The notes beneath the pieces are model-generated. The model worked only from the letters and a program-made list of their open reading frames with translations, made no database searches and was not told the DNA's origin. Positions 1 through 64,000 of a DNA stretch of 64,000 bases are shown piece by piece. Both the position numbers and the translations under genes were made by a program. Each line of letters starts with the position of its first letter. The stretch's first letter is position 1. Origin of the DNA: a virus; the IMG/VR virus record IMGVR_UViG_3300050821_004478. One strand, written 5' to 3'.

Positions 1-2
1 GG

Positions 3-218
3 TTCGAACGCGGCGACGGTATCACGCAGTTTTCTCTCCGCAGCTTACACAGTGGCAACGTAGACGTGAGTGCAATTGCAAAGAAGTACGGGGGCGGCGG
101 CCACGGAACAGCCGCAGGCTTCCAGCTATCTATGCCGGAAGGCCGCATTTTAGTTGACAAAATTCTGAATCGAATCACTTACACCACATTCGTTCAGCCA
201 GGAGGATGTGTAAAATGA
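3..218 (+). CDS. DHH/DHHA1-family phosphoesterase, C-terminal fragment (5' end outside window)
   Basis: Frame is open from the window edge to TGA at 216-218. The translation ...SAIAKKYGGGGHGTAAGFQL... carries the DHHA1 GGGH motif. Confidence 0.55.
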   Translation, partial: FERGDGITQFSLRSLHSGNVDVSAIAKKYGGGGHGTAAGFQLSMPEGRILVDKILNRITYTTFVQPGGCVK

Positions 219-928
219 CCTTACTCGTTGCTGTTAAGTCGTGCCGCGCTGACTTAGATCGCGGCTACCACGATGTGATTCGCGCGACCTGGGGCCAAGA
301 CTTGAGGAACCGAAACGTCTTAGTCCGGTTCTTCGTAGGTCATACCGGGGCGGATTATTTTCTAGCGCACCCCAAGGCCGACGCTCGGACGTTGAAGAGC
401 GACGAGGTTGTCGCAGATAGCGCGGATGATTACGACGCGTTGCCTTTCAAGGTCCGCTCAATCTGTCATTGGGTGACCACCAAGAATATCGACCACGTTT
501 TTCTCTGCGACACAGATACTTATGTGAATGCAAGCAGGCTTCTGACGTGCGGATATCGGAGATTTGACTATGCTGGTAAGATCAGCAAGCCAATTGGCGA
601 AACTTTTCCTTACGACGCGGTTGACCGTCGCGGCGTTACTACGCATATCGCTGAGTGCCACCCGTGGGCTAGCGGTGGTTACGGTTACTTCCTATCTAGG
701 GAGGCGATGTTCTTGATCTCAGATTCTTATCCTAAGGGGTGGGCAGAAGACTTGTGGGTTGGACAAGTATTAGGGCCAGAATTCGCTAAGGGCGACATGC
801 TCGCGCTCGATCTACCAGCGGGCGCTTACTCGCAGCACTTCCCGCAATTGAAGTACGGGTCCGGTTATGACCCGAAGCTGAAGTGGATGGAAGCTGCGCA
901 CCTAGTGAACAAGACGGTGAACGGATGA
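215..928 (+). CDS. GT31/Fringe-like beta-1,3-glycosyltransferase
   Basis: Motifs LLVAVKS..R..IRATWG, DDYDALPFK, DxD motif FLCDTDTYV, and EDLWVG. AGGAGGA RBS at 199-205. An alternative ATG lies at 206. Confidence 0.7.
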   Translation: MTLLVAVKSCRADLDRGYHDVIRATWGQDLRNRNVLVRFFVGHTGADYFLAHPKADARTLKSDEVVADSADDYDALPFKVRSICHWVTTKNIDHVFLCDTDTYVNASRLLTCGYRRFDYAGKISKPIGETFPYDAVDRRGVTTHIAECHPWASGGYGYFLSREAMFLISDSYPKGWAEDLWVGQVLGPEFAKGDMLALDLPAGAYSQHFPQLKYGSGYDPKLKWMEAAHLVNKTVNG

Positions 929-1611
929 AGACCGCGCTTTTAGTTATAGCCACAGGAGAGCGATATCACCAGTATGTTAATCCACTGCTGGAGTCTGCTA
1001 AAGAATTTTTCGTGGAGCACGACGCGTTCTTATGGGCGGACGAACTAATTCCCAGCATCGCGAAATTTCAACTTCAAAAGTATGCCTTGGGATTTCCAAA
1101 CGAGACGCTGTACAGATACCACACCTTCTTTGAACAGTATCAATTTCTTGAGAAGTACGACTACTTGTTTTACATCGACGTAGACATGCGATTCGTTGCC
1201 CCGGTAGGGGAGGAGATATTCTCTGATGGTATAACGGCCACGCTACATCCGGGCTATGTCGGCACACCGGGTACACCGGAGCGTCGCGCTGAGTCGATGG
1301 CAGTTATTCCACAAGGAAGCAACAACAGGTATTTCTGCGGAGGTTTCAATGGCGGGACTTCGGGGCATTTTCTGCGCATGGCACAAGCTATAAAAGGAGC
1401 AGTCGACGAAGATGCGAGTAGAGGAATCACAGCTATATGGCACGATGAATCGCACTTAAACAGATACCTATACTTGAATGGTCCAACGAAAGTTCTCGAC
1501 CCGTCTTACTGCTACCCGGAGAACGCAGGTCCATACTACACAAGCAAGTGGAAGGCCGCAGGCTTGATTGTCACTCCAAAGATTCTGGCGTTAACCAAGG
1601 CGGGCAAATGA
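925..1611 (+). CDS. GT6-family glycosyltransferase (ABO / alpha-1,3-Gal(NAc) transferase-like)
   Basis: Motifs YIDVDMRF, TLHPG, ERR..S.A.IP, GGFNGG, AIWHDESHLNRYL and PTKVLDPSY, collinear with ABO transferases as recalled. ATGA overlap with the upstream stop. Confidence 0.85.
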   Translation: MKTALLVIATGERYHQYVNPLLESAKEFFVEHDAFLWADELIPSIAKFQLQKYALGFPNETLYRYHTFFEQYQFLEKYDYLFYIDVDMRFVAPVGEEIFSDGITATLHPGYVGTPGTPERRAESMAVIPQGSNNRYFCGGFNGGTSGHFLRMAQAIKGAVDEDASRGITAIWHDESHLNRYLYLNGPTKVLDPSYCYPENAGPYYTSKWKAAGLIVTPKILALTKAGK

Positions 1612-2387
1612 TTACAGTGAAGCTGATGGGCGGGATGGGCAATCAGATGTTTCAATACGCTATGGGACTGGCGGTGGCGCGTCGCCTCGATACTCGCGTC
1701 CAGCTTGATACATCCCTCCTGGGAGTCAATCGACCTCTTGCTCTCCATCAGTGGAATATAGATGCTCTCCAATTAGCGCCCCGTCACGCTGCCACCGTTC
1801 ACGAACAAGGCATGCGGTACAATCAGGCGACAGTGGATAGCATTAAGGACGGCGACGTTCTACAAGGCTATTGGCAGAGCGAAAAGTATTTCTACGACCC
1901 GGATGCATTGCGCGGCGAGTTCACACCGCTGACTTGGTCTATCAGATCGCGGGATTTATTGAAACAAATTTTTCAAAGCAATTCAGTCGCAGTTCATGTT
2001 CGTCGCGGCGACTATCTGAATGAACCGCACAAGAGTTTTCACGGCATACTCTCAGATAAATACTACGCCGATGCTATGACGCGCATTTGGCACGAGCGTG
2101 GACTCAGTGCTCGATTTTTCATATTCTCCGACGACATAAAATGGGTGAAGAGCAATTTTTCTTCCGAACCATTCACCTTTGTGGAACCAGGCACCGAATC
2201 AGAAGATATTTACCTGATGTCGATCTGCAACCACGCGATCATCGCTAACAGTTCTTTCTCGTGGTGGGGCGCGTGGTTGGGCGACAAGCAAAAGAACCGC
2301 ACGGTGATTGCTCCCGCAAAGTGGTTTGCTGACGGGTCGGGAGAAGACTACTCAGATATCGTACCGGAGCGATGGATTAAAATATGA
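1608..2387 (+). CDS. GT11 alpha-1,2-fucosyltransferase
   Basis: Motifs GGMGNQMFQYA, HVRRGDY and NSSFSWWGAWL. ATGA overlap with the upstream gene. Confidence 0.8.
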   Translation: MITVKLMGGMGNQMFQYAMGLAVARRLDTRVQLDTSLLGVNRPLALHQWNIDALQLAPRHAATVHEQGMRYNQATVDSIKDGDVLQGYWQSEKYFYDPDALRGEFTPLTWSIRSRDLLKQIFQSNSVAVHVRRGDYLNEPHKSFHGILSDKYYADAMTRIWHERGLSARFFIFSDDIKWVKSNFSSEPFTFVEPGTESEDIYLMSICNHAIIANSSFSWWGAWLGDKQKNRTVIAPAKWFADGSGEDYSDIVPERWIKI

Positions 2388-4462
2388 AGACCGCTGTCAT
2401 CCTAGTCGCGACAGGCGAACGTTACGCAGGGCACATCGCGCCGATGATCGCATCTCTGAGAGATTTCTTCCCACCGTGCGATATACTCTTGTTCACCGAC
2501 AGCAAAGATTCTTTTGACGCAATCAAGTTTGATTATCTGGACCTGGGATGGCCGGACGCTACCATGATGCGCTATCACGCCATCTACGAGCAGCGGGGCT
2601 TCCTGCTGGCGTATGACCACGTTTATTACATGGACGTGGACTTACGGGTCGTCAGCAAGATAGCACTCGACGAAATTTTTGCTGGCGGAATCACCGCAGT
2701 CCTACATCCGGGTTTCCCGGAGGCTTGGGAGCGTCGCCCGCAATCTGCCGCTTACGTCGGCAATGGCTCCACATATTATCAAGGCTGCTTCGTTGGTGGA
2801 AGCACCGGCGCATTTCTTCACATGTGCGCCAGTATAAGCAAGAGCATCGACGCAGACAATGAGAAGGGAATTACCGCAGTCTGGTTCGATGAATCGCACT
2901 TGAATCGCTATCTGCACGACAACCCGCCTGGAAAGGTCTTATCTCCCGCCTACGCTTATCCGGAAGGCTGGACCGGGCTGGTCCCCAAGATTCAGCACTT
3001 AGAGAAGCCCGACCAGTCTTGGAAGGATAGCAACAAGATCGTCAGAGGCTTTTGGTCTGGTCCAGAATTAACGAACATCCAGAAACTGTGCATCCGCTCT
3101 TACATGCGGCACGGCCATGAGTTCCACTTGTATGTAACACAGCCAACGGAAGGCATCCCGAAGGGAACGGTAGTCAAAGATGCAAACGAGATTCTACCCA
3201 AGTCTAGATTAGCGGAGTTTGACAACAGCGTGCACTTCTGCGACTACTTTCGGGTCCTCCTGATCTTGAGAGAGGGCGGCTGGTATGTAGATTTGGATAC
3301 GGTGTGCCTGCGCAAACTAGACTTCCCGGAGCCTTACGCCTTCGTATCAGAAGAGAAATTGGGCGCTCGTCGATCTCCCGATACGGATGTCATCCCATCT
3401 TCCGACAAAGTCCAAGAGTATCTCAGCGGCTGCGTCTTCAAGGCACCGAAGGACGCGGAAGTTTTGAAGTACATTGCCAACAAGATCGAGAGCATGGATA
3501 AGATGCACCCGGAAAGTTGGATATCCTTCGGCCCCGCGCTATTCAAAGAGGCCGTCCCGAAATTCGGGCTGAGCAAATATGTCAAGGCCCCGATAGTACT
3601 CGATGCCATGCGATATGATGAGATGCTGCACTTCGTATCTCCCGGACTCAAGCGATGGAATTTCACAGACCGGTCTTACTTGATTCACTTGAGAACATCT
3701 GCCTGGACCGACGGCGCTTTGGTGCCTAATAAAATATATCACCCGAGGTCTTTGTTTGAAGAACTGAAGGTCCGAAACAGCGTAGAGACCCGAGTATCCA
3801 TAGTGATTCCTTGCTACAACATGAAGGAGTATTTGAAAGAGACCATCGAATCGGCCTTGGCGCAGACTTACAGAAACTTCGAAGTGATCGTGGTCGACGA
3901 CGGCTCGATGGACAATGTTCACACAGTGTCCCAGCAGTTCGTAGATTCAATCGTGTGGATACGACAAGAAAACCAGGGACTGAATGTGGCCCGCAATACC
4001 GGAGCCAAGGCCGCCACAGGCGATTTGCTCCTATTCTTAGACGCTGACGACTTACTCGACTCCCACTATCTTGAGAAAACCGTGCCGCTTATGAAGGCAG
4101 GCGTCGGCATAGTCTCAACGGATATGCAGTACTTCGGGTTATCCGACCTGCGAATACCGACCGCCGAGACTTTGGAGCAGCAGAAAGTATCCAATCAGAT
4201 GCCGTACTGCCGCCTCATCCTTCGAGAGGCTTTCGAGCAGGCCGGTGGATACAGCATGAATCTGGATATCTGGGCCTACGGTGATTGGAATCTTTCCTTA
4301 GACATTTTGAAGCGAACTTGGAAGTGCGCTGTCCTGCATGAACCGTTATTCAAATACCGGATGCGCCCCGGCTCGATGAGGAGCATAGCGGGCCAGACTC
4401 ATGAGCAGATGTGCGCAGCGATTCGAAGAAATCATCCAGACATATTCCCGGAGGGAAAGTGA
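2384..4462 (+). CDS. Three-domain glycosyltransferase: N-terminal GT6, central GT32-like (DXD sugar-binding region), C-terminal GT2
   Basis: N-terminal domain: YMDVDLRV, VLHPGF, ERRPQSAAY, GCFVGG, AVWFDESHLNRYL. Central domain: FWSGPEL..CIRSY, FCDYFRVLLILREGGWYVDLDTV. C-terminal domain: VSIVIPCYN...QTYRNFEVIVVDDGS...LDADD. Confidence 0.75.
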   Translation: MKTAVILVATGERYAGHIAPMIASLRDFFPPCDILLFTDSKDSFDAIKFDYLDLGWPDATMMRYHAIYEQRGFLLAYDHVYYMDVDLRVVSKIALDEIFAGGITAVLHPGFPEAWERRPQSAAYVGNGSTYYQGCFVGGSTGAFLHMCASISKSIDADNEKGITAVWFDESHLNRYLHDNPPGKVLSPAYAYPEGWTGLVPKIQHLEKPDQSWKDSNKIVRGFWSGPELTNIQKLCIRSYMRHGHEFHLYVTQPTEGIPKGTVVKDANEILPKSRLAEFDNSVHFCDYFRVLLILREGGWYVDLDTVCLRKLDFPEPYAFVSEEKLGARRSPDTDVIPSSDKVQEYLSGCVFKAPKDAEVLKYIANKIESMDKMHPESWISFGPALFKEAVPKFGLSKYVKAPIVLDAMRYDEMLHFVSPGLKRWNFTDRSYLIHLRTSAWTDGALVPNKIYHPRSLFEELKVRNSVETRVSIVIPCYNMKEYLKETIESALAQTYRNFEVIVVDDGSMDNVHTVSQQFVDSIVWIRQENQGLNVARNTGAKAATGDLLLFLDADDLLDSHYLEKTVPLMKAGVGIVSTDMQYFGLSDLRIPTAETLEQQKVSNQMPYCRLILREAFEQAGGYSMNLDIWAYGDWNLSLDILKRTWKCAVLHEPLFKYRMRPGSMRSIAGQTHEQMCAAIRRNHPDIFPEGK

Positions 4463-5454
4463 AAATTCTCATCACAGGTGGCGCAGGATTTATTGCCGCG
4501 CATTTTGTCGATCATGTTTTGAAAACAACTGATTGGGACGTCGTCCTTCTCGACAAGTTAACGTACGCATCGAATGGTCTCCAGCGTTTAATGGAGATCG
4601 GTGCATGGCCTAACAATCCGCGCGTCAAGATTCACGTTGCAGATGTCGCGAAACCGCTGGGCAAGTGCCTGGAGGCAGAGATCGGCCACATCGACTACCT
4701 GCTTCACATGGCAGCTGGGACCCATGTCGACCGCTCGATTGCGTGTCCCCGCGACTTTGTGGAGGCGAATATCTTCGGAACCTTCGAGATGCTCGAATAC
4801 GCCCGCCGCATCCCAGGACTCAAAAAGTTCTTCTACTTCTCGACCGACGAGGTCTTCGGGCCAGCCAAAGTTGGAGAGGCATTCAGAGAGTGGGACCGCT
4901 ACAATTCGACCAATCCGTATTCCGCAACAAAGGCCGGTGGGGAGGAATTGGCACTGGCGTGGTCTAACACGTACGGCGTCCCCGTAATCATCAGCCACAC
5001 GATGAACGTTTATGGGGAGCGCCAGCATCCGGAGAAATTCATCCCACGGGTGGTCAGCGCACTTCTCAACGGAAGGACCCTCGATATCCACGTTGACCCG
5101 GTGACCGGCAATCCCGGCACAAGAAATTACCTACACTGCCAGGACGTGTCCGAGGCCGTCATGTTTTTATTGGAGCGTGGACTGAACCGTGAGAAGTACA
5201 ATATCACAGGAATGCAAGAGTATTCGAATTTGCATGTCGCTAGAGTGATCGCGAAAGTCCTAGGAAGGGAACTAGCTTATCGCGAGATTTACCCTCAAAC
5301 GATTCGCCCCGGCTTCGACGTTCGATACGGTATGGACGGCAGCAAGCTGGCCGCGATGGGATGGATGCCATCGAAAAGCCTTGACACCAATCTCAAAAAT
5401 ACGGTAGAGTGGATGGTGCGAGCAGAAAACAGGCATTGGCTGTATTTGAAGTGA
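4459..5454 (+). CDS. NAD-dependent sugar epimerase/dehydratase (extended SDR, dTDP-glucose 4,6-dehydratase-like)
   Basis: Motifs ILITGGAGFIAAH and YSATKAGGE. GTG start overlaps the upstream stop (GTGA). Confidence 0.7.
   Translation: MKILITGGAGFIAAHFVDHVLKTTDWDVVLLDKLTYASNGLQRLMEIGAWPNNPRVKIHVADVAKPLGKCLEAEIGHIDYLLHMAAGTHVDRSIACPRDFVEANIFGTFEMLEYARRIPGLKKFFYFSTDEVFGPAKVGEAFREWDRYNSTNPYSATKAGGEELALAWSNTYGVPVIISHTMNVYGERQHPEKFIPRVVSALLNGRTLDIHVDPVTGNPGTRNYLHCQDVSEAVMFLLERGLNREKYNITGMQEYSNLHVARVIAKVLGRELAYREIYPQTIRPGFDVRYGMDGSKLAAMGWMPSKSLDTNLKNTVEWMVRAENRHWLYLK
5381..5410 (+). promoter_or_regulatory. sigma70-like promoter candidate (TTGACA-N18-TAGAGT)
   Basis: TTGACA at 5381-5386 and TAGAGT at 5405-5410, inside the 3' end of the dehydratase ORF. 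Confidence 0.35.
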
Positions 5455-5465
5455 TATATTTCATC

Positions 5466-5490
5466 AAAACCCCCTCATTCGGGGGGTTTC
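5466..5490 (+). terminator. Hairpin terminator candidate
   Basis: AAAACCCCC-TCATTC-GGGGGGTTT hairpin sits 12 nt after the dehydratase stop. The U-tract is short. Confidence 0.45.
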
Positions 5491-5670
5491 GTGACAAGGA
5501 ATAACAATGACAGTGCTCAATAAAATCATGTGCTTCTTTTTTGAACACGATGATGTGCCAGAAAATATACAAACACTCTTTACCGACAACGGCGGCTGGC
5601 ATGATGTTGTTTATTCCTGGCGCTGCACGGTATGTAATCGACTCAGAGAATTTGAACGATAAGGAGGATT

Positions 5671-6180
5671 ATGGCGGACTTCAATCAGGCGGTGCAGAAG
5701 ACTTTAATCAACGAGGGCGGTTTCCAAAACATCCACGGCGACAGCGGCAACTGGACCGGGGGCGAGGTCGGCAAGGGCGAACTGAGGGGCACGAAATATG
5801 GTATCAGCGCCGCCGAATTCCCCAACCTCGACATCTTCAATCTGACCCAAGATCAGGCCATCCAGATTTACCGGGAAGGCTATTGGAAGGATGGTTACTC
5901 TCAGATCACTGATCAATTGCTGGCTGACAAACTATTCGACCTGGGTGTTCTCTTCGGCGTCGGGGAGGCCGTGAAGCTGCTACAAATCACAATGGCCAAC
6001 AAGATCAGCTTAGTCACCGATGGTGAGTTTGGTCTCGGCACGCTATCGGCGGTGAACCAGTCCGCAAATCTGCTGCCCGCTTACAAGACCACGTTCATCA
6101 ATCACTGCATGAATATCATCAACCACAATCCGGCGAAGGCACAGTTCGCGAATAATTGGGTACGTAGGATTAATTCGTGA
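5671..6180 (+). CDS. Endolysin, GH108 lysozyme-like domain plus PG_binding_3-like C-terminus
   Basis: Motifs LINEGGFQN, GDSGNWTGGE..GTKYGIS, and a C-terminal DGEFGLGT. TAAGGAGG RBS. Confidence 0.8.
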   Translation: MADFNQAVQKTLINEGGFQNIHGDSGNWTGGEVGKGELRGTKYGISAAEFPNLDIFNLTQDQAIQIYREGYWKDGYSQITDQLLADKLFDLGVLFGVGEAVKLLQITMANKISLVTDGEFGLGTLSAVNQSANLLPAYKTTFINHCMNIINHNPAKAQFANNWVRRINS

Positions 6181-6572
6181 TAACGATGGGCCGACATTGG
6201 ATGAGCGCGTTGGTCTCGTGGATTCCTGGGTTGAAGCATCCCGCTACTCCCAAGATAATCTATATGAACTGCTATGAGTACGACCGGGTCCGCCGCGCCA
6301 TAACCGGACGATGCAAAATCTGCAACTTTGTTGTCACCCGGGACGAGAAGGCCGTTCGAGAGTTAGTCTTTAAATGCGGAGATACATCCTGCGACTGTCA
6401 GAGGACGGGACTTAGCAGGCCACATCCAGTTTGTCATCTGTGTTACGACATGTTCCATGCACTGTATGCGAACTATACGATGGTGAATCGGAATTATTTC
6501 AAAGAGTTAGACGATCAGGATAAAGCAAATTCCGGCGACAACCCGGAGAAACGCAGGAGGATGGGCTTATGA
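6177..6572 (+). CDS. Cys-rich hypothetical protein (putative zinc-binding)
   Basis: GTGA overlap with the endolysin stop. Multiple CxxC / CxC pairs. Confidence 0.5.
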   Translation: MITMGRHWMSALVSWIPGLKHPATPKIIYMNCYEYDRVRRAITGRCKICNFVVTRDEKAVRELVFKCGDTSCDCQRTGLSRPHPVCHLCYDMFHALYANYTMVNRNYFKELDDQDKANSGDNPEKRRRMGL

Positions 6573-6790
6573 GGCACTTGATATCAACGATTCAATTCGC
6601 GCAAGGTTGGCTAGGAAATGAGTTGGCGAATGCTGCTAATGATATTACAGCAAATGACGGCGACACCACAATTGCAAAGAAAGTCATGGAGCAGTGGCAG
6701 GTCATCGACGAGGGGCTGGACGACGTCCTTCGAGAGAACGCTAATCTACGTCGCAAAGTACAGCTTATGAGAGAAGCACTGGCACTGTGA
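6569..6790 (+). CDS. hypothetical protein
   Basis: ATGA overlap with the upstream gene. 73-aa ORF. Confidence 0.5.
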   Translation: MRHLISTIQFAQGWLGNELANAANDITANDGDTTIAKKVMEQWQVIDEGLDDVLRENANLRRKVQLMREALAL

Positions 6791-7314
6791 ACCTTCGCTG
6801 GAATAGTTTCCTGAGACGGTTCGAAGCAGAATTCTCTGGTGATTTTGCAGGAGACCTCGCCGCCGTCAAAGAAGCAGGATTCAAGACAGACGGGGCACCG
6901 GGGTGGATATGGCACACGTTGAAGGCTGGACCTCTTACAAAGTTACGCACCCTCCGTCCCGGGTTACTCACTATCTCCCCGGAAGCCCGGGCGCAGTATA
7001 CCCCTATGGCTGCGATGGAGGAGAAGAACGCCGAGATCAAAGCCAAGGCAGCCAGCCACAACAAGGCTTCGAAGAAAAAGTTGAAGATAGCGGAGCAGAT
7101 TGCAAACGCGGTGGTGATTCCTGAGAAAGGCTACATCGATGCCTCCGACCTGCCGCCCCGCCCTCCGTATGTTTCCCCGTTTACCCCTCCCCCGCCGCCC
7201 GCCACGCTGTGCATCGTATGCGCGGCCCCCATCTATTTCTATGAACTGCAGTCCCCTCCGACCTGTCTTTGGTGTGAAAAAATAGTGCTTGACAAAACCG
7301 AAGAAGTCTGTTAG
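6787..7314 (+). CDS. hypothetical protein with C-terminal zinc-ribbon-like CIVC...CLWC
   Basis: GTGA overlap with the upstream gene. Pro-rich linker followed by CxxC-N18-CxxC. Confidence 0.5.
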   Translation: MNLRWNSFLRRFEAEFSGDFAGDLAAVKEAGFKTDGAPGWIWHTLKAGPLTKLRTLRPGLLTISPEARAQYTPMAAMEEKNAEIKAKAASHNKASKKKLKIAEQIANAVVIPEKGYIDASDLPPRPPYVSPFTPPPPPATLCIVCAAPIYFYELQSPPTCLWCEKIVLDKTEEVC

Positions 7315-7317
7315 CCT
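7289..7317 (+). promoter_or_regulatory. sigma70-like promoter candidate (TTGACA-N17-TAGCCT)
   Basis: Lies in the 3' end of the upstream ORF, 16 nt before the GGAGG RBS of the 7333 gene. Confidence 0.45.
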
Positions 7318-7332
7318 ACTTTTGGAGGTATT

Positions 7333-7554
7333 ATGACAAAACTGTTCGCATCTTTAGTTATTCTTGTTGCAATGGTCCTGGGCTTATCGATGTTGATGGC
7401 ATATCCCACGATGTGGATTGTGAACTATCTGTTCACCGCCCAATTACTGACTTTCGTTTTCGGTGCCGCGAAGATCGGTTTTTGGAAGGCCCTCGTTCTC
7501 AATGTATTCTTCGGCACCGCATTCAAAAGTTCCAATTCGAGTTCAAAAGATTGA
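7333..7554 (+). CDS. small membrane protein (holin candidate)
   Basis: 73 aa with at least 2 hydrophobic helices. GGAGG RBS. Located near the endolysin. Confidence 0.5.
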   Translation: MTKLFASLVILVAMVLGLSMLMAYPTMWIVNYLFTAQLLTFVFGAAKIGFWKALVLNVFFGTAFKSSNSSSKD

Positions 7555-7579
7555 TCGGCTAAGCCGGAAAGAGGTAACA

Positions 7580-8803
7580 ATGAAAAAGACCATCCTAGCA
7601 TTAGTTTTTCTCGCATTTGCATCGCCCGCGTTCGCGTGGAATTGTAGCGACCCGCTTGCATCACGCGTCCCGGTAGTATCTGGCACGTCCGGTTCCTTCG
7701 GGAATGGAGACGGCCAACTGTTCCTTGGCACAGGTAGCGAAGGAACGAAAGGACAACTATACCAATGTCAAGTTCCGAAACCACCGGTAACACCGCCAAC
7801 ACCGCCTACGGTCAATCAATCGCAGAATCAGACGCAGAACTCCTCCGCAAACTCAAATGCGACTTCGAATTCCAGCGCGAATTCGAAATCTACCTCCAGC
7901 GTAACGGGGGGCAACTCGACAAGTACATCCACAGGTGGCTCCGCGACAGCTACGGGCGGGTCTTCGGTGGTGAAGAACAGTGGCAATTCCATATTGACCA
8001 ACTCAGGGAATTCATCCAATACAAACAATACCACAGCAAACGGTGGTACGGGAGGTTCCGCGAGTTCATCAAACAATTCTGCCGGTAATGTCACCAGCTT
8101 CGTCGACAATCAGGTCCGCCAGACGCCGATGGCATACGCTCCGGACGCGGCCTTCACCACGTCACCGTGCGTGAAAGGCTTCTCAGGTGGCGTATCTCTC
8201 CCGGGTGGCGCAGGCAGTCTAGGGGTGAGCAAGACCGACAAGGGTTGCGATTCCCGACAGACCGCAGTTGTTTTCTACGCACTCGGCAACAAGACCGCAG
8301 CGGCGAGGATACTTTGCAGCAGCGATGCTGCCAGACGCGCCAAGCTGACCTTGGATGATTGCCTAGCTATCGTGGTTCCGCCAGTCCCCCAGATCGTGGT
8401 CCCACAGCCCCCAGCAGCCCCTCAGCCGCAGGTTATCGTTGTACCAGCCCCACAACCCGTTCTGGCCCCGATAGCAGCCCAGCCGTCCCCAGACTGCAAT
8501 CAGCCCAAGGCGGTTCCGGTTCACTATACCCGGGTCTGCAAGGCCAGTACCAAGATCGCGACTATCGGCTTTTGCAAACTTCACAACAGCATCCCAGACC
8601 CCGGCTGCTACGTAATTCTAGACGAAGCCGTGGGCGCAATTGGGGTAAATAATAATGCAAGAATTGTCTTGACAGGCCCGGTGGAATCTGGTAGAGTGGT
8701 CTTGTACTTGAAACAGCACAAGATCAGTTTGAACCAGATCACCTTGAAGCTGGCAGACGATCAGAACGGGACGCTTACCGTCCAGACAGAGATCGGAGAG
8801 TAA
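7580..8803 (+). CDS. secreted low-complexity (S/T/N-rich, then P/Q/V-rich) protein
   Basis: Signal peptide MKKTILALVFLAFASPAFA. About 120 aa of S/T/N/G repeats, then a PPVPQIVVPQPPAAPQPQ segment. Confidence 0.6.
   Translation: MKKTILALVFLAFASPAFAWNCSDPLASRVPVVSGTSGSFGNGDGQLFLGTGSEGTKGQLYQCQVPKPPVTPPTPPTVNQSQNQTQNSSANSNATSNSSANSKSTSSVTGGNSTSTSTGGSATATGGSSVVKNSGNSILTNSGNSSNTNNTTANGGTGGSASSSNNSAGNVTSFVDNQVRQTPMAYAPDAAFTTSPCVKGFSGGVSLPGGAGSLGVSKTDKGCDSRQTAVVFYALGNKTAAARILCSSDAARRAKLTLDDCLAIVVPPVPQIVVPQPPAAPQPQVIVVPAPQPVLAPIAAQPSPDCNQPKAVPVHYTRVCKASTKIATIGFCKLHNSIPDPGCYVILDEAVGAIGVNNNARIVLTGPVESGRVVLYLKQHKISLNQITLKLADDQNGTLTVQTEIGE
8669..8697 (+). promoter_or_regulatory. sigma70-like promoter candidate (TTGACA-N17-TAGAGT)
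   Basis: Lies in the 3' end of the 7580-8803 ORF, upstream of the 8805 gene. Confidence 0.5.
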
Positions 8804-8804
8804 C

Positions 8805-9236
8805 ATGCAAAACGCGAAGGAATACATCAAGGAATTGGAGCGAAGCGGCGCTGTATTCCATCGCGTGGAGCACGTCTCCAATAAGGCGGCAACTATGTTC
8901 AACCCAGGAGAAGATTTGCAGCATCTCGTGAAGACCGCGACGGAACAGATGACGCGTCACGATGCCAGCGACGTCGCCTTTTACGACGACGAAAAGCCGG
9001 AACTGATTCAAATTACAGCAATCTCCGACCGCGTCGTAATCGCGCGGCAGGAAGCACCTCACTACCTAGCAGGAATTAAGCCGTCCGGTCGCGCGGTGTG
9101 GACCCACAGCATGAAACTGGCGGTGGCATTCGATACGCCGTCGCTTAAACTAGGCGAAGTGTTGGACCGTATGGAGCACTACCAGATCGATGTGCTGGCT
9201 ATGCCAGCTTGCTGGTTTAGCAATCACCAGCCGTGA
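8805..9236 (+). CDS. hypothetical protein
   Basis: 143-aa ORF beginning 2 nt after the upstream stop. Confidence 0.5.
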   Translation: MQNAKEYIKELERSGAVFHRVEHVSNKAATMFNPGEDLQHLVKTATEQMTRHDASDVAFYDDEKPELIQITAISDRVVIARQEAPHYLAGIKPSGRAVWTHSMKLAVAFDTPSLKLGEVLDRMEHYQIDVLAMPACWFSNHQP

Positions 9237-9415
9237 GACACGACTGCTTCGCAAAGGGTAAGGCCGGGGAGTACATATGGCTATGCTCCCGCTGCCAACT
9301 CTGTTACGTTTGTTATCACAGAGCGGTTTTCTTTTTCGACGCAGATCAGTGGATGTGGAAAACAAAGAAGGGCAAGTTCGAGGAAGTCATCTTAGACGGG
9401 AGACTACATGAGTGA
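9233..9415 (+). CDS. Cys-rich small hypothetical protein
   Basis: GTGA overlap with the upstream gene. 60 aa with CSRCQLCYVC. Confidence 0.4.
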   Translation: MRHDCFAKGKAGEYIWLCSRCQLCYVCYHRAVFFFDADQWMWKTKKGKFEEVILDGRLHE

Positions 9416-9746
9416 CAAAAAGCTACACAAGAAACAGCCCCAGAAGCAGGCCGCGCCGTTAACGCAGGAAGAGTTTGCCGCATTGCAGATCGCAAAGGTG
9501 AAGGCCCAAGCGGAAGCGAAGGCGGAACGAGAGCGCGTCGAACTTTTCGCTCGCGCGTTGCCGAAATTGTCCCACGGTCAACTCGTGAAGGAATTGAAGA
9601 AGGCTGTCCATAGAGAGTACGCGGGTAAGCCGCCCCAGCCCCAGGCCGGGTTGAGCATCGCCTCGGGAGCAATTTTACTTACGGTGTTGGAGAACACCAA
9701 TACCCCGGAGAATCCTTTCGGAAGACTGCACTCGTACCCGCGATGA
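9408..9746 (+). CDS. hypothetical protein
   Basis: ATGAGTGA overlap with the upstream gene. Lys/Ala-rich helical N-terminus. Confidence 0.5.
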   Translation: MSDKKLHKKQPQKQAAPLTQEEFAALQIAKVKAQAEAKAERERVELFARALPKLSHGQLVKELKKAVHREYAGKPPQPQAGLSIASGAILLTVLENTNTPENPFGRLHSYPR

Positions 9747-9886
9747 AAAACAAACGCCTCATCGAGATTATGATAAGCATTCACAAGAAGGTAGATGTGA
9801 ATGCGTTGTCCGACGATCAATGGCGCGAATATCAGAAGGAACGTCAGGAAATGGAACAAGAGTTAAAGGAATATCAACGTGTTTGA
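9743..9886 (+). CDS. small hypothetical protein (47 aa)
   Basis: ATGA overlap with the upstream gene. Below the ORF-track length cutoff. Confidence 0.4.
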   Translation: MKNKRLIEIMISIHKKVDVNALSDDQWREYQKERQEMEQELKEYQRV

Positions 9887-9965
9887 ACTGTTATTCTGCC
9901 CTCAACACGGGATTCCTGCAGTCGTTATCGCGTTCCTCACCGGGAGCGACCCAGGAATTTTGTAC

Positions 9966-9994
9966 TTGACATGTCAGATGCATTATGCTAGAGT
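9966..9994 (+). promoter_or_regulatory. sigma70-like promoter (TTGACA-N17-TAGAGT)
   Basis: Intergenic, 28 nt upstream of the AGGAGG RBS and ATG at 10022. Confidence 0.6.
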
Positions 9995-10021
9995 CGTATC
10001 GTTGTTCAAAAGGAGGGCCTA

Positions 10022-10276
10022 ATGGCTCAAACATTAACGGAAATACAAAGAACCTTGCTTGGCATCATCGTCGCCGTTGAATCTGGCGTTACCACACCGG
10101 AGGAGGCTGTTGACGAATTGAACAAACTGAAAGCCAAGGCCGCGAAGGCTGGTCTCAATTTCAGAGCGGATTACTTGTTGGCCGACTTCCAAGAAATTAG
10201 AAAAAATTCCATTTCCTCGTATGAATCAAGTACATACGTGGAGCCAGTCTATGAAAGTTCTTCTTCGAGCTACTGA
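10022..10276 (+). CDS. hypothetical protein
   Basis: AGGAGG RBS and its own promoter. 84 aa. Confidence 0.55.
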   Translation: MAQTLTEIQRTLLGIIVAVESGVTTPEEAVDELNKLKAKAAKAGLNFRADYLLADFQEIRKNSISSYESSTYVEPVYESSSSSY

Positions 10277-11208
10277 TGATTCTGATTGGCTCACAAGCAC
10301 TCAAGATTGGATTGGAAAAGATCGGTCTGCCTCTAGGCAGAGTGCCGACCGACTTCGATTTTCTCGCACGTCCAGGCGAGCGCCAATTGGCAGACCTAGT
10401 TGGAGGAGCTAATCTAACCGTTGTAAAGGTTAGCCAAGACAAAGCACTTTTGAAGTCGCCGCACGGCAATATGATCGAAATTGATTACACGCGTCCTGGG
10501 ACATCAAACGTATTGTACGATCAGTGGGCCGAGACAATGGCGAAGCTAGATACCGCCGAGTTCTTTGGGATGCAGATCGAGGTCGCGCCGCTGGAGATGC
10601 TGTACAGCTTGAAGAAGTCGCATCGCCACAGTCCCCGGATGTTCGAGAAGCATGTCAAAGACTACAATGCTCTTCGCGTGATCTTTAATGGCAAGGATGC
10701 GTTCTCCAAGATTACGGCGACGCGATACGCGGAGGTCGCGGCTAGAGAAAAGCTGCGCACCCCAAGTCTAAACAAGTCCACGGTAGACTTCTTCGATGAC
10801 AAAGTCTCGAATCGCACCTTCATCCACGACCAGATTCACGAGGTGATGGCGCACGGTGATCGACCGATGTTCGAGAAGATCAAGATCGACCCGGACAAGG
10901 TCGCGTGTTCCAAGGAAAAGTTTTACGCGCTGCATTATCGGGAGCGCGCCGCCTGCGTGCAAGAGGAGGCATATGTTATCGCGCTGGAGCGGGCGATGAT
11001 ACCGATGCTCTTCGAGGGCGAAAAGATCGCCAATCCCCTGGCCGCATACAAGTGGGCCGTGATGCGAATCTGCACCACGCTGTGCTCTGGCTGGTTTCGC
11101 GAGTGGGCCGTGGAGAACTACGACAATATCATTCTGCTGTACAATAAGGATTACGTGGAGAAATTTTTGAAAGCGGTCGAATCGGGTCGCATTGAAAGGA
11201 TAAAATGA
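10276..11208 (+). CDS. hypothetical protein (weak Pol-beta-type nucleotidyltransferase-like N-terminus)
   Basis: TGATG overlap with the upstream gene. N-terminus reads ILIGSQAL...VPTDFDFL (GS...DxD-like). The motif assignment is tentative. Confidence 0.5.
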   Translation: MILIGSQALKIGLEKIGLPLGRVPTDFDFLARPGERQLADLVGGANLTVVKVSQDKALLKSPHGNMIEIDYTRPGTSNVLYDQWAETMAKLDTAEFFGMQIEVAPLEMLYSLKKSHRHSPRMFEKHVKDYNALRVIFNGKDAFSKITATRYAEVAAREKLRTPSLNKSTVDFFDDKVSNRTFIHDQIHEVMAHGDRPMFEKIKIDPDKVACSKEKFYALHYRERAACVQEEAYVIALERAMIPMLFEGEKIANPLAAYKWAVMRICTTLCSGWFREWAVENYDNIILLYNKDYVEKFLKAVESGRIERIK

Positions 11209-11360
11209 GCAACGCACCTTATCAAGTCGAGATTAAGCGTTTGACAACAATTTCAGAGCGCCAATCCAAGATGCTCGCGCAGGCGTTCTCCATCGGTTGT
11301 ATGCGCTTCGTTGGCGTGAACCGCACGAAGTTGATTCGATGGGCCAAGGCGGGGAAGTGA
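11205..11360 (+). CDS. small hypothetical protein (51 aa)
   Basis: ATGA overlap with the upstream gene. Below the ORF-track length cutoff. Confidence 0.4.
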   Translation: MSNAPYQVEIKRLTTISERQSKMLAQAFSIGCMRFVGVNRTKLIRWAKAGK

Positions 11361-11575
11361 ACGAAAAGAAACAATACCTGATCTACGGAGTTCTCGTGGA
11401 GGCCGTCAAGTCCGAGGGCAGCGGCTTCTACGATCTCACTATACCGGTGACAGGTGATAAACAGCGATACCTAGCAGACGTATTCGAAGATATCGCTATG
11501 CCCCTGGGAGCGTGCGCGACTCATCGAACGCCGCACCCGAAGAACGCTGATTGCAGGGAATGGAGCCACGTATGA
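11357..11575 (+). CDS. hypothetical protein
   Basis: GTGA overlap with the upstream gene. An alternative ATG lies at 11339. Confidence 0.45.
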   Translation: MNEKKQYLIYGVLVEAVKSEGSGFYDLTIPVTGDKQRYLADVFEDIAMPLGACATHRTPHPKNADCREWSHV

Positions 11576-11805
11576 GTCATCTAAGATTTGATCTAAAACC
11601 GAATCCCGGCAACAAGACCTGCCGGTGGTTGATCGTCAATCCCGCAGGTGACCCAGATACCGGCTCGGGCCAGCTTGGCTTCATCGAGTATCGCCCCACT
11701 TGGCGGCGATATGTGTGGGGCACGCTTAACAATGCAATATTCGATGTCGATTGTACCCAGGAGATCGTGGACTTCCTGCGGCTACACAAGGATGATAGAC
11801 AGTGA
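11572..11805 (+). CDS. hypothetical protein
   Basis: ATGA overlap with the upstream gene. Confidence 0.5.
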   Translation: MSHLRFDLKPNPGNKTCRWLIVNPAGDPDTGSGQLGFIEYRPTWRRYVWGTLNNAIFDVDCTQEIVDFLRLHKDDRQ

Positions 11806-12101
11806 TCGTTGGATTCCAGCCGGGAGGCAGCGTGCGGGATGCGCGCGTCGTGCTGCAGCCGAACGAGACTGTCCCGAACCGCTACAACGTTCCGGAGGCC
11901 GTTATCTACAGGGAGGACCCGGAGACCTTTGAATGGATTATGGTGAAGCCGAAGTTCTCCGTCTTGCCGGTTGACTCGCCGCTTCTGTCCCAACCGACCC
12001 TCCCGGAGGTCGAATTATTTCCCTTGACAACGGGGGAAAACTCTGATACGCTGTTTGAGCATCAAGACATTATCAATTTAGAGGAAGAGGTGAAGGAATG
12101 A
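11802..12101 (+). CDS. hypothetical protein
   Basis: GTGA overlap with the upstream gene. Confidence 0.5.
   Translation: MIVGFQPGGSVRDARVVLQPNETVPNRYNVPEAVIYREDPETFEWIMVKPKFSVLPVDSPLLSQPTLPEVELFPLTTGENSDTLFEHQDIINLEEEVKE
12024..12052 (+). promoter_or_regulatory. sigma70-like promoter candidate (TTGACA-N17-TACGCT)
   Basis: Lies inside the 3' end of the upstream ORF, ahead of the 12098 gene. Confidence 0.4.
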
Positions 12102-12583
12102 CGCTCACCACGCGGGAGAAATTTCTGCTGGTAATTTTGGCAGCCGTTCTGTGCTCCTGGCTCTTCGGATGTAAGAGGGAACACTATGTCGGTGTTCCTT
12201 CTCCCACCAACGGCATAACTGACGTAGCGCATCTACAGCAAGCTTACGCCGTCTACAACGAGGGTTATTTTCAAAACAAGCTGACCAAGACACCGGTAAT
12301 CGACATGCTGGAGTCAGACGACGGGAATATGGCGAGCACCCTTTGTGATGTGGACCGTAGTTGCATCATTCACTTTAATCTAAAGTTCGTCTTAGCGCCC
12401 CGAGTCGGGGACCAGACCCTTCTTCACGAAATGTGCCACGTCCAGACTTGGATGCAGGATATGGACCGGAACGGCGACCAAGTCGATCACGGGCGACATT
12501 GGCGCAGTTGCATGCTGAATCTGGATGCGCAAGGCGCTTTCCGAGAGATTCTGATCGACGACTACGCGGAGACAATGCCATGA
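12098..12583 (+). CDS. lipoprotein with SprT-like HExxH zinc-metallopeptidase motif
   Basis: Lipobox LFGC after a hydrophobic N-terminus. LLHEMCHV motif. Confidence 0.6.
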   Translation: MTLTTREKFLLVILAAVLCSWLFGCKREHYVGVPSPTNGITDVAHLQQAYAVYNEGYFQNKLTKTPVIDMLESDDGNMASTLCDVDRSCIIHFNLKFVLAPRVGDQTLLHEMCHVQTWMQDMDRNGDQVDHGRHWRSCMLNLDAQGAFREILIDDYAETMP

Positions 12584-12963
12584 AATTTAGTATTATAGTT
12601 CGTAAGCAAGGTAAAAAAGAGACGTGGCGGGAAGATTACAACCGAACAGATGTTCTCAATCTGGACGAGGCAGCCCATTGGGGCCGCAAGCTGATAGACG
12701 CATTCAACGACTCTTTGAGGTCCTACGAAGAGCCGCGAGAATATGTAGGTGTTCAAGAATCTCCAGACAGCGTGGCCGTTGCTCCCCACGAATGGCACAA
12801 GACCAATCTGGTCACGATTATCAAGGGTCACGAGGCTTACGATACAGCGATATGCCTGCGCTGTAATATCACAGGCAAGCGCTTTGGACTCGGTGGCGTG
12901 ACGATTGACCCGAAGTTCAAGGCCAAAAAATACCAAAGCTGCAACCCGAAAGGAAAATCATGA
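12580..12963 (+). CDS. hypothetical protein
   Basis: ATGA overlap with the upstream gene. Confidence 0.5.
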   Translation: MKFSIIVRKQGKKETWREDYNRTDVLNLDEAAHWGRKLIDAFNDSLRSYEEPREYVGVQESPDSVAVAPHEWHKTNLVTIIKGHEAYDTAICLRCNITGKRFGLGGVTIDPKFKAKKYQSCNPKGKS

Positions 12964-13154
12964 CAGCCAAACAACTAGCCAATTTACCTCTCGGCTCCCG
13001 GGTCCGACTGGAAGGCCCTGGTGGCGAGGAAGGTGTGATAATCAAAATCGGGCCAGTGGTATATATTAGTTGGCCGGATTCGGATGTCGTGAATTATGTG
13101 GACACGAATTCACCGAAGTGGCGAACGTTCATAAGCTGGCTGGAGATCGCATGA
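12960..13154 (+). CDS. hypothetical protein
   Basis: ATGA overlap with the upstream gene. Confidence 0.5.
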   Translation: MTAKQLANLPLGSRVRLEGPGGEEGVIIKIGPVVYISWPDSDVVNYVDTNSPKWRTFISWLEIA

Positions 13155-13252
13155 TAGCCGGACACGGGTTAAGCATCTCCGGTCTCATTCTGGGAATCCT
13201 CATGATCGCGGCGCTAGAAATTTGGACTCGCTGGCTGTGGAGAAGAAAATGA
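13151..13252 (+). CDS. small single-pass membrane peptide (33 aa)
   Basis: ATGA overlap with the upstream gene. Hydrophobic core GLILGILMIAAL followed by a basic tail. Confidence 0.4.
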   Translation: MIAGHGLSISGLILGILMIAALEIWTRWLWRRK

Positions 13253-13431
13253 AAAATCGCACCCTTGAGGTCTTTATTTTGATAGTGCTTTTCTCATGGA
13301 TAACTCTTGTTGCATTCGACGCCCGCCGCAAAAATAATGAGTGCCACAACCAATGCGCCCACGGCAACCGGGCCTGCCAAGATCGCTGTTTCAAACAAGA
13401 ATTCTGTCCCGAGGGAGACTTACCAAGATGA
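13249..13431 (+). CDS. small membrane-anchored Cys-rich protein
   Basis: ATGA overlap with the upstream gene. One TM helix, then CHNQCAHGNRACQDRC. Confidence 0.45.
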   Translation: MKNRTLEVFILIVLFSWITLVAFDARRKNNECHNQCAHGNRACQDRCFKQEFCPEGDLPR

Positions 13432-13574
13432 AACACACCCGCGCTCTGATCTTTATCGCCGCCACTTTAATCTCGATTGGAATATTCTTGACGACTGGAT
13501 TGTATTGCGTCCGACTCATCAACGCGATTTATGGGACGCACCAACCCCGGTATCAAGTGATGAGACTAAAATAA
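13428..13574 (+). CDS. small membrane peptide (48 aa)
   Basis: ATGA overlap with the upstream gene. Contains one TM helix. Confidence 0.4.
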   Translation: MKHTRALIFIAATLISIGIFLTTGLYCVRLINAIYGTHQPRYQVMRLK

Positions 13575-13578
13575 TCCT

Positions 13579-13607
13579 TGACAAACTTTCCGAACTGTGA
13601 GAGACTT
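13579..13607 (+). promoter_or_regulatory. sigma70-like promoter candidate (TTGACA-N17-GAGACT)
   Basis: Sits immediately upstream of the integrase GGAGAA RBS and ATG at 13627. Confidence 0.4.
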
Positions 13608-13626
13608 GGTGCATGGAGAAAACAAG

Positions 13627-14526
13627 ATGACGTTTCAATCACAGGCTGAGACTTTCATGTCTGAAATTGCCCTTCGCAAAAGTGACCCCGCGAAAGTGAA
13701 CACTTTGCGCGTCTATCGCTCCATCATCGACTTCCGTCTCCTACCTGCCATCGGCGGGCTGGAATTGCAGGAGGTCAACAACCGAACTGTCAAGGTACTC
13801 GTTGGCCGTCTCGCAGAGGCTGATCTGAGTCCCGCCACCATAACCTTGGCAGTCAGTCTCGTGAAGCAGGTTGTCAAGTCTGCGGTAGACGACGAAGGAA
13901 ATCAACTTTATCCCAGAACGTGGAATACCCGCTTTATCGACGCCCCGAAGATCGACAAATCAGCCCAGAGGACCCCAATTGCCACATCCCTGGCGCTGGG
14001 AGGCGCTGTGGCAGCCGTAAGGGGCGAAGTGGGGGGATTAGTGGCCCTCCTGGCTGGGACCGGCCTACGGGTCGGGGAGGCCCTTGCCATGCATAAGATC
14101 GACGACGGGGTGTCCAACTATTGGGACCCGGCAGCCGGGACCATCGCGGTACGCGCGACCCTGGTCAACGGCAAGTTGCAAGACTCCACCAAGACCAAGG
14201 CCGGGACCCGTATCGTGGACTTAGACCCGGCACTGAATAGCCTCCTGCATTCGGTATTCGCGATTCGCGATTCAAAAATATTTGTATCCTCGGAGCGCAC
14301 TCTTCGCCGCCGCATAGAAGAACTCGGGCTAGAAGGTTTTCACTCCATGCGCCGCTTCCGCATCACCCACCTGCAAGCCGCGAGCGTCCCCGCGACCCTG
14401 GTGAAGTTTTGGGCCGGTCACGCGGCGGGCGATGTTTCTGAAAGATACACAAAATTTGGGGAGCAGATTATGGTCAGAAAAACATGGGCCGATAAGGCAG
14501 GTTTGGGGTTCGATCTTCATGCGTAA
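13627..14526 (+). CDS. int: tyrosine recombinase / phage integrase
   Basis: SAM-like N-terminal domain. Catalytic-region pattern TGLRVGEAL ... HSMRRFRITHL ... GH ... ERY. Confidence 0.8.
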   Translation: MTFQSQAETFMSEIALRKSDPAKVNTLRVYRSIIDFRLLPAIGGLELQEVNNRTVKVLVGRLAEADLSPATITLAVSLVKQVVKSAVDDEGNQLYPRTWNTRFIDAPKIDKSAQRTPIATSLALGGAVAAVRGEVGGLVALLAGTGLRVGEALAMHKIDDGVSNYWDPAAGTIAVRATLVNGKLQDSTKTKAGTRIVDLDPALNSLLHSVFAIRDSKIFVSSERTLRRRIEELGLEGFHSMRRFRITHLQAASVPATLVKFWAGHAAGDVSERYTKFGEQIMVRKTWADKAGLGFDLHA

Positions 14527-14562
14527 ACAACGTCAAAAAGCTATACCTTTTTAGGAGGAAAC

Positions 14563-15054
14563 ATGACTGATCTTAGAGAGATGGGAATTTGTGACTTCTG
14601 GGGAGAACCCCACGCGTTTAATGCAGGTGCCCCGAATTGTCGCAACTGGCGTCCTGTGAAGCCAATCGAATTCGACAAGACTGTCGAGGTCGTGAACCAG
14701 AAGAACTCCTTCGGCGTCTGGATTGACGGAATCTTCCGCCCGGTCGACCTGGGCGCATTAGTCAAAATCTTCCAAGTGAAAGACGCGGCGATGGACGAGT
14801 TGAAGAGAGAGAACCTGCGGCTGCAGTCGGAGGTTCAGAAGCTGATATTCCAAGTTGACAACGAGAGGGAGATCGGAAAGCAGATTGGCCGCTGCTTGAA
14901 GGACGAGCAGGAGAAGACCATGAATGCTCAAATGTTCGGCGTCTCCTGCGTCTGCAAGTGGCAGAGCGGGAAAGTCGTATCTCTCTGCGGCGCGCATCAG
15001 ATGGCGACAAACGAAATCGCAGAAAAATTCCGCAAGTTGACGGAGAGTCTATGA
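14563..15054 (+). CDS. hypothetical protein (coiled-coil segment)
   Basis: TAGGAGGA RBS. 163 aa. Confidence 0.55.
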   Translation: MTDLREMGICDFWGEPHAFNAGAPNCRNWRPVKPIEFDKTVEVVNQKNSFGVWIDGIFRPVDLGALVKIFQVKDAAMDELKRENLRLQSEVQKLIFQVDNEREIGKQIGRCLKDEQEKTMNAQMFGVSCVCKWQSGKVVSLCGAHQMATNEIAEKFRKLTESL

Positions 15055-15437
15055 GGCTCCCCGGCTTCCTCCGCAGGTGGGCCGCAATGTATCTCGTGTG
15101 GAACAAGAACGAGATCGGCGGCATCCTCTACGATTACGCGAACGGAAATTGGAATGTGATCTGCCAGTGGGAGACAGACGCGGATAGGAAGGCAGCGATA
15201 GCCATAGTCGACAACATGCAAGACAGAGAGGAAGACGAGATTTACGTCAACGCGATTAAAACGAATGCCGGTGCGGGTCTCTTCATCGTGGAGGATTCCA
15301 ACTTCGGGTATTTCTTCCGCGCATTTCATCCCGGCGCGTACGAGATTGAAGAGGCTTTATTGGACACGGCGGCGCGGTGCCGCAAGATCGCGACGAAGAT
15401 GGGATACAGGAAGCCGGACGACGAGGAGGCTGTATGA
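15051..15437 (+). CDS. hypothetical protein
   Basis: ATGA overlap with the upstream gene. Confidence 0.5.
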   Translation: MRLPGFLRRWAAMYLVWNKNEIGGILYDYANGNWNVICQWETDADRKAAIAIVDNMQDREEDEIYVNAIKTNAGAGLFIVEDSNFGYFFRAFHPGAYEIEEALLDTAARCRKIATKMGYRKPDDEEAV

Positions 15438-15664
15438 GCGTGAAGACTATATCTTTTCAGACAAGGACGGAGCAAGTTATCTACAACATGATGATCGCAG
15501 CGTTAAAGGACTTCAAACTGATGGAAGATCGGTTGGCCTCTGCGCAATACCGCGCAAGGCAGGTGGCGAGTTTTCCTCCTTGGCTCCAGGAAGAGCAAGA
15601 GGGCGCAGCAAAACAGGAACTGAAAGACGCCCAGGCGGCTTACGATAACCTGGGTGGAGTATGA
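15434..15664 (+). CDS. hypothetical protein
   Basis: ATGA overlap with the upstream gene. Confidence 0.5.
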   Translation: MSVKTISFQTRTEQVIYNMMIAALKDFKLMEDRLASAQYRARQVASFPPWLQEEQEGAAKQELKDAQAAYDNLGGV

Positions 15665-15789
15665 CACTCCTCCAGATTCTCGCTCTCTCAGGACTGTGCG
15701 CCTTTGTGATCTTGGGCGCCTTTGTGATCTTGGGCGTCTTCATCCTAGCCTGCATTGCCACTTTCGAGGACGATTACAACGGCTGGTGA
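15661..15789 (+). CDS. small membrane peptide (42 aa) containing an 18-bp tandem duplication
   Basis: ATGA overlap with the upstream gene. Sequence LSGLCAFVILGAFVILGVFILACIA. Confidence 0.4.
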   Translation: MTLLQILALSGLCAFVILGAFVILGVFILACIATFEDDYNGW

Positions 15790-15827
15790 TGACGTTTCTA
15801 TATCATCAGTACCAATAAATGAGATTT

Positions 15828-16655
15828 TTATAGTTTCGATGAAGAAAATTGGTAAGGTTCGAAGTCTCTCGCGTACTGATCGGTAGGCTTCACCGTCGCT
15901 AGCAAGTAGCGGGCGCGCTCAATTCTCTTCCCCAGGTCCGCCTCGTTGTTCTGGTAGATGTCCAAGCTGCCGTATCCTCGAAATCCTACATGCGCGCATA
16001 CCGGCGTCTCCGGATACACGCAAGACATCCCCTCCTGCTTCATCACCCGTCTAATCAGCCAATCGTCCAGCGTTGAAACCTCCCACGGCGGGAAGTGTTT
16101 GTCGCAGTATGCCTTTGTGTCTTGGAAATATTCAGAGTTGATGTGTGGGACCAGGGCATCGAGGAGAGGTCTGCGAAGACAAGAACCCGGGTTACAATAA
16201 AGGTCTCTGTATTGCCAACGGAGATCGGGATGTTTGCGGCCACAAGAAGCTGCAACCTTATTAGATTGCTCTGGCCCAATACAACCTTTAATGGCTGACC
16301 GATGCCACGTAAAAAATGTCTGAGGATACACGAGTACATCTTCTTCAATCAGCCAGCAACGCTCGGCTCCGGTTTCGTATCCGGCTTTTAGAGACATCAA
16401 AATGTTGTAGGTACCGGAGGCGACTTTAGTGTGGGGCTTGGCGTGAAAAATCTGCGCTCTAGGAAGATACTTGTCTCGGACATATTCTACCTCGGCCACC
16501 CGCATCTCAGGAGACGTATCTAGAAAGATTCGGACGTCGTCAGGGGCATTGATAGCTTGTTCAAGTTTTTCAAGACACAGTGCTAATAACTCGGGCCGCG
16601 CAAAAGTTGGTATTACAATAATCTCGCTCAATGTGGCCTCCCGGACATCGGGCAT
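15828..16655 (-). CDS. GT-A-fold glycosyltransferase-like protein
   Basis: N-terminus IIVIPTFARPELLALCLEKL resembles the GT2 N-terminus. Acidic EED at LIEEDVLV. Confidence 0.45.
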   Translation of the reverse strand: MPDVREATLSEIIVIPTFARPELLALCLEKLEQAINAPDDVRIFLDTSPEMRVAEVEYVRDKYLPRAQIFHAKPHTKVASGTYNILMSLKAGYETGAERCWLIEEDVLVYPQTFFTWHRSAIKGCIGPEQSNKVAASCGRKHPDLRWQYRDLYCNPGSCLRRPLLDALVPHINSEYFQDTKAYCDKHFPPWEVSTLDDWLIRRVMKQEGMSCVYPETPVCAHVGFRGYGSLDIYQNNEADLGKRIERARYLLATVKPTDQYARDFEPYQFSSSKL

Positions 16656-17089
16656 TTTTTCTTGTTACTTTTACCACCGGGGCCATTACAGTTATTACAA
16701 AGAACTTGATACCCTTTGGGATATCTGTTTTTTCTGAGAAAATTTAAGAGAGCACAGCTAGAAATTCTTCTGCCGTTCTTTCCCAGATGTTTATAACCAT
16801 TGCCTTTGATGTGATCTAGTTGTAGAAAGCCAAAATAAATTGTTCGGCACCCTAGGCACATGCATTTCAATTTACCTTTACTATAGTATGTAAGCACATC
16901 TCGACGCAATCGCGACGCAGCTTCTCGCACTGATCTATTTATAATTTTTCTGTATTGGGGATTTTTTCTGCGATCTCGCATGCGCAAACGGCCATATCTT
17001 CTGCTGCGATAAAGGACACAGTCATCACAATATTTCTTAGTGTTGTGATAACTTCTTCTGATTGATTTTCTGCATCTTAAGCATTCCAT
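16628..17089 (-). CDS. HNH homing endonuclease
   Basis: Motif LQLDHIKGNG...VLCNNCN preceded by Cys pairs. Confidence 0.7.
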   Translation of the reverse strand: MECLRCRKSIRRSYHNTKKYCDDCVLYRSRRYGRLRMRDRRKNPQYRKIINRSVREAASRLRRDVLTYYSKGKLKCMCLGCRTIYFGFLQLDHIKGNGYKHLGKNGRRISSCALLNFLRKNRYPKGYQVLCNNCNGPGGKSNKKKCPMSGRPH

Positions 17090-17228
17090 TTTCTTTCTCC
17101 TGAATAGAAAGAGGCCGGAAGCGATTCAGGCGCTCCCGGCTCATTGCTTCATGAAACAAATTCTTCATCGAAACCAGAAAAACCTCATTTATGAACGCCG
17201 ATGACATAAAAACATCATCGACAAAGTT

Positions 17229-17417
17229 TTACCGAGATCGGCTTAATTCTTTCTGTCCGCCCTCGACCTTCGGCATCCCTTCTTTCTGAAACTTCTGTGG
17301 GTCAAAGTCGTCGAACGCTGCATCCCACTTCTTATCCGGTACGCTGATGTTCGCTGTGAACTGCGCTCGTATTGAGCCACGAGCTAAAGCATCGCCACCA
17401 CCAATATTATTCAGCAT
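17229..17417 (-). CDS. hypothetical protein
   Basis: 62-aa ORF overlapping the upstream gene's stop. Confidence 0.45.
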   Translation of the reverse strand: MLNNIGGGDALARGSIRAQFTANISVPDKKWDAAFDDFDPQKFQKEGMPKVEGGQKELSRSR

Positions 17418-17998
17418 TTGATTTTCTCCTTTTCTATATATTCTCCGTGCTTAGGTGCAAACGTCTTACAAAGTTTTCCCGATTCAATCAAGCCAACTAC
17501 TTGATTACAGGCTCGACAAAGTAGGCATCGAACGCATGAGCCACAAGATTCGTCTCCATTGTTACAGCATGTATGGTCGTGGTCGACACAAAGACGCTCA
17601 ATAGTTTCCGGTTTCTTACAGATGGCGCAAACAACTTCCCCGTCAGAGTTGGTTTGACGTTTTCTCATTGACAAAAGACGATCTATGGATAAGCCGAATC
17701 TTGAAACTTGAAGAAGCAATCGCTTCCATCCCCTAGGTCCACCATTCTCTTTAACACACTGAGCGCAATTCACCGGGTGTTGACGACCATGTGTATAATG
17801 CGGAGCTATAAATTCGTGACCGTTCGCCTCGCATCTTAATACAGGAACCCAATTCTTTTGAGAGTTATCCCAGCATTTAACCGCTCGCCCCGTGTAGACC
17901 GCGTGCAAGCCTCCATTAAGCCGAATGCGCGTTCCTCGTAGTTTCCCGATGCTATCTGTGGCACGGGCTTTCATTCTTGTTATTTGACGATTATTCAT
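17411..17998 (-). CDS. endonuclease VII-family (HNH-like) nuclease
   Basis: Motif CAICKK...LCVDHDH...CLLCRACNQVVG. Start trimmed to the ATG at 17998, which overlaps the upstream stop. Confidence 0.65.
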   Translation of the reverse strand: MNNRQITRMKARATDSIGKLRGTRIRLNGGLHAVYTGRAVKCWDNSQKNWVPVLRCEANGHEFIAPHYTHGRQHPVNCAQCVKENGGPRGWKRLLLQVSRFGLSIDRLLSMRKRQTNSDGEVVCAICKKPETIERLCVDHDHTCCNNGDESCGSCVRCLLCRACNQVVGLIESGKLCKTFAPKHGEYIEKEKIKC

Positions 17999-18173
17999 TT
18001 TCTGCGTCTGTGCCTTTCTTCCTTGCGGCCAAAATCTTATCTGCGAATTCGGCTCTACTCTCGGCAACCGCGCCGAGTAGCTCGTGAAGCTGGGGCAGCT
18101 TGCCCGCAGCGTGCAAACGCTCTACTTCCGCTTGGAAGTCTGAGGGTCCGTATTTCTTCTCTTTCTCGCTCAT
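17991..18173 (-). CDS. hypothetical protein
   Basis: 60 aa. Own promoter at 18190-18218. Confidence 0.5.
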   Translation of the reverse strand: MSEKEKKYGPSDFQAEVERLHAAGKLPQLHELLGAVAESRAEFADKILAARKKGTDAENE

Positions 18174-18189
18174 ATTAATCCTCTAAACC

Positions 18190-18218
18190 AGTGTATCACA
18201 AGGATGTGCCCTTGTCAA
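18190..18218 (-). promoter_or_regulatory. sigma70-like promoter (TTGACA-N17-TACACT)
   Basis: Minus strand reads TTGACA agggcacatccttgtga TACACT, between the 1972-aa gene's stop and the next start. Confidence 0.6.
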
Positions 18219-18228
18219 GCGTTATTTC

Positions 18229-21200
18229 TTACTTTTTGAAGGCATTCAGAAACTGTGCGGCACCGACCTGTCCGGCCTTCTTCGGCGCGCCTAGATTCTC
18301 TATACCGCCCGCTGTCTTGCCCTGGTTGGCCCCGTAGTTGAATCCGGTCTGCTCCGCTTCCGGCGTCTCGCCCTCTTCCTTGGCAGCACGCGCGGCGGCG
18401 TCCTTGAATGACCAAGACTCCTTCGGGATGCCGTGAGCACGATACAAAGCCTGCTCATAATACCAAAGCACAGCCTGCAGACTAGAGGTGGTGAGACCCA
18501 GCTTATTCGCGGTCTTCTCGAACGACTCCTTCATCAATCCGCGCTCCGCGCCATTGCGCGGCGAGTCAGAGAGAATCGCATCGTCACCAAACGAATTCTT
18601 ACCGAACTCCATCGTCCCCATCCAACGGTTCCAAGTGCGCGACACCCACATATCGGCGGTGAACGCAGACTCAACCCCGTGGAGATTCTGCATGAAAGGC
18701 CCGCGCTTCTCGCCCAAAATCATAGCGCCCGGACGCATGTCGGTCTTCTTGCCCTTCACGCCGCTGTTGTATTCCTTCAACTCCGAAACCGGGTGATCGG
18801 CCATCAGCCAATCGGCTGCGCCCTTCTCGCCCTTCCCAGCGACCAGCTTGTTAATCATCTCCAGCGCGTTGCCGTACGCAGCCACTCCGCGAGGCCCCCA
18901 CGACTTTCCGGTCGCCGGGTTCATAGGAGGGAACTGACCAGTCTCGTTATACGCATCCCAAGCCTTCACAGCGGCCTTGAAGTTGCCGTAAGGCTTCTGT
19001 CCAGATGATAGCACAGCTTCCGCAGCCTTGAAGAGCGACAACTTTACAGGATGGCCTGGAACTGAGTCGAGCGTTTCCCCGCCCACCAACTCCGGTCTCA
19101 TGCCTTGCAAAGAATTGTCGTGGTCCTTCATCTCTGTGGTGTACCACTCGGTGCCGGTCTTGCCTTGCGCTAGCTGATACTTTGCCTCGTCCTCGGCTAA
19201 CCTTTGGGCGCGGGCTGTCATCTTCCCGCCTTCCGTCCCAGGTTCCAACACGGGATTCTTTTCCTTGCTGTATTCATTCAAAGCTTGGGCCACGTCGATA
19301 TTCGAGATGCGTCCCTTCTCTCCGGTGCCTTCCACTTCCAACGGATTCTTCATCAGCGGAACCGAAGAACCTTTCGGAGACTTTGCGACTTGACTCTCTT
19401 GTAGATCAGATGGAAGAAGGCCAACCTTATTCTCTGCATATGGACGCTCTGCGGGAGGAACGTATCCAGACTCGCCCTTCTTAGGAATATTTCCAACTTC
19501 ATCGCGCAGATGTTTTCCGAAGTTCACCCAAGAATTCTGTCCACGAGTTTCCGATGTCAATGCGGGAATAGCTTCCGGTGGAAACATCTGACGGTGAACT
19601 AAGTATGCATTCTCTTCGCCCTTAGGCCCAAACTCAAATCCATGCGCGGCATGCCCGAATAGATCATGAACAGCGCGGAACATATCGTTTGAAGTTAGAC
19701 CTGTCTCCGGGTCTACCTTCGCCATTGGACTCTCTGGCTTAATATCACCACCTTGGAAGAAGTAAAGGTGATTGTTGTTACGGACGTCATCTGCCATCTC
19801 CGCAGAGTTAGCATACGGCTGTCCTTCCTTCGTCCACGGTTCAAACTTCATACCCATCTTCTGAGTCGCGTAATCCCACTGCTTGCGCACCTCGTCTGCC
19901 ATCGACTGGTATGCTTTTTGAACTTCCGGATTGTTCGGCTCGTGCTTCATAGCATCAAAGGCATCCGCCACACGCTTCGCAAACTCAACATTATGCGGCT
20001 TCGGTATAGCGTCTATCGCAGGAAGGCCGCGTTCTTTGTTATACTCATCTGCGCCCTTCGCGACTTCCGGTGTCTTTTCAATCTTCGATTCCGCAATGCC
20101 CGTAGGCGTGACTTTTTCAGGAACCTTATTCCAATCATCCACGGCCCGTAGAAAATCACCGATAGAACCGTATCCTGAAAGTCCTCTTCCTTTCTCTCCA
20201 CCCTTGCCCATCAAATCCCATGTCAGCGTGCCGTCGCCTACTCCACTCTTCGCGGCTGTTCTCAAATTGTGGGCGATAATGGCTCTCTGATCTTCTGTGG
20301 GAGCGGTATGCATTTCAATACCGATATTTCCGTCGCCGCCTTCTGGATAGACAATACGAGCAGCGCCTGTGTTCTTCTCAAATTTGTTTACAGCGCCCTC
20401 AATTGTTTCTCCCGTAGGCGTACGATATCCCGCAGCCTCGGCTATATCCGAGTGAGCGTTCTTCGCATTGATGATTCGTCCGTCAGGAAGAACCATTCCC
20501 GGCGCAGTCTTGTTAGAGAAGTCAGAATTGTACGAATATTTAACCGGATGAAAATCTTCATTCGGGTGCTTCTCTAGTTTCTCTACCGCTGTAACCGCGC
20601 TCTCTTCCGGCTTGCCCTTCTCAGCCGCAGCATATTCGGCGCGCTTCGCAGCGAGTCGTTCCTTCACCAACTCCGGTGTGATCGACTCTACGGGGAAGTT
20701 CAACGATGTGCCGGTGGTCGGCTCGTGGACGTACGCGGTGTCGGGATACTGGCGGGTCTCGCCGGTCGCCTTGTCCACGTACTCGAAGCCCTTCTGCACG
20801 CCGCCCGGGATGCCCCCACCTGCGCGGATAGCCTCATCGATTTCCGGCTTGCCGGTGGTGGTTTCCTTCGGGACAGGAATCTTACCTACTTGGCTTTCAG
20901 CGACCCCACGGGCTGCTGCAGCTTCCCTAGCAGACTTTGGTGTTCCTGTGCCGCGTCTGTCTTCACCTTCTCCTGGGGTCTTCTTCCCAGCGGCTTCTCC
21001 CTTCTCAGCTTTCTCGCCGCCTTCCCCAGCCCCTGCGCCATCTGGCCCAGGCTCAGTTCCTGTGTATTCATTATGGGCATTTCTGATATCCTCTGCAAAT
21101 TGAGATACGCGCCCATGACTTGCATGGAGCGTCTGTGACAGTCCTTCTTCTCTCACCGCAGCATTCGCACGGATGCGGTCTGCGATGTGTGGCTTGGTCA

Positions 21201-24147
21201 AAAATTCATGAGCGCGGTCGTAAGCGAGATCAACCACTTGTTCCACTTGAGACGCGGTGAAGTCTGGGTGAAGCTCTCTTATGATGGCGCGTGACTGACG
21301 GAAGTCTCCCCTTGTTGCCGGGGATGCCTTAACTTCGTCTCTCGTCATGCCCTTGAAAACTTCGTGGGATGCCGGTCCTGCCATCTTCTGGGTCAGCCAC
21401 TGTACTTCCTGATTGGCTAAAGCTTCCGGGTCGATATTACCTGCAGCATCGCGGATACTAGCGCCGTTGAATACGGATGTAGCACCTGCGCCCTTCTCAC
21501 TCTTCGGGTGAATGTCAGAGCGAATCTCGACAGGCTCTAAGCCATCGACGGCTCCAATTGCCATATGTGCCCACTCGTGTAGGTGAGCATCTTCCATTGA
21601 TACGCCTTCCGGCAAACCTGGGATAACTGCAGCAGGCGCGTGAGCCTTCATCGCAGGTGAATGCGATACCAGCGCAGACTCGTCGCCGCGTCCTAGTGAG
21701 ACGAGCGTCGGATTCAACTTAGTCGGCTCGCCTTCGTTGGCGCGCTTGTCGGCCTCCGCGAGCAATTCCTTTTCCTTGACAGGCTCGATCTTGACTTCCG
21801 CGTTTGGCTTGCCTGCAGCCTGGGCGGCAGCGCGGTCGGCTGTGTCGGCCTTCAAAATCTTCGTGAGCAGCGTCTTCTCTGCAGGGTCTAGTTCTACGCC
21901 GCTGCGGTTCTTCGCCGCAACATCATCGCGAAGGTTCTGTTCCAGTTCCTTGTATGAGGAATCTTCTAGATTTGATTCACCGTAGTGCGCCGCAAGTTCT
22001 GCGTGCAGGTCGGTGTTCTCCCTAGGTGTCAACTCAACGGAGCTAGGTCCATTCTTCACAGCCGGTGGAATTGCTTCGGTTGGAATTACTGGCGGTGTTC
22101 CAGTTCCCTTGATCTCGACTGGCTTGCGGTTAGTGCCCTTGAACTTCATCGACTTCTCGATGTGTTCGTCGCGCGTCATGTCGCGAGGTGCGATGAAGTC
22201 TTCGATAGGCTGTCCAACGGCCTCTCCGATTGCGCCGCCCGCGATAGCGCCCGGGATTCCCCCCGCTTCCGCCCCAGCCGCGATACCCATGCCCTTGATA
22301 GCCTTCCCGGTCAATCGACCAAGTAGGCCGCGCATCGCGCTGGCATTGCCGCTACCGCGAACGGTTGTGCCGCCACGGTTCGCACGAATTTGAGCGCCGA
22401 TTGCATCGCGCACATTGATAAGAGATGCAGTCTCCCCTCTAGCTGCGCGAATTCCCTCCACTCCGTGACCTTCCAGATTGTTGTAGATCGCGTTGCGCAG
22501 TTCGTCTGCCATGAAGAAGCGAGCCGCAAAGTCTGGGTTCGTCTCGATCATGTTGTAGATATCCCAATTATTCGCGCCCTTCATGGAAGCGCGGTTGTAA
22601 TTGTTCAACTTGGTGAGCGTGTCTTGGGCCTCGCTCATGGTCGGGTCGGTAAGATTAAACTCCGACAAAGCGTCCATCGCGTTCGAGAAGTTTCCATCCA
22701 GCTTCGCCATCTCTTCCAACTTCTGGGCGACCTTGATCTTCGGGCTGTCTTCCGGCTTAGTGGTGACTGGTTCGTCGGCATACTTCTCAACGTAAGGCTT
22801 GATCTTGTCTTCGATGCCCTGACGCCCGCCTTCTACGGCCTCGTACGCAGACGGGAGATCGTTGATCTTCGCGCCGCCTGCCTTCGCAGCCTCCATGTGA
22901 GCGCGGGCGATTTCTTCGTCTTCCGGAGTGTATCTGTTTGCACCGCGAGACGGCACGGCCTTCTGGAATAGATCGCTGGCCTTCTTCTGCTCCGACGCCT
23001 TCGATTCGTACTCATCGGCCTTGTTCTTATCCGCAGCCTTTGTGATCTGACGGCCTAACTTCTCCACCGCGATCTTCGCGGCGGCGCGACGCTGAGCGGC
23101 TTGATCGAATGCCTTTTGCGCATCGGCTACGTTCTTTGCGGCCTCGTTTGCTAACTGTCTCGCCGCGTCGGTAGCTGCCGGGGTGCCTTGTCCCGCAGTT
23201 TCTTTCTGGGCTGCATCCAAGGCGCGCTGCTGTACTTCCGCTGCCTGCGCTCTCGCGGTTTCCAAATTACGTGAGCGATTTGTGTACTCTTGCTCCGCAG
23301 CGGTGTGCGTATTTACTGCGACACCGAAACGGTCTAGTACTGGATTAAGTTTCTCGTGAACAAGTCCGCCAGCGACAACTCCGGTGACGTTGCCTACCAA
23401 CTCAGCTACGTCCGGAGACGCGCCCATATACTCCGCAGCCTTCTGCGCGTTTGTTTGCGCAACCATCGCAGGCAGGACAACCGCAAGTGCCTCCCCGCCC
23501 GGTGCTGCTACCGCACCAACAGGCCCCGCAGATTGAAATAGACCCTCGACAATCTTGTTGGCGGCGGCTGCAGATTTATCCAAATCCATGCCGCTGTTGA
23601 CGAGACCTTCATATACCTGCTTGTGAAGGGCAACGCTGCCCTCCAAAGCCTTGGGAAGTCCCTCGGCTGGGCCTGCAAAAAACTCTCCTGCTTTTTCCGA
23701 GACTCCCGAATGGGTACCTGTCGCACCCATCTTCTTGAGCATAGCTCCGACCCAAGTGGAGGCACTCCCGTTCTTCACATCGGTCTGCACGTCCTGCAGC
23801 CAAGATTCAAACCCGCCTTCGCGAGGACTAATAGACGTCTTGCCCGCAGGAGGAGTGAGATTGAGTACACCGGACGGTTGAACTTTGGTTTCGGCTGGCT
23901 TGAATCCCGGTGGCGGCGCGACTTGCGCTTCCACGACTGGCCGGAATCCTGGGGGAGGAGGTGGCGCAACCTGTGCGTTTACCGTTACCGGCTTAAATCC
24001 CGGAGGCGGCGGTGGCGCAGCTTGTTCATCGCCCACATTCGCAGGTCCAAGCGGTTTGCCTGCGACATCGTAGGCAATACCGTTATCTATACTCGTGGTT
24101 CCTGCTGGCTGATTTGTTGTTGATAGATCAGTTGACTGGTCGGCCAT
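18229..24147 (-). CDS. giant internal virion / ejection protein (T7 gp16-position analogue), multi-domain
   Basis: 1972 aa and last of the 137/243/748/1972-aa series. PPPPPGF(K/R)P repeats, long coiled coil, HEWAH at 21565-21579, and HDLFGH at 19651-19668. Confidence 0.6.
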   Translation of the reverse strand: MADQSTDLSTTNQPAGTTSIDNGIAYDVAGKPLGPANVGDEQAAPPPPPGFKPVTVNAQVAPPPPPGFRPVVEAQVAPPPGFKPAETKVQPSGVLNLTPPAGKTSISPREGGFESWLQDVQTDVKNGSASTWVGAMLKKMGATGTHSGVSEKAGEFFAGPAEGLPKALEGSVALHKQVYEGLVNSGMDLDKSAAAANKIVEGLFQSAGPVGAVAAPGGEALAVVLPAMVAQTNAQKAAEYMGASPDVAELVGNVTGVVAGGLVHEKLNPVLDRFGVAVNTHTAAEQEYTNRSRNLETARAQAAEVQQRALDAAQKETAGQGTPAATDAARQLANEAAKNVADAQKAFDQAAQRRAAAKIAVEKLGRQITKAADKNKADEYESKASEQKKASDLFQKAVPSRGANRYTPEDEEIARAHMEAAKAGGAKINDLPSAYEAVEGGRQGIEDKIKPYVEKYADEPVTTKPEDSPKIKVAQKLEEMAKLDGNFSNAMDALSEFNLTDPTMSEAQDTLTKLNNYNRASMKGANNWDIYNMIETNPDFAARFFMADELRNAIYNNLEGHGVEGIRAARGETASLINVRDAIGAQIRANRGGTTVRGSGNASAMRGLLGRLTGKAIKGMGIAAGAEAGGIPGAIAGGAIGEAVGQPIEDFIAPRDMTRDEHIEKSMKFKGTNRKPVEIKGTGTPPVIPTEAIPPAVKNGPSSVELTPRENTDLHAELAAHYGESNLEDSSYKELEQNLRDDVAAKNRSGVELDPAEKTLLTKILKADTADRAAAQAAGKPNAEVKIEPVKEKELLAEADKRANEGEPTKLNPTLVSLGRGDESALVSHSPAMKAHAPAAVIPGLPEGVSMEDAHLHEWAHMAIGAVDGLEPVEIRSDIHPKSEKGAGATSVFNGASIRDAAGNIDPEALANQEVQWLTQKMAGPASHEVFKGMTRDEVKASPATRGDFRQSRAIIRELHPDFTASQVEQVVDLAYDRAHEFLTKPHIADRIRANAAVREEGLSQTLHASHGRVSQFAEDIRNAHNEYTGTEPGPDGAGAGEGGEKAEKGEAAGKKTPGEGEDRRGTGTPKSAREAAAARGVAESQVGKIPVPKETTTGKPEIDEAIRAGGGIPGGVQKGFEYVDKATGETRQYPDTAYVHEPTTGTSLNFPVESITPELVKERLAAKRAEYAAAEKGKPEESAVTAVEKLEKHPNEDFHPVKYSYNSDFSNKTAPGMVLPDGRIINAKNAHSDIAEAAGYRTPTGETIEGAVNKFEKNTGAARIVYPEGGDGNIGIEMHTAPTEDQRAIIAHNLRTAAKSGVGDGTLTWDLMGKGGEKGRGLSGYGSIGDFLRAVDDWNKVPEKVTPTGIAESKIEKTPEVAKGADEYNKERGLPAIDAIPKPHNVEFAKRVADAFDAMKHEPNNPEVQKAYQSMADEVRKQWDYATQKMGMKFEPWTKEGQPYANSAEMADDVRNNNHLYFFQGGDIKPESPMAKVDPETGLTSNDMFRAVHDLFGHAAHGFEFGPKGEENAYLVHRQMFPPEAIPALTSETRGQNSWVNFGKHLRDEVGNIPKKGESGYVPPAERPYAENKVGLLPSDLQESQVAKSPKGSSVPLMKNPLEVEGTGEKGRISNIDVAQALNEYSKEKNPVLEPGTEGGKMTARAQRLAEDEAKYQLAQGKTGTEWYTTEMKDHDNSLQGMRPELVGGETLDSVPGHPVKLSLFKAAEAVLSSGQKPYGNFKAAVKAWDAYNETGQFPPMNPATGKSWGPRGVAAYGNALEMINKLVAGKGEKGAADWLMADHPVSELKEYNSGVKGKKTDMRPGAMILGEKRGPFMQNLHGVESAFTADMWVSRTWNRWMGTMEFGKNSFGDDAILSDSPRNGAERGLMKESFEKTANKLGLTTSSLQAVLWYYEQALYRAHGIPKESWSFKDAAARAAKEEGETPEAEQTGFNYGANQGKTAGGIENLGAPKKAGQVGAAQFLNAFKK

Positions 24148-24154
24148 GTTATCC

Positions 24155-26401
24155 TTACGGCTTGTACGGTTTCCCGTCTGCTGTTACCCACTGATTGTTA
24201 AGTAGCCAAATGTTCGTCTTACCGTCTTCCGATGTCATCGGATGTGTTCCACCCTTTGGAGCCGCTGTGGCGGCTGTTGCGGGAGTCTTACCTGCCGTGA
24301 TCTGCTGCTGTACTGGATTTTCTGTTGGCGGTGAAAGCGGCGAACGAGCGAAATCGCCATACTCTCGCGCCAAGAATCTGTTGTTTCCAACGCGTCCATC
24401 AAACTGAGAGCCTACGGCACCCAGCGTCGATGCAATCGCGTATCTGCGCTGTTCTGCGGTTTGAGCCGCACCAAACAAGGCAAGTGCAGCATTGCGCGCA
24501 GTATCAGATGCGGTACCGCCGCCCATAACCTTACCGTAGTCGTCGGCCACACCAAGTACCAAGGCCGCGTATCCTGACAGTGGACCCTTACCTTCCTTCA
24601 ACTTCAGCCAATCTTCTGCCGTGTTCAAAGTCGGGAAAGAGTTATCTGGAATCTGCTTTGCCATCTCTGTAAGCTGGTCCATCGTGCCGCCCTTAGACAT
24701 AAGCGAACGAGCAGAGCCGAAGAATGTGGCTGTTGTTGGTGACTTCGCGATGTGCTCGAAGTTCACTTCGTCAGCCGGGTTGTAATTCTTGTCAATCTTC
24801 TGAGCCTCGGTTGTCGCCTTCTCGATGAAGTCCGTTGTTGTTTGACGCGTGCGAAGGTCGGCCAGAGTTAAGTCACCTCTTGCAAGCATGCGACCTGCAG
24901 TTACCGGGTCACCTTGCTTTGCAACTTGGTCAGCCGTTGCCTTACGCTGCATGTCGTCGAAGTAGTTATCGCGAGCCAACTTTGCGGCGTCGATAGCTGA
25001 GGTCAACTTTGCCTTGTTTCCCGGGTCAGTCTCGGTCTTCAATGCCTCTTGAAGTTGAGGTATAACACCGGAAGCCTTGTCGCCGGATAGCGACGTCGGG
25101 TCGTGGAGAATCTTATCGACCCACTTGATGCCCTCTTCTGAATCCTTCTTGTATGCCTCGACCTGCTTCTCGGTGATTGCTTGAGACGTGAATGTCGCGA
25201 CCTTCTGCTTCTCTGCAGTCAGGTCCGCGATCTGTGAGTTAGCCGCGTCGAGTCCCTGCTGATTCTTTTGGGTCTTCGCTATATCAGCTTGTGCCTGCAA
25301 GTCTTGGATATGCAAGTCCGCATTCTGTTGATACTGCAGAAGTCCCGCGTACGCAGAACCCGGAATGTGAGAGATCGCAGCTTGAATAGTCGGGTCGGTC
25401 AAGTAAGGGCTTAGTGTCTTCAACTCTTCATCGCTGACCGGCTTCTCTCGTGAATTGTTCAAAATGCCAACCGCATTGCGGGCCAGATTCAACGCGCCAT
25501 TCGACGCAGCAAATTGGTTGCTGGTTAGTTTCGTGTTTGGAGGATACTGCGCAACACCGTACTTTTGAAAGTCCGTGCTCATTTGAGCAGGTACAATCTT
25601 GTCGTCTTTTTCTCCGCTCTTGGTTGCGCGGGTGATGATGTCGTAAGTCGGAGAGGTGATTACATCTCCGTCCTTATCCTTCTTCGGCTCTCCTTGCGCA
25701 TTAAGAACCGGCTCTTCACCTGTGGCGCGAACGAAGTACTTAGTCGCAAAATCCTTGTCAGTTTGAAAGCGTCTCGCCATCTCGGCGTGATTGATACCAC
25801 TTTCGATGTCGTGATTTTCTTTATAGGCGTCAGAAAATTCCTGATTGCCCTTGTACGCGGCTTGGCGAATACCTTGATCTTGCTGATAAATGTTGCGGTG
25901 CAGAGCAACCGTTTCCGCCTGGGTTTTCGCCAAAAGTGCGTCTTCTTTCTTGGCCTCAGCGAGGCGCTTGTTGCGCGCGTTCAGCGTGTTCGTTACACCG
26001 GTCAGCCAGCCGCCCTTCGTGTCAGAGGCGTGAGACGCGTCGCCTAATGCGCCGGATAATTTATCTCCGAAACTTCCTGTCGACGGCGCAGCTTCGGGAA
26101 CCGGACGGTCGACTGCAGGTGCTGCAGCCTGGGCCTTCTTCTGACTCTCGACTGCTGCTGTCTTCACAGCCAACGGCGAGTTCTTTTGTACGTCAGTAAT
26201 GTGTTTTAGATAGCCCGCGACGATGCCGTCCAATCCAGTTCCGGCTAAAATTCCGCCTATACCCGTTGGGGCCGGGGTTCCGGGAGTCGTACCTTGGGCT
26301 ACCGGTCCCAAAGCCGCAAGAACTGGAGCGGCGCTTGACGCGACCTGTCCCGCAGATTGGCTGCTGTCGGGTGCTTGCTTCTGATCGTCAAATTCAGTCA
26401 T
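24155..26401 (-). CDS. internal virion protein (T7 gp15-position analogue)
   Basis: 748 aa and largely helical. Assignment rests on position and size only. Confidence 0.5.
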   Translation of the reverse strand: MTEFDDQKQAPDSSQSAGQVASSAAPVLAALGPVAQGTTPGTPAPTGIGGILAGTGLDGIVAGYLKHITDVQKNSPLAVKTAAVESQKKAQAAAPAVDRPVPEAAPSTGSFGDKLSGALGDASHASDTKGGWLTGVTNTLNARNKRLAEAKKEDALLAKTQAETVALHRNIYQQDQGIRQAAYKGNQEFSDAYKENHDIESGINHAEMARRFQTDKDFATKYFVRATGEEPVLNAQGEPKKDKDGDVITSPTYDIITRATKSGEKDDKIVPAQMSTDFQKYGVAQYPPNTKLTSNQFAASNGALNLARNAVGILNNSREKPVSDEELKTLSPYLTDPTIQAAISHIPGSAYAGLLQYQQNADLHIQDLQAQADIAKTQKNQQGLDAANSQIADLTAEKQKVATFTSQAITEKQVEAYKKDSEEGIKWVDKILHDPTSLSGDKASGVIPQLQEALKTETDPGNKAKLTSAIDAAKLARDNYFDDMQRKATADQVAKQGDPVTAGRMLARGDLTLADLRTRQTTTDFIEKATTEAQKIDKNYNPADEVNFEHIAKSPTTATFFGSARSLMSKGGTMDQLTEMAKQIPDNSFPTLNTAEDWLKLKEGKGPLSGYAALVLGVADDYGKVMGGGTASDTARNAALALFGAAQTAEQRRYAIASTLGAVGSQFDGRVGNNRFLAREYGDFARSPLSPPTENPVQQQITAGKTPATAATAAPKGGTHPMTSEDGKTNIWLLNNQWVTADGKPYKP

Positions 26402-26416
26402 CTTATTATCCTCTAC

Positions 26417-27148
26417 TTACCCTAAGCCATTAAAAAAGCCTTGTGCAAAGGCCGCTGGCTGACTTGCTCCTGCAGCCGAATTTGCTACCCCTGATATACC
26501 GCCGCCGATGCCGCCCGCTGCCATCGATGCCAAACTGGTGATGCCGCCAGCAATTGCTTGATCTTCTTGCTGCTGTTGCGCGTAAACATCTTTCGCTTGA
26601 CCGAAGGCTTCTTTACCTTGCTCAATTGAACCGCTCATCGCCGCGTTCGGGCTGTAGCCTTGCGACAACTGTTCCATGCCGCCCTGCGCCTTCCAATAGT
26701 TCTGATTGCCTTGCGCGTAATCCGCTTGGGTAATCTGATTCTCCGCACCCGCAAGTTGATTAGCCGCCGAAGATGCAATCGAGCCTTCGATCTGTCTCTG
26801 CACGCCGCTTATAATTCCGGTTCCGCCGCCACCTTGGCCTGCGCCAAAGTTAGCCGCCGCTTGCTGAGCGTTGCGGCTTGCCGCGCCCGCGTTGTTAATA
26901 GCCGCAGTGTTGAGAGCGGCTCTCTCTTCCGCAGAGAAGCCCCGCTGACTTGGACCAGCCGCCAAGATAGGCGACATAGCACGGTTAATCGCACTCAATA
27001 CATCTGACTGTTGACCAAATCGAGTGGCATAATTCGACTGCAGTGTCTTCGAAAAACTGGCGCTTGCCGCTGCCTGATCTTTTTCTGCTTTACTTGGCCC
27101 GCAGTTACCGGTCGCCGCGCCAATTATCGGTGCAATTATCCCACCCAT
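26417..27148 (-). CDS. Gly/Ala/Gln-rich internal virion protein (T7 gp14-position analogue)
   Basis: 243 aa of low complexity. Assignment rests on position only. Confidence 0.45.
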   Translation of the reverse strand: MGGIIAPIIGAATGNCGPSKAEKDQAAASASFSKTLQSNYATRFGQQSDVLSAINRAMSPILAAGPSQRGFSAEERAALNTAAINNAGAASRNAQQAAANFGAGQGGGGTGIISGVQRQIEGSIASSAANQLAGAENQITQADYAQGNQNYWKAQGGMEQLSQGYSPNAAMSGSIEQGKEAFGQAKDVYAQQQQEDQAIAGGITSLASMAAGGIGGGISGVANSAAGASQPAAFAQGFFNGLG

Positions 27149-27150
27149 AT

Positions 27151-27564
27151 TTATTCCCTCTCAAAATCCAACCGACGGTCGCTGATGCCTACCGGCTTAA
27201 ACCCCAGATGCTTGTCCATGAAGGCCACCAAAGTGGGACTGATGGAACCGAAGATCAAACCTTTCTTCTCATCTGCTTTGTAAATCTCGATCAGCTTCTT
27301 CACACACGCGATCATCCCGACCACCAATCTGCGTTTCGAAACGACTGACTCGGGAGCAAACTGCGTGTGGATGCGAACATATTCACCTTCCGCGTTCAAA
27401 CGAACGTAGGCCAGGGGGCCGCGCTCATCCATCAGGCAGAAGGCGAGTAGTCCATTTCCAGTCAACCACCATTCCGGATATTCTTCAGAGTGATAAAGAT
27501 CACGAGAGGTCCACTCGGTGATCTGTTTCACATCCGCTGAGGTCGACTCAGAGAAATTTATCAT
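27151..27564 (-). CDS. small protein, weak GNAT-acetyltransferase-like C-terminus
   Basis: 137 aa with ...GLIFGSISPTLVAFMDKHLGFKPVG. Tentative. Confidence 0.35.
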   Translation of the reverse strand: MINFSESTSADVKQITEWTSRDLYHSEEYPEWWLTGNGLLAFCLMDERGPLAYVRLNAEGEYVRIHTQFAPESVVSKRRLVVGMIACVKKLIEIYKADEKKGLIFGSISPTLVAFMDKHLGFKPVGISDRRLDFERE

Positions 27565-27574
27565 CCTAATTCCT

Positions 27575-29560
27575 TTATGTAGACAGAGTTATGATTGGCC
27601 AGAATGCTGCGGTCACGCCTGTGGTAAAGTTGCTCGTTAAGTTAGCTGCCGTTGTAGGAGCAGCCGGAACGGTAGGACCAAGACCTGTTAATGAACCTCC
27701 GGTTGAAGAGGTAACGCTCGTCCACCATGTAGGACCTGTTCCCGATTGAGCCGGGGCATTAGCAAAGTAGAAGTATTCTACCTGCTGACTTGGGGTTGCT
27801 CCACTAAAAGTTAGACCGGTGCCGTCACCGGTGAATGCTAACCAGTAATTACCTGCTTGAATAGTAATGGTACCTTGGACAAATGGCTTAGTTACTACGG
27901 CAACTGAGTTGAACACTTGCGGCCCTAGATTCCAAACTAAAACTCCGGCTGTCGTGTACATTCCCCAATCATAATGATTCGTGTCCGAAGTAGTTACGTT
28001 GAATGTGAAGTTCCCGACAGTGATAGGAGCATCTATATGCATATACAAAAACTTCACTGAATTTGCAGTAAAACTAAAACTCTGCGCATTTATAGGATTT
28101 ATATTTGCGGGCGCAGAAAAGAACTTCGGAAGACTCAAAATTGACTGAGACGTACCGCCGCCGCCGCCTCCGGTAGACGCGAATCTAATCCCACCCGCGC
28201 CCAAATCCGTGATCGTCATGTTGTTACCAGCGATCAAGTTCAAAACAGTTTGCGATGAGTTCAGCACGCTGTTTGTTTCAAATGTAACTACCGGTGCCAC
28301 ACCACGTTCTGTCCAGTACCCAAAGCCGTCAGAAACTATCAGAACTCCAGTGTTTGGAAGCAGCTTAATTTGCTGATTTTTGCCGTCAATATTCGCGCTC
28401 GACTGGACAAAGAACGTTCCGGTGCCAGTGTTTTCTACATAAGTGTACCAGCCGACAGGGAAAACTGCATTCGTCACAGCTTGCAGGCGAAAGTTCGCCA
28501 TTATGAATTCGAAGGAACCTATGCCTGCTCCGGTTCCGGAACCGACGAGCGTTGCTCCCACCGCAGGATTCACCAGATATTCATCCAAGCCAACGACAAA
28601 CTCATTAGCTGACGGAGGGCCAGACCATTGTATGGCAGTCCACGGAATCTGGGTATATCCTGCACCCGCAGTCGGTTGAACTCCAGTTGTGCTGAGACCG
28701 TATCTAGCTGCTACGAACGCGAAAGTATTTGTAACAGTAGGAACTATCGAGGCGCTGCCCACACCCGTGGCAAATTGATCTAGTCCCCCGGTAAGACTGA
28801 TGCCGGAAAATTCATCTACAACGAGACTCTGAAAAGACCCCATTGGTCCGGGTTGAAAAGCTATAACGGCGTTGGGTCCGGCTTTACAGTTTGCTGCATA
28901 CCACTGTGATGTCTTGCCAGAATTGCTGATAGTTGCGATAGGAACCCAAGTATTTCCGGCACTGTCTCCTATGGTATTGGTTGGCCCAACCGTTTGTGAA
29001 CTCGATGCTGTAGCGATCAAAAAATTACCGAGACGATTATCGCTTGAAAAAGTAGCGAGAGCGGAATTTCCTGCTCCACCACCCTTTGCTGTTTGAACAT
29101 AACCAAAAGAACTAGCCGACCCGGGGAGCGTGACAAAACCGCCAGCGTTGTTGGTCATCGAGATCAGCGTATCTCGGTCGGCCAATGTAACTAGGTAAGA
29201 CGTTCCTGTCTGCACATTCTCGTTGATGATAGGCGTGTCATCATCGGTGGTAGCGCTGGCCGCAGTTGACGGAGGTACCAGTTTTTGGAAACTCTGTACA
29301 GCAGCGTTTACATCCGCGATAGCAGAAGGCTGAGGCGGCTGAACCCTGAAATTGGGGACGTTTCCGCCCATCTGGCTATTCGCGATATCCGTATTCAGAC
29401 CAAGTGTCATCGTAGAGATCGCGCCGGACGCGAATCGATCTGCGGCAACCGGAGGCACTTGCGCACCTCCTCCACTTTCAATCGGAGGTCTTGTGACTTC
29501 TGACCAACCTTCCGGTATGGTGAAGTCTTTCTCGTTTGTAATGTGGTCTTTATTTGCCAT
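27575..29560 (-). CDS. tail fibre/spike-like protein
   Basis: 661 aa, Gly/Thr/Ser/Asn-rich and beta-rich, with a GGGGGG run. Assigned from structural-module context. Confidence 0.5.
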   Translation of the reverse strand: MANKDHITNEKDFTIPEGWSEVTRPPIESGGGAQVPPVAADRFASGAISTMTLGLNTDIANSQMGGNVPNFRVQPPQPSAIADVNAAVQSFQKLVPPSTAASATTDDDTPIINENVQTGTSYLVTLADRDTLISMTNNAGGFVTLPGSASSFGYVQTAKGGGAGNSALATFSSDNRLGNFLIATASSSQTVGPTNTIGDSAGNTWVPIATISNSGKTSQWYAANCKAGPNAVIAFQPGPMGSFQSLVVDEFSGISLTGGLDQFATGVGSASIVPTVTNTFAFVAARYGLSTTGVQPTAGAGYTQIPWTAIQWSGPPSANEFVVGLDEYLVNPAVGATLVGSGTGAGIGSFEFIMANFRLQAVTNAVFPVGWYTYVENTGTGTFFVQSSANIDGKNQQIKLLPNTGVLIVSDGFGYWTERGVAPVVTFETNSVLNSSQTVLNLIAGNNMTITDLGAGGIRFASTGGGGGGTSQSILSLPKFFSAPANINPINAQSFSFTANSVKFLYMHIDAPITVGNFTFNVTTSDTNHYDWGMYTTAGVLVWNLGPQVFNSVAVVTKPFVQGTITIQAGNYWLAFTGDGTGLTFSGATPSQQVEYFYFANAPAQSGTGPTWWTSVTSSTGGSLTGLGPTVPAAPTTAANLTSNFTTGVTAAFWPIITLST

Positions 29561-32500
29561 TATTGTCCCTTGATGATTGCACCATTCACGGACAAATTGT
29601 AAATCGTGTCGGCATTTGCTGTTGTCCCAAAGTCTACCTTCAACGTCAAGAATATGCAGCGCGCTAGAGAACCGACTCCTGCAAAGTAGTATCTGTTTGG
29701 ACTGTAACTTGTTGGAGACAGAGTCGCACCGTAAACAGTTGGCGGGTCAAACTGCGGTGCCAAGGTGAAAGGCGTGAACACGCTGGTTGAACTAAATGCC
29801 TCGTTGAGCAAATACGAGACCGTTGGGTGATACGCGACTCCGGAGAAGTCTGCCTCCAAGAATCGAAGAATCGATAGCTCCCCTCTACGAGCAAGGGCTA
29901 AGGTTCCTTGAATAAAGAACGCATCATACGGCGTTCCATTATCGGTGTAGACCGTTGTGTCGCGTTTCAAAACTTCTTGACCACCGGTTGTTGCACCCAC
30001 TAGAAGCTTTTTGATGCCCGGGGACGTTTCCACGGTCACAACCATCTTGCAGCCGTTGGTGACGGCCGCGAACGGTGACCAGATCGGTTCTGTTCCGTTG
30101 ATCGAGCCGTTCTGTTGACGAGGGTTGAGTCTATACCAGCCTGTTGCGCCGTCCGCAATCGCGATCATGTTATCATTGCCGCTCTGCAGAATCGCAAGAT
30201 AACCTGTTGACGGATTCCATGTAGCGTCTTGAACTCCGGACACGGCGGCATTTGCTAACTCATCTTGGATTGGGAAGCCCGCGTTCGTGAGAGTCAAATT
30301 TGGCGACAGAACTCTCAGCACACTATCTGCTCCTAAGAAAAATACTTCTCCCGCAAGCGCATCTAAGAAATTCCAACTAAGCAGACCAACGCCGCGCACC
30401 AGCGTGTAAGTGAAGAAGGAACCGGTTGCCGGACCTCCTGAGATAACTTCAATGCTTGCCGGTGTGAAGACGATCAACACCGACCCAATTTTGATAGCGC
30501 GAACTGGATTCGCTAAGAAAGTAAACTCGTCAGCCACATTGAATGCAGAATTGGGATTTCCAACTCGTGTGTCTGGACCTCCGCTGAAGACAACTTGGTT
30601 TCCGCTGATTCCCCAAATGCGGTCGAAGTTAAACTCTTGAGGGCGGAAGTTCGACGGAGGTGGGTTGTTAACCCCGTTTATCGGCGCAGGAATTAATACG
30701 TTAAGCCCCGGGTATGATACGCCCGCAATTGTTGACGGGATGTCGGGAAGAAAGTCTCTGAACGACCACGTTCCCGGCCCTCCGTTTGGAAGGTTCGGAA
30801 TTTCGGTTAGCTCGAACATGTTCGAACTGCCGCCGCCGTCCGCAGAACGCCAAATAACAATTGTGTCTACAGCCGGGTCGGTAGAAACAGGACCGGAGAT
30901 CGTCAGCACAGCGCCCGGGTTTGGGCCGATTGGAGTAATCGTCGCGGGAGATGCGCTCGATACATCGCCCGTCAAGCTGCCCGTGGGGAACGGAAGTGGC
31001 GCAGATAGGCCGGGAGGAATAGGCGGCATCGATGTTCCGAAAATATTTACCGTATAAAAGTCTGTAAGAGAGCGAGACTTGTATGAATACGCGTACGAAT
31101 ATCCCTTCGTGAACGTCAAAGATTGGGTGCTGAATACCTCTTCATTAAACCAGATCAGACCATTCGCCGCCGCAGCAGCGTGCGTCTCATTTACCTGGGA
31201 GGTAGTGGTGACTGTGAAAGTCGTGGCATTTGCAGTCAGTGCTACCACGTATCCGTTGTTTCCCGGATTCGTGAAACCGGTGACGATAAGCTGTTGACCT
31301 GCTAGGTTGCTTAAACCGGTGCCGGTGTATGTTGTAGTTGCTCCCGAAACAGCTACTTGGCTCAATACAAAGCTGGTGCCGTTGTCGTCGGTATAGTTTC
31401 CTATCGGAGGCCACGTCGGTTGCACAGTCCCGCTTAATCCGCTGTTGACAACAAACTCAACGTCGGCTGGTACCCGATTGTCGATAATACTTGCGCCGCC
31501 GAGAGGTGTTGCGCCGCTGGGCGGGAAGAAGCCTTGCACAGGAAGATACCACTTCGTTGCGGTGGCCCACGTTACGCCGTCTCCGACGTTGGTCCAAGTC
31601 AGCCCACTGGTTTCCTTCGTGGTCTTGCCGTATCCCGGGGTGAATACCGGCACTGAGCCGTTAGAAATTCCGCTCACGGTGCATACATAGAAAGCGTGAG
31701 TCAGCGGGTCGTAGATCGCAGAGAACGGCGTGTTGTTCGAACTCCATGCGTTGTATTGGGTTGTTGCGGCCCACGTATAAAGACCCAGGCTCATCCAAAC
31801 CAAATCATTGTCGTAAACCAACGTCCCTGCGGGCACTGCAACCGTGCCAAACGGCGTATAGCCGGAACCTGATGTTCCGCCGCCTGACGCTTGGAAGTAC
31901 AAAATTTGAGGCGCAGGAGGAAGGCCGTTCTGCAGACCGGATAGCTCAACAATGGCCGTTGCCGCATCGTTGTTGGTTACCGTTCCGACTGCCGGATACA
32001 CTGTACTCGGCAACCACGGAGCCAATCCGGCATTTGCGATGCCGGGGCCAACCCAAATCCACACGCAGCTTCCGTCGTTGGTATGCTGCCCTAGTGCCTT
32101 CTTAAAAGCTGGAACAAGGCTTCCACTGGTTCCAGATGATGCAGAAGATGATTGGACGTAGCAAGCCTTAGTAACAGGGTCATAAACGATACAAGGTTGC
32201 GCGGTGGTTCCGCCGACTGTGGCGTTGTTGTAAATTGAATGTGCAGTCCACGCGACGATAGGACCCTTGTTGGTCCACGTGATAGTGCCGCCGCCTGTTG
32301 TATCAGACGTCGTTCCTCCGGGACTCTGGTTCCACGGTGGCTGTCCGCTTCCGCTGATTCCGAATTGCGTGGTGTTCGTAGTCGATGCGTTGACCGACTG
32401 AAGTTGCCACATATCTCCGGTGCCGGAATCAAATATCAATCCCATCGTAGAAAATTCGGTCGATGCGGTCCAAGATACCGATGCGACGCCGCTTTCTGTG

Positions 32501-33285
32501 ATTACAACGGTAGGTGCTGTCGTTGGCGTTGGAATACCGAAACCAAAAACTTGGCCGTTCGCGCCCGCGTTGGTTGGATTCCAAATCCACGTATCTACGC
32601 CGTCGCCCGCATAAAGAATGCCCGCAACCGCGACGAAACTCGTTTGTCCCGCGCCCGCTGTCTTACCGAACAAGAATTGCTTGCTCCCATTCTGCTGGTC
32701 CCACCACACTGCTCCCGAGGTTATAGCAGACGCAGCGACGGTCTCTGCGATGCCGTTCGGATTTGCTAAAGTCAATGTGGTAGTCGTGCTGGCGGTGACT
32801 GCGAAGGAACCATTATTTCCAGCGTTAGCGAAGCCTGAGATAGTGAAGACCATGCCAACATATGCGTTGCTGCCACCGAGCGGGAACGTACCGGTGTAAA
32901 CTGTCGTTCTAGGCGAGCCACTTGCGTTAGCCGCAGATGATACAGCTAGCGCGCCGGAAGAACCGGTATCGATGACGTCACGAATCGTGCCATCAAGTTG
33001 AGGGAACGCAAACGCATATAAAGGTGCGGTCGGATATGTTGTCGTTGAAAAAGGAGAGAGTCCAAAACGGCGCTGCAAAGAGAGAAGATTACTCAATTCA
33101 ACGTTCTTGCCGCCTAGCAATTGCCCTGGTCTGCCGCCGTAGTACTTATTTTCTGCCTGAGTTCCGCCCGGGTGAAATTGAGCACGGTTCGTATTCAAGC
33201 CCTCGAAGTAGGTCTCGACAAAGAGAGAACCCCACGCACTTAGGCGCTTACTTTGAACACCTGCCGATTCAAATGCTCCAGCCAT
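29560..33285 (-). CDS. large tail/baseplate-like structural protein
   Basis: 1241 aa. Carries two copies of the ITGF.N.GNNG module and repeated Y.C..sG.SG..P.F/W motifs. Confidence 0.5.
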   Translation of the reverse strand: MAGAFESAGVQSKRLSAWGSLFVETYFEGLNTNRAQFHPGGTQAENKYYGGRPGQLLGGKNVELSNLLSLQRRFGLSPFSTTTYPTAPLYAFAFPQLDGTIRDVIDTGSSGALAVSSAANASGSPRTTVYTGTFPLGGSNAYVGMVFTISGFANAGNNGSFAVTASTTTTLTLANPNGIAETVAASAITSGAVWWDQQNGSKQFLFGKTAGAGQTSFVAVAGILYAGDGVDTWIWNPTNAGANGQVFGFGIPTPTTAPTVVITESGVASVSWTASTEFSTMGLIFDSGTGDMWQLQSVNASTTNTTQFGISGSGQPPWNQSPGGTTSDTTGGGTITWTNKGPIVAWTAHSIYNNATVGGTTAQPCIVYDPVTKACYVQSSSASSGTSGSLVPAFKKALGQHTNDGSCVWIWVGPGIANAGLAPWLPSTVYPAVGTVTNNDAATAIVELSGLQNGLPPAPQILYFQASGGGTSGSGYTPFGTVAVPAGTLVYDNDLVWMSLGLYTWAATTQYNAWSSNNTPFSAIYDPLTHAFYVCTVSGISNGSVPVFTPGYGKTTKETSGLTWTNVGDGVTWATATKWYLPVQGFFPPSGATPLGGASIIDNRVPADVEFVVNSGLSGTVQPTWPPIGNYTDDNGTSFVLSQVAVSGATTTYTGTGLSNLAGQQLIVTGFTNPGNNGYVVALTANATTFTVTTTSQVNETHAAAAANGLIWFNEEVFSTQSLTFTKGYSYAYSYKSRSLTDFYTVNIFGTSMPPIPPGLSAPLPFPTGSLTGDVSSASPATITPIGPNPGAVLTISGPVSTDPAVDTIVIWRSADGGGSSNMFELTEIPNLPNGGPGTWSFRDFLPDIPSTIAGVSYPGLNVLIPAPINGVNNPPPSNFRPQEFNFDRIWGISGNQVVFSGGPDTRVGNPNSAFNVADEFTFLANPVRAIKIGSVLIVFTPASIEVISGGPATGSFFTYTLVRGVGLLSWNFLDALAGEVFFLGADSVLRVLSPNLTLTNAGFPIQDELANAAVSGVQDATWNPSTGYLAILQSGNDNMIAIADGATGWYRLNPRQQNGSINGTEPIWSPFAAVTNGCKMVVTVETSPGIKKLLVGATTGGQEVLKRDTTVYTDNGTPYDAFFIQGTLALARRGELSILRFLEADFSGVAYHPTVSYLLNEAFSSTSVFTPFTLAPQFDPPTVYGATLSPTSYSPNRYYFAGVGSLARCIFLTLKVDFGTTANADTIYNLSVNGAIIKGQ

Positions 33286-33291
33286 GTTTCT

Positions 33292-33322
33292 CCAAATAAA
33301 AATGGCGGCAAGAATCGCCGCC
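33292..33322 (-). terminator. rho-independent terminator
   Basis: Minus strand reads GGCGGC-GATTCTT-GCCGCC followed by ATTTTTATTT, directly after the GIY-YIG gene. Confidence 0.6.
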
Positions 33323-33348
33323 TTAAGAAGTTAAATTTTTAGTTCTTA

Positions 33349-33987
33349 TTATGCGTAAGCAATAATCAGATTTTGCTCACTGCACAAAGCGCAGCTAGGA
33401 TTTATTTTATTGCGAAGAACGTGACGCTGTTTATGAACGCCTATTAAACTCGCCGCCTTCGCGGCTTCTACTCTCTGCTCATGAGTACCCCACTGACCTC
33501 GGTCTCCTGAGACACCGCGCCCAGCCCGCCCGCCAATCAGCCCTCCTGATCTACCAATCTCTGATCGTCTTTCAGGGGTAAGACTAAAAATTCCTCTCTT
33601 ATCCGCTTTCAACTTTTTGCCTATTTGTTTTCGGTGTTCGGGCGTCAAAGAGAATATTCCGGTACCGCGCTCTAAGCTGATTTTACCCAAATTTTTATAG
33701 TCTTCGGCTCCGGGAATTTGAAGATTCATTCCACCATCGTATCCATACCAAGTATGGAATTGAAACATCCAAATCGTTTCAAGTTCGTTCAACGCCTGTT
33801 GGTCTTGAACCTCTACAAGTTCACGAACTGGTCGCGGAAGTTCTGTGTTAGGAAAATCACGCTTAAATCTGCGTCCAAACGAAGAGTTACCAGGGCGATG
33901 CCGATAATCGCGTTTCGCCCCCTGCCCGACATAAATGAACCGGGCTGGGTCATGTGGATGAGGATATCGGTATAGGTGTCCGATCAT
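33349..33987 (-). CDS. GIY-YIG homing endonuclease (free-standing)
   Basis: N-terminal motif ...FIYVGQG...R...; basic repeated RGIFSLTPE(H/R)R modules. Has its own promoter and terminator. Confidence 0.6.
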   Translation of the reverse strand: MIGHLYRYPHPHDPARFIYVGQGAKRDYRHRPGNSSFGRRFKRDFPNTELPRPVRELVEVQDQQALNELETIWMFQFHTWYGYDGGMNLQIPGAEDYKNLGKISLERGTGIFSLTPEHRKQIGKKLKADKRGIFSLTPERRSEIGRSGGLIGGRAGRGVSGDRGQWGTHEQRVEAAKAASLIGVHKQRHVLRNKINPSCALCSEQNLIIAYA

Positions 33988-33993
33988 CTTATC

Positions 33994-34022
33994 AGTATAT
34001 CACACTTTTTAGGATTTGTCAA
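33994..34022 (-). promoter_or_regulatory. sigma70-like promoter (TTGACA-N17-TATACT)
   Basis: Minus strand reads TTGACA aatcctaaaaagtgtga TATACT, upstream of the GIY-YIG start. Confidence 0.65.
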
Positions 34023-34031
34023 GAGTTATTT

Positions 34032-34967
34032 TTATACCGCCCGTCCTGCGTGTCCTAGTTGCGCCATTCCAAGTGTCGCCGTCCGCTCCACGTCGCGGGC
34101 TAGCCACTGTTGAACGAATATGTTCTTCTGCATCTCGGTCAAACCGCTGGCCTTCGATAAGAATGCAGCCACACCACGCTGACGATATTGTTGCGCGCGG
34201 GGGTCGTCCACCATTGCCATCGCTTCCGATAAGAACAAATTGTTGTAGATGTCTGAGTACTGATCTGGGATTGGGTCCCACGCGTAATTGCTGACGTACG
34301 CCGGAATTACTTCCGCGACTCCTGCCCCATTCACGACGGTCAATGTTGTTGGCGTAACACTTACAACCGGGAATGTGCCGTTGTTGGCAACGTGCGCAAC
34401 GAAGCCGGTGATAACCGCATTCGCTCCCGCAGGAAACGAAGTGATATCGAATGTCCCGTTATATGTTGTATTCGGGCCGACTGCGTTTGCTGCGCTGCTG
34501 ATGAAGAAGGGTCCAAATTGGGGAGCCATCTTCTGATATACGATGGTCACCAAATAAATCTTATCCGGCACACCAAGAAACCTGAATTTGAAATTCAGCG
34601 CTCCCGATATGATAGATGAACTCTCGACGGACATCGCACTCGGACGATGCTGGGCTGCAGATAGACTGAGAGCAGCATTATTGTATATGTCTTTTATCTC
34701 AGCGACAACACCCTGATCGTCCGTGAGAGAAACCTTTTCAACGAATGCAAGGTCTGGAACAGGCTGTATATAATCTTGCAAGCCTATCTGGGTATTGAAG
34801 GTGGTCTCTGCGCGATTGAAGTACCAAGTGATTGGAGGATTCAACATCGAATTGCGAATCATCGAGGCAATAGAAACCGCAGGTTCTCCACCCAGGCCCG
34901 CGAACAACGGCGAGTACTGAATGAAAGGTGAAACAAAGTTGGTGGTGTTCAGTAGATTCATCGTCAT
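34032..34967 (-). CDS. structural protein with ITGF..NNG module
   Basis: 311 aa. Module at 34320-34475. Confidence 0.5.
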   Translation of the reverse strand: MTMNLLNTTNFVSPFIQYSPLFAGLGGEPAVSIASMIRNSMLNPPITWYFNRAETTFNTQIGLQDYIQPVPDLAFVEKVSLTDDQGVVAEIKDIYNNAALSLSAAQHRPSAMSVESSSIISGALNFKFRFLGVPDKIYLVTIVYQKMAPQFGPFFISSAANAVGPNTTYNGTFDITSFPAGANAVITGFVAHVANNGTFPVVSVTPTTLTVVNGAGVAEVIPAYVSNYAWDPIPDQYSDIYNNLFLSEAMAMVDDPRAQQYRQRGVAAFLSKASGLTEMQKNIFVQQWLARDVERTATLGMAQLGHAGRAV

Positions 34968-34969
34968 GA

Positions 34970-36547
34970 TTATGGTCTCGGATAATTATAGGGCCACGCG
35001 GCTCCCTGATAATTGTTGCGGCTGCGCGCCGCGCCAAAGACTGTACGCGACGGAATAAATTTGTTCTCTTCCAACTCGCGATCTTCCTTCACACGCAGTT
35101 CATTCAACGCGGCCTTCCACAAGGCCCACTCTTGAGGGAACTTTGCATACACGGCCTTCTCGGGAGAGCGGTGGTAAAGTTGCGCGATGAATCCGTCGCG
35201 GAAGAACGTCTCAAACTCATCTGGCAGTGGGCCAAGTGTTTGAGCCAAGCTAACGAAACGAATTGGCTTCATCTGCGCGATCAAATTAAATTGCCACTGA
35301 CTTCCCGTTGTCGTTGGCACAGGCACGAAGCGGAAGCCCCATCCGTTGGGGTCTAGAACAGTCCACTGAGTCGATGCGCCTGTTCCTGACGCGGTGACGC
35401 CGGGAACCGCATTACGAACTGCTAGGGGCGGCGTGGTTCCTTCTATACCGTATGTGGTGAGCAATAAGAAGTTGCCGTTTGCATCTATGATCTGAGTGAT
35501 AGGATTTTGCGGCTGGCTTGTTTTCTCTGAACTGTTTACGTCGCCGCCAGATTGATATGTTCCGGGATTGACTGCCATTGTGACTGTGACGGTCGGCGCA
35601 GTCAGCACAGTATCATTGATGCTCACGATAACCCAACTACCGTTATATCCAACTGGAAATGCACTATCGATGCCGAGAGTGCTGGCAACTTTAATCGTTG
35701 GCAGAAGACTCGATATGGTAAAAGTTGCTTGACCGGCAGACCACGATGCCGCAGTTACAGCGGAACCTGTAGGTGCTAGATAAACTGAGCCGGGTCCCGG
35801 GTTATTACCGGTCGTTGGACCACCAATATTTGCCTGCCCCCAGGTGCCGTAATACAATGTGCGATTTGGAAACCAATTGCAGCGGAAGCCTGGGTCGCCT
35901 AGTCCTGCGCCGCCCGTGTAGCTGGCGGTAATCTGAGGAAGTTGACGTCCGCACTCGATGCGAACGAATGGCTTCGGAATAGAGGTGTTGTTGATGTCGA
36001 AAGCCACCCCGCGTTCCAGCCACGACATATTGAGAAGAGAGCCGCCCGCTGAGAGGGCATTACCTGAATGAGCCTCTACCACTCCACCCACGTTTTGTAA
36101 CACGAGTGCGAAAGCAGAAGACGCGACGCACATAAAGGTTCCGTTGTTACCGGCATTTGTGAATCCGGTGATAACAAAGGGTACTCCGACGTATCCGCCG
36201 AACGCGCCGTCCGGCAGTGTCCCCGCATAAGTTGCGGTGCCTTGTGAAGGTGAGACTTGAGTGACGCCTGTCAACGTCAAGTTACCGCTTAATCCTGGCG
36301 CATTGGTTACTGCGTAATCTTGCTGAAGACTGTTCGAATAGATCGGCGGGATTATAAATTCATTCCACTTGTGGGGGAACGGTGTGGAACAAATTGCATT
36401 CATCACCGTGTTGGCAACCGAAGTGGCAACACGCTCAGTGAAACCTCCCGCATTTAAAATTGGCTCAACATCACCGTGAGTCTCCGCAGTATCAGCAATA
36501 TATTGAAGAGTGATGGTAGAAAGACTTGTAAAGAATCCGTATGCCAT
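34970..36547 (-). CDS. structural protein with ITGF.N.GNNG module
   Basis: 525 aa. Module at 36080-36241. Confidence 0.5.
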   Translation of the reverse strand: MAYGFFTSLSTITLQYIADTAETHGDVEPILNAGGFTERVATSVANTVMNAICSTPFPHKWNEFIIPPIYSNSLQQDYAVTNAPGLSGNLTLTGVTQVSPSQGTATYAGTLPDGAFGGYVGVPFVITGFTNAGNNGTFMCVASSAFALVLQNVGGVVEAHSGNALSAGGSLLNMSWLERGVAFDINNTSIPKPFVRIECGRQLPQITASYTGGAGLGDPGFRCNWFPNRTLYYGTWGQANIGGPTTGNNPGPGSVYLAPTGSAVTAASWSAGQATFTISSLLPTIKVASTLGIDSAFPVGYNGSWVIVSINDTVLTAPTVTVTMAVNPGTYQSGGDVNSSEKTSQPQNPITQIIDANGNFLLLTTYGIEGTTPPLAVRNAVPGVTASGTGASTQWTVLDPNGWGFRFVPVPTTTGSQWQFNLIAQMKPIRFVSLAQTLGPLPDEFETFFRDGFIAQLYHRSPEKAVYAKFPQEWALWKAALNELRVKEDRELEENKFIPSRTVFGAARSRNNYQGAAWPYNYPRP

Positions 36548-36554
36548 AAGCGCC

Positions 36555-37259
36555 TTAGATCAATTTGTGATCTTTCAAAAGTTGTATCACTGCCGCTCTT
36601 GATTGCTGTACCGCTGCCTCGATAGGGCCTGCCGGGCCGCGAGGACCGGGTATGCCGGGTGAACCTGCTTCGCCCTTCTCGCCTGTTGCACCTTGAGCGC
36701 CTACATCGCCCTTCTCGCCACGCTCGCCTGCTGCACCAGGGGGGCCGTCAAAACCTCGTTCGCCCTTCGTGCCGGGGAATCCTTGGGAACCTCGTTCGCC
36801 GCGCTCTCCGCGTTCGCCTATCGCACCAGAGGGTCCTGGGGAGCCGGGAACGAATGACGGCTCGCCCTTCTCGCCGCGCTCGCCTACATCGCCCTTCTCT
36901 CCACGCTCACCTTGGATACCGCGTTCGCCTGGAAAGCCTTGTCTGCCCTGCGCTCCCGGCTCTCCGGTCGCGCCACGCTCGCCTTGCGGCCCCGCGTTGC
37001 CTACTGGACCTGGGATATTGGAAACTCCTGGCTCGCCCTTCTCGCCGCGAGCGCCCGGGGGACCGACAATAGAATCACCCTGGAGGCCGCGCGAACCAGT
37101 CTCGCCGCGCACGCCCTGGTCGCCCTTCTTACCTCGCGCGCCTTCTACGCCGCGACGAGAGACATGAACCTTGCGGTGTTCTGCGTGCTCTGACTCAAAT
37201 TGGGTGATGCGCGCAGTGAGCGCTTCGATCTGCTGTTGAAGCTGTTCCAAAGTTGACAT
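36555..37259 (-). CDS. collagen-like (Gly-X-Y repeat) fibre protein
   Basis: N-terminal coiled coil, then about 55 uninterrupted GXY triplets (GEKGDQGVRGETGSRG...). Confidence 0.75.
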   Translation of the reverse strand: MSTLEQLQQQIEALTARITQFESEHAEHRKVHVSRRGVEGARGKKGDQGVRGETGSRGLQGDSIVGPPGARGEKGEPGVSNIPGPVGNAGPQGERGATGEPGAQGRQGFPGERGIQGERGEKGDVGERGEKGEPSFVPGSPGPSGAIGERGERGERGSQGFPGTKGERGFDGPPGAAGERGEKGDVGAQGATGEKGEAGSPGIPGPRGPAGPIEAAVQQSRAAVIQLLKDHKLI

Positions 37260-37268
37260 ATGCTTCCT

Positions 37269-37538
37269 TTACATCGTGAATGTTCCGGTCGGCAACTGCG
37301 TAGGCTGAACCGGAGGCGGTGGTGAATTTATGATAGACTGAGCCAACATAACAGGAGCAACCAAATTATTGACTGCGGGTTGTCCACCAGTACTGAATGC
37401 TGCCGTTATAGCGCTCAACCAGAATGTGACCGTAACCGAAATTCCATCTACGGTTCCGACAACGGTTACTGATGGGTCCGGGAAACCTGGAAGATTCGGA
37501 GTGTAAGATGAACTGCTTACTACGTATACATGGCTCAT
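37269..37538 (-). CDS. hypothetical structural protein
   Basis: 89-aa ORF whose ATG overlaps the upstream gene's stop (ATGA). Confidence 0.45.
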   Translation of the reverse strand: MSHVYVVSSSSYTPNLPGFPDPSVTVVGTVDGISVTVTFWLSAITAAFSTGGQPAVNNLVAPVMLAQSIINSPPPPVQPTQLPTGTFTM

Positions 37539-38320
37539 TAGTATTCATATCCGATAAGACAAAAGGTTACACCCGCACCTGTGGTTGTAGAACCAACGAC
37601 TGTGGACGACGCTATATGACTTATCGCAATCTGATTGCCTCCAGCAACTTCTAGTCCGTCCGGGAAATCCAGGCACACTGGTTCTGCGGTAAAACTTTGA
37701 TTATTTGCTCCCGGAGAAAGAGCATTGATAATAACAGGTGAGGCTACAGTTATTCCGGAGGCGGCTACTCGTACTCTAGCACGCGTTGCAATCTGCGTGT
37801 TATTAGCCGGAATTCCGGCAAGAGTAAGTTGCTGTATACGTAAAGTCTTGCCTGCCGTCACCGTGTAGGAAGTAGCAGTTGCCTGTGCAACATTTCCTTT
37901 AGTAATATTCAACGTTGCCAGTGCTTCCGTTGTAATAGCAGAAATGGAGTCAACATATAAAGTGACTTGGGTACGACCCGAATCCTTTACTTCTCGAACC
38001 GCCATTGCCTGGGCGGGGGAGGCAGATATTGATGCACCGCTGTTGTACGCGAGATCGAATTGAAAGACTCCGGAAACGCCATTTCCAAGAGCGGAAGTTA
38101 AAGTTATGGTGATATTTCCGTTAGCGTCGACCGTCGCTGACGTAACAGGAACCGGAGGATTGTTTGCAAAAACAGATGAAGGGGGCACGCCTGCCGCAGC
38201 AAATGGATTTGCAGGACTGCCGCCAACCTGATACAGGTTGACTAGCGCAAATGTAAAGACGGTTGCAACTCCGTCACCTTGTAAAACAACTGAAACAGGA
38301 ATTACTTGCTGGATTGCCAT
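37538..38320 (-). CDS. fibre/decoration-like protein sharing an N-terminal anchor with the 501-aa protein
   Basis: MAIQQVIPVSVVLQGDGVATVFTF compares with MSIQQAVPLTIVLVGDGVSLAFTF in the 501-aa protein. Confidence 0.5.
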   Translation of the reverse strand: MAIQQVIPVSVVLQGDGVATVFTFALVNLYQVGGSPANPFAAAGVPPSSVFANNPPVPVTSATVDANGNITITLTSALGNGVSGVFQFDLAYNSGASISASPAQAMAVREVKDSGRTQVTLYVDSISAITTEALATLNITKGNVAQATATSYTVTAGKTLRIQQLTLAGIPANNTQIATRARVRVAASGITVASPVIINALSPGANNQSFTAEPVCLDFPDGLEVAGGNQIAISHIASSTVVGSTTTGAGVTFCLIGYEY

Positions 38321-38329
38321 TTTTATTCC

Positions 38330-39835
38330 TTAACGAAGTTCTTCCCAAGTAAATGCTGCGCTGGCTGAAGTGGCTCCAGACGGCACGGTTGTCACAACAA
38401 CACTGATGATATCTTGAACTGTGCCAGTGATGTCCAATGTAAACGGATATCGACAAACCGGGTTGATCTGAGCAATTTCGTCGGTGGATGCATAACCTGT
38501 TTTGTAGATTGTTCCACCCGCTATCGAGGTAGCACTGGTGTCTTTTTCTACGGCGCTGTTCGAGTCCACGGAAGAAAACGCAGACCCGGTCAAGACACCG
38601 TTGTACACCAACTCGTATTCCAAATCTTTCTGGTTCGACAAGATAACCAAGTCGGATAAGAAAATTCTGGTTCTGTTGGTCTGACCGGCGAATAGCAACT
38701 TCGGACGAATACTCAAGATGGGACGACGGGTAGTTACCGAAGTAACTGTTGCTCCTGTTGACGCGCCGAAGTTTAGTAGCAAAGGTTTTTCTTGTCCACC
38801 TTCGCTAACGACTGAGATACAGATAACCTTCATCGTATCCGCAGACACAGGAACTCCGGTATTTGTTATCTCTGCACGAACCGGTAGGCAGGCCGTGTTC
38901 ATGTAAGGGCCAACCAAAGAGTTTGACAACGGCATAGAGTGTATAAACGTGTACACGCCGTTTATGAAGAAACCAAATCTTACCCTTCCTGCACCAAGCC
39001 ACTGAAAGTCGATGACGAATACCTGGGACTTAGAGAAGTCTACCGTAACGCCAGAAGAGCCGGTGCCATCAACCTTATCGATGTTCCAACTTGCCTGAGG
39101 CACTCTTGTTTCTACGATAGAGCCGGATGCGTTGCTACGCAGAACCAGAGCTACTCCGGTTGCACCACTCATCTCGAAGAAGATTCCATTGTTGGCGTCA
39201 AAGTAGCCTAGTCGCTGTCTCGCATTAGTTAGCGCAGAATTTAACACAGCGCTTATCAAAATCAATTGAGACTTTCCCGGCTCGTATGCGAAGTATTCCT
39301 TAGTCTGAGCGATGGCCTGCGCATTCGCTACGGTACCACCCGTGCTAAGCGTTAGAGAAGATTCATTTGTAGTCTTGACAGTGCTGCCCGTTCCAACGTT
39401 TGCAAATTGCATAAACAACGGTTGGGTATCATACTGATACAAAAGTTGGAAGATGGTCGTAGGGTCCGCAACACGCATACGGCCAAAGGCGTCCGCGCTG
39501 CCCGCGCCTGGGGCAATGGTGGTAACTTTCAAAGCACTGTCGGATACCAAGATCGGATATGAACCGAGTAACAATCTCACTTCAAATGCTTTCGCTACGC
39601 CGGAAGCTATCGCAGAAACCGTTGTTATAGTAACATTACCGAAGGTATCCACTGATACGCTTGCCGGAACCGGAGGGCTAATCAGTTGCGCAGCTACCGG
39701 AATAATATTTGCGCCCAACGAAGAGGTATGGCTTAAGTTGTCCACTGGCGAACGAGTCGGTGGAAATGTGAAGGCCAGTGATACACCGTCACCAACCAGA
39801 ACGATAGTCAATGGGACTGCTTGCTGTATAGACAT
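38330..39835 (-). CDS. fibre/decoration-like structural protein
   Basis: 501 aa. Its N-terminus is paralogous to that of the 260-aa protein. Confidence 0.5.
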   Translation of the reverse strand: MSIQQAVPLTIVLVGDGVSLAFTFPPTRSPVDNLSHTSSLGANIIPVAAQLISPPVPASVSVDTFGNVTITTVSAIASGVAKAFEVRLLLGSYPILVSDSALKVTTIAPGAGSADAFGRMRVADPTTIFQLLYQYDTQPLFMQFANVGTGSTVKTTNESSLTLSTGGTVANAQAIAQTKEYFAYEPGKSQLILISAVLNSALTNARQRLGYFDANNGIFFEMSGATGVALVLRSNASGSIVETRVPQASWNIDKVDGTGSSGVTVDFSKSQVFVIDFQWLGAGRVRFGFFINGVYTFIHSMPLSNSLVGPYMNTACLPVRAEITNTGVPVSADTMKVICISVVSEGGQEKPLLLNFGASTGATVTSVTTRRPILSIRPKLLFAGQTNRTRIFLSDLVILSNQKDLEYELVYNGVLTGSAFSSVDSNSAVEKDTSATSIAGGTIYKTGYASTDEIAQINPVCRYPFTLDITGTVQDIISVVVTTVPSGATSASAAFTWEELR

Positions 39836-39836
39836 T

Positions 39837-41567
39837 TTATTCCTCGGTCCCGCAGACCGTGATTCTCACGTTTCCTGTTGCTAGGGCCGCGCTTAGATTG
39901 ATGTTAAGAACGTTGTTGGCTAGAGCACTTAAGAATCCATTTCCAATGTCAATCCATCCGGACGTATATCCGCCTAAAACAGTTGTAACCGCAGTTGTTG
40001 GAACAAAGGCATCAAAGGATAGACCTAACGCTGAAGAAGCATCCTGAAAGTTAAAGGTTATTACTCCTCCGGAAACCTGAGACGAGTTACTGGTTACGTC
40101 GATGATGAATCGCATCAAGCGAAACTTCTTACCTGATGTCGGAGTCCAGACGGCTGTGTTGCCGGATGCAGTTGCTTGAGCGGTTTTGAAAATGTTTGGA
40201 GTTCGAATAAAAACTGTTGCTGATTGTGTTGCGCTTGTAACAGCCATTTGGGCAGTAGCAACAGCGCCTGTAGCATTAGAACCAGGGCCTGAAAAACCTC
40301 TTATAGCCGTTGCATCTCCGGGGAACCCATCCGAAGAAAGAGTAATTTGATTCGCGCCCATACCGCTGCCTAAATTGGTTAGAGCGTTAACGAGTGCCGC
40401 TGTACCTGCAACAGTCTTACCTCCTACTATTACCGGGTTGGGGGCTGTAGTTAAGTACGCGCCTGCGGGAGCGACTGTTCCTTGTACGGTTAACTGTCCA
40501 CCTATGACTTGAAGAATCGACTGAAGACGAAAAGTTGTTTGTAGCACTGCGGTATTCGTATAAACAATTCTATAGAAGGCTCCGAGAACAGGAACAGTAA
40601 TCTGAAATGCACCGCCGCCATAAGTAATTGTTTGTACAATATCCCAATTTGTACCATCTTGGGACTGCTGAATTGAAACACCACCCGCAGCAGAACCGCC
40701 ACTTGCAAAAATTTGAATACAAATAGACTGATACGGAAGTACAGATTCGGATGTTCCTGTAAATACTCCGTTGCCAGCCAACGGTGTAGTGGTAGAATTT
40801 GCAGTAGATATGAAACTGTTCAACTGCATCTTCTCGCGCTGATTGCCTGCAAGATCAACAGAGAGTGCTACCTGGTCGCCTTCCGTCCATACCGGGGCCG
40901 CAGCATTAGCTATTGCAGGAAGGGTTCCAACATTCGTAGCACCTGGGGCTGCGTTGTTGTTTGTCTTGTTACCTGCGACGGTCTGCGTGCCGCTTGGCGT
41001 AATTGTAACAGTTCCGCTAACGGGTATCGCAGTGCCGCCGCCGACACCTTGAACAGTTACAACGCCAACAGATGGAACTCCTGCTGTACCGTCGAGAATT
41101 GCACCGGCATTACCGAGAATATCTACCTTACCGATGGTATTTGCGCCAGTCGGGAGAGCATTCGTAATCGCAGTCACAGCGGTGATTGTTCCGCTATCTA
41201 CTACGGTGTGAAGATTAGTTCCTGTTGGCTGAACGACCGTAACAGTAGATAATTCACCGGACACGATAGCAACGCTAAGAGGATTTCCCGCCGTTCCGAA
41301 CGCATTTGTTCCATCTGAAAGTTCAACCGGAAGCGGATTACTTAGTGCGGGAGGGCTGCCGTTCACGTCTGCAATGTTGACGTTAGTAGGAGCGCCGCCA
41401 CCGCCAGAGTTGACCGCAACGTTAACAAGTAGATTTCCGTGTGCGTCTGTTTGAAGGGGTGTACCCTGGCCGTCTACAAGAGTTTCTCCCGCAGCATTGT
41501 ATACGCCGCCGACTATCTCGGCTGTCGTAGGCTGCGAACTGTTAGGACCACTCTTAGGAGGTGCCAT
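39837..41567 (-). CDS. structural protein (Gly/Thr/Ala/Val-rich)
   Basis: 576-aa beta-rich ORF. RBS GAGGA. Confidence 0.5.
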   Translation of the reverse strand: MAPPKSGPNSSQPTTAEIVGGVYNAAGETLVDGQGTPLQTDAHGNLLVNVAVNSGGGGAPTNVNIADVNGSPPALSNPLPVELSDGTNAFGTAGNPLSVAIVSGELSTVTVVQPTGTNLHTVVDSGTITAVTAITNALPTGANTIGKVDILGNAGAILDGTAGVPSVGVVTVQGVGGGTAIPVSGTVTITPSGTQTVAGNKTNNNAAPGATNVGTLPAIANAAAPVWTEGDQVALSVDLAGNQREKMQLNSFISTANSTTTPLAGNGVFTGTSESVLPYQSICIQIFASGGSAAGGVSIQQSQDGTNWDIVQTITYGGGAFQITVPVLGAFYRIVYTNTAVLQTTFRLQSILQVIGGQLTVQGTVAPAGAYLTTAPNPVIVGGKTVAGTAALVNALTNLGSGMGANQITLSSDGFPGDATAIRGFSGPGSNATGAVATAQMAVTSATQSATVFIRTPNIFKTAQATASGNTAVWTPTSGKKFRLMRFIIDVTSNSSQVSGGVITFNFQDASSALGLSFDAFVPTTAVTTVLGGYTSGWIDIGNGFLSALANNVLNINLSAALATGNVRITVCGTEE

Positions 41568-41671
41568 AATTAAAATCCTCGCGCAGGAGAGGGCGCGTTA
41601 AAGTGTGGGGGGATGCAGCCGGGGGTGGATGCTTGGGAGGTTTTTGAGCTAGCTACTGTCGTCATTCTCTT

Positions 41672-41705
41672 CCTGAAAAGAAAGTGGGGCGAAATCCGTC
41701 GCCCC
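41672..41705 (-). terminator. rho-independent terminator
   Basis: Minus strand reads GGGGCG-ACGGATTT-CGCCCC followed by ACTTTCTTTTC, 20 nt after the 41726 gene's stop. Confidence 0.6.
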
Positions 41706-41725
41706 TCGGTACACGCCTGCGAAGA

Positions 41726-42289
41726 TTAAATCTGTAGATTCGGGGTCTCGGCCAATGCCTTACCAGTCTTAGTGCTCTCTGCTGATATGTGCGCGCCACC
41801 GAAACGCTCTGATGACGATGCCTTGTTGCTGGAGTCTTCGGCCATCTCTTGCGCTCTGCGCCAGCCGATGCCGGTCCAGTTCGGAATCTTGCTTCCGTTA
41901 CGGGTCAAATATTCGTCGGTGTCGCCTGGGAGCCAACGCGCGCCACATAACGTACACTTGATGACGATCTTACCATCTGTAAAGGTGTGGGGATAAACTG
42001 ACGGGTCGCGTTGCTGGCCTCGCGTGCGTCCCTTACCGCCTTTCAAATGCTTGCAATTCTTTTGATTCTCGATCTTCGCGATGGTGTAGTTCTCCGACTC
42101 TACGCGACGTTGCTTGTCGCGAGCCTGGAGCGCCACTTCCAACGCGGCTTCCTTCTCCGCGATGCGGGCTTCCTTCGCCATCATGATGCTGAGCAAGGCC
42201 ATGAACTTCGACTCGGAAAGATTCCCGGTTGCCTGGGCCTCGCGCAGAACTGCGTTTACATCAACTTCTGTTTTCTTTACGTCTGTCAT
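41726..42289 (-). CDS. hypothetical protein
   Basis: ORF with a likely start at the MTDVKK ATG (42289). A longer alternative extends to 42322. Confidence 0.5.
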   Translation of the reverse strand: MTDVKKTEVDVNAVLREAQATGNLSESKFMALLSIMMAKEARIAEKEAALEVALQARDKQRRVESENYTIAKIENQKNCKHLKGGKGRTRGQQRDPSVYPHTFTDGKIVIKCTLCGARWLPGDTDEYLTRNGSKIPNWTGIGWRRAQEMAEDSSNKASSSERFGGAHISAESTKTGKALAETPNLQI

Positions 42290-42386
42290 TTTACACCTTT
42301 GAGGTTGGCAAAACATCTTCAACCGCCCTGTACAGGCCCGGGGTCAGGCAGATTGTGTCAAGTTTTATTGCTAAAAAACTTGACAT

Positions 42387-43073
42387 CTATTGTCCGAGAA
42401 CTTCCTGATCTTCAAGGCTAGAGTAACATTTGCCGTTACGCTTTTCCCAAAGAGAGCGGAAATATCTTGCGGAGATTGCATTGGGTGATGGTACCCCAAA
42501 AATTTTGTGGCACTGTACTTCTGTGATGATCTCTTTCTCGACAAGTTGGATTGCTACCGTGCGCCAACCGCGCGACTCTTCCCCATCGGGAATGCCGTGG
42601 CTGTCTAGTTTCAGTACGCTCCACTCCCACATTGAGGGAACATCCATGAAACAGACTGCGCGTAATTTCTTAGATTGACCTGGGGGAGAACACCATAGTC
42701 CAACGGTCGGGATTCCGCCGCGCCCTATCCAGCCAACGTCTGTGATAACGGTCTTCAACCCGTTCGCGTGCAACTTGTCGACGAAATTTCGGGTACTGAT
42801 CTTGTTGATCTGGCGGGCCGCTTTGTTAGTCAGGTCTTCCTGATCGTCCCACTTGTAGGCCGCTGCCATTCGGTTCGAGATGTCTTTCTCGGCGGCGAAC
42901 GATTCCTTCACGAACGACTTGTAGTCGTTGGGCCACTTGACCCAATTCGGAGTGCCGTCCGCCAACATCTGGCGAATGGCTTGATGCGTCGCATCTACAT
43001 CGTGGTGCTCATTGAATGGATTCTCAACGTCGGGGCCTTTGATGAAAGGCTGGTCCGGAGTTTGGATGGTCAT
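42387..43073 (-). CDS. hypothetical protein
   Basis: 228-aa ORF immediately downstream of the GIY-YIG gene. Confidence 0.5.
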   Translation of the reverse strand: MTIQTPDQPFIKGPDVENPFNEHHDVDATHQAIRQMLADGTPNWVKWPNDYKSFVKESFAAEKDISNRMAAAYKWDDQEDLTNKAARQINKISTRNFVDKLHANGLKTVITDVGWIGRGGIPTVGLWCSPPGQSKKLRAVCFMDVPSMWEWSVLKLDSHGIPDGEESRGWRTVAIQLVEKEIITEVQCHKIFGVPSPNAISARYFRSLWEKRNGKCYSSLEDQEVLGQ

Positions 43074-43087
43074 TGGTATTGTCCTTT

Positions 43088-43684
43088 TTATTGTGCTGCT
43101 CGACGACGCTGCTGTGATGCTCTCATCTTCTGCTTCGTTTCTTCTGATGCCTTCTTGCCTTTGTGGGAATCGGACATTCGCTGGCGCGCTTCGTCAGTAC
43201 GTTTTGCGCCGACATGAACGGCCATCAGTTTCTGAAAATTGTCTTCGGACATCTTCCTACCGAGAGCGTATTTGTTACCCATGCTACGCTGAGATAACTT
43301 CTGTCGATGGCTCTCTGGCATCACCAGTCCGATACGAGACGCGGACATCTTGGCGCGGGTTTCTTTGCTCATCTTAACTCCCAGAGAGCCGTTCCCGCCG
43401 TGCGTAATGTTATACCCCTTCTTGGGGTCCGTGGTGTCCCATGATTTAATCAAGCCAATTTCGTACAGGTCCATCTCTTGCTTTGTTCCGACAATAACAA
43501 GAGGCTTCACCTCAAATCCGTCAGCGCCGTACTTTCGAATCGCGCGATAGAGAAGGCGCTTACCTTGATAGCCCGTTTCGGCTAACCAAACATTCCTGCG
43601 CCAATAGGACTCCAAATCTATACCGGCGTGTTGTCCAACGTATTTCTTGCCGTTCTTCTTGTTTGTAATCAAATAGACTATCAT
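43088..43684 (-). CDS. GIY-YIG homing endonuclease (I-TevI-like, NUMOD3-type repeats)
   Basis: Motif VYLITNKKNGKKYVGQ. Repeated ...E(T/A)R.KMS.S..G modules. Confidence 0.8.
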   Translation of the reverse strand: MIVYLITNKKNGKKYVGQHAGIDLESYWRRNVWLAETGYQGKRLLYRAIRKYGADGFEVKPLVIVGTKQEMDLYEIGLIKSWDTTDPKKGYNITHGGNGSLGVKMSKETRAKMSASRIGLVMPESHRQKLSQRSMGNKYALGRKMSEDNFQKLMAVHVGAKRTDEARQRMSDSHKGKKASEETKQKMRASQQRRRAAQ

Positions 43685-43742
43685 TTACTCTCCATGAAAG
43701 AGTGATTGAGGGGTGTGTTCATGGCACACCCCATCAATCTTA

Positions 43743-43771
43743 ACCTTAACGCGCGTTGCAACGCTTGTCAA
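43743..43771 (-). promoter_or_regulatory. sigma70-like promoter (TTGACA-N17-TAAGGT) with GTTGCAAC palindrome in spacer
   Basis: Minus strand reads TTGACA agcGTTGCAACgcgcgt TAAGGT, upstream of the GIY-YIG gene. Confidence 0.5.
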
Positions 43772-43774
43772 GGG

Positions 43775-44005
43775 AAAAGTTTTCACTCGTTACTGAATAG
43801 CAGGCCACTTGTTACCGCTTTCGCGGGGCCGGTCATTTCTGCCGACCTCTTACAGTTTTGTTTCCTGTAAGAGCAGACTATCGCATCGCCCCGAAGGGCG
43901 TTCGCTCGCTTAGTCGTTCACGGTGCCTTTCGGCTTCCGCCTTGTTAGCATTTCAGCTTCCAAGTCAATCAGAGCAAATTATCTACTAGCAGATTACGCT
44001 GCTAG
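43775..44005 (-). ncRNA. group I intron-like ribozyme core, copy A
   Basis: On the minus strand: P2 CTAGCAG/CTGCTAG; P3 TTGCTC/GAGCGA; R-like element GUGAACGACUAAGCGAG (43905-43921); P8 CGCCC-UUCG-GGGCG; S-like element GAUGCGAUAGUCUGCUC (43871-43887); three further hairpins. Confidence 0.6.
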
Positions 44006-44069
44006 GAGTCCATATTGAACGCTATCAATGTAACGAATACGCTGCGTGTTGACGCCAGTTGCGGGCGGC

Positions 44070-44312
44070 AAAGTCACGGTTTGGTGAAACTTGTAACTGC
44101 ACCCAATCTTGTTAACACTTTCGTGTACCGAATCATTTCTGTTCGGTTCATACGGTTTGTTTCCCGTATGTTCAGACTATTGCATCGACCTATTGTCAGA
44201 AGGTCGTTTTCTCGCTTAGTCGTTCACGGTGCCTTTCGGCTTCCGCCTCGTTGCCGTTTCAGGTTTCGAGTCAATCAGAGAAAATTTACTGTGGCCTATG
44301 CTGTTAAGCCAC
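44070..44312 (-). ncRNA. group I intron-like ribozyme core, copy B (overlaps 3' end of capsid ORF)
   Basis: On the minus strand: P2 GTGGC/GCCAC, containing the capsid stop codon; P3 TTTCTC/GAGAAA; an identical 37-nt core including the R element (44211-44227); S-like element GAUGCAAUAGUCUGAAC (44170-44186). All stems covary with copy A. Confidence 0.6.
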
Positions 44313-45231
44313 CGATGGTAGATACGGGGTCGAAGCTCGATGCCGGTGCGTCTGTGACCACTCGACAATCGATTGTCTTCCAATCGCCGTCATCGAGGTC
44401 TGTGTCGCCCGGGACCTGAAGCCACACACCGATCATCGCGTAATTGCCGAAGACGTATGTGCGGTAGCCGATCTTGCCGGTGCCGCTGTAGTTAGCGGTG
44501 GTTGTGACGAACGGAGTCTGCATGAAGCCGATGTTGGTGCCCGGTAGAACAATGACCTTGTTCTGGTCGCTGCCTGCCATCGCATCAAACTTCTCCATGT
44601 TCTCGTACTTCCACAAATCCGCGATGCTGTTGTTCACAGTCGTGGCGTTGTAGATGTCGCCCAACACGTTGGGGCTGATTGCGCCTAGGAACATACCGCG
44701 CTTGCAAGGCAACACGTTCTTTGAAACAAGCTGCTGCTTCAATTCACGGATGGTGCCAAGGTCAAGCGTGAAAGGTGACGCCAGCAAGCTGCTCTGGTTA
44801 ACCTGTGAGTCCACGCCGGACGCGCTGTCAGCAACTGCGCTGTACAGTTCGCTGATCGATTGCCCAGCTTGGTAGCCGAGTTCGACTGCGCTGTTGCCGA
44901 CCAACTCGTCAATCGCCGCTGCAATCGCGAACGAAGAAAAGTTGGCATAGTTGTTCCACTCACCGATCTGAGCCGGTGAGCTAAGCTGGCTGATGACTTC
45001 CGGGTTGCCCACGGTGCCGTCAGAATTCTGGATGATGTCACCAGATAGCGTGTTGTACTGGAAAAACGTACGGTTCACGCCCATGTGGAGACCCTGCACG
45101 CGACGTTCAGCAGCGCCAACGAATGCGTTGGTGTTGCCCTTCAAGTTCGGGATGAGTTCCTTATCGAAGATGATCGCTTGCGCGGTTAATACGTTTGCTA
45201 CGTTTGACCCTGATGGGTTCGGACCACTCAT
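44296..45231 (-). CDS. major capsid protein candidate; 3' end may be interrupted by a group I intron
   Basis: 311-aa ORF directly after the scaffold-like gene in a portal-scaffold-capsid order. The stop codon lies inside the P2 hairpin of intron-like copy B. Confidence 0.6.
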   Translation of the reverse strand: MSGPNPSGSNVANVLTAQAIIFDKELIPNLKGNTNAFVGAAERRVQGLHMGVNRTFFQYNTLSGDIIQNSDGTVGNPEVISQLSSPAQIGEWNNYANFSSFAIAAAIDELVGNSAVELGYQAGQSISELYSAVADSASGVDSQVNQSSLLASPFTLDLGTIRELKQQLVSKNVLPCKRGMFLGAISPNVLGDIYNATTVNNSIADLWKYENMEKFDAMAGSDQNKVIVLPGTNIGFMQTPFVTTTANYSGTGKIGYRTYVFGNYAMIGVWLQVPGDTDLDDGDWKTIDCRVVTDAPASSFDPVSTIGGLTA

Positions 45232-45274
45232 GGTAGTTCTCAGTCACAAGATCAGCGCGACGCGCTGGTCGACC

Positions 45275-46597
45275 TTATCGAATCTGGATACCGTAGGCTT
45301 GAAGTTGTTTGACGAATTGAGGGTCCGTCTTCAACTTAGCTCTCATTACTTTCGGGTCCATATCCTTTACGGTCTTTAGGAATTCCTTCCTCGCGAGTGC
45401 TGGGTCTGGCGTTCCCGGTCGTTGTGCGCTCAACGAACCCGGAGGCAAGCCTCCATTCACTCCCGGACGACGGGCGGGTACTGGCACATTAGGTGCCGCC
45501 GCAGACGTCGCTACCGTTGCTTCAACCACAGGCTGACTAGGCACTGCTGGCTGGGCTGCTACTATAGGTACTGGCACTGCAATTGGCGTTTCCGCGACCG
45601 GGATTACCGGGGGAGCGGGCGTTGCTGCAGTGGCTGCTGGGACCGGATTAGGGACCACAACAGCTTGTCTCGTTGCCACGGTTTCCACCTTGGCAAGTTT
45701 GTCACCCTGTTCCAAAAGGTCCTGAAACGCGGCCTCAAGGTTATCATGGGTAAGTTCAAGATTGTTCTCTACAAAATAATCATTCATTGCCTTCTTATTG
45801 GCATCGCACGGGTTATAGTCATGCAAGTGATGACGCATCCACTGGTTTGAAATGGCGCGGCCCGTTTCGTAGGCTTCTTTGTTCTTCAGTTCAGTTTCAC
45901 GCTTCTGATAACTGCTCTCGATGGTGGCGTGAATCACATCGGTGATCTTTGATGAATCCTTTTCTTCCAAAGCAACGCGCGCTGCTTCCGCGATTGCCTC
46001 TGGGGACAAAATTGTTTTCTCTTGCTTGAATGACAACTTCTGCTGTTTCAAGCGATGAAATGCGCGGGTCGCCTGGACGTGGACTTCTCGCTTCTTCGCT
46101 GCGAGTTCAACCAACGTGCGCGCTTCCAAGTGCGTCGGACGACCGATGTTTTTACCATCTTCTCCGGTAACTTGGTATTCTTCAATGTAACGGGTCGCTT
46201 TGCCTTGCGCGTCACGAACGATTGTTACGCCTGCGGCCAACCACTCTGCATCTTCCGCTTCGTGATTGTTGACTACCGGAACTGCTTTCGGAATATCGTC
46301 AGTTGGCATATCAGCGGGCAGTGGCGCATTCATCGCTATCGCTTCTGCTGTTGCCGCTGCCATCTTTGCGGCCTCTGCTGCGAGTTCTTCTGTTGATGGG
46401 GGAATCACACGATTCAACTGCGCATCAACTGCCTCTTCTCGGTTCTGGGCCTCCAACATCAACTCAGATACACGAGATGCAACCACACGATCTCGAAGGA
46501 GTGACTGCATATCCTTGGACGTGGTTGGGTCTTTCACGGCTGCTAGAATGGACTTCAAATCCATCTGCAGCACAACTTCGCGAGTGATTGCACTCAT
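45275..46597 (-). CDS. scaffolding protein candidate
   Basis: 440 aa, acidic and Ala-rich, helical. Lies between the portal and capsid genes. Confidence 0.55.
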   Translation of the reverse strand: MSAITREVVLQMDLKSILAAVKDPTTSKDMQSLLRDRVVASRVSELMLEAQNREEAVDAQLNRVIPPSTEELAAEAAKMAAATAEAIAMNAPLPADMPTDDIPKAVPVVNNHEAEDAEWLAAGVTIVRDAQGKATRYIEEYQVTGEDGKNIGRPTHLEARTLVELAAKKREVHVQATRAFHRLKQQKLSFKQEKTILSPEAIAEAARVALEEKDSSKITDVIHATIESSYQKRETELKNKEAYETGRAISNQWMRHHLHDYNPCDANKKAMNDYFVENNLELTHDNLEAAFQDLLEQGDKLAKVETVATRQAVVVPNPVPAATAATPAPPVIPVAETPIAVPVPIVAAQPAVPSQPVVEATVATSAAAPNVPVPARRPGVNGGLPPGSLSAQRPGTPDPALARKEFLKTVKDMDPKVMRAKLKTDPQFVKQLQAYGIQIR

Positions 46598-46616
46598 GTG
46601 GTATCCTTATTCGATT

Positions 46617-46997
46617 CTACTTCGTTCCCTGTTCGGGAGATTTTATCGGCATTTGGAAACGCGGTTTTGGTGTTGCCACCAATTCCGGATTTTCCCTCTG
46701 CTGTGCTTCTGCTACTGCGGTGCGTTGGTGCAACTTGACAGAGTCAAGCACTTCTGCGGAGAACTTGTTCATCGCGCGAGCCGTCGTCTGCAATCCCATT
46801 AACTGTTCTGGGTAACGTTCGATACTCGGATTCAGTTTGATGACTGCCTCAGTTGCTGTGCGACAAGATTCCGCCATCAATCGAACTAAGACTTTCCATC
46901 CCGGTTGATTCACGAGTTGTGCGAGCGAGATGCGCTCTTCGAATGTTAGGTTCTCACCCAACACCTTACGGCCTTCATCGGACATTGTATACTCCAC
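46617..46997 (-). CDS. hypothetical protein
   Basis: 126-aa ORF between the portal and scaffold genes. Confidence 0.5.
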   Translation of the reverse strand: MEYTMSDEGRKVLGENLTFEERISLAQLVNQPGWKVLVRLMAESCRTATEAVIKLNPSIERYPEQLMGLQTTARAMNKFSAEVLDSVKLHQRTAVAEAQQRENPELVATPKPRFQMPIKSPEQGTK

Positions 46998-47043
46998 CCC
47001 TTTCAGGGATTGTGACGGGGCACCTTTCGATGCCCCCTGTTAG

Positions 47044-49146
47044 TTAAAGTGCGGTGGTTGCGCCGAAGCCTTGTGTGTTATCTGGGGCACCCAAACCGGG
47101 TGCTGTTGATTTCTCGATTGAAGAACGGAAGGCTTCGTTGCCTGCCTTTCCAAGTTGCTTCTGATTCTCCATCACCTGTTCTTGTTCGAACTTCTGCTGC
47201 TGCATGTCTTGCGCGTTCTTCATCTGCGCCGCCTGCATAGCCGCTGGACTGTTCGCGTCGTGCTTCTGCTTCTCTACTTCCGTCATCTCACGTAGGAAGG
47301 CTTGGCTGAACTTCCAGCCTGCTGCATCAGTGAATGCTTGGAAGATAGCGACTGCGTCGAACTGGTACCCAGCATCGTTGGCGTTTGCCGTGAACGTTGG
47401 GTTATTGAGAAGTTGTATCATCACTGGAAGTGCTTGTGCCATTTCTTTCTTGGCCCCGAGGTTTGCTCCTGCGAGAACTTCATACTCGACCTTCGCATTG
47501 CGGTATGCGATATGATCGACTTTGAAATCGTTACCGATCTTCTCGCCCAAGATATCCTTAATGACCGATGTCGGCAACAAATCGTTGTCGAGATCGTCCA
47601 TCTGAAAGAGCCAAGGTTCAAAGACCTGACGGACGAATCGTCCGGTCGGGCCATCTAGACGAGACGCGTTCGCCGCGACAACCGCCGCCGCGCCCGTGCC
47701 TGATCTCATACCCGTCGTACTGATGCCTGCATGACCAGCGCCCTGCACTACCTGCTCGTTAGCGCCCGATGTTGCTGCGCCAGCGGACTGAGATTGCTGG
47801 ATGAACGCAAATGCCTCTTGAGGAGGGGTCGGCATTTGTAGGAACTTGAAAGCCTTCTCAACGTCTTCTTCGACGTCTATGATGCCGCCTTGCTCCCAGC
47901 GTGTGTTCTGTGTCGGTGCGTTAAAACCTCTCTTGCGTAGCGCCACAGGTTGCAAGCAGTAAGCTAGCAAGTCGAGCGCAAGGTTGGTTACACCCTGCTC
48001 CACAATCTGCTCGCTGCCGATTAGCAGTCCGAGTCCCTGACCGTAGAAACTGTCTGGGATGTTGCGCCAGTTGGCCGAGTAGAACGGAATCTTGCTGTAC
48101 GGGTTGACTTCATTGCGAATCAAAATATTATGGCCGTTGAAGATCAAGACCACTATGACTTTCTCATCATCCCAATGCTCTAAGATTTCCAGCGGCGCTC
48201 TGTTCGGGTCCGCCGAAGTCTTGTAGCTGCGGGGCTTCGAATGCTGCAAGTAGCCCATCATCCCTTCCGGGATGGTCATAGAAATATTGTCTGGTCCCGG
48301 TGACGTTGCCTTCTCGAACATACGACGAAGGACATCTTCTTCCGGAATGTTGTAACCCTCTACGCCGCGCAGACGGTCCAAATCTTGGTACGTCGCATAG
48401 TCGCGGTAAACAACCCACTTCGCCGTACGGATATCACCGCAGCGGCAGCCTGGGTCCACAAGGACTGTGCGGATATCGCAGAACTTAAGCCACGGATGGG
48501 AAACAGTCTTCTTGTAGAACTCGATCTCGAAGTCGTCTGAGTCCGGCGTATCAATCGGTGCGGTCTCAATACCAGACGGTGCGTGAACCTTCGGCGCGTA
48601 GCGCTTGTATTTCTTTTCGGTCTTCTGGTACTCAGTATAGCCCCACTTCCAAATACCGGTGCCAAGCAGAGCCATCTGCTCAAGCCCGCGTTCTATCTCT
48701 TCCTCGAAGCGCATGGCCTTGAGTTGGAAATTGAACATCGCAGTCTTTGCCTGGATGACTTCCGGCGTGGTACCCGGACTTGGTCGTAGAAGGAAACACG
48801 GGTCTTCATAAAAGATGCCGCCCATGATCTTCGGAACGATGGAGCTAATGTGATTCGAAACCATGAACTTCGGCACTGCCGAGTTCGCTACGTCGGTGCC
48901 GCCACCAATATCATTGGTGGAAATGGGCGACTGATAAAGCAAGTCGGACATCGTCCAACCGCTGGCCCACTGATTGATGTTGATGAAATTGTCTGCCAGT
49001 TCTGTGTTGTTGAGAACGAGGTTGATCGCAGCCGTGTCGTTGAACTGTATGGTTCCGGTCTCCGAGTCGATGTACGTATTTTCTGTGGTGATCTCGGCGG
49101 CCTTCTCCGTTTCCAATCCCGCTATCTGCTGGTCGATATCGCTCAT
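47044..49146 (-). CDS. portal protein candidate
   Basis: 700-aa ORF downstream of TerL and upstream of the scaffold and capsid genes. Assigned from size and position. Confidence 0.6.
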   Translation of the reverse strand: MSDIDQQIAGLETEKAAEITTENTYIDSETGTIQFNDTAAINLVLNNTELADNFININQWASGWTMSDLLYQSPISTNDIGGGTDVANSAVPKFMVSNHISSIVPKIMGGIFYEDPCFLLRPSPGTTPEVIQAKTAMFNFQLKAMRFEEEIERGLEQMALLGTGIWKWGYTEYQKTEKKYKRYAPKVHAPSGIETAPIDTPDSDDFEIEFYKKTVSHPWLKFCDIRTVLVDPGCRCGDIRTAKWVVYRDYATYQDLDRLRGVEGYNIPEEDVLRRMFEKATSPGPDNISMTIPEGMMGYLQHSKPRSYKTSADPNRAPLEILEHWDDEKVIVVLIFNGHNILIRNEVNPYSKIPFYSANWRNIPDSFYGQGLGLLIGSEQIVEQGVTNLALDLLAYCLQPVALRKRGFNAPTQNTRWEQGGIIDVEEDVEKAFKFLQMPTPPQEAFAFIQQSQSAGAATSGANEQVVQGAGHAGISTTGMRSGTGAAAVVAANASRLDGPTGRFVRQVFEPWLFQMDDLDNDLLPTSVIKDILGEKIGNDFKVDHIAYRNAKVEYEVLAGANLGAKKEMAQALPVMIQLLNNPTFTANANDAGYQFDAVAIFQAFTDAAGWKFSQAFLREMTEVEKQKHDANSPAAMQAAQMKNAQDMQQQKFEQEQVMENQKQLGKAGNEAFRSSIEKSTAPGLGAPDNTQGFGATTAL

Positions 49147-49173
49147 TGCGCCTCTATGAGAGGCGCGGCCTCT

Positions 49174-49746
49174 CTATTGTTGCCTTCTCATCCAGTCAGC
49201 AACAAGCTGTATTTGTTCAGCCGTTGCGTTTTGTTTTATTGTATTGGCTAGATAGGAAATCACAAAACAATTTCCTTTCACATATCCAAGTTTAGGAACG
49301 AATCTGTCCAAAGACGCTGACGCGCCTGTAAGTCCTGGGAGCATTTCGAACGGTGTATTAAAAACCGGGCAGTGCCCGTCCCCGATTAATTCCAAAATAT
49401 CATTCTTAGACAAATCAAAAGGTAGGTCTTTCTTTAACGCCCGCCTTCTAGCGCTCTGATACATCGAAGTAGCAAGACGAGTAAAACCACCACATCTTTT
49501 GCAATTATTTCTTCGCTTGCCGTGGTCACATACTCCGATGCCGCCGCACTTCTCACAATAGTGGCGCGGCTTATCGTGTTCACAAATACTGCCGCCGCCG
49601 ATTCCCAAAATTTTACAATCTTTACATACTGCACGAACGTGGTCGTGTTCGCAAATTGAAGAACCGCCGATACTGAGGAGTTTGCATTCCCTACAATATT
49701 GGCGAAGATGGTTATGTAAGCATCTAGCTTTTTCTTTGTCATTCAT
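49174..49746 (-). CDS. HNH homing endonuclease with N-terminal repeated Cys/His zinc modules
   Basis: Repeats SICEHD..R..C..C. C-terminus SLDRFVPKLGYVKGNCFVISYLANTIK. Inserted between TerL and portal. Confidence 0.7.
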   Translation of the reverse strand: MNDKEKARCLHNHLRQYCRECKLLSIGGSSICEHDHVRAVCKDCKILGIGGGSICEHDKPRHYCEKCGGIGVCDHGKRRNNCKRCGGFTRLATSMYQSARRRALKKDLPFDLSKNDILELIGDGHCPVFNTPFEMLPGLTGASASLDRFVPKLGYVKGNCFVISYLANTIKQNATAEQIQLVADWMRRQQ

Positions 49747-49809
49747 AAAACTCTCCAGTAAAGAGCGATCAGGAGAACTGTGTTACTGGCACAATCCTCC
49801 CAATCTTAA

Positions 49810-49838
49810 ATCTTAACACAAGTTGCAACTCATGTCAA
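49810..49838 (-). promoter_or_regulatory. sigma70-like promoter (TTGACA-N17-TAAGAT) with GTTGCAAC palindrome in spacer
   Basis: Minus strand reads TTGACA tgaGTTGCAACttgtgt TAAGAT, upstream of the HNH gene. Confidence 0.55.
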
Positions 49839-49908
49839 GAAGTTTGTTTGGCCGCTACTTCGCTAAAGATACTACCCTGCTAAGAAACTATCCTGCCTTG
49901 CGAAAGAG

Positions 49909-52209
49909 CTAAAGACGCCAGGGACCCTTATTACCAAATATGCGCATGCGTGGGTCGAGAGGGCGCGGTGGTTCTGGCTCCGGTTCGGGTGGTTTCACTT
50001 CACCCGTTTCTCCACGCACCCACTGCTTCCACGTCGGTGCTTGCACGCTTGGTTGACCGGGATTCATTAGGGTCCCGCCATATCGTTGACCGAAATACGC
50101 TTCGTAGTGACGCGCCTTGCGATAATATTTGTCTTGTTCTTCCGCGAGTCTTTTCTCTTCTTCCGGGTCAACAGTATCGATTGCCGGTCGTGCATCTTGG
50201 GGGAGGATGTACAGGAGATACGCGATAGCGTCGGGGATATCGTCCTTACGCCCCTTGTTCTTCTTCTCGCCTGTGTACTGAATGAACTGTTTGAACGTCT
50301 CATCAATCCAGGGTCCGAGCACGAAGTGAAGACGGTGCGCCGACAGCAAGATTTCTATGCTCTTGATTCGATTGCGCTTTGCGTTCTCTTCTCGCGACGG
50401 CTGCTTCCAGTAAATGTACGGTTGGAAACTTTGACGTGCGCCCACGCGCTCAATCTCGTCTCGTAGTTGGTCGTACGCGTTGGACGCTTCGATCATCGTG
50501 ACTTTCGGGCCGTAACGCTTTGACAGCGCTACGATCTGATAAGCCAATTCCGTGTACTTCCACTTGTCGTAGACGATCTCAAGGATGACGAAAGCCCACT
50601 CATTAGCATCGTTCTTGTAGAGACGCGCGACGACGCCGACTGAATAGTCTGACGTCTTTTTATCTGACAGCGCCCAATCCCAGACGACGTAGATGTCGCC
50701 CACTTTCGGTGCGGCTTCGCGCTGGTACATATGAGAGCGAAGGTCGGCCTCAGTAAAACTGATCTTGAAGCCGCTATCTTCGGCGGCATCGGTCGGCTGA
50801 TTAAGTTGCTGATTTCTAAACTCACGCTCGCCCTTCTTTAAGAGCAAGCGATGAAGTTTGTTGAACGTCCACTTCTGGGGAAAGTTCAGCGTTACCATAT
50901 CTTCGGTAAGCTGCATGATCGGAACTTCTACGTATTCCGGTTTTACATCCCATGCACCACGACAGTGATACCTGATAGGTGCTATCTCTTTCTCGCCCTC
51001 TGGCGGCGTAAGACGCGTACCGTACCAATCATCGGTAAAGTAGCGGGTTCCAATATGATCGCTAAACCCATACGGGTCGAGCAAATCATCGGTGCCATCG
51101 TAATCTTTCTTTATCTTGGCTCTTGTCTCTTCTGTGTTTGAATTCGCATTGGTGACAACGTCATCACCCTTCTTGAAATCGCAATGCCAACCCGATATGT
51201 TTGCAACAATCGAATTGACCCAGATCGAACCCTGGCGCTGCGGTAGCATGCGCGCTGGAGAGATCAGTGGTTCCTTCGATGTTCCGTCGACACCGATTAA
51301 GACGTACTCAGGAAACAGCAAGTGAAACGCTGTTGGGTCCTGACCTTCCGCGAGAGAAAAATAGCCTTTGATTTCTAGCAAGAATGAAAGTGCCAGCTTG
51401 TACTCACCAGTGACAATGAGAATGCGGGCATCAGGACAGTTAAGCAAAATCTGTACTGAATCTGCGCCGTCAATCGTCGACTTGTAATAGCCGCGACTGT
51501 CAAGCAACATCATTTCTTTTGTGGGACGACCCTGTGAGTCATAACGCTCTTGGTCATCTATCATGTCATGAAAGTCGTCCAGCGTGTAACCTTCGAAATA
51601 CATTGAAGGAACAGTCGGGCGGCTTTCGTCCACGGTGCCATCAGACTTCAACCACGGGCCACCGAAATTCTTTTGTAGGAACTGATCGCATGTGACTTGA
51701 TGCACCGTGCGATACACACCCATGCCGAGTAGACGGCAAAGCCAGAACAAGTCCTTTCGTGCGCGGTCTCTCAGTTCGAGCCAGCGCCAGAAGCCGACGA
51801 TATCATCGACCTCGTATGTTATGTCTTCGATGCTTCTGCGACGCTGACCCTTCACTCGTTGCGTTGGGTCGCCCTCGGAATTTCGAATCTGAATCTTGGT
51901 CTCGGACGGATTGGGGCGCGTCGGACCCTTTGATTTCTTCTTGCTGCCCTCGTCATCTGCGTCGCCGTTTTCGGGCTGACCAAAATACAGACGCACCAAC
52001 TTGGTGTAGCTGCGAGCCTCGCTCTTAAATCTTACACCATCTCTGTCGAGATGGGCAACTTCGTCGAGGAGTCTTTGAACTGCCGATTCCCTCTCAGCCT
52101 TATCTTGCTCTGAGACCTTCGCAGCCTTCTCGCGGGCGCGAAGCGCTCTCATGCGTTCGGTGCTGGTGGACTTCGACTTCTTCTCTACCGGTTCAAGTTC
52201 CTCGGACAT
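49909..52209 (-). CDS. terL: terminase large subunit
   Basis: Walker A-like LDSRGYYKST, Walker B-like ARILIVTGE, and nuclease-domain VVWDWALSD. The basic N-terminal 200 aa may substitute for a small subunit. Confidence 0.7.
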   Translation of the reverse strand: MSEELEPVEKKSKSTSTERMRALRAREKAAKVSEQDKAERESAVQRLLDEVAHLDRDGVRFKSEARSYTKLVRLYFGQPENGDADDEGSKKKSKGPTRPNPSETKIQIRNSEGDPTQRVKGQRRRSIEDITYEVDDIVGFWRWLELRDRARKDLFWLCRLLGMGVYRTVHQVTCDQFLQKNFGGPWLKSDGTVDESRPTVPSMYFEGYTLDDFHDMIDDQERYDSQGRPTKEMMLLDSRGYYKSTIDGADSVQILLNCPDARILIVTGEYKLALSFLLEIKGYFSLAEGQDPTAFHLLFPEYVLIGVDGTSKEPLISPARMLPQRQGSIWVNSIVANISGWHCDFKKGDDVVTNANSNTEETRAKIKKDYDGTDDLLDPYGFSDHIGTRYFTDDWYGTRLTPPEGEKEIAPIRYHCRGAWDVKPEYVEVPIMQLTEDMVTLNFPQKWTFNKLHRLLLKKGEREFRNQQLNQPTDAAEDSGFKISFTEADLRSHMYQREAAPKVGDIYVVWDWALSDKKTSDYSVGVVARLYKNDANEWAFVILEIVYDKWKYTELAYQIVALSKRYGPKVTMIEASNAYDQLRDEIERVGARQSFQPYIYWKQPSREENAKRNRIKSIEILLSAHRLHFVLGPWIDETFKQFIQYTGEKKNKGRKDDIPDAIAYLLYILPQDARPAIDTVDPEEEKRLAEEQDKYYRKARHYEAYFGQRYGGTLMNPGQPSVQAPTWKQWVRGETGEVKPPEPEPEPPRPLDPRMRIFGNKGPWRL

Positions 52210-52237
52210 TGGGTGACTCCGTAATTCTTATACTGCT

Positions 52238-52507
52238 TTATTGGTTCAATACTTTTTTGGCGGCTTCTCGATTTGCTTCGGCACCTTTTAATTCTGCGCC
52301 CTGGTCTGCCTTCACGCCCATGAAACTATCGCCTTCTGATCGTGCGGCGCGTGCGTGAGAGTAATCTGATGACGCTGCCGCTGGCTTTCCGGCTGGCTTC
52401 GGTCCAAAATTGGTATGACCTGACTTCGTACCGATGCTTGATTTGCCGACGTCGTCGAGAGTCTTGTGTGCGCTCGCGAGCGCGTTTGTTATGAAGTCTG
52501 AACCCAT
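52238..52507 (-). CDS. hypothetical protein
   Basis: Start trimmed to the MGSDF ATG, 1 nt after the upstream stop. Confidence 0.45.
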   Translation of the reverse strand: MGSDFITNALASAHKTLDDVGKSSIGTKSGHTNFGPKPAGKPAAASSDYSHARAARSEGDSFMGVKADQGAELKGAEANREAAKKVLNQ

Positions 52508-52508
52508 G

Positions 52509-52991
52509 TTATGTCCTTGAGACGCCATCAAGTGGGTCTATATTCGATTCTGGCTTCTCTACCTTCGAGCGAATATCCTTGCAAGTCTCGTATTCTGCTT
52601 TCGCATTATCCGAAAGTTTGCTACCGTCGCCTGGGACGCCAAAGACTACGGCGACCGTCTTGCCGTCGTCCACAATTTTTCCGACAATGGCTTTATCATC
52701 TTGCTTTATGATAACTAGTTCCAGCCCGTTCTCTTGGACGTAGTGTTTCCCGTCTTTGTCGGCGCTAACAAATTTATAGACGATTGGCTCTTCCAACTTC
52801 ACAACGCGTTCGGGACCCGGTGCCACCGAAATGACAGCGACGTCCTTACCGATCTCGACGTGGGCACCCACGAATTCTTCTGGAGAACAAGCGCCAATGT
52901 CATAGCCAACTGTCTTGTCTTGAGCAAGCGCGCATCCGGCGAATGCGAGAACTAGTGCGGCGATTCCTACGCGAACGAATTTGAGACTCAT
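52509..52991 (-). CDS. lipoprotein
   Basis: Signal peptide with lipobox LAFAGC. Confidence 0.6.
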   Translation of the reverse strand: MSLKFVRVGIAALVLAFAGCALAQDKTVGYDIGACSPEEFVGAHVEIGKDVAVISVAPGPERVVKLEEPIVYKFVSADKDGKHYVQENGLELVIIKQDDKAIVGKIVDDGKTVAVVFGVPGDGSKLSDNAKAEYETCKDIRSKVEKPESNIDPLDGVSRT

Positions 52992-53001
52992 GGTAACTTC
53001 C

Positions 53002-53220
53002 TTAAACCTTTGGAGGGTCTACACTTGGTGCTGCAGATGAATCTTTTGATGCCGGACTAAAAGCGTGTCCTGTGATTGCGCCCAACACTGTCCCCGTAAA
53101 TGCAACGAAGGTTGAATCCATGTGATGAAGATATTGGAGGATAGTGCCGATGCCAAACACCCCGATACACACAGGAAGATGATAGTCTTTAATATTTGTA
53201 AGTATTTTATCGAGGTTCAC
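53002..53220 (-). CDS. small membrane protein
   Basis: 72 aa with two hydrophobic helices. Confidence 0.5.
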   Translation of the reverse strand: MNLDKILTNIKDYHLPVCIGVFGIGTILQYLHHMDSTFVAFTGTVLGAITGHAFSPASKDSSAAPSVDPPKV

Positions 53221-53229
53221 GGGACCTTC

Positions 53230-53418
53230 TTAATGTTTGAACTTGCCCATCGTATGAGCAAAGTTTGCCATGTGGCGAACATGCTCATTCTTTGAGTTCT
53301 TCGCGGCTTCCATTTTCTCAGCCGGGATGTTCTCATCCTCAGGAACACCTAGAGCGCGATGAAGACCACCTTTGCGAAGGTGGTGCATTGCGCGATATAG
53401 CGAGGGATTCTTCGCCAT
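53230..53418 (-). CDS. hypothetical protein
   Basis: 62-aa ORF. Confidence 0.45.
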   Translation of the reverse strand: MAKNPSLYRAMHHLRKGGLHRALGVPEDENIPAEKMEAAKNSKNEHVRHMANFAHTMGKFKH

Positions 53419-53419
53419 G

Positions 53420-54001
53420 TTAAGCCGCCGCTGGCGGTGCGCCCGCCGCGCCCGGAGGTGGTACCGCTGCCGCGCCAGCCATCGGCTGGTTGGCTACATC
53501 GTTGCCCTCGCCTGGATTCATCTGTGATGTGTGGTCCATCATATGGTCCATGAGTTCGTCGTGCGAACCTACTGCACCCTTCACATCCTTATGTGGACCG
53601 TCTTCATGCACATGGTGTACGGTGTGGCTGCCATCTTTGTGGTGCTCCACATGCGTGTGAGAAAACTTGTGCTTCTTCATATTTGCTCCGTATTTCTTCA
53701 AATATCGTATGGCGCTTTCTAAGGTGGAGATGTTATCTTTTGCATTTCCCAGCATGTGATTGCAAGGTCTGCATAACAATCCCCGAAACTTGTTTGTGAC
53801 GTGGTCGTGGTCTATGTGCGGGGTCTTCTTAAAGACCTCCGAACAGATAGCACATCTGTTGTCTTGCTCGATAAGACGTGCATCGACTACCACTTTGGTC
53901 GTTCCACGTCGAGGGGCTTGTATAAAACGCCGTTTCTCGGGATGCCTCTTTCGATACTTCTGAGCCGCTTCGTTGTTGCGTTCACGCAAACTTTTAATCA
54001 T
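53420..54001 (-). CDS. endonuclease VII-family nuclease with His-rich C-terminal tail
   Basis: Motif CAICSE...HIDHDH..NKFRGLLCRPCNHMLG. The tail reads HKFSHTHVEHHKDGSHTVHHVHEDGPH. Confidence 0.7.
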   Translation of the reverse strand: MIKSLRERNNEAAQKYRKRHPEKRRFIQAPRRGTTKVVVDARLIEQDNRCAICSEVFKKTPHIDHDHVTNKFRGLLCRPCNHMLGNAKDNISTLESAIRYLKKYGANMKKHKFSHTHVEHHKDGSHTVHHVHEDGPHKDVKGAVGSHDELMDHMMDHTSQMNPGEGNDVANQPMAGAAAVPPPGAAGAPPAAA

Positions 54002-54063
54002 AGTATCCTCTGCAAAGGAAAAATGGGACGGCGTTGCAGCGCCGCCCCTTGTAGCTACAAATT

Positions 54064-54978
54064 TTAACTCATCATATGCTTGTCAGCCTGATTGCTGCTC
54101 TCGTGGAGAAGCGCCTTCGCGTAAAGACTTCCGCTGGGACGCTTGAATACCCCGACGACGCCGCCCGGTGTAACCTTAACTAAGTTGTGGTCTCCGTGAA
54201 GCAGGTGACTAACTTGATGAATTGTAGAGCTATGAACGAATGAGATTGTGGGACGGCCAGTCTTCTCGCCCTCTGAGATCACCATCTTGATCTCGGGGTT
54301 CGTTCTGGCTCTAAAATCGTTGATGCGCTCACCGCCCGGAATCTTTTCATCCGGGTTCTTCTGATAGTGCATAATTGCTTTCATGTTCTCAGGCGTCTTG
54401 TGCTGCCCTGCGTAGTTGCCGACATTTAAGGCATCGAAATTTTTGATGACCTTCGTCTTGCCGGGTCCGATAGTTATATCGGCCATCTCGCCAGTGCGAT
54501 TCTTCGAACTTCTGTAAGAAGCACCGAGGGGTTTGTCACCCAAATAGCCTGCAAGAAATCGGCGGACGTCCAAACCTTGTTGACGGCCAACGCTATCCAA
54601 AGGAAAATTCATAGGCCCACGGAAGAGTTTTTCTTTATTTGCTTCCGTCTGGCCGTGGCGCACAAAGAGCGCGAGCAATTTATCGCCTTGCGGTTCGATC
54701 TGTGTTAGCTTCTTCAATGGCTCTACGAACTCACAGCACTGATGCGGTGCGTCGGTGATGATCGCGAGGCCCTTCTCGTCGTGCTGGACTTCTGGGTCCG
54801 CCATCATGACTTCCTGATTACAGCGGTTACCGGTCTGATTCAGATACTCACAATTGGCGCAGGAGTATGGACCGTTAGAGGCAAACCCCGCTAGTTTAGT
54901 GCTGTCCGGCCACATCGGGCCGACCTTAGCAATCAAAGCCCGGAGTCCGTCTATGATCGACGGCCAGTCCTTACTCAT
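54064..54978 (-). CDS. histidine phosphatase (phosphoglycerate-mutase superfamily) with Cys-rich N-terminal domain
   Basis: RHG motif LFVRHGQTEANKE. N-terminus contains CANCEY...C...CC. Start trimmed to the ATG at 54978. Confidence 0.65.
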   Translation of the reverse strand: MSKDWPSIIDGLRALIAKVGPMWPDSTKLAGFASNGPYSCANCEYLNQTGNRCNQEVMMADPEVQHDEKGLAIITDAPHQCCEFVEPLKKLTQIEPQGDKLLALFVRHGQTEANKEKLFRGPMNFPLDSVGRQQGLDVRRFLAGYLGDKPLGASYRSSKNRTGEMADITIGPGKTKVIKNFDALNVGNYAGQHKTPENMKAIMHYQKNPDEKIPGGERINDFRARTNPEIKMVISEGEKTGRPTISFVHSSTIHQVSHLLHGDHNLVKVTPGGVVGVFKRPSGSLYAKALLHESSNQADKHMMS

Positions 54979-55174
54979 TCTTTCTCGCCTCGCGAGCGTG
55001 CGTATATGATGACTTTTTAACATGCTCCGGTAAACCCTTCTCGGGAGTCGAAGCAAAATCGTGGAGTTGTTTGTGCGTCATGTCCGCGAGGCCCTTGTTC
55101 TTCTCGTTCAGGTCTTCGGGATGGTGCTCCGCAATTGCCATCGCGATACGCTGTGCTTTTGATTCGGCTGGCAT
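54971..55174 (-). CDS. DUF3008-like small protein
   Basis: Sequence SKAQRIAMAIAEHHPE...QLHDFASTPEKGLP. Confidence 0.5.
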   Translation of the reverse strand: MPAESKAQRIAMAIAEHHPEDLNEKNKGLADMTHKQLHDFASTPEKGLPEHVKKSSYTHAREARKNE

Positions 55175-55446
55175 TATTTAATCCAGTGAAAATACTGCGC
55201 GACCTGATGAATGCCACCTACAACCGGAAGGACGCAGATGGCTTGAATCTTCTGCCAAAGGCGAGTACTCTTCGCGTCATCTTCCAAGGATTTAACCTTG
55301 GTTTTTATCACGCCGCGAAACTCTCGAAAATCACCGTGGTATGTTTCCACAACCTTGGTCAGTTCTGTGATCGCTCTCAATACTTCTGCGTTATCATCAG
55401 TCATAAAATTTGTCGGGACTATGACTCGACGTGTTGGGGATTTCAC
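55174..55446 (-). CDS. hypothetical protein
   Basis: 90-aa ORF that follows the terminator at 55493-55525. Confidence 0.5.
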   Translation of the reverse strand: MKSPTRRVIVPTNFMTDDNAEVLRAITELTKVVETYHGDFREFRGVIKTKVKSLEDDAKSTRLWQKIQAICVLPVVGGIHQVAQYFHWIK

Positions 55447-55492
55447 CCGGGTGCCCGTGGTGGTCGCGTTTGTGTTTGCGTCCCAGCCAAGC

Positions 55493-55525
55493 GGGGAAAA
55501 GAAGGGGGCGATTTCATCACCCCCT
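55493..55525 (-). terminator. rho-independent terminator
   Basis: Minus strand reads AGGGGG-loop-CCCCCT followed by TCTTTTCC, after the 55532 gene. Confidence 0.55.
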
Positions 55526-55531
55526 AAGTTT

Positions 55532-56140
55532 TTACGACTCGATGGTGAACTCGTTCAACTGCGCCTTGTTCGTTGCGTCCGTGGTTCCGAACGTTACGCC
55601 AACGACGAAGCCGAGAACCGCGCCCTGTTGAAGCAAGGGGTTGCCCGCGTTGAAGTCCAAACCAGATGTGATGGCACTCAATACGGCTGGGGTAGAGTTA
55701 AGTCCAATACGAGTCTGTGACTTGTAAGAACCAACCAACAATCCATTTGCGCCAGCGATTGAAGCACCTACTAGATCAACTTCAAGCGACCAAGGCTCGA
55801 CTGTGAAGAACGGAACAATCGCCGGGGTGGTTGCAATCGAGGTGTAGACCGGACTGGTCAAAGAGCCAGTCACAGCATACACTTGAACTGTTATGGTACC
55901 TGACGGGTCGCCGCTGTCGCTGCCTAGAGAACCAGCCGCGATAATGGTAAAGTCCTGACCGTTGAATACGTTCTGCGCCGGAAGAAACAGAGCGCCAACC
56001 GCGCTAGTTGCAGACGGTGTTGACGGTGCTACTCCGATGGACGGACCAAGTGGGCGGGGGAAATACTTGACAGTTGTGCCAAGACCTCCTACCTTAGACC
56101 CGAATTGCCCGTTTACTCCAAAATCCAATACGTTGCTCAT
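55532..56140 (-). CDS. hypothetical beta-rich protein
   Basis: 202-aa ORF. Confidence 0.5.
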   Translation of the reverse strand: MSNVLDFGVNGQFGSKVGGLGTTVKYFPRPLGPSIGVAPSTPSATSAVGALFLPAQNVFNGQDFTIIAAGSLGSDSGDPSGTITVQVYAVTGSLTSPVYTSIATTPAIVPFFTVEPWSLEVDLVGASIAGANGLLVGSYKSQTRIGLNSTPAVLSAITSGLDFNAGNPLLQQGAVLGFVVGVTFGTTDATNKAQLNEFTIES

Positions 56141-56236
56141 TGTGTTTTCCTTTTAGTGTACGCCAACGCGACGGGAGCACCGCCATGAAGACGCTGTTAT
56201 GGGAACCGCCCTTACTGAGACGGATTGCCAAAATTT

Positions 56237-56620
56237 TTAAACGAAGTTGATTGTAACCACGGTTGAACTCGACGGTGCTGTTACGCCCGCTGTTCCACCT
56301 GTGGTAACTGCGGCTGCGCTAAGCGCGGTGCCGAAAGTCTTACCCAAGCCTGCTCCGGTATAAAGAACGTGCGTCACAACAACGCCTGCCGGAACATAGA
56401 TGACCTCATCTGGCACTGTGGTGCCAAGCACAACTGAGCCGGAAGCCAAGTTGAACAACTTGACATAGGTCGCTGCGCCGCCGTTCGCTGAGTTATCGAT
56501 GATGATGGAAAAAACTTTTGCAGATGAAGCCTTGATGCCCTCTACAGTGGACCCCATCGCGGTAGACGTATATACGATCTCATTTGCTGGAGACGGTATA
56601 TTTACTATTGAAATCGCCAT
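56237..56620 (-). CDS. hypothetical beta-rich protein
   Basis: 127-aa ORF. Confidence 0.5.
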   Translation of the reverse strand: MAISIVNIPSPANEIVYTSTAMGSTVEGIKASSAKVFSIIIDNSANGGAATYVKLFNLASGSVVLGTTVPDEVIYVPAGVVVTHVLYTGAGLGKTFGTALSAAAVTTGGTAGVTAPSSSTVVTINFV

Positions 56621-56913
56621 TAGAAGTTACCTGCCTGAGGAACGACATTCGATGCGTTCAGCGCTGTTGGATTCAGATTAATATTTGCATATGTGGAAGA
56701 GCCGTCTGCGATGACTTGAACCAGATGATAATAAACGGAGGCAGAAATCGTTGCTCTTATGATGTAGGTACCTGCCACAAGACTCGCGAACGAGTAATTG
56801 CCGGAACCATCGACCGTAGCAAAGATGATTACGTTGGTGAGAACATTCAGACACTGTACTTGTGCAGCGGAGAAAGCTGCGCCGCCGACGTTACCAGTAA
56901 TCGTACTTGCCAT
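56620..56913 (-). CDS. carboxypeptidase-regulatory-like (beta-sandwich) domain protein
   Basis: Pattern ITGNVGG..F..AQV......ATVDGSGNYSFASLVAGTYIIRA. GGAGA RBS before the ATG at 56913. Confidence 0.5.
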   Translation of the reverse strand: MASTITGNVGGAAFSAAQVQCLNVLTNVIIFATVDGSGNYSFASLVAGTYIIRATISASVYYHLVQVIADGSSTYANINLNPTALNASNVVPQAGNF

Positions 56914-57030
56914 TCTTATCTCCACACCCAGCCACATGCTGGACAAACTTTTATCTCTCCCGAATTCTTTCGAAGTAGGAGTTTACAAACAGCACAAAGA
57001 CGCGTCCACACGAAACCTCCGTGCAGCTAA

Positions 57031-57414
57031 TTAACTGCCGTGAGCTACTCCCAAAAAGTCTAGCCAGTAGGAAGCGTTGCCACCGAGGTTGATAACTTGG
57101 AGAATGTCAAGACTGGAGGGATTCGCGAATGCGTCAGCGAAGTAATGCGCTGTGGTATCACCTGAGGAAAGATGTGTCTCATATTGAGCGATTCTTGTAG
57201 CACCTGCGCCGCCGTCAAACGTTGTAGCATTAACGGCTGGATTATGAACTGCGCCCGCGCTATCGACGTTGAGTACAATTAAACCATCCGACACAATCTG
57301 AATCAAATCAAGATTCTGGCTAGCAACGCCATTAGGCGTAACTTGAGGGAACGCGGTAGCAACCGATGCTCCGGGCTGCGCTGCGATCAATGCTGTGGTT
57401 GTTGCTGCGGCCAT
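57031..57414 (-). CDS. hypothetical protein
   Basis: 127-aa ORF, the first gene downstream of the tRNA array. Confidence 0.5.
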   Translation of the reverse strand: MAAATTTALIAAQPGASVATAFPQVTPNGVASQNLDLIQIVSDGLIVLNVDSAGAVHNPAVNATTFDGGAGATRIAQYETHLSSGDTTAHYFADAFANPSSLDILQVINLGGNASYWLDFLGVAHGS

Positions 57415-57435
57415 GTTGTCTCCATATTACTAAAA

Positions 57436-57510
57436 TGGTTGCCTGATTTGGATTCGGACCAAAACTTCCGCTTTCAGAGAGCGGCGTGCTACCGGTTGCA
57501 CTATCTGGCA
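57436..57510 (-). tRNA. tRNA-Gln: tRNA-Gln (anticodon CUG)
   Basis: D arm GUGC/GCAC; anticodon arm CCGCU-CUCUGAA-AGCGG; T arm UUUGG-UCCGAAU-CCAAA; CCA encoded; one A-A mismatch in the acceptor. Confidence 0.8.
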
Positions 57511-57608
57511 ATTGAAATAAAAGTCGTCCCTACTAAGGCGATGGGGTCCTTTTCCTCCGAGGTCACATCGCGCTGCTTCCTCAAAGTACCAGACCGACGA
57601 CCCGAGAT
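57511..57608 (-). ncRNA. unassigned structured spacer between tRNAs (candidate processed stable RNA)
   Basis: 98 nt with no cloverleaf. Terminal pairing GGGUCGUC...GACGAC and an internal GAGG...CCUC hairpin. Confidence 0.25.
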
Positions 57609-57684
57609 TGGTTGCTCATGAAGGACTCGAACCTTCATCTTCGGATTCAAAGTCCGAGGTCCTCCCAATTAGACGAGAGAGCAA
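57609..57684 (-). tRNA. tRNA-Gln: tRNA-Gln (anticodon UUG)
   Basis: Anticodon arm UCGGA-CUUUGAA-UCCGA; T arm GAAGG-UUCGAGU-CCUUC; CCA encoded; 1-2 mismatches at the base of the acceptor. Confidence 0.75.
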
Positions 57685-57691
57685 TAGAAAC

Positions 57692-57765
57692 TGGTCCCGA
57701 GCCACCGAGTCGAGCGGTGTCTTCTCCGTCTTCAGCGGAGGGTGCAACCCTTACACCTGCAGGGG
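57692..57765 (-). tRNA. tRNA-Phe: tRNA-Phe (anticodon GAA), non-canonical
   Basis: Anticodon arm CUCCG-CUGAAGA-CGGAG; T arm CACCG-CUCGACU-CGGUG; acceptor CCCCUGC/GCUCGGG has two central mismatches; CCA encoded. Confidence 0.55.
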
Positions 57766-57766
57766 A

Positions 57767-57952
57767 TTAAATAAGTTCAATAGTAAATGCGTGTGGGTTT
57801 GAGAACTCACCATACTTACAGGTGACTTTCAGTTTTCCCAAATCAAACTGTGTGAACGTAAACTCATGAGGCAGCAAGTTATGAGAAATGAATTGTTGTT
57901 TCAGTTCTCGAATCAATGAGACGTCGATTTTATCTGCCTGCTCTTGAGTCAT
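57767..57952 (-). CDS. small hypothetical protein (61 aa)
   Basis: Start trimmed to the MTQEQ ATG with a GAAGGA RBS. The longer ORF would run through tRNA-Ser. Confidence 0.45.
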   Translation of the reverse strand: MTQEQADKIDVSLIRELKQQFISHNLLPHEFTFTQFDLGKLKVTCKYGEFSNPHAFTIELI

Positions 57953-57967
57953 TGTTGTTCCTTCAAA

Positions 57968-58054
57968 TGGCGGAGAGCCAAGGAGTCGAACCCTGTCACG
58001 CGTGAGCGTGTCTCTGTTTTCAAGACAGTTAAGCACCGTTGCTAGCTGCCCTCC
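57968..58054 (-). tRNA. tRNA-Ser: tRNA-Ser (anticodon UGA), type II
   Basis: Acceptor GGAGGGC/GCUCUCC; anticodon loop CUUGAAA; long variable arm CACGC-UCAC-GCGUG; T loop UUCGACU; CCA encoded. Confidence 0.85.
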
Positions 58055-58197
58055 GTAAAATTTGCCCGTTACAGATGAGTCCTCCTCGTGAAGGTCATCA
58101 CCCTAAGCTCCCACGGGTCCGAGGCATGATCGCGTCGCCCGGGTAACGTCCTTCTAGTCCGGCAGCACCACGCGATGGAACAACATCAAGATTAAAT
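58055..58197 (-). ncRNA. unassigned structured spacer between tRNAs (candidate processed stable RNA)
   Basis: 143 nt with no cloverleaf and no ORF. Contains a 7-bp helix AUCGCGU...ACGCGAU. Confidence 0.3.
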
Positions 58198-58283
58198 TGG
58201 CGGAACGAGAAGGAGTCGAACCTTCACGACCTCTCGGTCGCAAGTTTAGCAAACTTGTCCGGCTACCGTTTCGGCACCGTTCC
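58198..58283 (-). tRNA. tRNA-Ser: tRNA-Ser (anticodon GCU), type II
   Basis: Acceptor GGAACGG/UCGUUCC; anticodon arm CAAGU-UUGCUAA-ACUUG; variable arm CGACC-GAGA-GGUCG; CCA encoded. Confidence 0.85.
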
Positions 58284-58284
58284 A

Positions 58285-58332
58285 TGTCAACTTATAGATT
58301 GACAAATAACTCTCGTTTGTCAACTTATAGAT
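58285..58332. repeat. 15-bp direct repeat TGTCAACTTATAGAT x2 (period 33) between tRNA genes
   Basis: Exact copies at 58285-58299 and 58318-58332. Confidence 0.8.
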
Positions 58333-58343
58333 GTACAAAATTT

Positions 58344-58420
58344 TGGCGGGAAGCGACGGACTCGAACCGCCACCCTTCGGGTTGGAGCCGAAGATGCTGC
58401 CACTAACACTTGCGACCCGC
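58344..58420 (-). tRNA. tRNA-Trp: tRNA-Trp-like (anticodon CCA) with aberrant acceptor/T geometry
   Basis: Anticodon arm CUUCGG-CUCCAAC-CCGAAG; T arm GGCGG-UUCGAGU-CCGUC. The 5' strand GCGGGUCGC pairs with the 3' strand GCUUCCCGC only with two internal mismatches. Confidence 0.5.
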
Positions 58421-58426
58421 TGAAAC

Positions 58427-58514
58427 TGGTGGATAGTGAACGACTCGAACGTTCGAAGCCCACATGGGGCGCGTGTTTTACAGACACGAGCAATTGCCGC
58501 TATGCGAACCATCC
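58427..58514 (-). tRNA. tRNA-Tyr: tRNA-Tyr (anticodon GUA), type II
   Basis: Acceptor GGAUGGU/ACUAUCC; anticodon arm CGUGU-CUGUAAA-ACACG; long variable arm; T arm GAACG-UUCGAGU-CGUUC; CCA encoded. Confidence 0.85.
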
Positions 58515-58522
58515 ATGAAACT

Positions 58523-58596
58523 TGGAGCACCACAACTGAATCGAACAGTTGCCTCTGCCTTACGAAGGAAGTGTCCTGCCACTGGACCAGCAGTGC
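58523..58596 (-). tRNA. tRNA-Thr: tRNA-Thr (anticodon CGU)
   Basis: D arm GUCC/GGAC; anticodon loop UUCGUAA; T arm AACUG-UUCGAUU-CAGUU; CCA encoded. Confidence 0.8.
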
Positions 58597-58604
58597 TCAA
58601 AACT

Positions 58605-58844
58605 TTACTTTACGTGCGCGCGAAACCATGCTGCTAGACGCGCTGGCCACCATGAGGGCGGCTGCGGCGGCTTCTGCTTTGCAATTGGCGTGTTGAGCAT
58701 TCCGTTGTAGGAAGGCATAAGCACGCTGCCGTCGTCGTAATAGATCGGACCATTCACGGCTTTGTCGCCGTACTTGAATGAGCCTGCGGGAAACGGATTG
58801 CTCTGGCTACCGTCTGGTACTGGCACTACTGGCGTTGTTGCCAT
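58605..58844 (-). CDS. small hypothetical protein (79 aa)
   Basis: Start trimmed to the MATTPV ATG with an AGGAGA RBS. The longer ORF would run through tRNA genes. Confidence 0.45.
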   Translation of the reverse strand: MATTPVVPVPDGSQSNPFPAGSFKYGDKAVNGPIYYDDGSVLMPSYNGMLNTPIAKQKPPQPPSWWPARLAAWFRAHVK

Positions 58845-58860
58845 GCGTTCTCCTAAAAGT

Positions 58861-58935
58861 TGGAGCGAGATACCAGAATCGAACTGGTGCCTAAACCTTG
58901 GCAAGGTCTCGTACAAACCACTATACGAATCCCGC
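58861..58935 (-). tRNA. tRNA-Gly: tRNA-Gly (anticodon GCC)
   Basis: Acceptor GCGGGAU/AUCUCGC; anticodon loop UUGCCAA; T arm ACCAG-UUCGAUU-CUGGU; CCA encoded. Confidence 0.85.
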
Positions 58936-58942
58936 TTAAAAT

Positions 58943-59018
58943 TGGAGCAAAGTGATGGATTCGAACCACCGTGTCGAAGGTACAAGCTTCGCATACTAGG
59001 CCGCTGTATGAACCATGC
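58943..59018 (-). tRNA. tRNA-Thr: tRNA-Thr (anticodon UGU)
   Basis: Anticodon arm CGAAG-CUUGUAC-CUUCG; T arm GGUGG-UUCGAAU-CCAUC; CCA encoded; U4-U69 mismatch. Confidence 0.8.
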
Positions 59019-59020
59019 TC

Positions 59021-59094
59021 TGGAGCCAAGACGTGGAATCGGACCACGGCCTCCTCCTTACCAAGGAGGAATTCTGCCACTAGACTATCTAGGC
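59021..59094 (-). tRNA. tRNA-Thr: tRNA-Thr (anticodon GGU)
   Basis: Anticodon arm CCUCC-UUGGUAA-GGAGG; T arm CGUGG-UCCGAUU-CCACG; CCA encoded; U4-U69 mismatch. Confidence 0.8.
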
Positions 59095-59103
59095 TCAAAA
59101 CTT

Positions 59104-59451
59104 TTACTTCAAAGAAATCTTTGATGCCTTCAGCTTCAGAAAATTTCTGATAACCTGAATGCCTTCGACAACGGAGACGCCAGCTAGGAATGCATATCCT
59201 GCGCCGAGGTTATGAGCCGCGATTACCGCTCCGACGCCCAGGACCGCTACCGCGCTAAGGAACGCGCTCAACGACTGGCCAATCTTTGCAAAAAGAAACT
59301 TCATGACCGGGTTGCCTTCCACAAAGCCGTGCTGCAGACCGATCATGGTGGTGTAAGCATCACCCAACACCGCGACGAGACTTGTAAAACTTAGTGCAGC
59401 CAAGAGAACCGTCTGTCCTGCTGTCCATGTGCCTACTGGAGGTGTGAACAT
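59104..59451 (-). CDS. membrane protein (DUF5658-like, ...GFVEGNP... motif)
   Basis: Start trimmed to the MFTPPV ATG. Four hydrophobic helices. The longer ORF would run through tRNA-Gly. Confidence 0.5.
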   Translation of the reverse strand: MFTPPVGTWTAGQTVLLAALSFTSLVAVLGDAYTTMIGLQHGFVEGNPVMKFLFAKIGQSLSAFLSAVAVLGVGAVIAAHNLGAGYAFLAGVSVVEGIQVIRNFLKLKASKISLK

Positions 59452-59466
59452 TAATTCTCCTAAAAA

Positions 59467-59540
59467 TGGAGCGAACTGCGAGACTCGAACTCGCTTCTCC
59501 GGCTTGGAAGACCAGGGCACAACCTATATGCCAAGCTCGC
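59467..59540 (-). tRNA. tRNA-Gly: tRNA-Gly (anticodon UCC)
   Basis: Acceptor GCGAGCU/AGUUCGC; anticodon loop CUUCCAA; T arm GCGAG-UUCGAGU-CUCGC; CCA encoded. Confidence 0.85.
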
Positions 59541-59548
59541 TCAGAAAT

Positions 59549-59635
59549 TGGTTGCAGGGGCCAGATTCGAACTGGCGGTGTGCTTTCGCATCGGGCTTAT
59601 GAGACCCGCGACATCGGCCACTAGTCGACCCTACA
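59549..59635 (-). tRNA. 87-nt type II (long variable arm) tRNA with CAU anticodon
   Basis: Acceptor UGUAGGG/CCCUGCA; A73; 11-nt D loop; anticodon arm CGGGU-CUCAUAA-GCCCG; about 15-nt variable arm containing UGC-GAAA-GCA; T arm GCCAG-UUCGAAU-CUGGC; CCA encoded. Confidence 0.7.
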
Positions 59636-59699
59636 ACTGAAACTTTATTTGCTCATCACCCAGATCACATACACGACTGAGATGATGACGCCCAGAACG

Positions 59700-59942
59700 T
59701 TACAGACTGTTCGCGTCAGCGCCATTTTCTGATCTAAGCTGAGCGACATTCTTTTCGTCCTTTTTCTTGTTGCGACCGTCATACCACTTTCGTCGCAATC
59801 CCAAATATTCGAGTTGAGCCTTCAGACTCTCCTCCGCTGCGACTCGCATCGCACGATCATCTTTCCAGATGCTGATTAGAAAGTATAAGGCTACTAAGTC
59901 GACCGCCAGTGCTGCAACCGAGGCTGCGTCTGCTATCGTCAT
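59700..59942 (-). CDS. small membrane-anchored protein
   Basis: 80 aa with an N-terminal TM helix followed by a charged helix. Confidence 0.45.
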   Translation of the reverse strand: MTIADAASVAALAVDLVALYFLISIWKDDRAMRVAAEESLKAQLEYLGLRRKWYDGRNKKKDEKNVAQLRSENGADANSL

Positions 59943-59964
59943 AGATCACCGATCAGGACGAAAA

Positions 59965-60040
59965 TGGTTCCCCAGGTTGGATTCGGACCAACGACCCCTT
60001 GCTTATCAGGCGAGTGCTCTAGCCACTGAGCTACCGGGAA
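59965..60040 (-). tRNA. tRNA-Ile: tRNA-Ile (anticodon GAU)
   Basis: D arm UAGCUCAGUGGCUAGAGC; anticodon loop CUGAUAA; T arm GUUGG-UCCGAAU-CCAAC; CCA encoded. Confidence 0.85.
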
Positions 60041-60048
60041 ATTGAAAC

Positions 60049-60363
60049 TTATTTACGTTGAAGTCTTGCGTACCAAAGAAGCTGATGTTGATAGTCTTCT
60101 TCAGCGGTGCAGAAACTCCAAGGCCAAAACTTTTCGAGTGTCGGGGGGAACTGCAACGTCTGCTTCCCGTCGCGACCCCAAGACCACACATCGTTGAAAC
60201 TTGCTTCCAGGCGTTTCGGGATGACTAGTTCTTCCCAATCTTTGCAATCCCTGATTGCCTGCTCTTGCGCCCGACGCCAGCAGCGGCGAGCAACCATCTT
60301 GTCGTGCGCCGCTGATCTCACGCCTGTGATGGCAGAGTACGGCTTGCGATAACTTTTTGACAT
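60049..60363 (-). CDS. hypothetical protein
   Basis: 104-aa ORF between tRNA genes. Confidence 0.5.
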   Translation of the reverse strand: MSKSYRKPYSAITGVRSAAHDKMVARRCWRRAQEQAIRDCKDWEELVIPKRLEASFNDVWSWGRDGKQTLQFPPTLEKFWPWSFCTAEEDYQHQLLWYARLQRK

Positions 60364-60413
60364 TGAAACCTCCGTAGGTTTACCTAATACATGTCATGTT
60401 ATCTCCTTAAAAT

Positions 60414-60486
60414 TGGTGGACCGATGGGGAGTCGAACCCCTTTTTCTCGGTGCAAGCGAGACGTATACCCGTCCTACTCTCAGCCC
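60414..60486 (-). tRNA. tRNA-Ala: tRNA-Ala (anticodon UGC)
   Basis: Acceptor GGGCUGA/UCGGUCC with G3-U70; anticodon arm UCUCG-CUUGCAC-CGAGA; CCA encoded. Confidence 0.8.
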
Positions 60487-60492
60487 ATAAAG

Positions 60493-60567
60493 TGGTAGCG
60501 TAGCAGAGACTCGAACTCTGTCTTCGTGCTTGAAAGGCACGATGCCTAACCCATAGCAGACTGCGCC
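60493..60567 (-). tRNA. tRNA-Glu: tRNA-Glu (anticodon UUC)
   Basis: Anticodon arm CGUGC-CUUUCAA-GCACG; T arm CAGAG-UUCGAGU-CUCUG; CCA encoded; C5-A68 mismatch. Confidence 0.8.
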
Positions 60568-60576
60568 ACTGAAAAT

Positions 60577-60663
60577 TTATTCGCCCTTCGGTGCCTTGAA
60601 GAACCAAGCAGCGAGCAGAAGCACAAACAGTGTGCCTCCGATGATCTCAAATATGACTGTCAT
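60577..60663 (-). CDS. possible 28-aa membrane peptide
   Basis: Translation MTVIFEIIGGTLFVLLLAAWFFKAPKGE. Weak RBS. Below the ORF-track cutoff. Confidence 0.3.
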   Translation of the reverse strand: MTVIFEIIGGTLFVLLLAAWFFKAPKGE

Positions 60664-60671
60664 CTCTATTC

Positions 60672-60875
60672 CTATTGCACAATCACTATCGGTGCCGGAA
60701 GTCTGAATGGCTTCCCCAACAGCGCCCCGTGTGGTCCTACTTTCATGAAGAGATCAGCGGAGCCATCCTTGTAAACATACAAGTGCCAACCGCGCGCTCT
60801 CTTATAATTTAGAACCGGATAGACATACGTGCCGTCTCCTTGTTCTTCAATCTCGATACAGTGATTTGCGATCAT
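60672..60875 (-). CDS. hypothetical protein
   Basis: 67-aa ORF. Confidence 0.45.
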   Translation of the reverse strand: MIANHCIEIEEQGDGTYVYPVLNYKRARGWHLYVYKDGSADLFMKVGPHGALLGKPFRLPAPIVIVQ

Positions 60876-60925
60876 AATGTTCTCCGTTGCTCAACGAGCA
60901 TATTATTCTACGGTGCTTCGAACTT

Positions 60926-61001
60926 TGGTAGCGTCGACGGGATTCTAACCCGTGTGGCCTGATTGAGAATCAGGAATCCTAGAACACTAGATGACATCGC
61001 C
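60926..61001 (-). tRNA. tRNA-Glu: tRNA-Glu (anticodon CUC)
   Basis: Anticodon arm CCUGA-UUCUCAA-UCAGG; T arm ACGGG-UUAGAAU-CCCGU; CCA encoded; A5-A68 mismatch. Confidence 0.75.
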
Positions 61002-61139
61002 ACAGAAATCGGTCTTCCTCATCGGCGCGTCCCAGCCGAATCGCCCGAGGGCTAGCCTCGTGCCTTTCTCACGCGCGATACTCAGCACGCCTCGCCCTTA
61101 GTGGACGTCTCACACGGTAGATGCCCGTGATCGGAAGTT
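61002..61139 (-). ncRNA. unassigned structured spacer between tRNAs (candidate processed stable RNA)
   Basis: 138 nt. Closing helix CUUCC...GGAAG, nested helices CGAGG[CGUGC...GCACG]...CCUCG, and hairpin CACGG-GCAUCUA-CCGUG. Confidence 0.3.
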
Positions 61140-61225
61140 TGGTGCGCTAGGTGGGAGTCGGACCCACAATCCCTTTCGGGCCGGGGGTTTTAAGTCCCCT
61201 GCGTATGCCATTCCGCCACACGCGC
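61140..61225 (-). tRNA. tRNA-Leu: tRNA-Leu (anticodon UAA), type II
   Basis: D arm GCGG..CGC; anticodon loop CUUAAAA; variable arm GGCCC-GAAA-GGGAU; A73; CCA encoded; two acceptor mismatches. Confidence 0.7.
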
Positions 61226-61230
61226 AAAGA

Positions 61231-61305
61231 TGGTGCCTCGTGATGGAATCGGACCATCGTCTCGACTTTATAAGAATCGGGCCTTCGCCATTAGACGAAC
61301 GAGGA
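61231..61305 (-). tRNA. tRNA-Ile: tRNA-Ile (anticodon UAU)
   Basis: Anticodon arm CGAUU-CUUAUAA-AGUCG; T arm GAUGG-UCCGAUU-CCAUC; CCA encoded; U1-C72 mismatch. Confidence 0.7.
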
Positions 61306-61314
61306 ACTGAAAAT

Positions 61315-61390
61315 TGGTACGAAGCAGAGGAATCGAACCTCTCTAGCCAGTGTGTAGGACTGGTGCATAGTGCCTATCTGCCAGCCTCGT
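61315..61390 (-). tRNA. tRNA-Val: tRNA-Val (anticodon UAC)
   Basis: Acceptor ACGAGGC/GCUUCGU; anticodon arm CCAGU-CCUACAC-ACUGG (C at position 33); T arm AGAGG-UUCGAUU-CCUCU; CCA encoded. Confidence 0.75.
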
Positions 61391-61397
61391 ATTGAAC

Positions 61398-61817
61398 CTA
61401 CCTATCCAATCGGAGTTCTTTGCAATAATGCTGTAGTCCAGTCCAACGTCCTTTGTCGACATTGAAGTTTCCGATTGGTTCAAACTTTTTGTGACCGACA
61501 CACCATGACATGCCTTCTGGCGCAATTTTTCTTTTAGATACCCCACCATGATAAATATGCTGACGGTTGCAATCCAAATGAGAGAATGCGACGTTGTCCA
61601 TATCCCAGAACAACTCGGCAGAGCGACCTTCCCACGGTCTGACGTGCTCTATGCTCAGTTCATCCACCGTCTCGATTTCTTTTTCACATCGAGCACATAT
61701 ATTGTCTCGGTACTTTTTCAATTGCCTGAATAGAACCATCTTACGAAGTCTATTCATCGCGGTGCCTTGTGGCATCCCGAGAGTCTCGATGACTCTCTGT
61801 GTTCTTGCGTTTGACAT
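61398..61817 (-). CDS. HNH homing endonuclease (paralogue of 63419-63799)
   Basis: Motif ...CARCEKEI...LSIEHVRPW...NVAFSHLDCN. Confidence 0.7.
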   Translation of the reverse strand: MSNARTQRVIETLGMPQGTAMNRLRKMVLFRQLKKYRDNICARCEKEIETVDELSIEHVRPWEGRSAELFWDMDNVAFSHLDCNRQHIYHGGVSKRKIAPEGMSWCVGHKKFEPIGNFNVDKGRWTGLQHYCKELRLDR

Positions 61818-61858
61818 AGTCGTTAGCCTCTGGCTGTAGATTTATGTGTTTGTAAAAT

Positions 61859-61934
61859 TGGTGCATCGCTCCAGGCTCGAACTGGAACTCCGTCGCTTAA
61901 AAGGCGAGTACGCTGCCGCTCGCGTCCGCAATGC
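61859..61934 (-). tRNA. tRNA-Lys: tRNA-Lys (anticodon UUU)
   Basis: Acceptor GCAUUGC/GCGAUGC; anticodon loop CUUUUAA; T arm UCCAG-UUCGAGC-CUGGA; CCA encoded. Confidence 0.8.
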
Positions 61935-61944
61935 ACAGAAAATT

Positions 61945-62019
61945 TGGTGGACTCGGTGGGATTCGAACCCACACCAAATCGGTTAAGAGCCGAGTATGCA
62001 ACCGTAACACCTCGGGTCC
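61945..62019 (-). tRNA. tRNA-Lys: tRNA-Lys (anticodon CUU)
   Basis: Acceptor GGACCCG/CGAGUCC; anticodon loop CUCUUAA; T arm GUGGG-UUCGAAU-CCCAC; CCA encoded. Confidence 0.8.
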
Positions 62020-62026
62020 ACTGTAG

Positions 62027-62353
62027 TTTTGGTGACGCTATAATCAGGATTCTGTCGAGGACGAACATTCCTCTCAAGTCGCTTTCGCGAAGCACGCTAC
62101 CCGCTCGTCATCCCGCTCAACAAGCGGTCAGAGCCTATTTGCGCTTGCACGAGTGTGGAGTTCGCTGACTCGAATGGCTCTTAAAGGCACCTTAACTGAG
62201 TTAGTGTGCTCTCAAGGGCACCAGCCCTTACCCGAACGCTTACGCGCCCCGCATCTTCCACGGCACTCTGTTGAGACGTGTCCTGAATTTCCTCGACGCG
62301 CCTTGGAGTATTTCACCGAGGGCTTACCGCCGCGTTCGTCTACGCTACCAAAA
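62027..62353 (-). ncRNA. rnpB: RNase P RNA (bacterial type A-like, reduced)
   Basis: On the minus strand: P1 UUUUGGU/ACCAAAA; P2 GACGAAC/GUUCGUC; P4 5' strand GAGGAAAUUCAGGA with a bulged U, pairing with the 3' strand ACAGAAUCCUGAUUA. Conserved blocks GGGUAAGGG, AACUCCAC..GCAAGCGCAAAUAGG and CGACAGAA occur in the canonical order. Confidence 0.8.
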
Positions 62354-62458
62354 TCTTCGGCATAGTTTTTCGTTAACCGCGCCGCGCCAAAACGATTCGA
62401 CTTGTCTACTTCGATTGCCGCGCGCTGGGCGAGACCTCGTGAATAGGGCCGACAAACT

Positions 62459-62532
62459 TGGAGCGCGAAGTGTGAATCGAACACACGATGGGTGTTTTGC
62501 AGACACCTAACTTACCACTTGTCGATTCGCGC
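62459..62532 (-). tRNA. tRNA-Cys: tRNA-Cys (anticodon GCA)
   Basis: Acceptor GCGCGAA/UUCGCGC; anticodon arm GGUGU-CUGCAAA-ACACC; T arm GUGUG-UUCGAUU-CACAC; CCA encoded. Confidence 0.9.
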
Positions 62533-62577
62533 AAACTTGACAATCAAGGTCTTAACCTTGACAAAACTGGTCGCTCA

Positions 62578-62664
62578 CCAGAGAGTCGAACTCTGACGCC
62601 CTTTCGGGCGGCGGGTTTTGAATCCGCTGCGTCTGCCGGTTCCGCCAGCAAGCGAATATTTACT
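62578..62664 (-). tRNA. tRNA-Leu: tRNA-Leu (anticodon CAA), type II
   Basis: Acceptor CGCUUGC/GUGAGCG; D arm GCGG..CGC; anticodon loop UUCAAAA; variable arm CGCCC-GAAA-GGGCG; A73; CCA encoded. Confidence 0.85.
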
Positions 62665-62705
62665 CGTGCTGTAAATATGGCACGAGGATTAAATTTGGAA
62701 GGCCA

Positions 62706-62780
62706 CCGGAGAGTCTAACTCCGCTCTGGACGTTCGTAGCGTCCCGTCGTGTACGATGGACTAGCAGCCCTCTGAAAATT
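62706..62780 (-). tRNA. tRNA-Arg: tRNA-Arg (anticodon ACG)
   Basis: Anticodon arm GGACG-CUACGAA-CGUCC; T arm CGGAG-UUAGACU-CUCCG; acceptor contains several G-U pairs; D loop lacks GG; CCA encoded. Confidence 0.7.
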
Positions 62781-62855
62781 GAATTCCCCGTTGCGCGGAA
62801 CAACGCGTCTCGCAACCTTTAAGTGCCGACGTTGCGCCCACGGCACGGAAAAAAT

Positions 62856-62930
62856 TGGAAGGCCCGGGGAGAATTCAACTCCCATAGTCGCCTTAGAAGT
62901 GCGACGTCCTGTGCATTGAACGACAGGCCC
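62856..62930 (-). tRNA. tRNA-Arg: tRNA-Arg (anticodon UCU)
   Basis: Acceptor GGGCCUG/CGGGCCU; anticodon loop CUUCUAA; T arm GGGAG-UUGAAUU-CUCCC; CCA encoded. Confidence 0.75.
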
Positions 62931-62937
62931 ACAAAAT

Positions 62938-63022
62938 TGGTTGCCCCTGAGAGACTTGAACTCTCAATCCCTTCCGGGCGCTTGTTTCTAAGACAAGTGC
63001 GTATTCGTTCCGCCAAGAGGCA
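62938..63022 (-). tRNA. tRNA-Leu: tRNA-Leu (anticodon UAG), type II
   Basis: Anticodon arm CUUGU-CUUAGAA-ACAAG; variable arm CCC-GGAA-GGG; T arm GAGAG-UUCAAGU-CUCUC; A73; CCA encoded. Confidence 0.85.
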
Positions 63023-63252
63023 ATAGAAATCCGAGGAGCTACTTATCAACGCGCGGCCCCCGGACGCGCTTTGGGTCCCTGTTTACAGAGACCGAGAGTG
63101 CATGCCCCTTACCAGTCGACGAGGCCACGCGCGCGGGAGCTACCCGGCTGTGTTTGACTCTCTGTTGTACAACATCGTTCCCCTGCCTGCCTCCGTTGCT
63201 TAGCCTCTTAGTTGAGGCCAGCTAACACAGTGGTGCCGTTCGAGGAAAGTTT
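63023..63252 (-). ncRNA. unassigned ~230-nt structured RNA candidate with RNase P S-domain-like motifs
   Basis: The minus strand contains ACAACAGAGAGUCAAAC, a GC-rich hairpin region, UGGUAAGGGG, and UCUCUGUAAAC. No cloverleaf and no ORF. Confidence 0.35.
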
Positions 63253-63327
63253 TGGCAGAGATAACGGGAATCGGACCCGTACTTTTTCCGTGACAGGGAA
63301 ACGTCGTTACCAACTGACCCTATCTCT
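63253..63327 (-). tRNA. tRNA-Asp: tRNA-Asp (anticodon GUC)
   Basis: Anticodon arm UUUCC-CUGUCAC-GGAAA; T arm ACGGG-UCCGAUU-CCCGU; G73; CCA encoded. Confidence 0.85.
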
Positions 63328-63335
63328 GCAGAAAT

Positions 63336-63411
63336 TGGCTCCATCCCTCCGACTCGAACGGAGACCCTCCTCATTAACAGTGAGGTGTCCTACCAATTGG
63401 ACCAGAATGGA
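63336..63411 (-). tRNA. tRNA-Asn: tRNA-Asn (anticodon GUU)
   Basis: Acceptor UCCAUUC/GGAUGGA; D arm GUCC/GGAC; anticodon arm CCUCA-CUGUUAA-UGAGG; T arm CUCCG-UUCGAGU-CGGAG; CCA encoded. Confidence 0.9.
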
Positions 63412-63418
63412 ACTGAAC

Positions 63419-63799
63419 TCAGTGCCCGGTTATTTGATATTTCCTTCGGCGCTTTCTTTCCGTGTATGTCCTTCTCATATACGCGGCTGTTTGTGCTCTC
63501 CGAACTTGTATCGCTTCTTCGGGCGAATACTTCCTTGTAATTCGACGGGCGTTTGTATTGCATGATCTGTGACTGAAAGAAATGTTCGTCAAAGAGAAGA
63601 ACAATACTTTCGGTTCACTGCTGTGCAACCACGGCTCCTTATGATCTATCGAGAAATCTCGACTAGACTCAATCTGCTTACCGCATCGAAAACAGGAATC
63701 CTTTTTCACTTCTCTTATCAACTCGAAAAGAATTTCCTTTCTGAGTTGATGGCAGGCCGTCCCAAACGGGACTCCTAGTTGCTGCTGCTTATTATCCAT
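63419..63799 (-). CDS. HNH homing endonuclease (paralogue of 61398-61817)
   Basis: Motif ...CFRCGKQI...FSIDHKEPW...NISFSHRSCN. GGGAGG RBS. Confidence 0.7.
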   Translation of the reverse strand: MDNKQQQLGVPFGTACHQLRKEILFELIREVKKDSCFRCGKQIESSRDFSIDHKEPWLHSSEPKVLFFSLTNISFSHRSCNTNARRITRKYSPEEAIQVRRAQTAAYMRRTYTERKRRRKYQITGH

Positions 63800-63903
63800 T
63801 CGAACCTCCCTTTTTAGGGTAAGCCCGAATCCGATGCTGCACCAGCCACTCGGTTTAAGTCCGAGAACTTTTCACTACTCCTCGGATGTTGGTCCGAGAA
63901 ATT

Positions 63904-63993
63904 TGGTCGGGGCGAGAGGAATTGAACCTCCAAGGGAGTTTGTCCACCTGCTTCCAAAGCAGGACCGCTGCCAGATTACGGACCTACACCCCG
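63904..63993 (-). tRNA. 90-nt tRNA-like gene with UGG (Pro) anticodon and long variable arm, irregular D region
   Basis: Acceptor CGGGGUG/CGCCCCG; A73; anticodon arm CCUGC-UUUGGAA-GCAGG; about 15-nt variable arm GGA-CAAAC-UCC; T loop UUCAAUU; CCA encoded. No clean 4-bp D stem could be drawn. Confidence 0.55.
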
Positions 63994-64000
63994 ATTAAAG

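Follow-up and report, generated by a model that had tools for sequence, protein, structure and literature searches.

A class-A-derived RNase P RNA gene within the tRNA array of an uncultured tailed phage

Introduction

To our knowledge, RNase P RNA belongs to a small group of universal ribozymes, and its gene has been viewed as part of the housekeeping of cells. In the classic work on phages, phage tRNAs are matured by the host enzyme, and the translation functions that phages are known to bring along are tRNAs, tmRNA, synthetases and ribosomal proteins. Strongly reduced forms of the RNA exist in archaea: in the Thermoproteaceae (Pyrobaculum), the type T RNA, which is also mentioned in PMC8172020, lacks most of the specificity domain (S-domain) and works with protein partners. 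Stable non-tRNA RNAs encoded among phage tRNA genes are represented by the species 1 and species 2 RNAs of T4, and we know of no catalytic role in tRNA maturation either for these or for the GOLLD RNA. GOLLD is located in tRNA arrays of Mycobacterium (cited in PMC9569102).

Divergent bacterial copies have been described as well. Mycobacterium austroafricanum and M. sp. YC-RL4 bear supernumerary RNase P RNA (RPR, rnpB) copies with a divergent S-domain and conserved functional residues; they adjoin an endonuclease gene, are suspected to stem from horizontal transfer and have no known function (PMC9569102). The RNase P RNAs of CPR bacteria are derived from class A, fall below the Rfam thresholds and lack P13, P14, P18 and sometimes P12 (PMC8172020). 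Concerning viruses, the RNase P-like RNA of camelpox virus, which did not cleave pre-tRNA in vitro and has been discussed as a possible decoy (PMC3001073), is the only precedent that we found in the literature searched. That literature, in which subscription journals were largely not covered, contained no account of an RNase P RNA encoded by a phage, and the first-pass annotation of the present sequence was not aware of RNase P RNA as a recognized phage gene. RNase P is also unmentioned in the 2020 survey of huge phages and in the 2026 review of jumbo phages.

The element presented here is located at 62027-62353 on the minus strand of the window, i.e., the whole stretch of 64,000 nt of DNA that was analyzed, and measures 327 nt from the 5′ end to the 3′ end of its P1 helix. 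Comparison at the sequence level supports that it is a class-A-derived (M1-like) RNase P RNA gene within a phage tRNA array. Like E. coli M1 RNA (rnpB, RF00010), it has the helix order P1-P12 and P15-P18, the P4 and P6 pseudoknots, CR-I, CR-IV and CR-V, the GCAA of J5/15 and the GGU of L15. It differs from class A as represented by RF00010 in being encoded by a phage within a tRNA array, in its length and in the lack of P13/P14 and CR-II/CR-III; P18 is also missing from 10 of the 11 relatives of the phage RNA. What is new is the phage genomic setting together with the trimmed S-domain, whereas class-A RNase P RNA itself was already known.

Type T RNA belongs to archaeal cells and is reduced to a much greater extent than the RNA of the window, although a 158-nt viral element (L142) comes nearer to that extreme. 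GOLLD and the T4 species 1 and 2 RNAs resemble the element in being non-tRNA components of tRNA arrays that are presumably freed by tRNA processing, but they are unrelated to it in sequence. HNH endonuclease genes also lie within the phage array, which recalls the extra mycobacterial copies; the latter, however, belong to bacterial genomes, and no tRNA-array or phage link has been drawn for them (PMC9569102). The CPR RNAs differ in that the organism has no other cellular RNase P RNA, and some of them have lost the L15 UGG/GGU that is kept in the phage RNA (PMC8172020). Finally, the camelpox RNA is virus-encoded like the phage RNA, but comes from a eukaryotic virus and shows partial structural similarity (PMC3001073), while the homology of the phage RNA is clear over the full length and its catalytic core is intact.

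Phage Genome and tRNA Array

The window derives from a metagenomic contig of 101,738 bp (ENA ERZ27253726 k141_2126788). Same-strand ORFs have matches in the protein families of the terminase large subunit, the portal and virion structural proteins, and other ORFs encode endolysin domains, Endonuclease VII, and HNH and GIY-YIG nucleases. The window belongs to a tailed phage with no cultured relative. Searches with blastn and megablast could not match either the element or 24 kb of the window with any of 50,697 GenBank phage records. The terminase of the nearest cultured phage, the soil Tunturiibacter phage Tunturi_3, presents 27% identity, and Tunturi_3 lacks the element and has no more than two tRNAs.

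The tRNA array extends over 57436-63411 on the minus strand, as does the element within it, and consists of 25 tRNAs identified by ARAGORN and one recognized by Rfam only (60929-61001), with small ORFs interspersed, including two HNH endonucleases. All 25 ARAGORN genes encode the 3′-CCA, 17 of them have a U at position -1, and the inter-tRNA spacers are approximately 8 nt long and resemble (A/G)UUUCAGU. About 30 CCA-encoding tRNAs had been assumed in the first-pass annotation; the encoded CCA was confirmed throughout the ARAGORN set, with the count having to be lowered to the figures above.

It had further been assumed that the element is flanked by tRNAs on both sides and would be released by their processing, which is plausible for one side only. 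Downstream, tRNA-Lys(CUU) (61945-62019, minus strand), a presumed substrate, begins 7 nt after P1, and the intervening trailer CUACAGU (62020-62026, minus strand) resembles the inter-tRNA spacers, so that release at the 3′ end is plausible; such tight adjacency of element and tRNA on the 3′ side occurs in 6 of the 12 members of the family described below. Upstream, the immediate neighbor is not a tRNA but a conserved leader of 105 nt (62354-62458, minus strand), which separates P1 from tRNA-Cys(GCA) (62459-62532, minus strand), the syntenic 5′ neighbor, which is likewise placed ahead of the element in most family members and in a second phage lineage. The leader is 75-145 nt long across the family, and its blocks AGUUUGUCGG, CGAAGUAGACAAGUCGAAUCGUUU and UAACGAAAA are conserved in eight relatives. 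RNAalifold detected only a 4-bp covarying hairpin in it, and it has no Rfam match. No sigma-70-like promoter was found in the leader either, and the promoter scan as a whole gave no more matches than shuffled sequence.

Identification and Classification of the Element

A local Rfam scan with permissive filters matched RF00010 (RNaseP_bact_a) at 62025-62351 on the minus strand. The match extends over positions 1-367 of the model with a score of 92.8 bits and E = 5.9e-29, well outside what chance would give, and no other member of the RNase P clan scored higher here. As the gathering score of RF00010 is 100 bits, the element is 7 bits short and is overlooked by a default Rfam scan; at gathering thresholds the whole-window scan returned tRNAs only and no RF00010 entry. 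The threshold is an operational one, and the shortfall is due to missing elements of the S-domain, which are skipped by the model. In the first-pass annotation, a match above the gathering threshold spanning about 62027-62353 and recovering P1, P2 and P4 had been named as support. The span and the three helices were obtained, while the score remained narrowly under the threshold. The proposed type A identity is nevertheless sustained by the full-length match, by the phage context and by compensated pairings in 12 phage contigs.

Class A RNAs are distinguished from class B RNAs by the P16-P17 arm and the P6 pseudoknot that it forms with J5/7, and class B RNAs have P5.1, P10.1 and P15.1 while lacking P6, P16 and P17. 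The element does not fit class B (RF00011), since P6, P16 and P17 are present in it. There is also one structural feature, CR-II/III with P13/P14, on which the element fails class A.

Secondary Structure

All features of this section are on the minus strand. The 5′ strands of P1 (UUUUGGU and GCGU) and P2 (GACGAAC) occupy 62334-62353. Those of P1 face the 3′ strands GCGU and ACCAAAA at 62027-62038, UUUUGGU being located at 62347-62353 and ACCAAAA at 62027-62033, while GACGAAC (62334-62340) pairs with GUUCGUC (62060-62066). Changes on both sides were seen among the 12 phages in 5/12 pairs of P1 and 4/7 pairs of P2. The P3 hairpin (62294-62332), which folds at -8.3 kcal/mol, is variable in sequence and in length (about 10-55 nt across relatives), and the base of its stem covaries in three of four pairs. 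It is followed by CR-I with the 5′ strand of P4, AGGAAAUUCAGGA (62281-62293), which includes a bulged U and aligns with GAGGAAAGUCCGG of the RF00010 model; the partner strand is ACAGAAUCCUGAUU (62042-62055), which is CR-V. The 8 bp of P4 are paired in 100% of the cells of the 12 sequences and five of them change on both sides, with variants such as CAGGA/UCCUG, CCGGU/ACCGG and CUGGA/UCCAG, and the helix is recovered independently by RNAalifold. The strands of P1, P2 and P4, the last with its bulged U, had all been quoted beforehand and are present where stated, and a failure of the two P4 strands to pair, which was regarded as refuting the identification, is not observed.

The segment 62269-62280 comprises the 5′ strand of P5 (CAC) and J5/7, which bears the 5′ strand of P6, UCAACA. 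Covariation assigns it to UGUUGA in the loop of P17, with 98.6% of cells paired and three pairs compensated; the variants include UCAACA/UGUUGA and UAAACG/CGUUUA, the pairing reading CUAAACG/CGUUUAG in member L145. Beyond the S-domain, the 3′ strand of P5, J5/15 (GUGCAA), the 5′ strand of P15 (GCGC) and the 5′ side of L15 (AAAUAGG) follow one another at 62134-62150 (GUGCAAGCGCAAAUAGG). The P16-P17 arm, whose loop forms P6, is located at 62104-62133 and has compensated pairs in P16 (3/3) and in P17 (3/4). The 3′ side of L15, CGGGUA, and the 3′ strand of P15 complete this part at 62094-62103 (CGGGUAGCGU). All four pairs of P15 are compensated (GCGC/GCGU, GUUC/GAAU, CUGC/GCAG and UCUC/GAGA), and both AAAUAGG and CGGGU are invariant in the 12 sequences. 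The GGU of L15 we take, from G292, G293 and U294 of E. coli M1 RNA, to be the motif that pairs with the 3′-CCA of tRNA.

A P18-like hairpin with a GAAA tetraloop, UCGCGAAAGCGA (62079-62090), folds at -5.1 kcal/mol. A P18 with a GNRA loop is found in the window and in L390 only, and not in the other 10 family members. The 3′ portion of the core at 62042-62074 contains CR-IV (AGAGGAAU, 62067-62074), the 3′ strand of P2, J2/4 and CR-V with the 3′ strand of P4; CR-IV and CR-V align with AGAugAAUG and ACAGAACCCGGCUUA of the RF00010 model, respectively. Helix counts over the 12 sequences also confirm the P1-P2-P3 stack and the cruciform of P5 and P7-P10. Core residues are invariant or nearly so, namely GAGGAA (CR-I), GCAA (J5/15), AAAUAGG, CGGGU, AGA.GAAU (CR-IV) and ACAGAA (CR-V). 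The blocks GUGCAAGCGCAAAUAGG, CGGGUAGCGU and AGAGGAAU had already been quoted in the first-pass annotation, together with a GUAA-tetraloop hairpin that corresponds to P9.

The S-domain (62151-62268), delimited by covariation and by the gaps of the covariance model, is reduced, as the first-pass annotation had suspected, and comprises P7-P12. It includes P8 (62249-62263), P9 with its GUAA tetraloop (62234-62248), the P12 hairpin (62177-62219) and J12/11, CAUUCGAG (62169-62176). Pairs are compensated in P7 (5/5), P9 (4/5) and P11 (5/5), and P10 presents one-sided changes only. P12 ranges from 10 to 53 nt in the family, the shortest version being a 10-nt hairpin capped by a GNRA loop. P13, P14, J11/12 (CR-II) and J12/13 (CR-III) are absent family-wide: the ACAGAAA and GUGAAA of the model are skipped or deleted, and on the element itself the model passes over its J11/12, P12-P14 and J12/13 positions. 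In bacterial RNase P, CR-II/CR-III and P13/P14 contact the T-loop/D-loop elbow of the tRNA, and therefore the efficiency or the specificity of the element may be impaired. The junction of P11 and P12 has a single U on its 5′ side and a conserved CAUUCRAG on its 3′ side. The UUCRA core of the latter resembles a T-loop motif, a likeness that is offered merely as a suggestion.

Related Phage Contigs and Covariation

Relatives were identified by several routes. A generic class-A pattern led to 28 loci in IMG/VR, among them L143 (on a 98.5-kb contig) and L145, both sub-threshold full-length RF00010 matches within syntenic tRNA arrays; relatives score 92.5 and 78.4 bits with RF00010. A stricter pattern on viral contigs returned only L143 and L145 again, and a 15-mer scan of viral contigs gave almost exclusively chance matches. 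For an 80-aa ORF close to the element (59700-59942), 76 homologues were identified in metagenomes, and when the DNA around a spread of these was scanned with a family profile, the element was found in every related contig with sufficient upstream DNA. A family-flavored pattern run on metagenome and genome collections added one new member, L156, among matches listed that were otherwise ordinary cellular rnpB. The family thus comprises 12 distinct members, the window and 11 further related contigs. The element is usually established between tRNA-Cys(GCA) and tRNA-Lys, in arrays of 19-32 tRNAs.

Plain MAFFT on full elements misaligned the variable hairpins, and the core alignment (250 columns, 12 sequences) was built from fixed-length segments between hand-placed anchors, with the variable hairpins masked along with P1 of L145, which has another register. 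Segment lengths from anchor to anchor are constant (29, 27 and 30 nt), and only P3, P12, P18 and a P19-like hairpin vary. Pairwise identity of the core is 64-90%. Standard pairs fill 98.3% of 887 cells, compared to 80.4% in shuffles and 35-40% when the partners are slid by 1-3 columns. Changes on both sides occur in 47 of 75 pairs, against a mean of 22.8 in shuffles, none of which reached 47 in 500 attempts, and 5-12 with slid partners; this control includes no phylogeny correction. Support extends to each one of the 14 helices (P1, P2, the P3 base, P4-P11, P15, P16 and P17), the P4 and P6 pseudoknots included. Given no structure, RNAalifold recovers P1, P3, P4, P7-P11 and P15-P17. Single-sequence MFE folding of the element was no better than that of shuffles (z = -0.59). 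As far as an alignment can tell, these data support that the RNA fold has been kept under selection across the 12 related phage contigs.

The 5′ part of the catalytic domain of the window shares 94% identity with L390, but for the S-domain the nearest member is L156 (85%), and this mosaic pattern hints at possible recombination between such genes. With the family profile, every family member reaches 195 bits or more, whereas none of about 240 rnpB loci from cells or metagenomes exceeds 50 bits. Judging from these scores, the element is not a recent host capture, although only about 240 cellular loci were sampled.

Proposed Function

We propose that the element is a phage ribozyme subunit of RNase P, which matures the phage tRNAs together with the host protein. 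We give this reading a probability of roughly 0.7. It is based on observed homology, covarying structure, synteny and CCA-encoding substrates, in the absence of expression or activity data. As the scan revealed no sigma-70-like promoter, the simplest assumption is that element and array are transcribed together, probably as a single long precursor, transcription itself being inferred. RNase P, by cleaving at position +1 of tRNA-Lys 7 nt further on, would generate the 3′ end of the element, an inference as well. The mature RNA of about 327 nt is predicted to fold as a standard catalytic domain (P1-P5, P15-P17, the P4/P6 pseudoknots and, here, P18), to bind the host RnpA and then to cleave the 5′ leaders of about 26 phage pre-tRNAs, with catalysis again inferred. 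The encoded 3′-CCA of these substrates would pair with the invariant GGU of L15. Because the S-domain is cut to P7-P12, without the modules that read the T-loop, substrate recognition would probably lean on the contacts of CCA with L15 and of the protein with the leader. The benefit that we infer as likely would be an extra or phage-controlled capacity of tRNA processing during heavy expression of the array.

The use of host RnpA is presumed because no phage rnpA was found in the roughly 70 kb covered. Searches with phmmer or tblastn, with two approximate RnpA sequences as queries, detected no rnpA. There is also no RnpA (Pfam PF00825) among 72 small and mid-size ORFs of 69.9 kb, namely the window with an extension of 6 kb, out of the 101.7 kb of the contig, and none was detected in viral loci, related and other, that add up to 264 kb. 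The RNA would then depend on a host protein of uncertain compatibility and have to compete for it, and this would suit a mimic or decoy that binds host RnpA or pre-tRNAs and mainly diverts or inhibits host RNase P without catalyzing, either favoring phage tRNAs or shutting down the host tRNA supply. Such a role would also agree with a reduced S-domain devoid of CR-II/CR-III, and the camelpox RNase P-like RNA, inactive in vitro and possibly a decoy, would be a parallel (PMC3001073). However, the P6 pseudoknot, the GGU of L15, J5/15 and the bulged-U geometry of P4 are needless for a protein decoy and are yet strictly kept or compensated, and inhibition of RNase P would harm a phage that depends on about 26 tRNAs of its own. 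A decoy role is considered unlikely on these grounds.

The RNA could also be an active ribozyme with another main job, whether the processing of the leader or other transcripts, action on its own precursor in cis, or the replacement of a host RNase P RNA that was removed by host defense or by phage-induced shut-off. The conserved 75-145-nt leader that precedes the element would be in keeping with this, as would its embedding in what is presumed to be the same transcript as its substrates and an altered S-domain, which suggests altered substrate choice. Nothing, though, points to a non-tRNA substrate, and the GGU together with the CCA-encoding tRNAs fits ordinary pre-tRNA cleavage, so that we regard another main job as improbable and retain the maturation of phage tRNAs as the preferred reading. 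A decaying passenger, i.e., a host rnpB captured with adjacent tRNA genes (e.g., by imprecise prophage excision) and drifting without function, is regarded as very improbable, for even though proviral contigs in IMG/VR often bear a host-type rnpB (250-350 bits) beside a tRNA at their edges, which represents a plausible capture route, and although the score is under the Rfam cut-off with part of the S-domain gone, 12 diverged copies retain 98% of their pairs with 47 compensated, the position is syntenic across members, no close cellular relative appears among the roughly 240 rnpB loci, and in every member the losses go no further than one common set of peripheral elements.

Versions in Other Phages

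A second lineage resides in the tRNA arrays of IMG/VR contigs of 455, 332, 102, 58 and 49 kb, with scores of 151-189 bits. It keeps CR-II/CR-III and again follows tRNA-Cys. Other phage lineages, including those of the 332- and 455-kb contigs, carry independent versions of the gene. An rnpB-like match in Microcystis phage MaAM05 was considered as a tRNA-array precedent and rejected, as it sits among the bacterial housekeeping genes fabI, engB, mtgA and glyS.

With only slightly more conviction than doubt, we extend the proposal to the whole group: a widespread family of uncultured phages of about 100 kb and, independently, other lineages including the 332- and 455-kb phages would carry, within their tRNA arrays, genes for RNase P ribozymes that are catalytically active, and with them the first RNase P enzymes to be encoded by viruses. 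The type found in the window would work with a minimal S-domain that lacks the universal CR-II/CR-III and may act on its own polycistronic precursor. A phage-borne copy under selection would add a catalytic RNA to the translation-related functions of phages, and such genes are overlooked by standard annotation pipelines because their scores fall below the Rfam cut-off. The family of the window, with a whole catalytic domain and a stump of an S-domain, and the 158-nt viral relative can be seen as natural experiments on tRNA recognition, and their comparison could show how much RNA this recognition needs. Still more reduced elements were identified on three further viral contigs, one of them being the 158-nt element of L142, which looks like the catalytic domain alone.

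RNase P RNA Genes in Phage tRNA Arrays

Comparison of the RNase P RNA-like gene of the window (62027-62353, minus strand) with two related phage contigs, L390 and L156, revealed a mosaic pattern. The 5' part of its catalytic domain is 94% identical to that of L390, while in the specificity domain (S-domain) the identity to L390 is 65%, as against 85% to L156. The P18 insert is identical in the window and L390 and was found in these two only. Taken together, the mosaic identities and the restricted insert suggest, at the level of sequence, that phage RNase P RNA genes may recombine with each other. The RNase P RNA is separated from tRNA-Cys by a conserved leader (62354-62458, minus strand), which measures 75-145 nt across the family. 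The leader blocks AGUUUGUCGG, CGAAGUAGACAAGUCGAAUCGUUU and UAACGAAAA are common to eight relatives, and the only co-varying structure detected is a 4-bp hairpin. In the leader, neither an Rfam scan nor a search for promoter-like sites gave a hit.

Phage tRNA arrays also house RNase P RNAs of a second lineage, located at 7064-7438 of L126 (plus strand), 1102-1400 of L137 (minus), 11322-11705 of L139 (plus), 3681-4064 of L144 (minus) and 1048-1430 of L148 (minus), on contigs which as a set measure 455, 332, 102, 58 and 49 kb. These RNAs score 151-189 bits, above the Rfam cut-off, and their CR-II and CR-III modules are canonical. As in most members of the window's family, tRNA-Cys(GCA) is located just upstream.

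Host-Type and Reduced Elements

Many IMG/VR proviral contigs (L121-L125, L127-L130, L132, L134-L136, L138, L140, L141, L146 and L147) carry host-type rnpB at one of their ends or close to it. Scores range from 113 to 349 bits, reaching 250-350 bits where the contig end leaves the copy whole, and a tRNA often follows 10-70 nt after the gene. These copies are probably host DNA at prophage boundaries, a position that is also a possible route by which phages capture rnpB. Separately, an unannotated rnpB-like stretch was noted in Microcystis phage MaAM05 (L411 4001-4195, corresponding to MW495066.1 115323-115517). Its neighbors are the bacterial housekeeping genes fabI, engB, mtgA and glyS, which raises the possibility that cellular DNA makes up this section of the record.

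Reduced elements were detected on other viral contigs. A 158-nt element on the 46-kb IMG/VR contig 3300020420_000027 (L142 782-939, minus strand) matches RF00010 end to end with 79.4 bits and has no tRNAs nearby. It retains P1-P5, P15 and P4, apparently without any specificity domain, so this viral contig may carry a naturally occurring RNase P RNA that consists of the catalytic domain alone. Two further viral contigs carry sub-threshold RF00010-like elements, at L131 10293-10636 (minus strand, 344 nt, 80.5 bits) and L133 2569-2782 (plus strand, 214 nt, 59.1 bits), with no tRNAs around them within the DNA stretches examined.

Other Genes of the Window

A hint of a possibly temperate lifestyle comes from a weak tyrosine-integrase-like ORF (13597-14526, plus strand), which matches Phage_integrase at E = 3e-4 and falls short of the Pfam cut-off. 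Sugar-nucleotide epimerase and glycosyltransferase genes are located close to it. Rfam alone called a tRNA at 60929-61001 (minus strand, 48.7 bits), where ARAGORN reported none. Inside the tRNA array there are two HNH-type homing-endonuclease ORFs (61398-61817 and 63419-63799, both minus strand), with paralogues at several positions of the array of the related contig L143; elsewhere the window bears one GIY-YIG/NUMOD3 ORF and two Endonuclease VII ORFs. Finally, an 80-aa ORF (59700-59942, minus strand), for which Pfam gave no match, has 76 metagenomic homologues. Related contigs show it in tight linkage with the RNase P RNA, 0.3-0.6 kb downstream of the RNA gene in L156 and L143.
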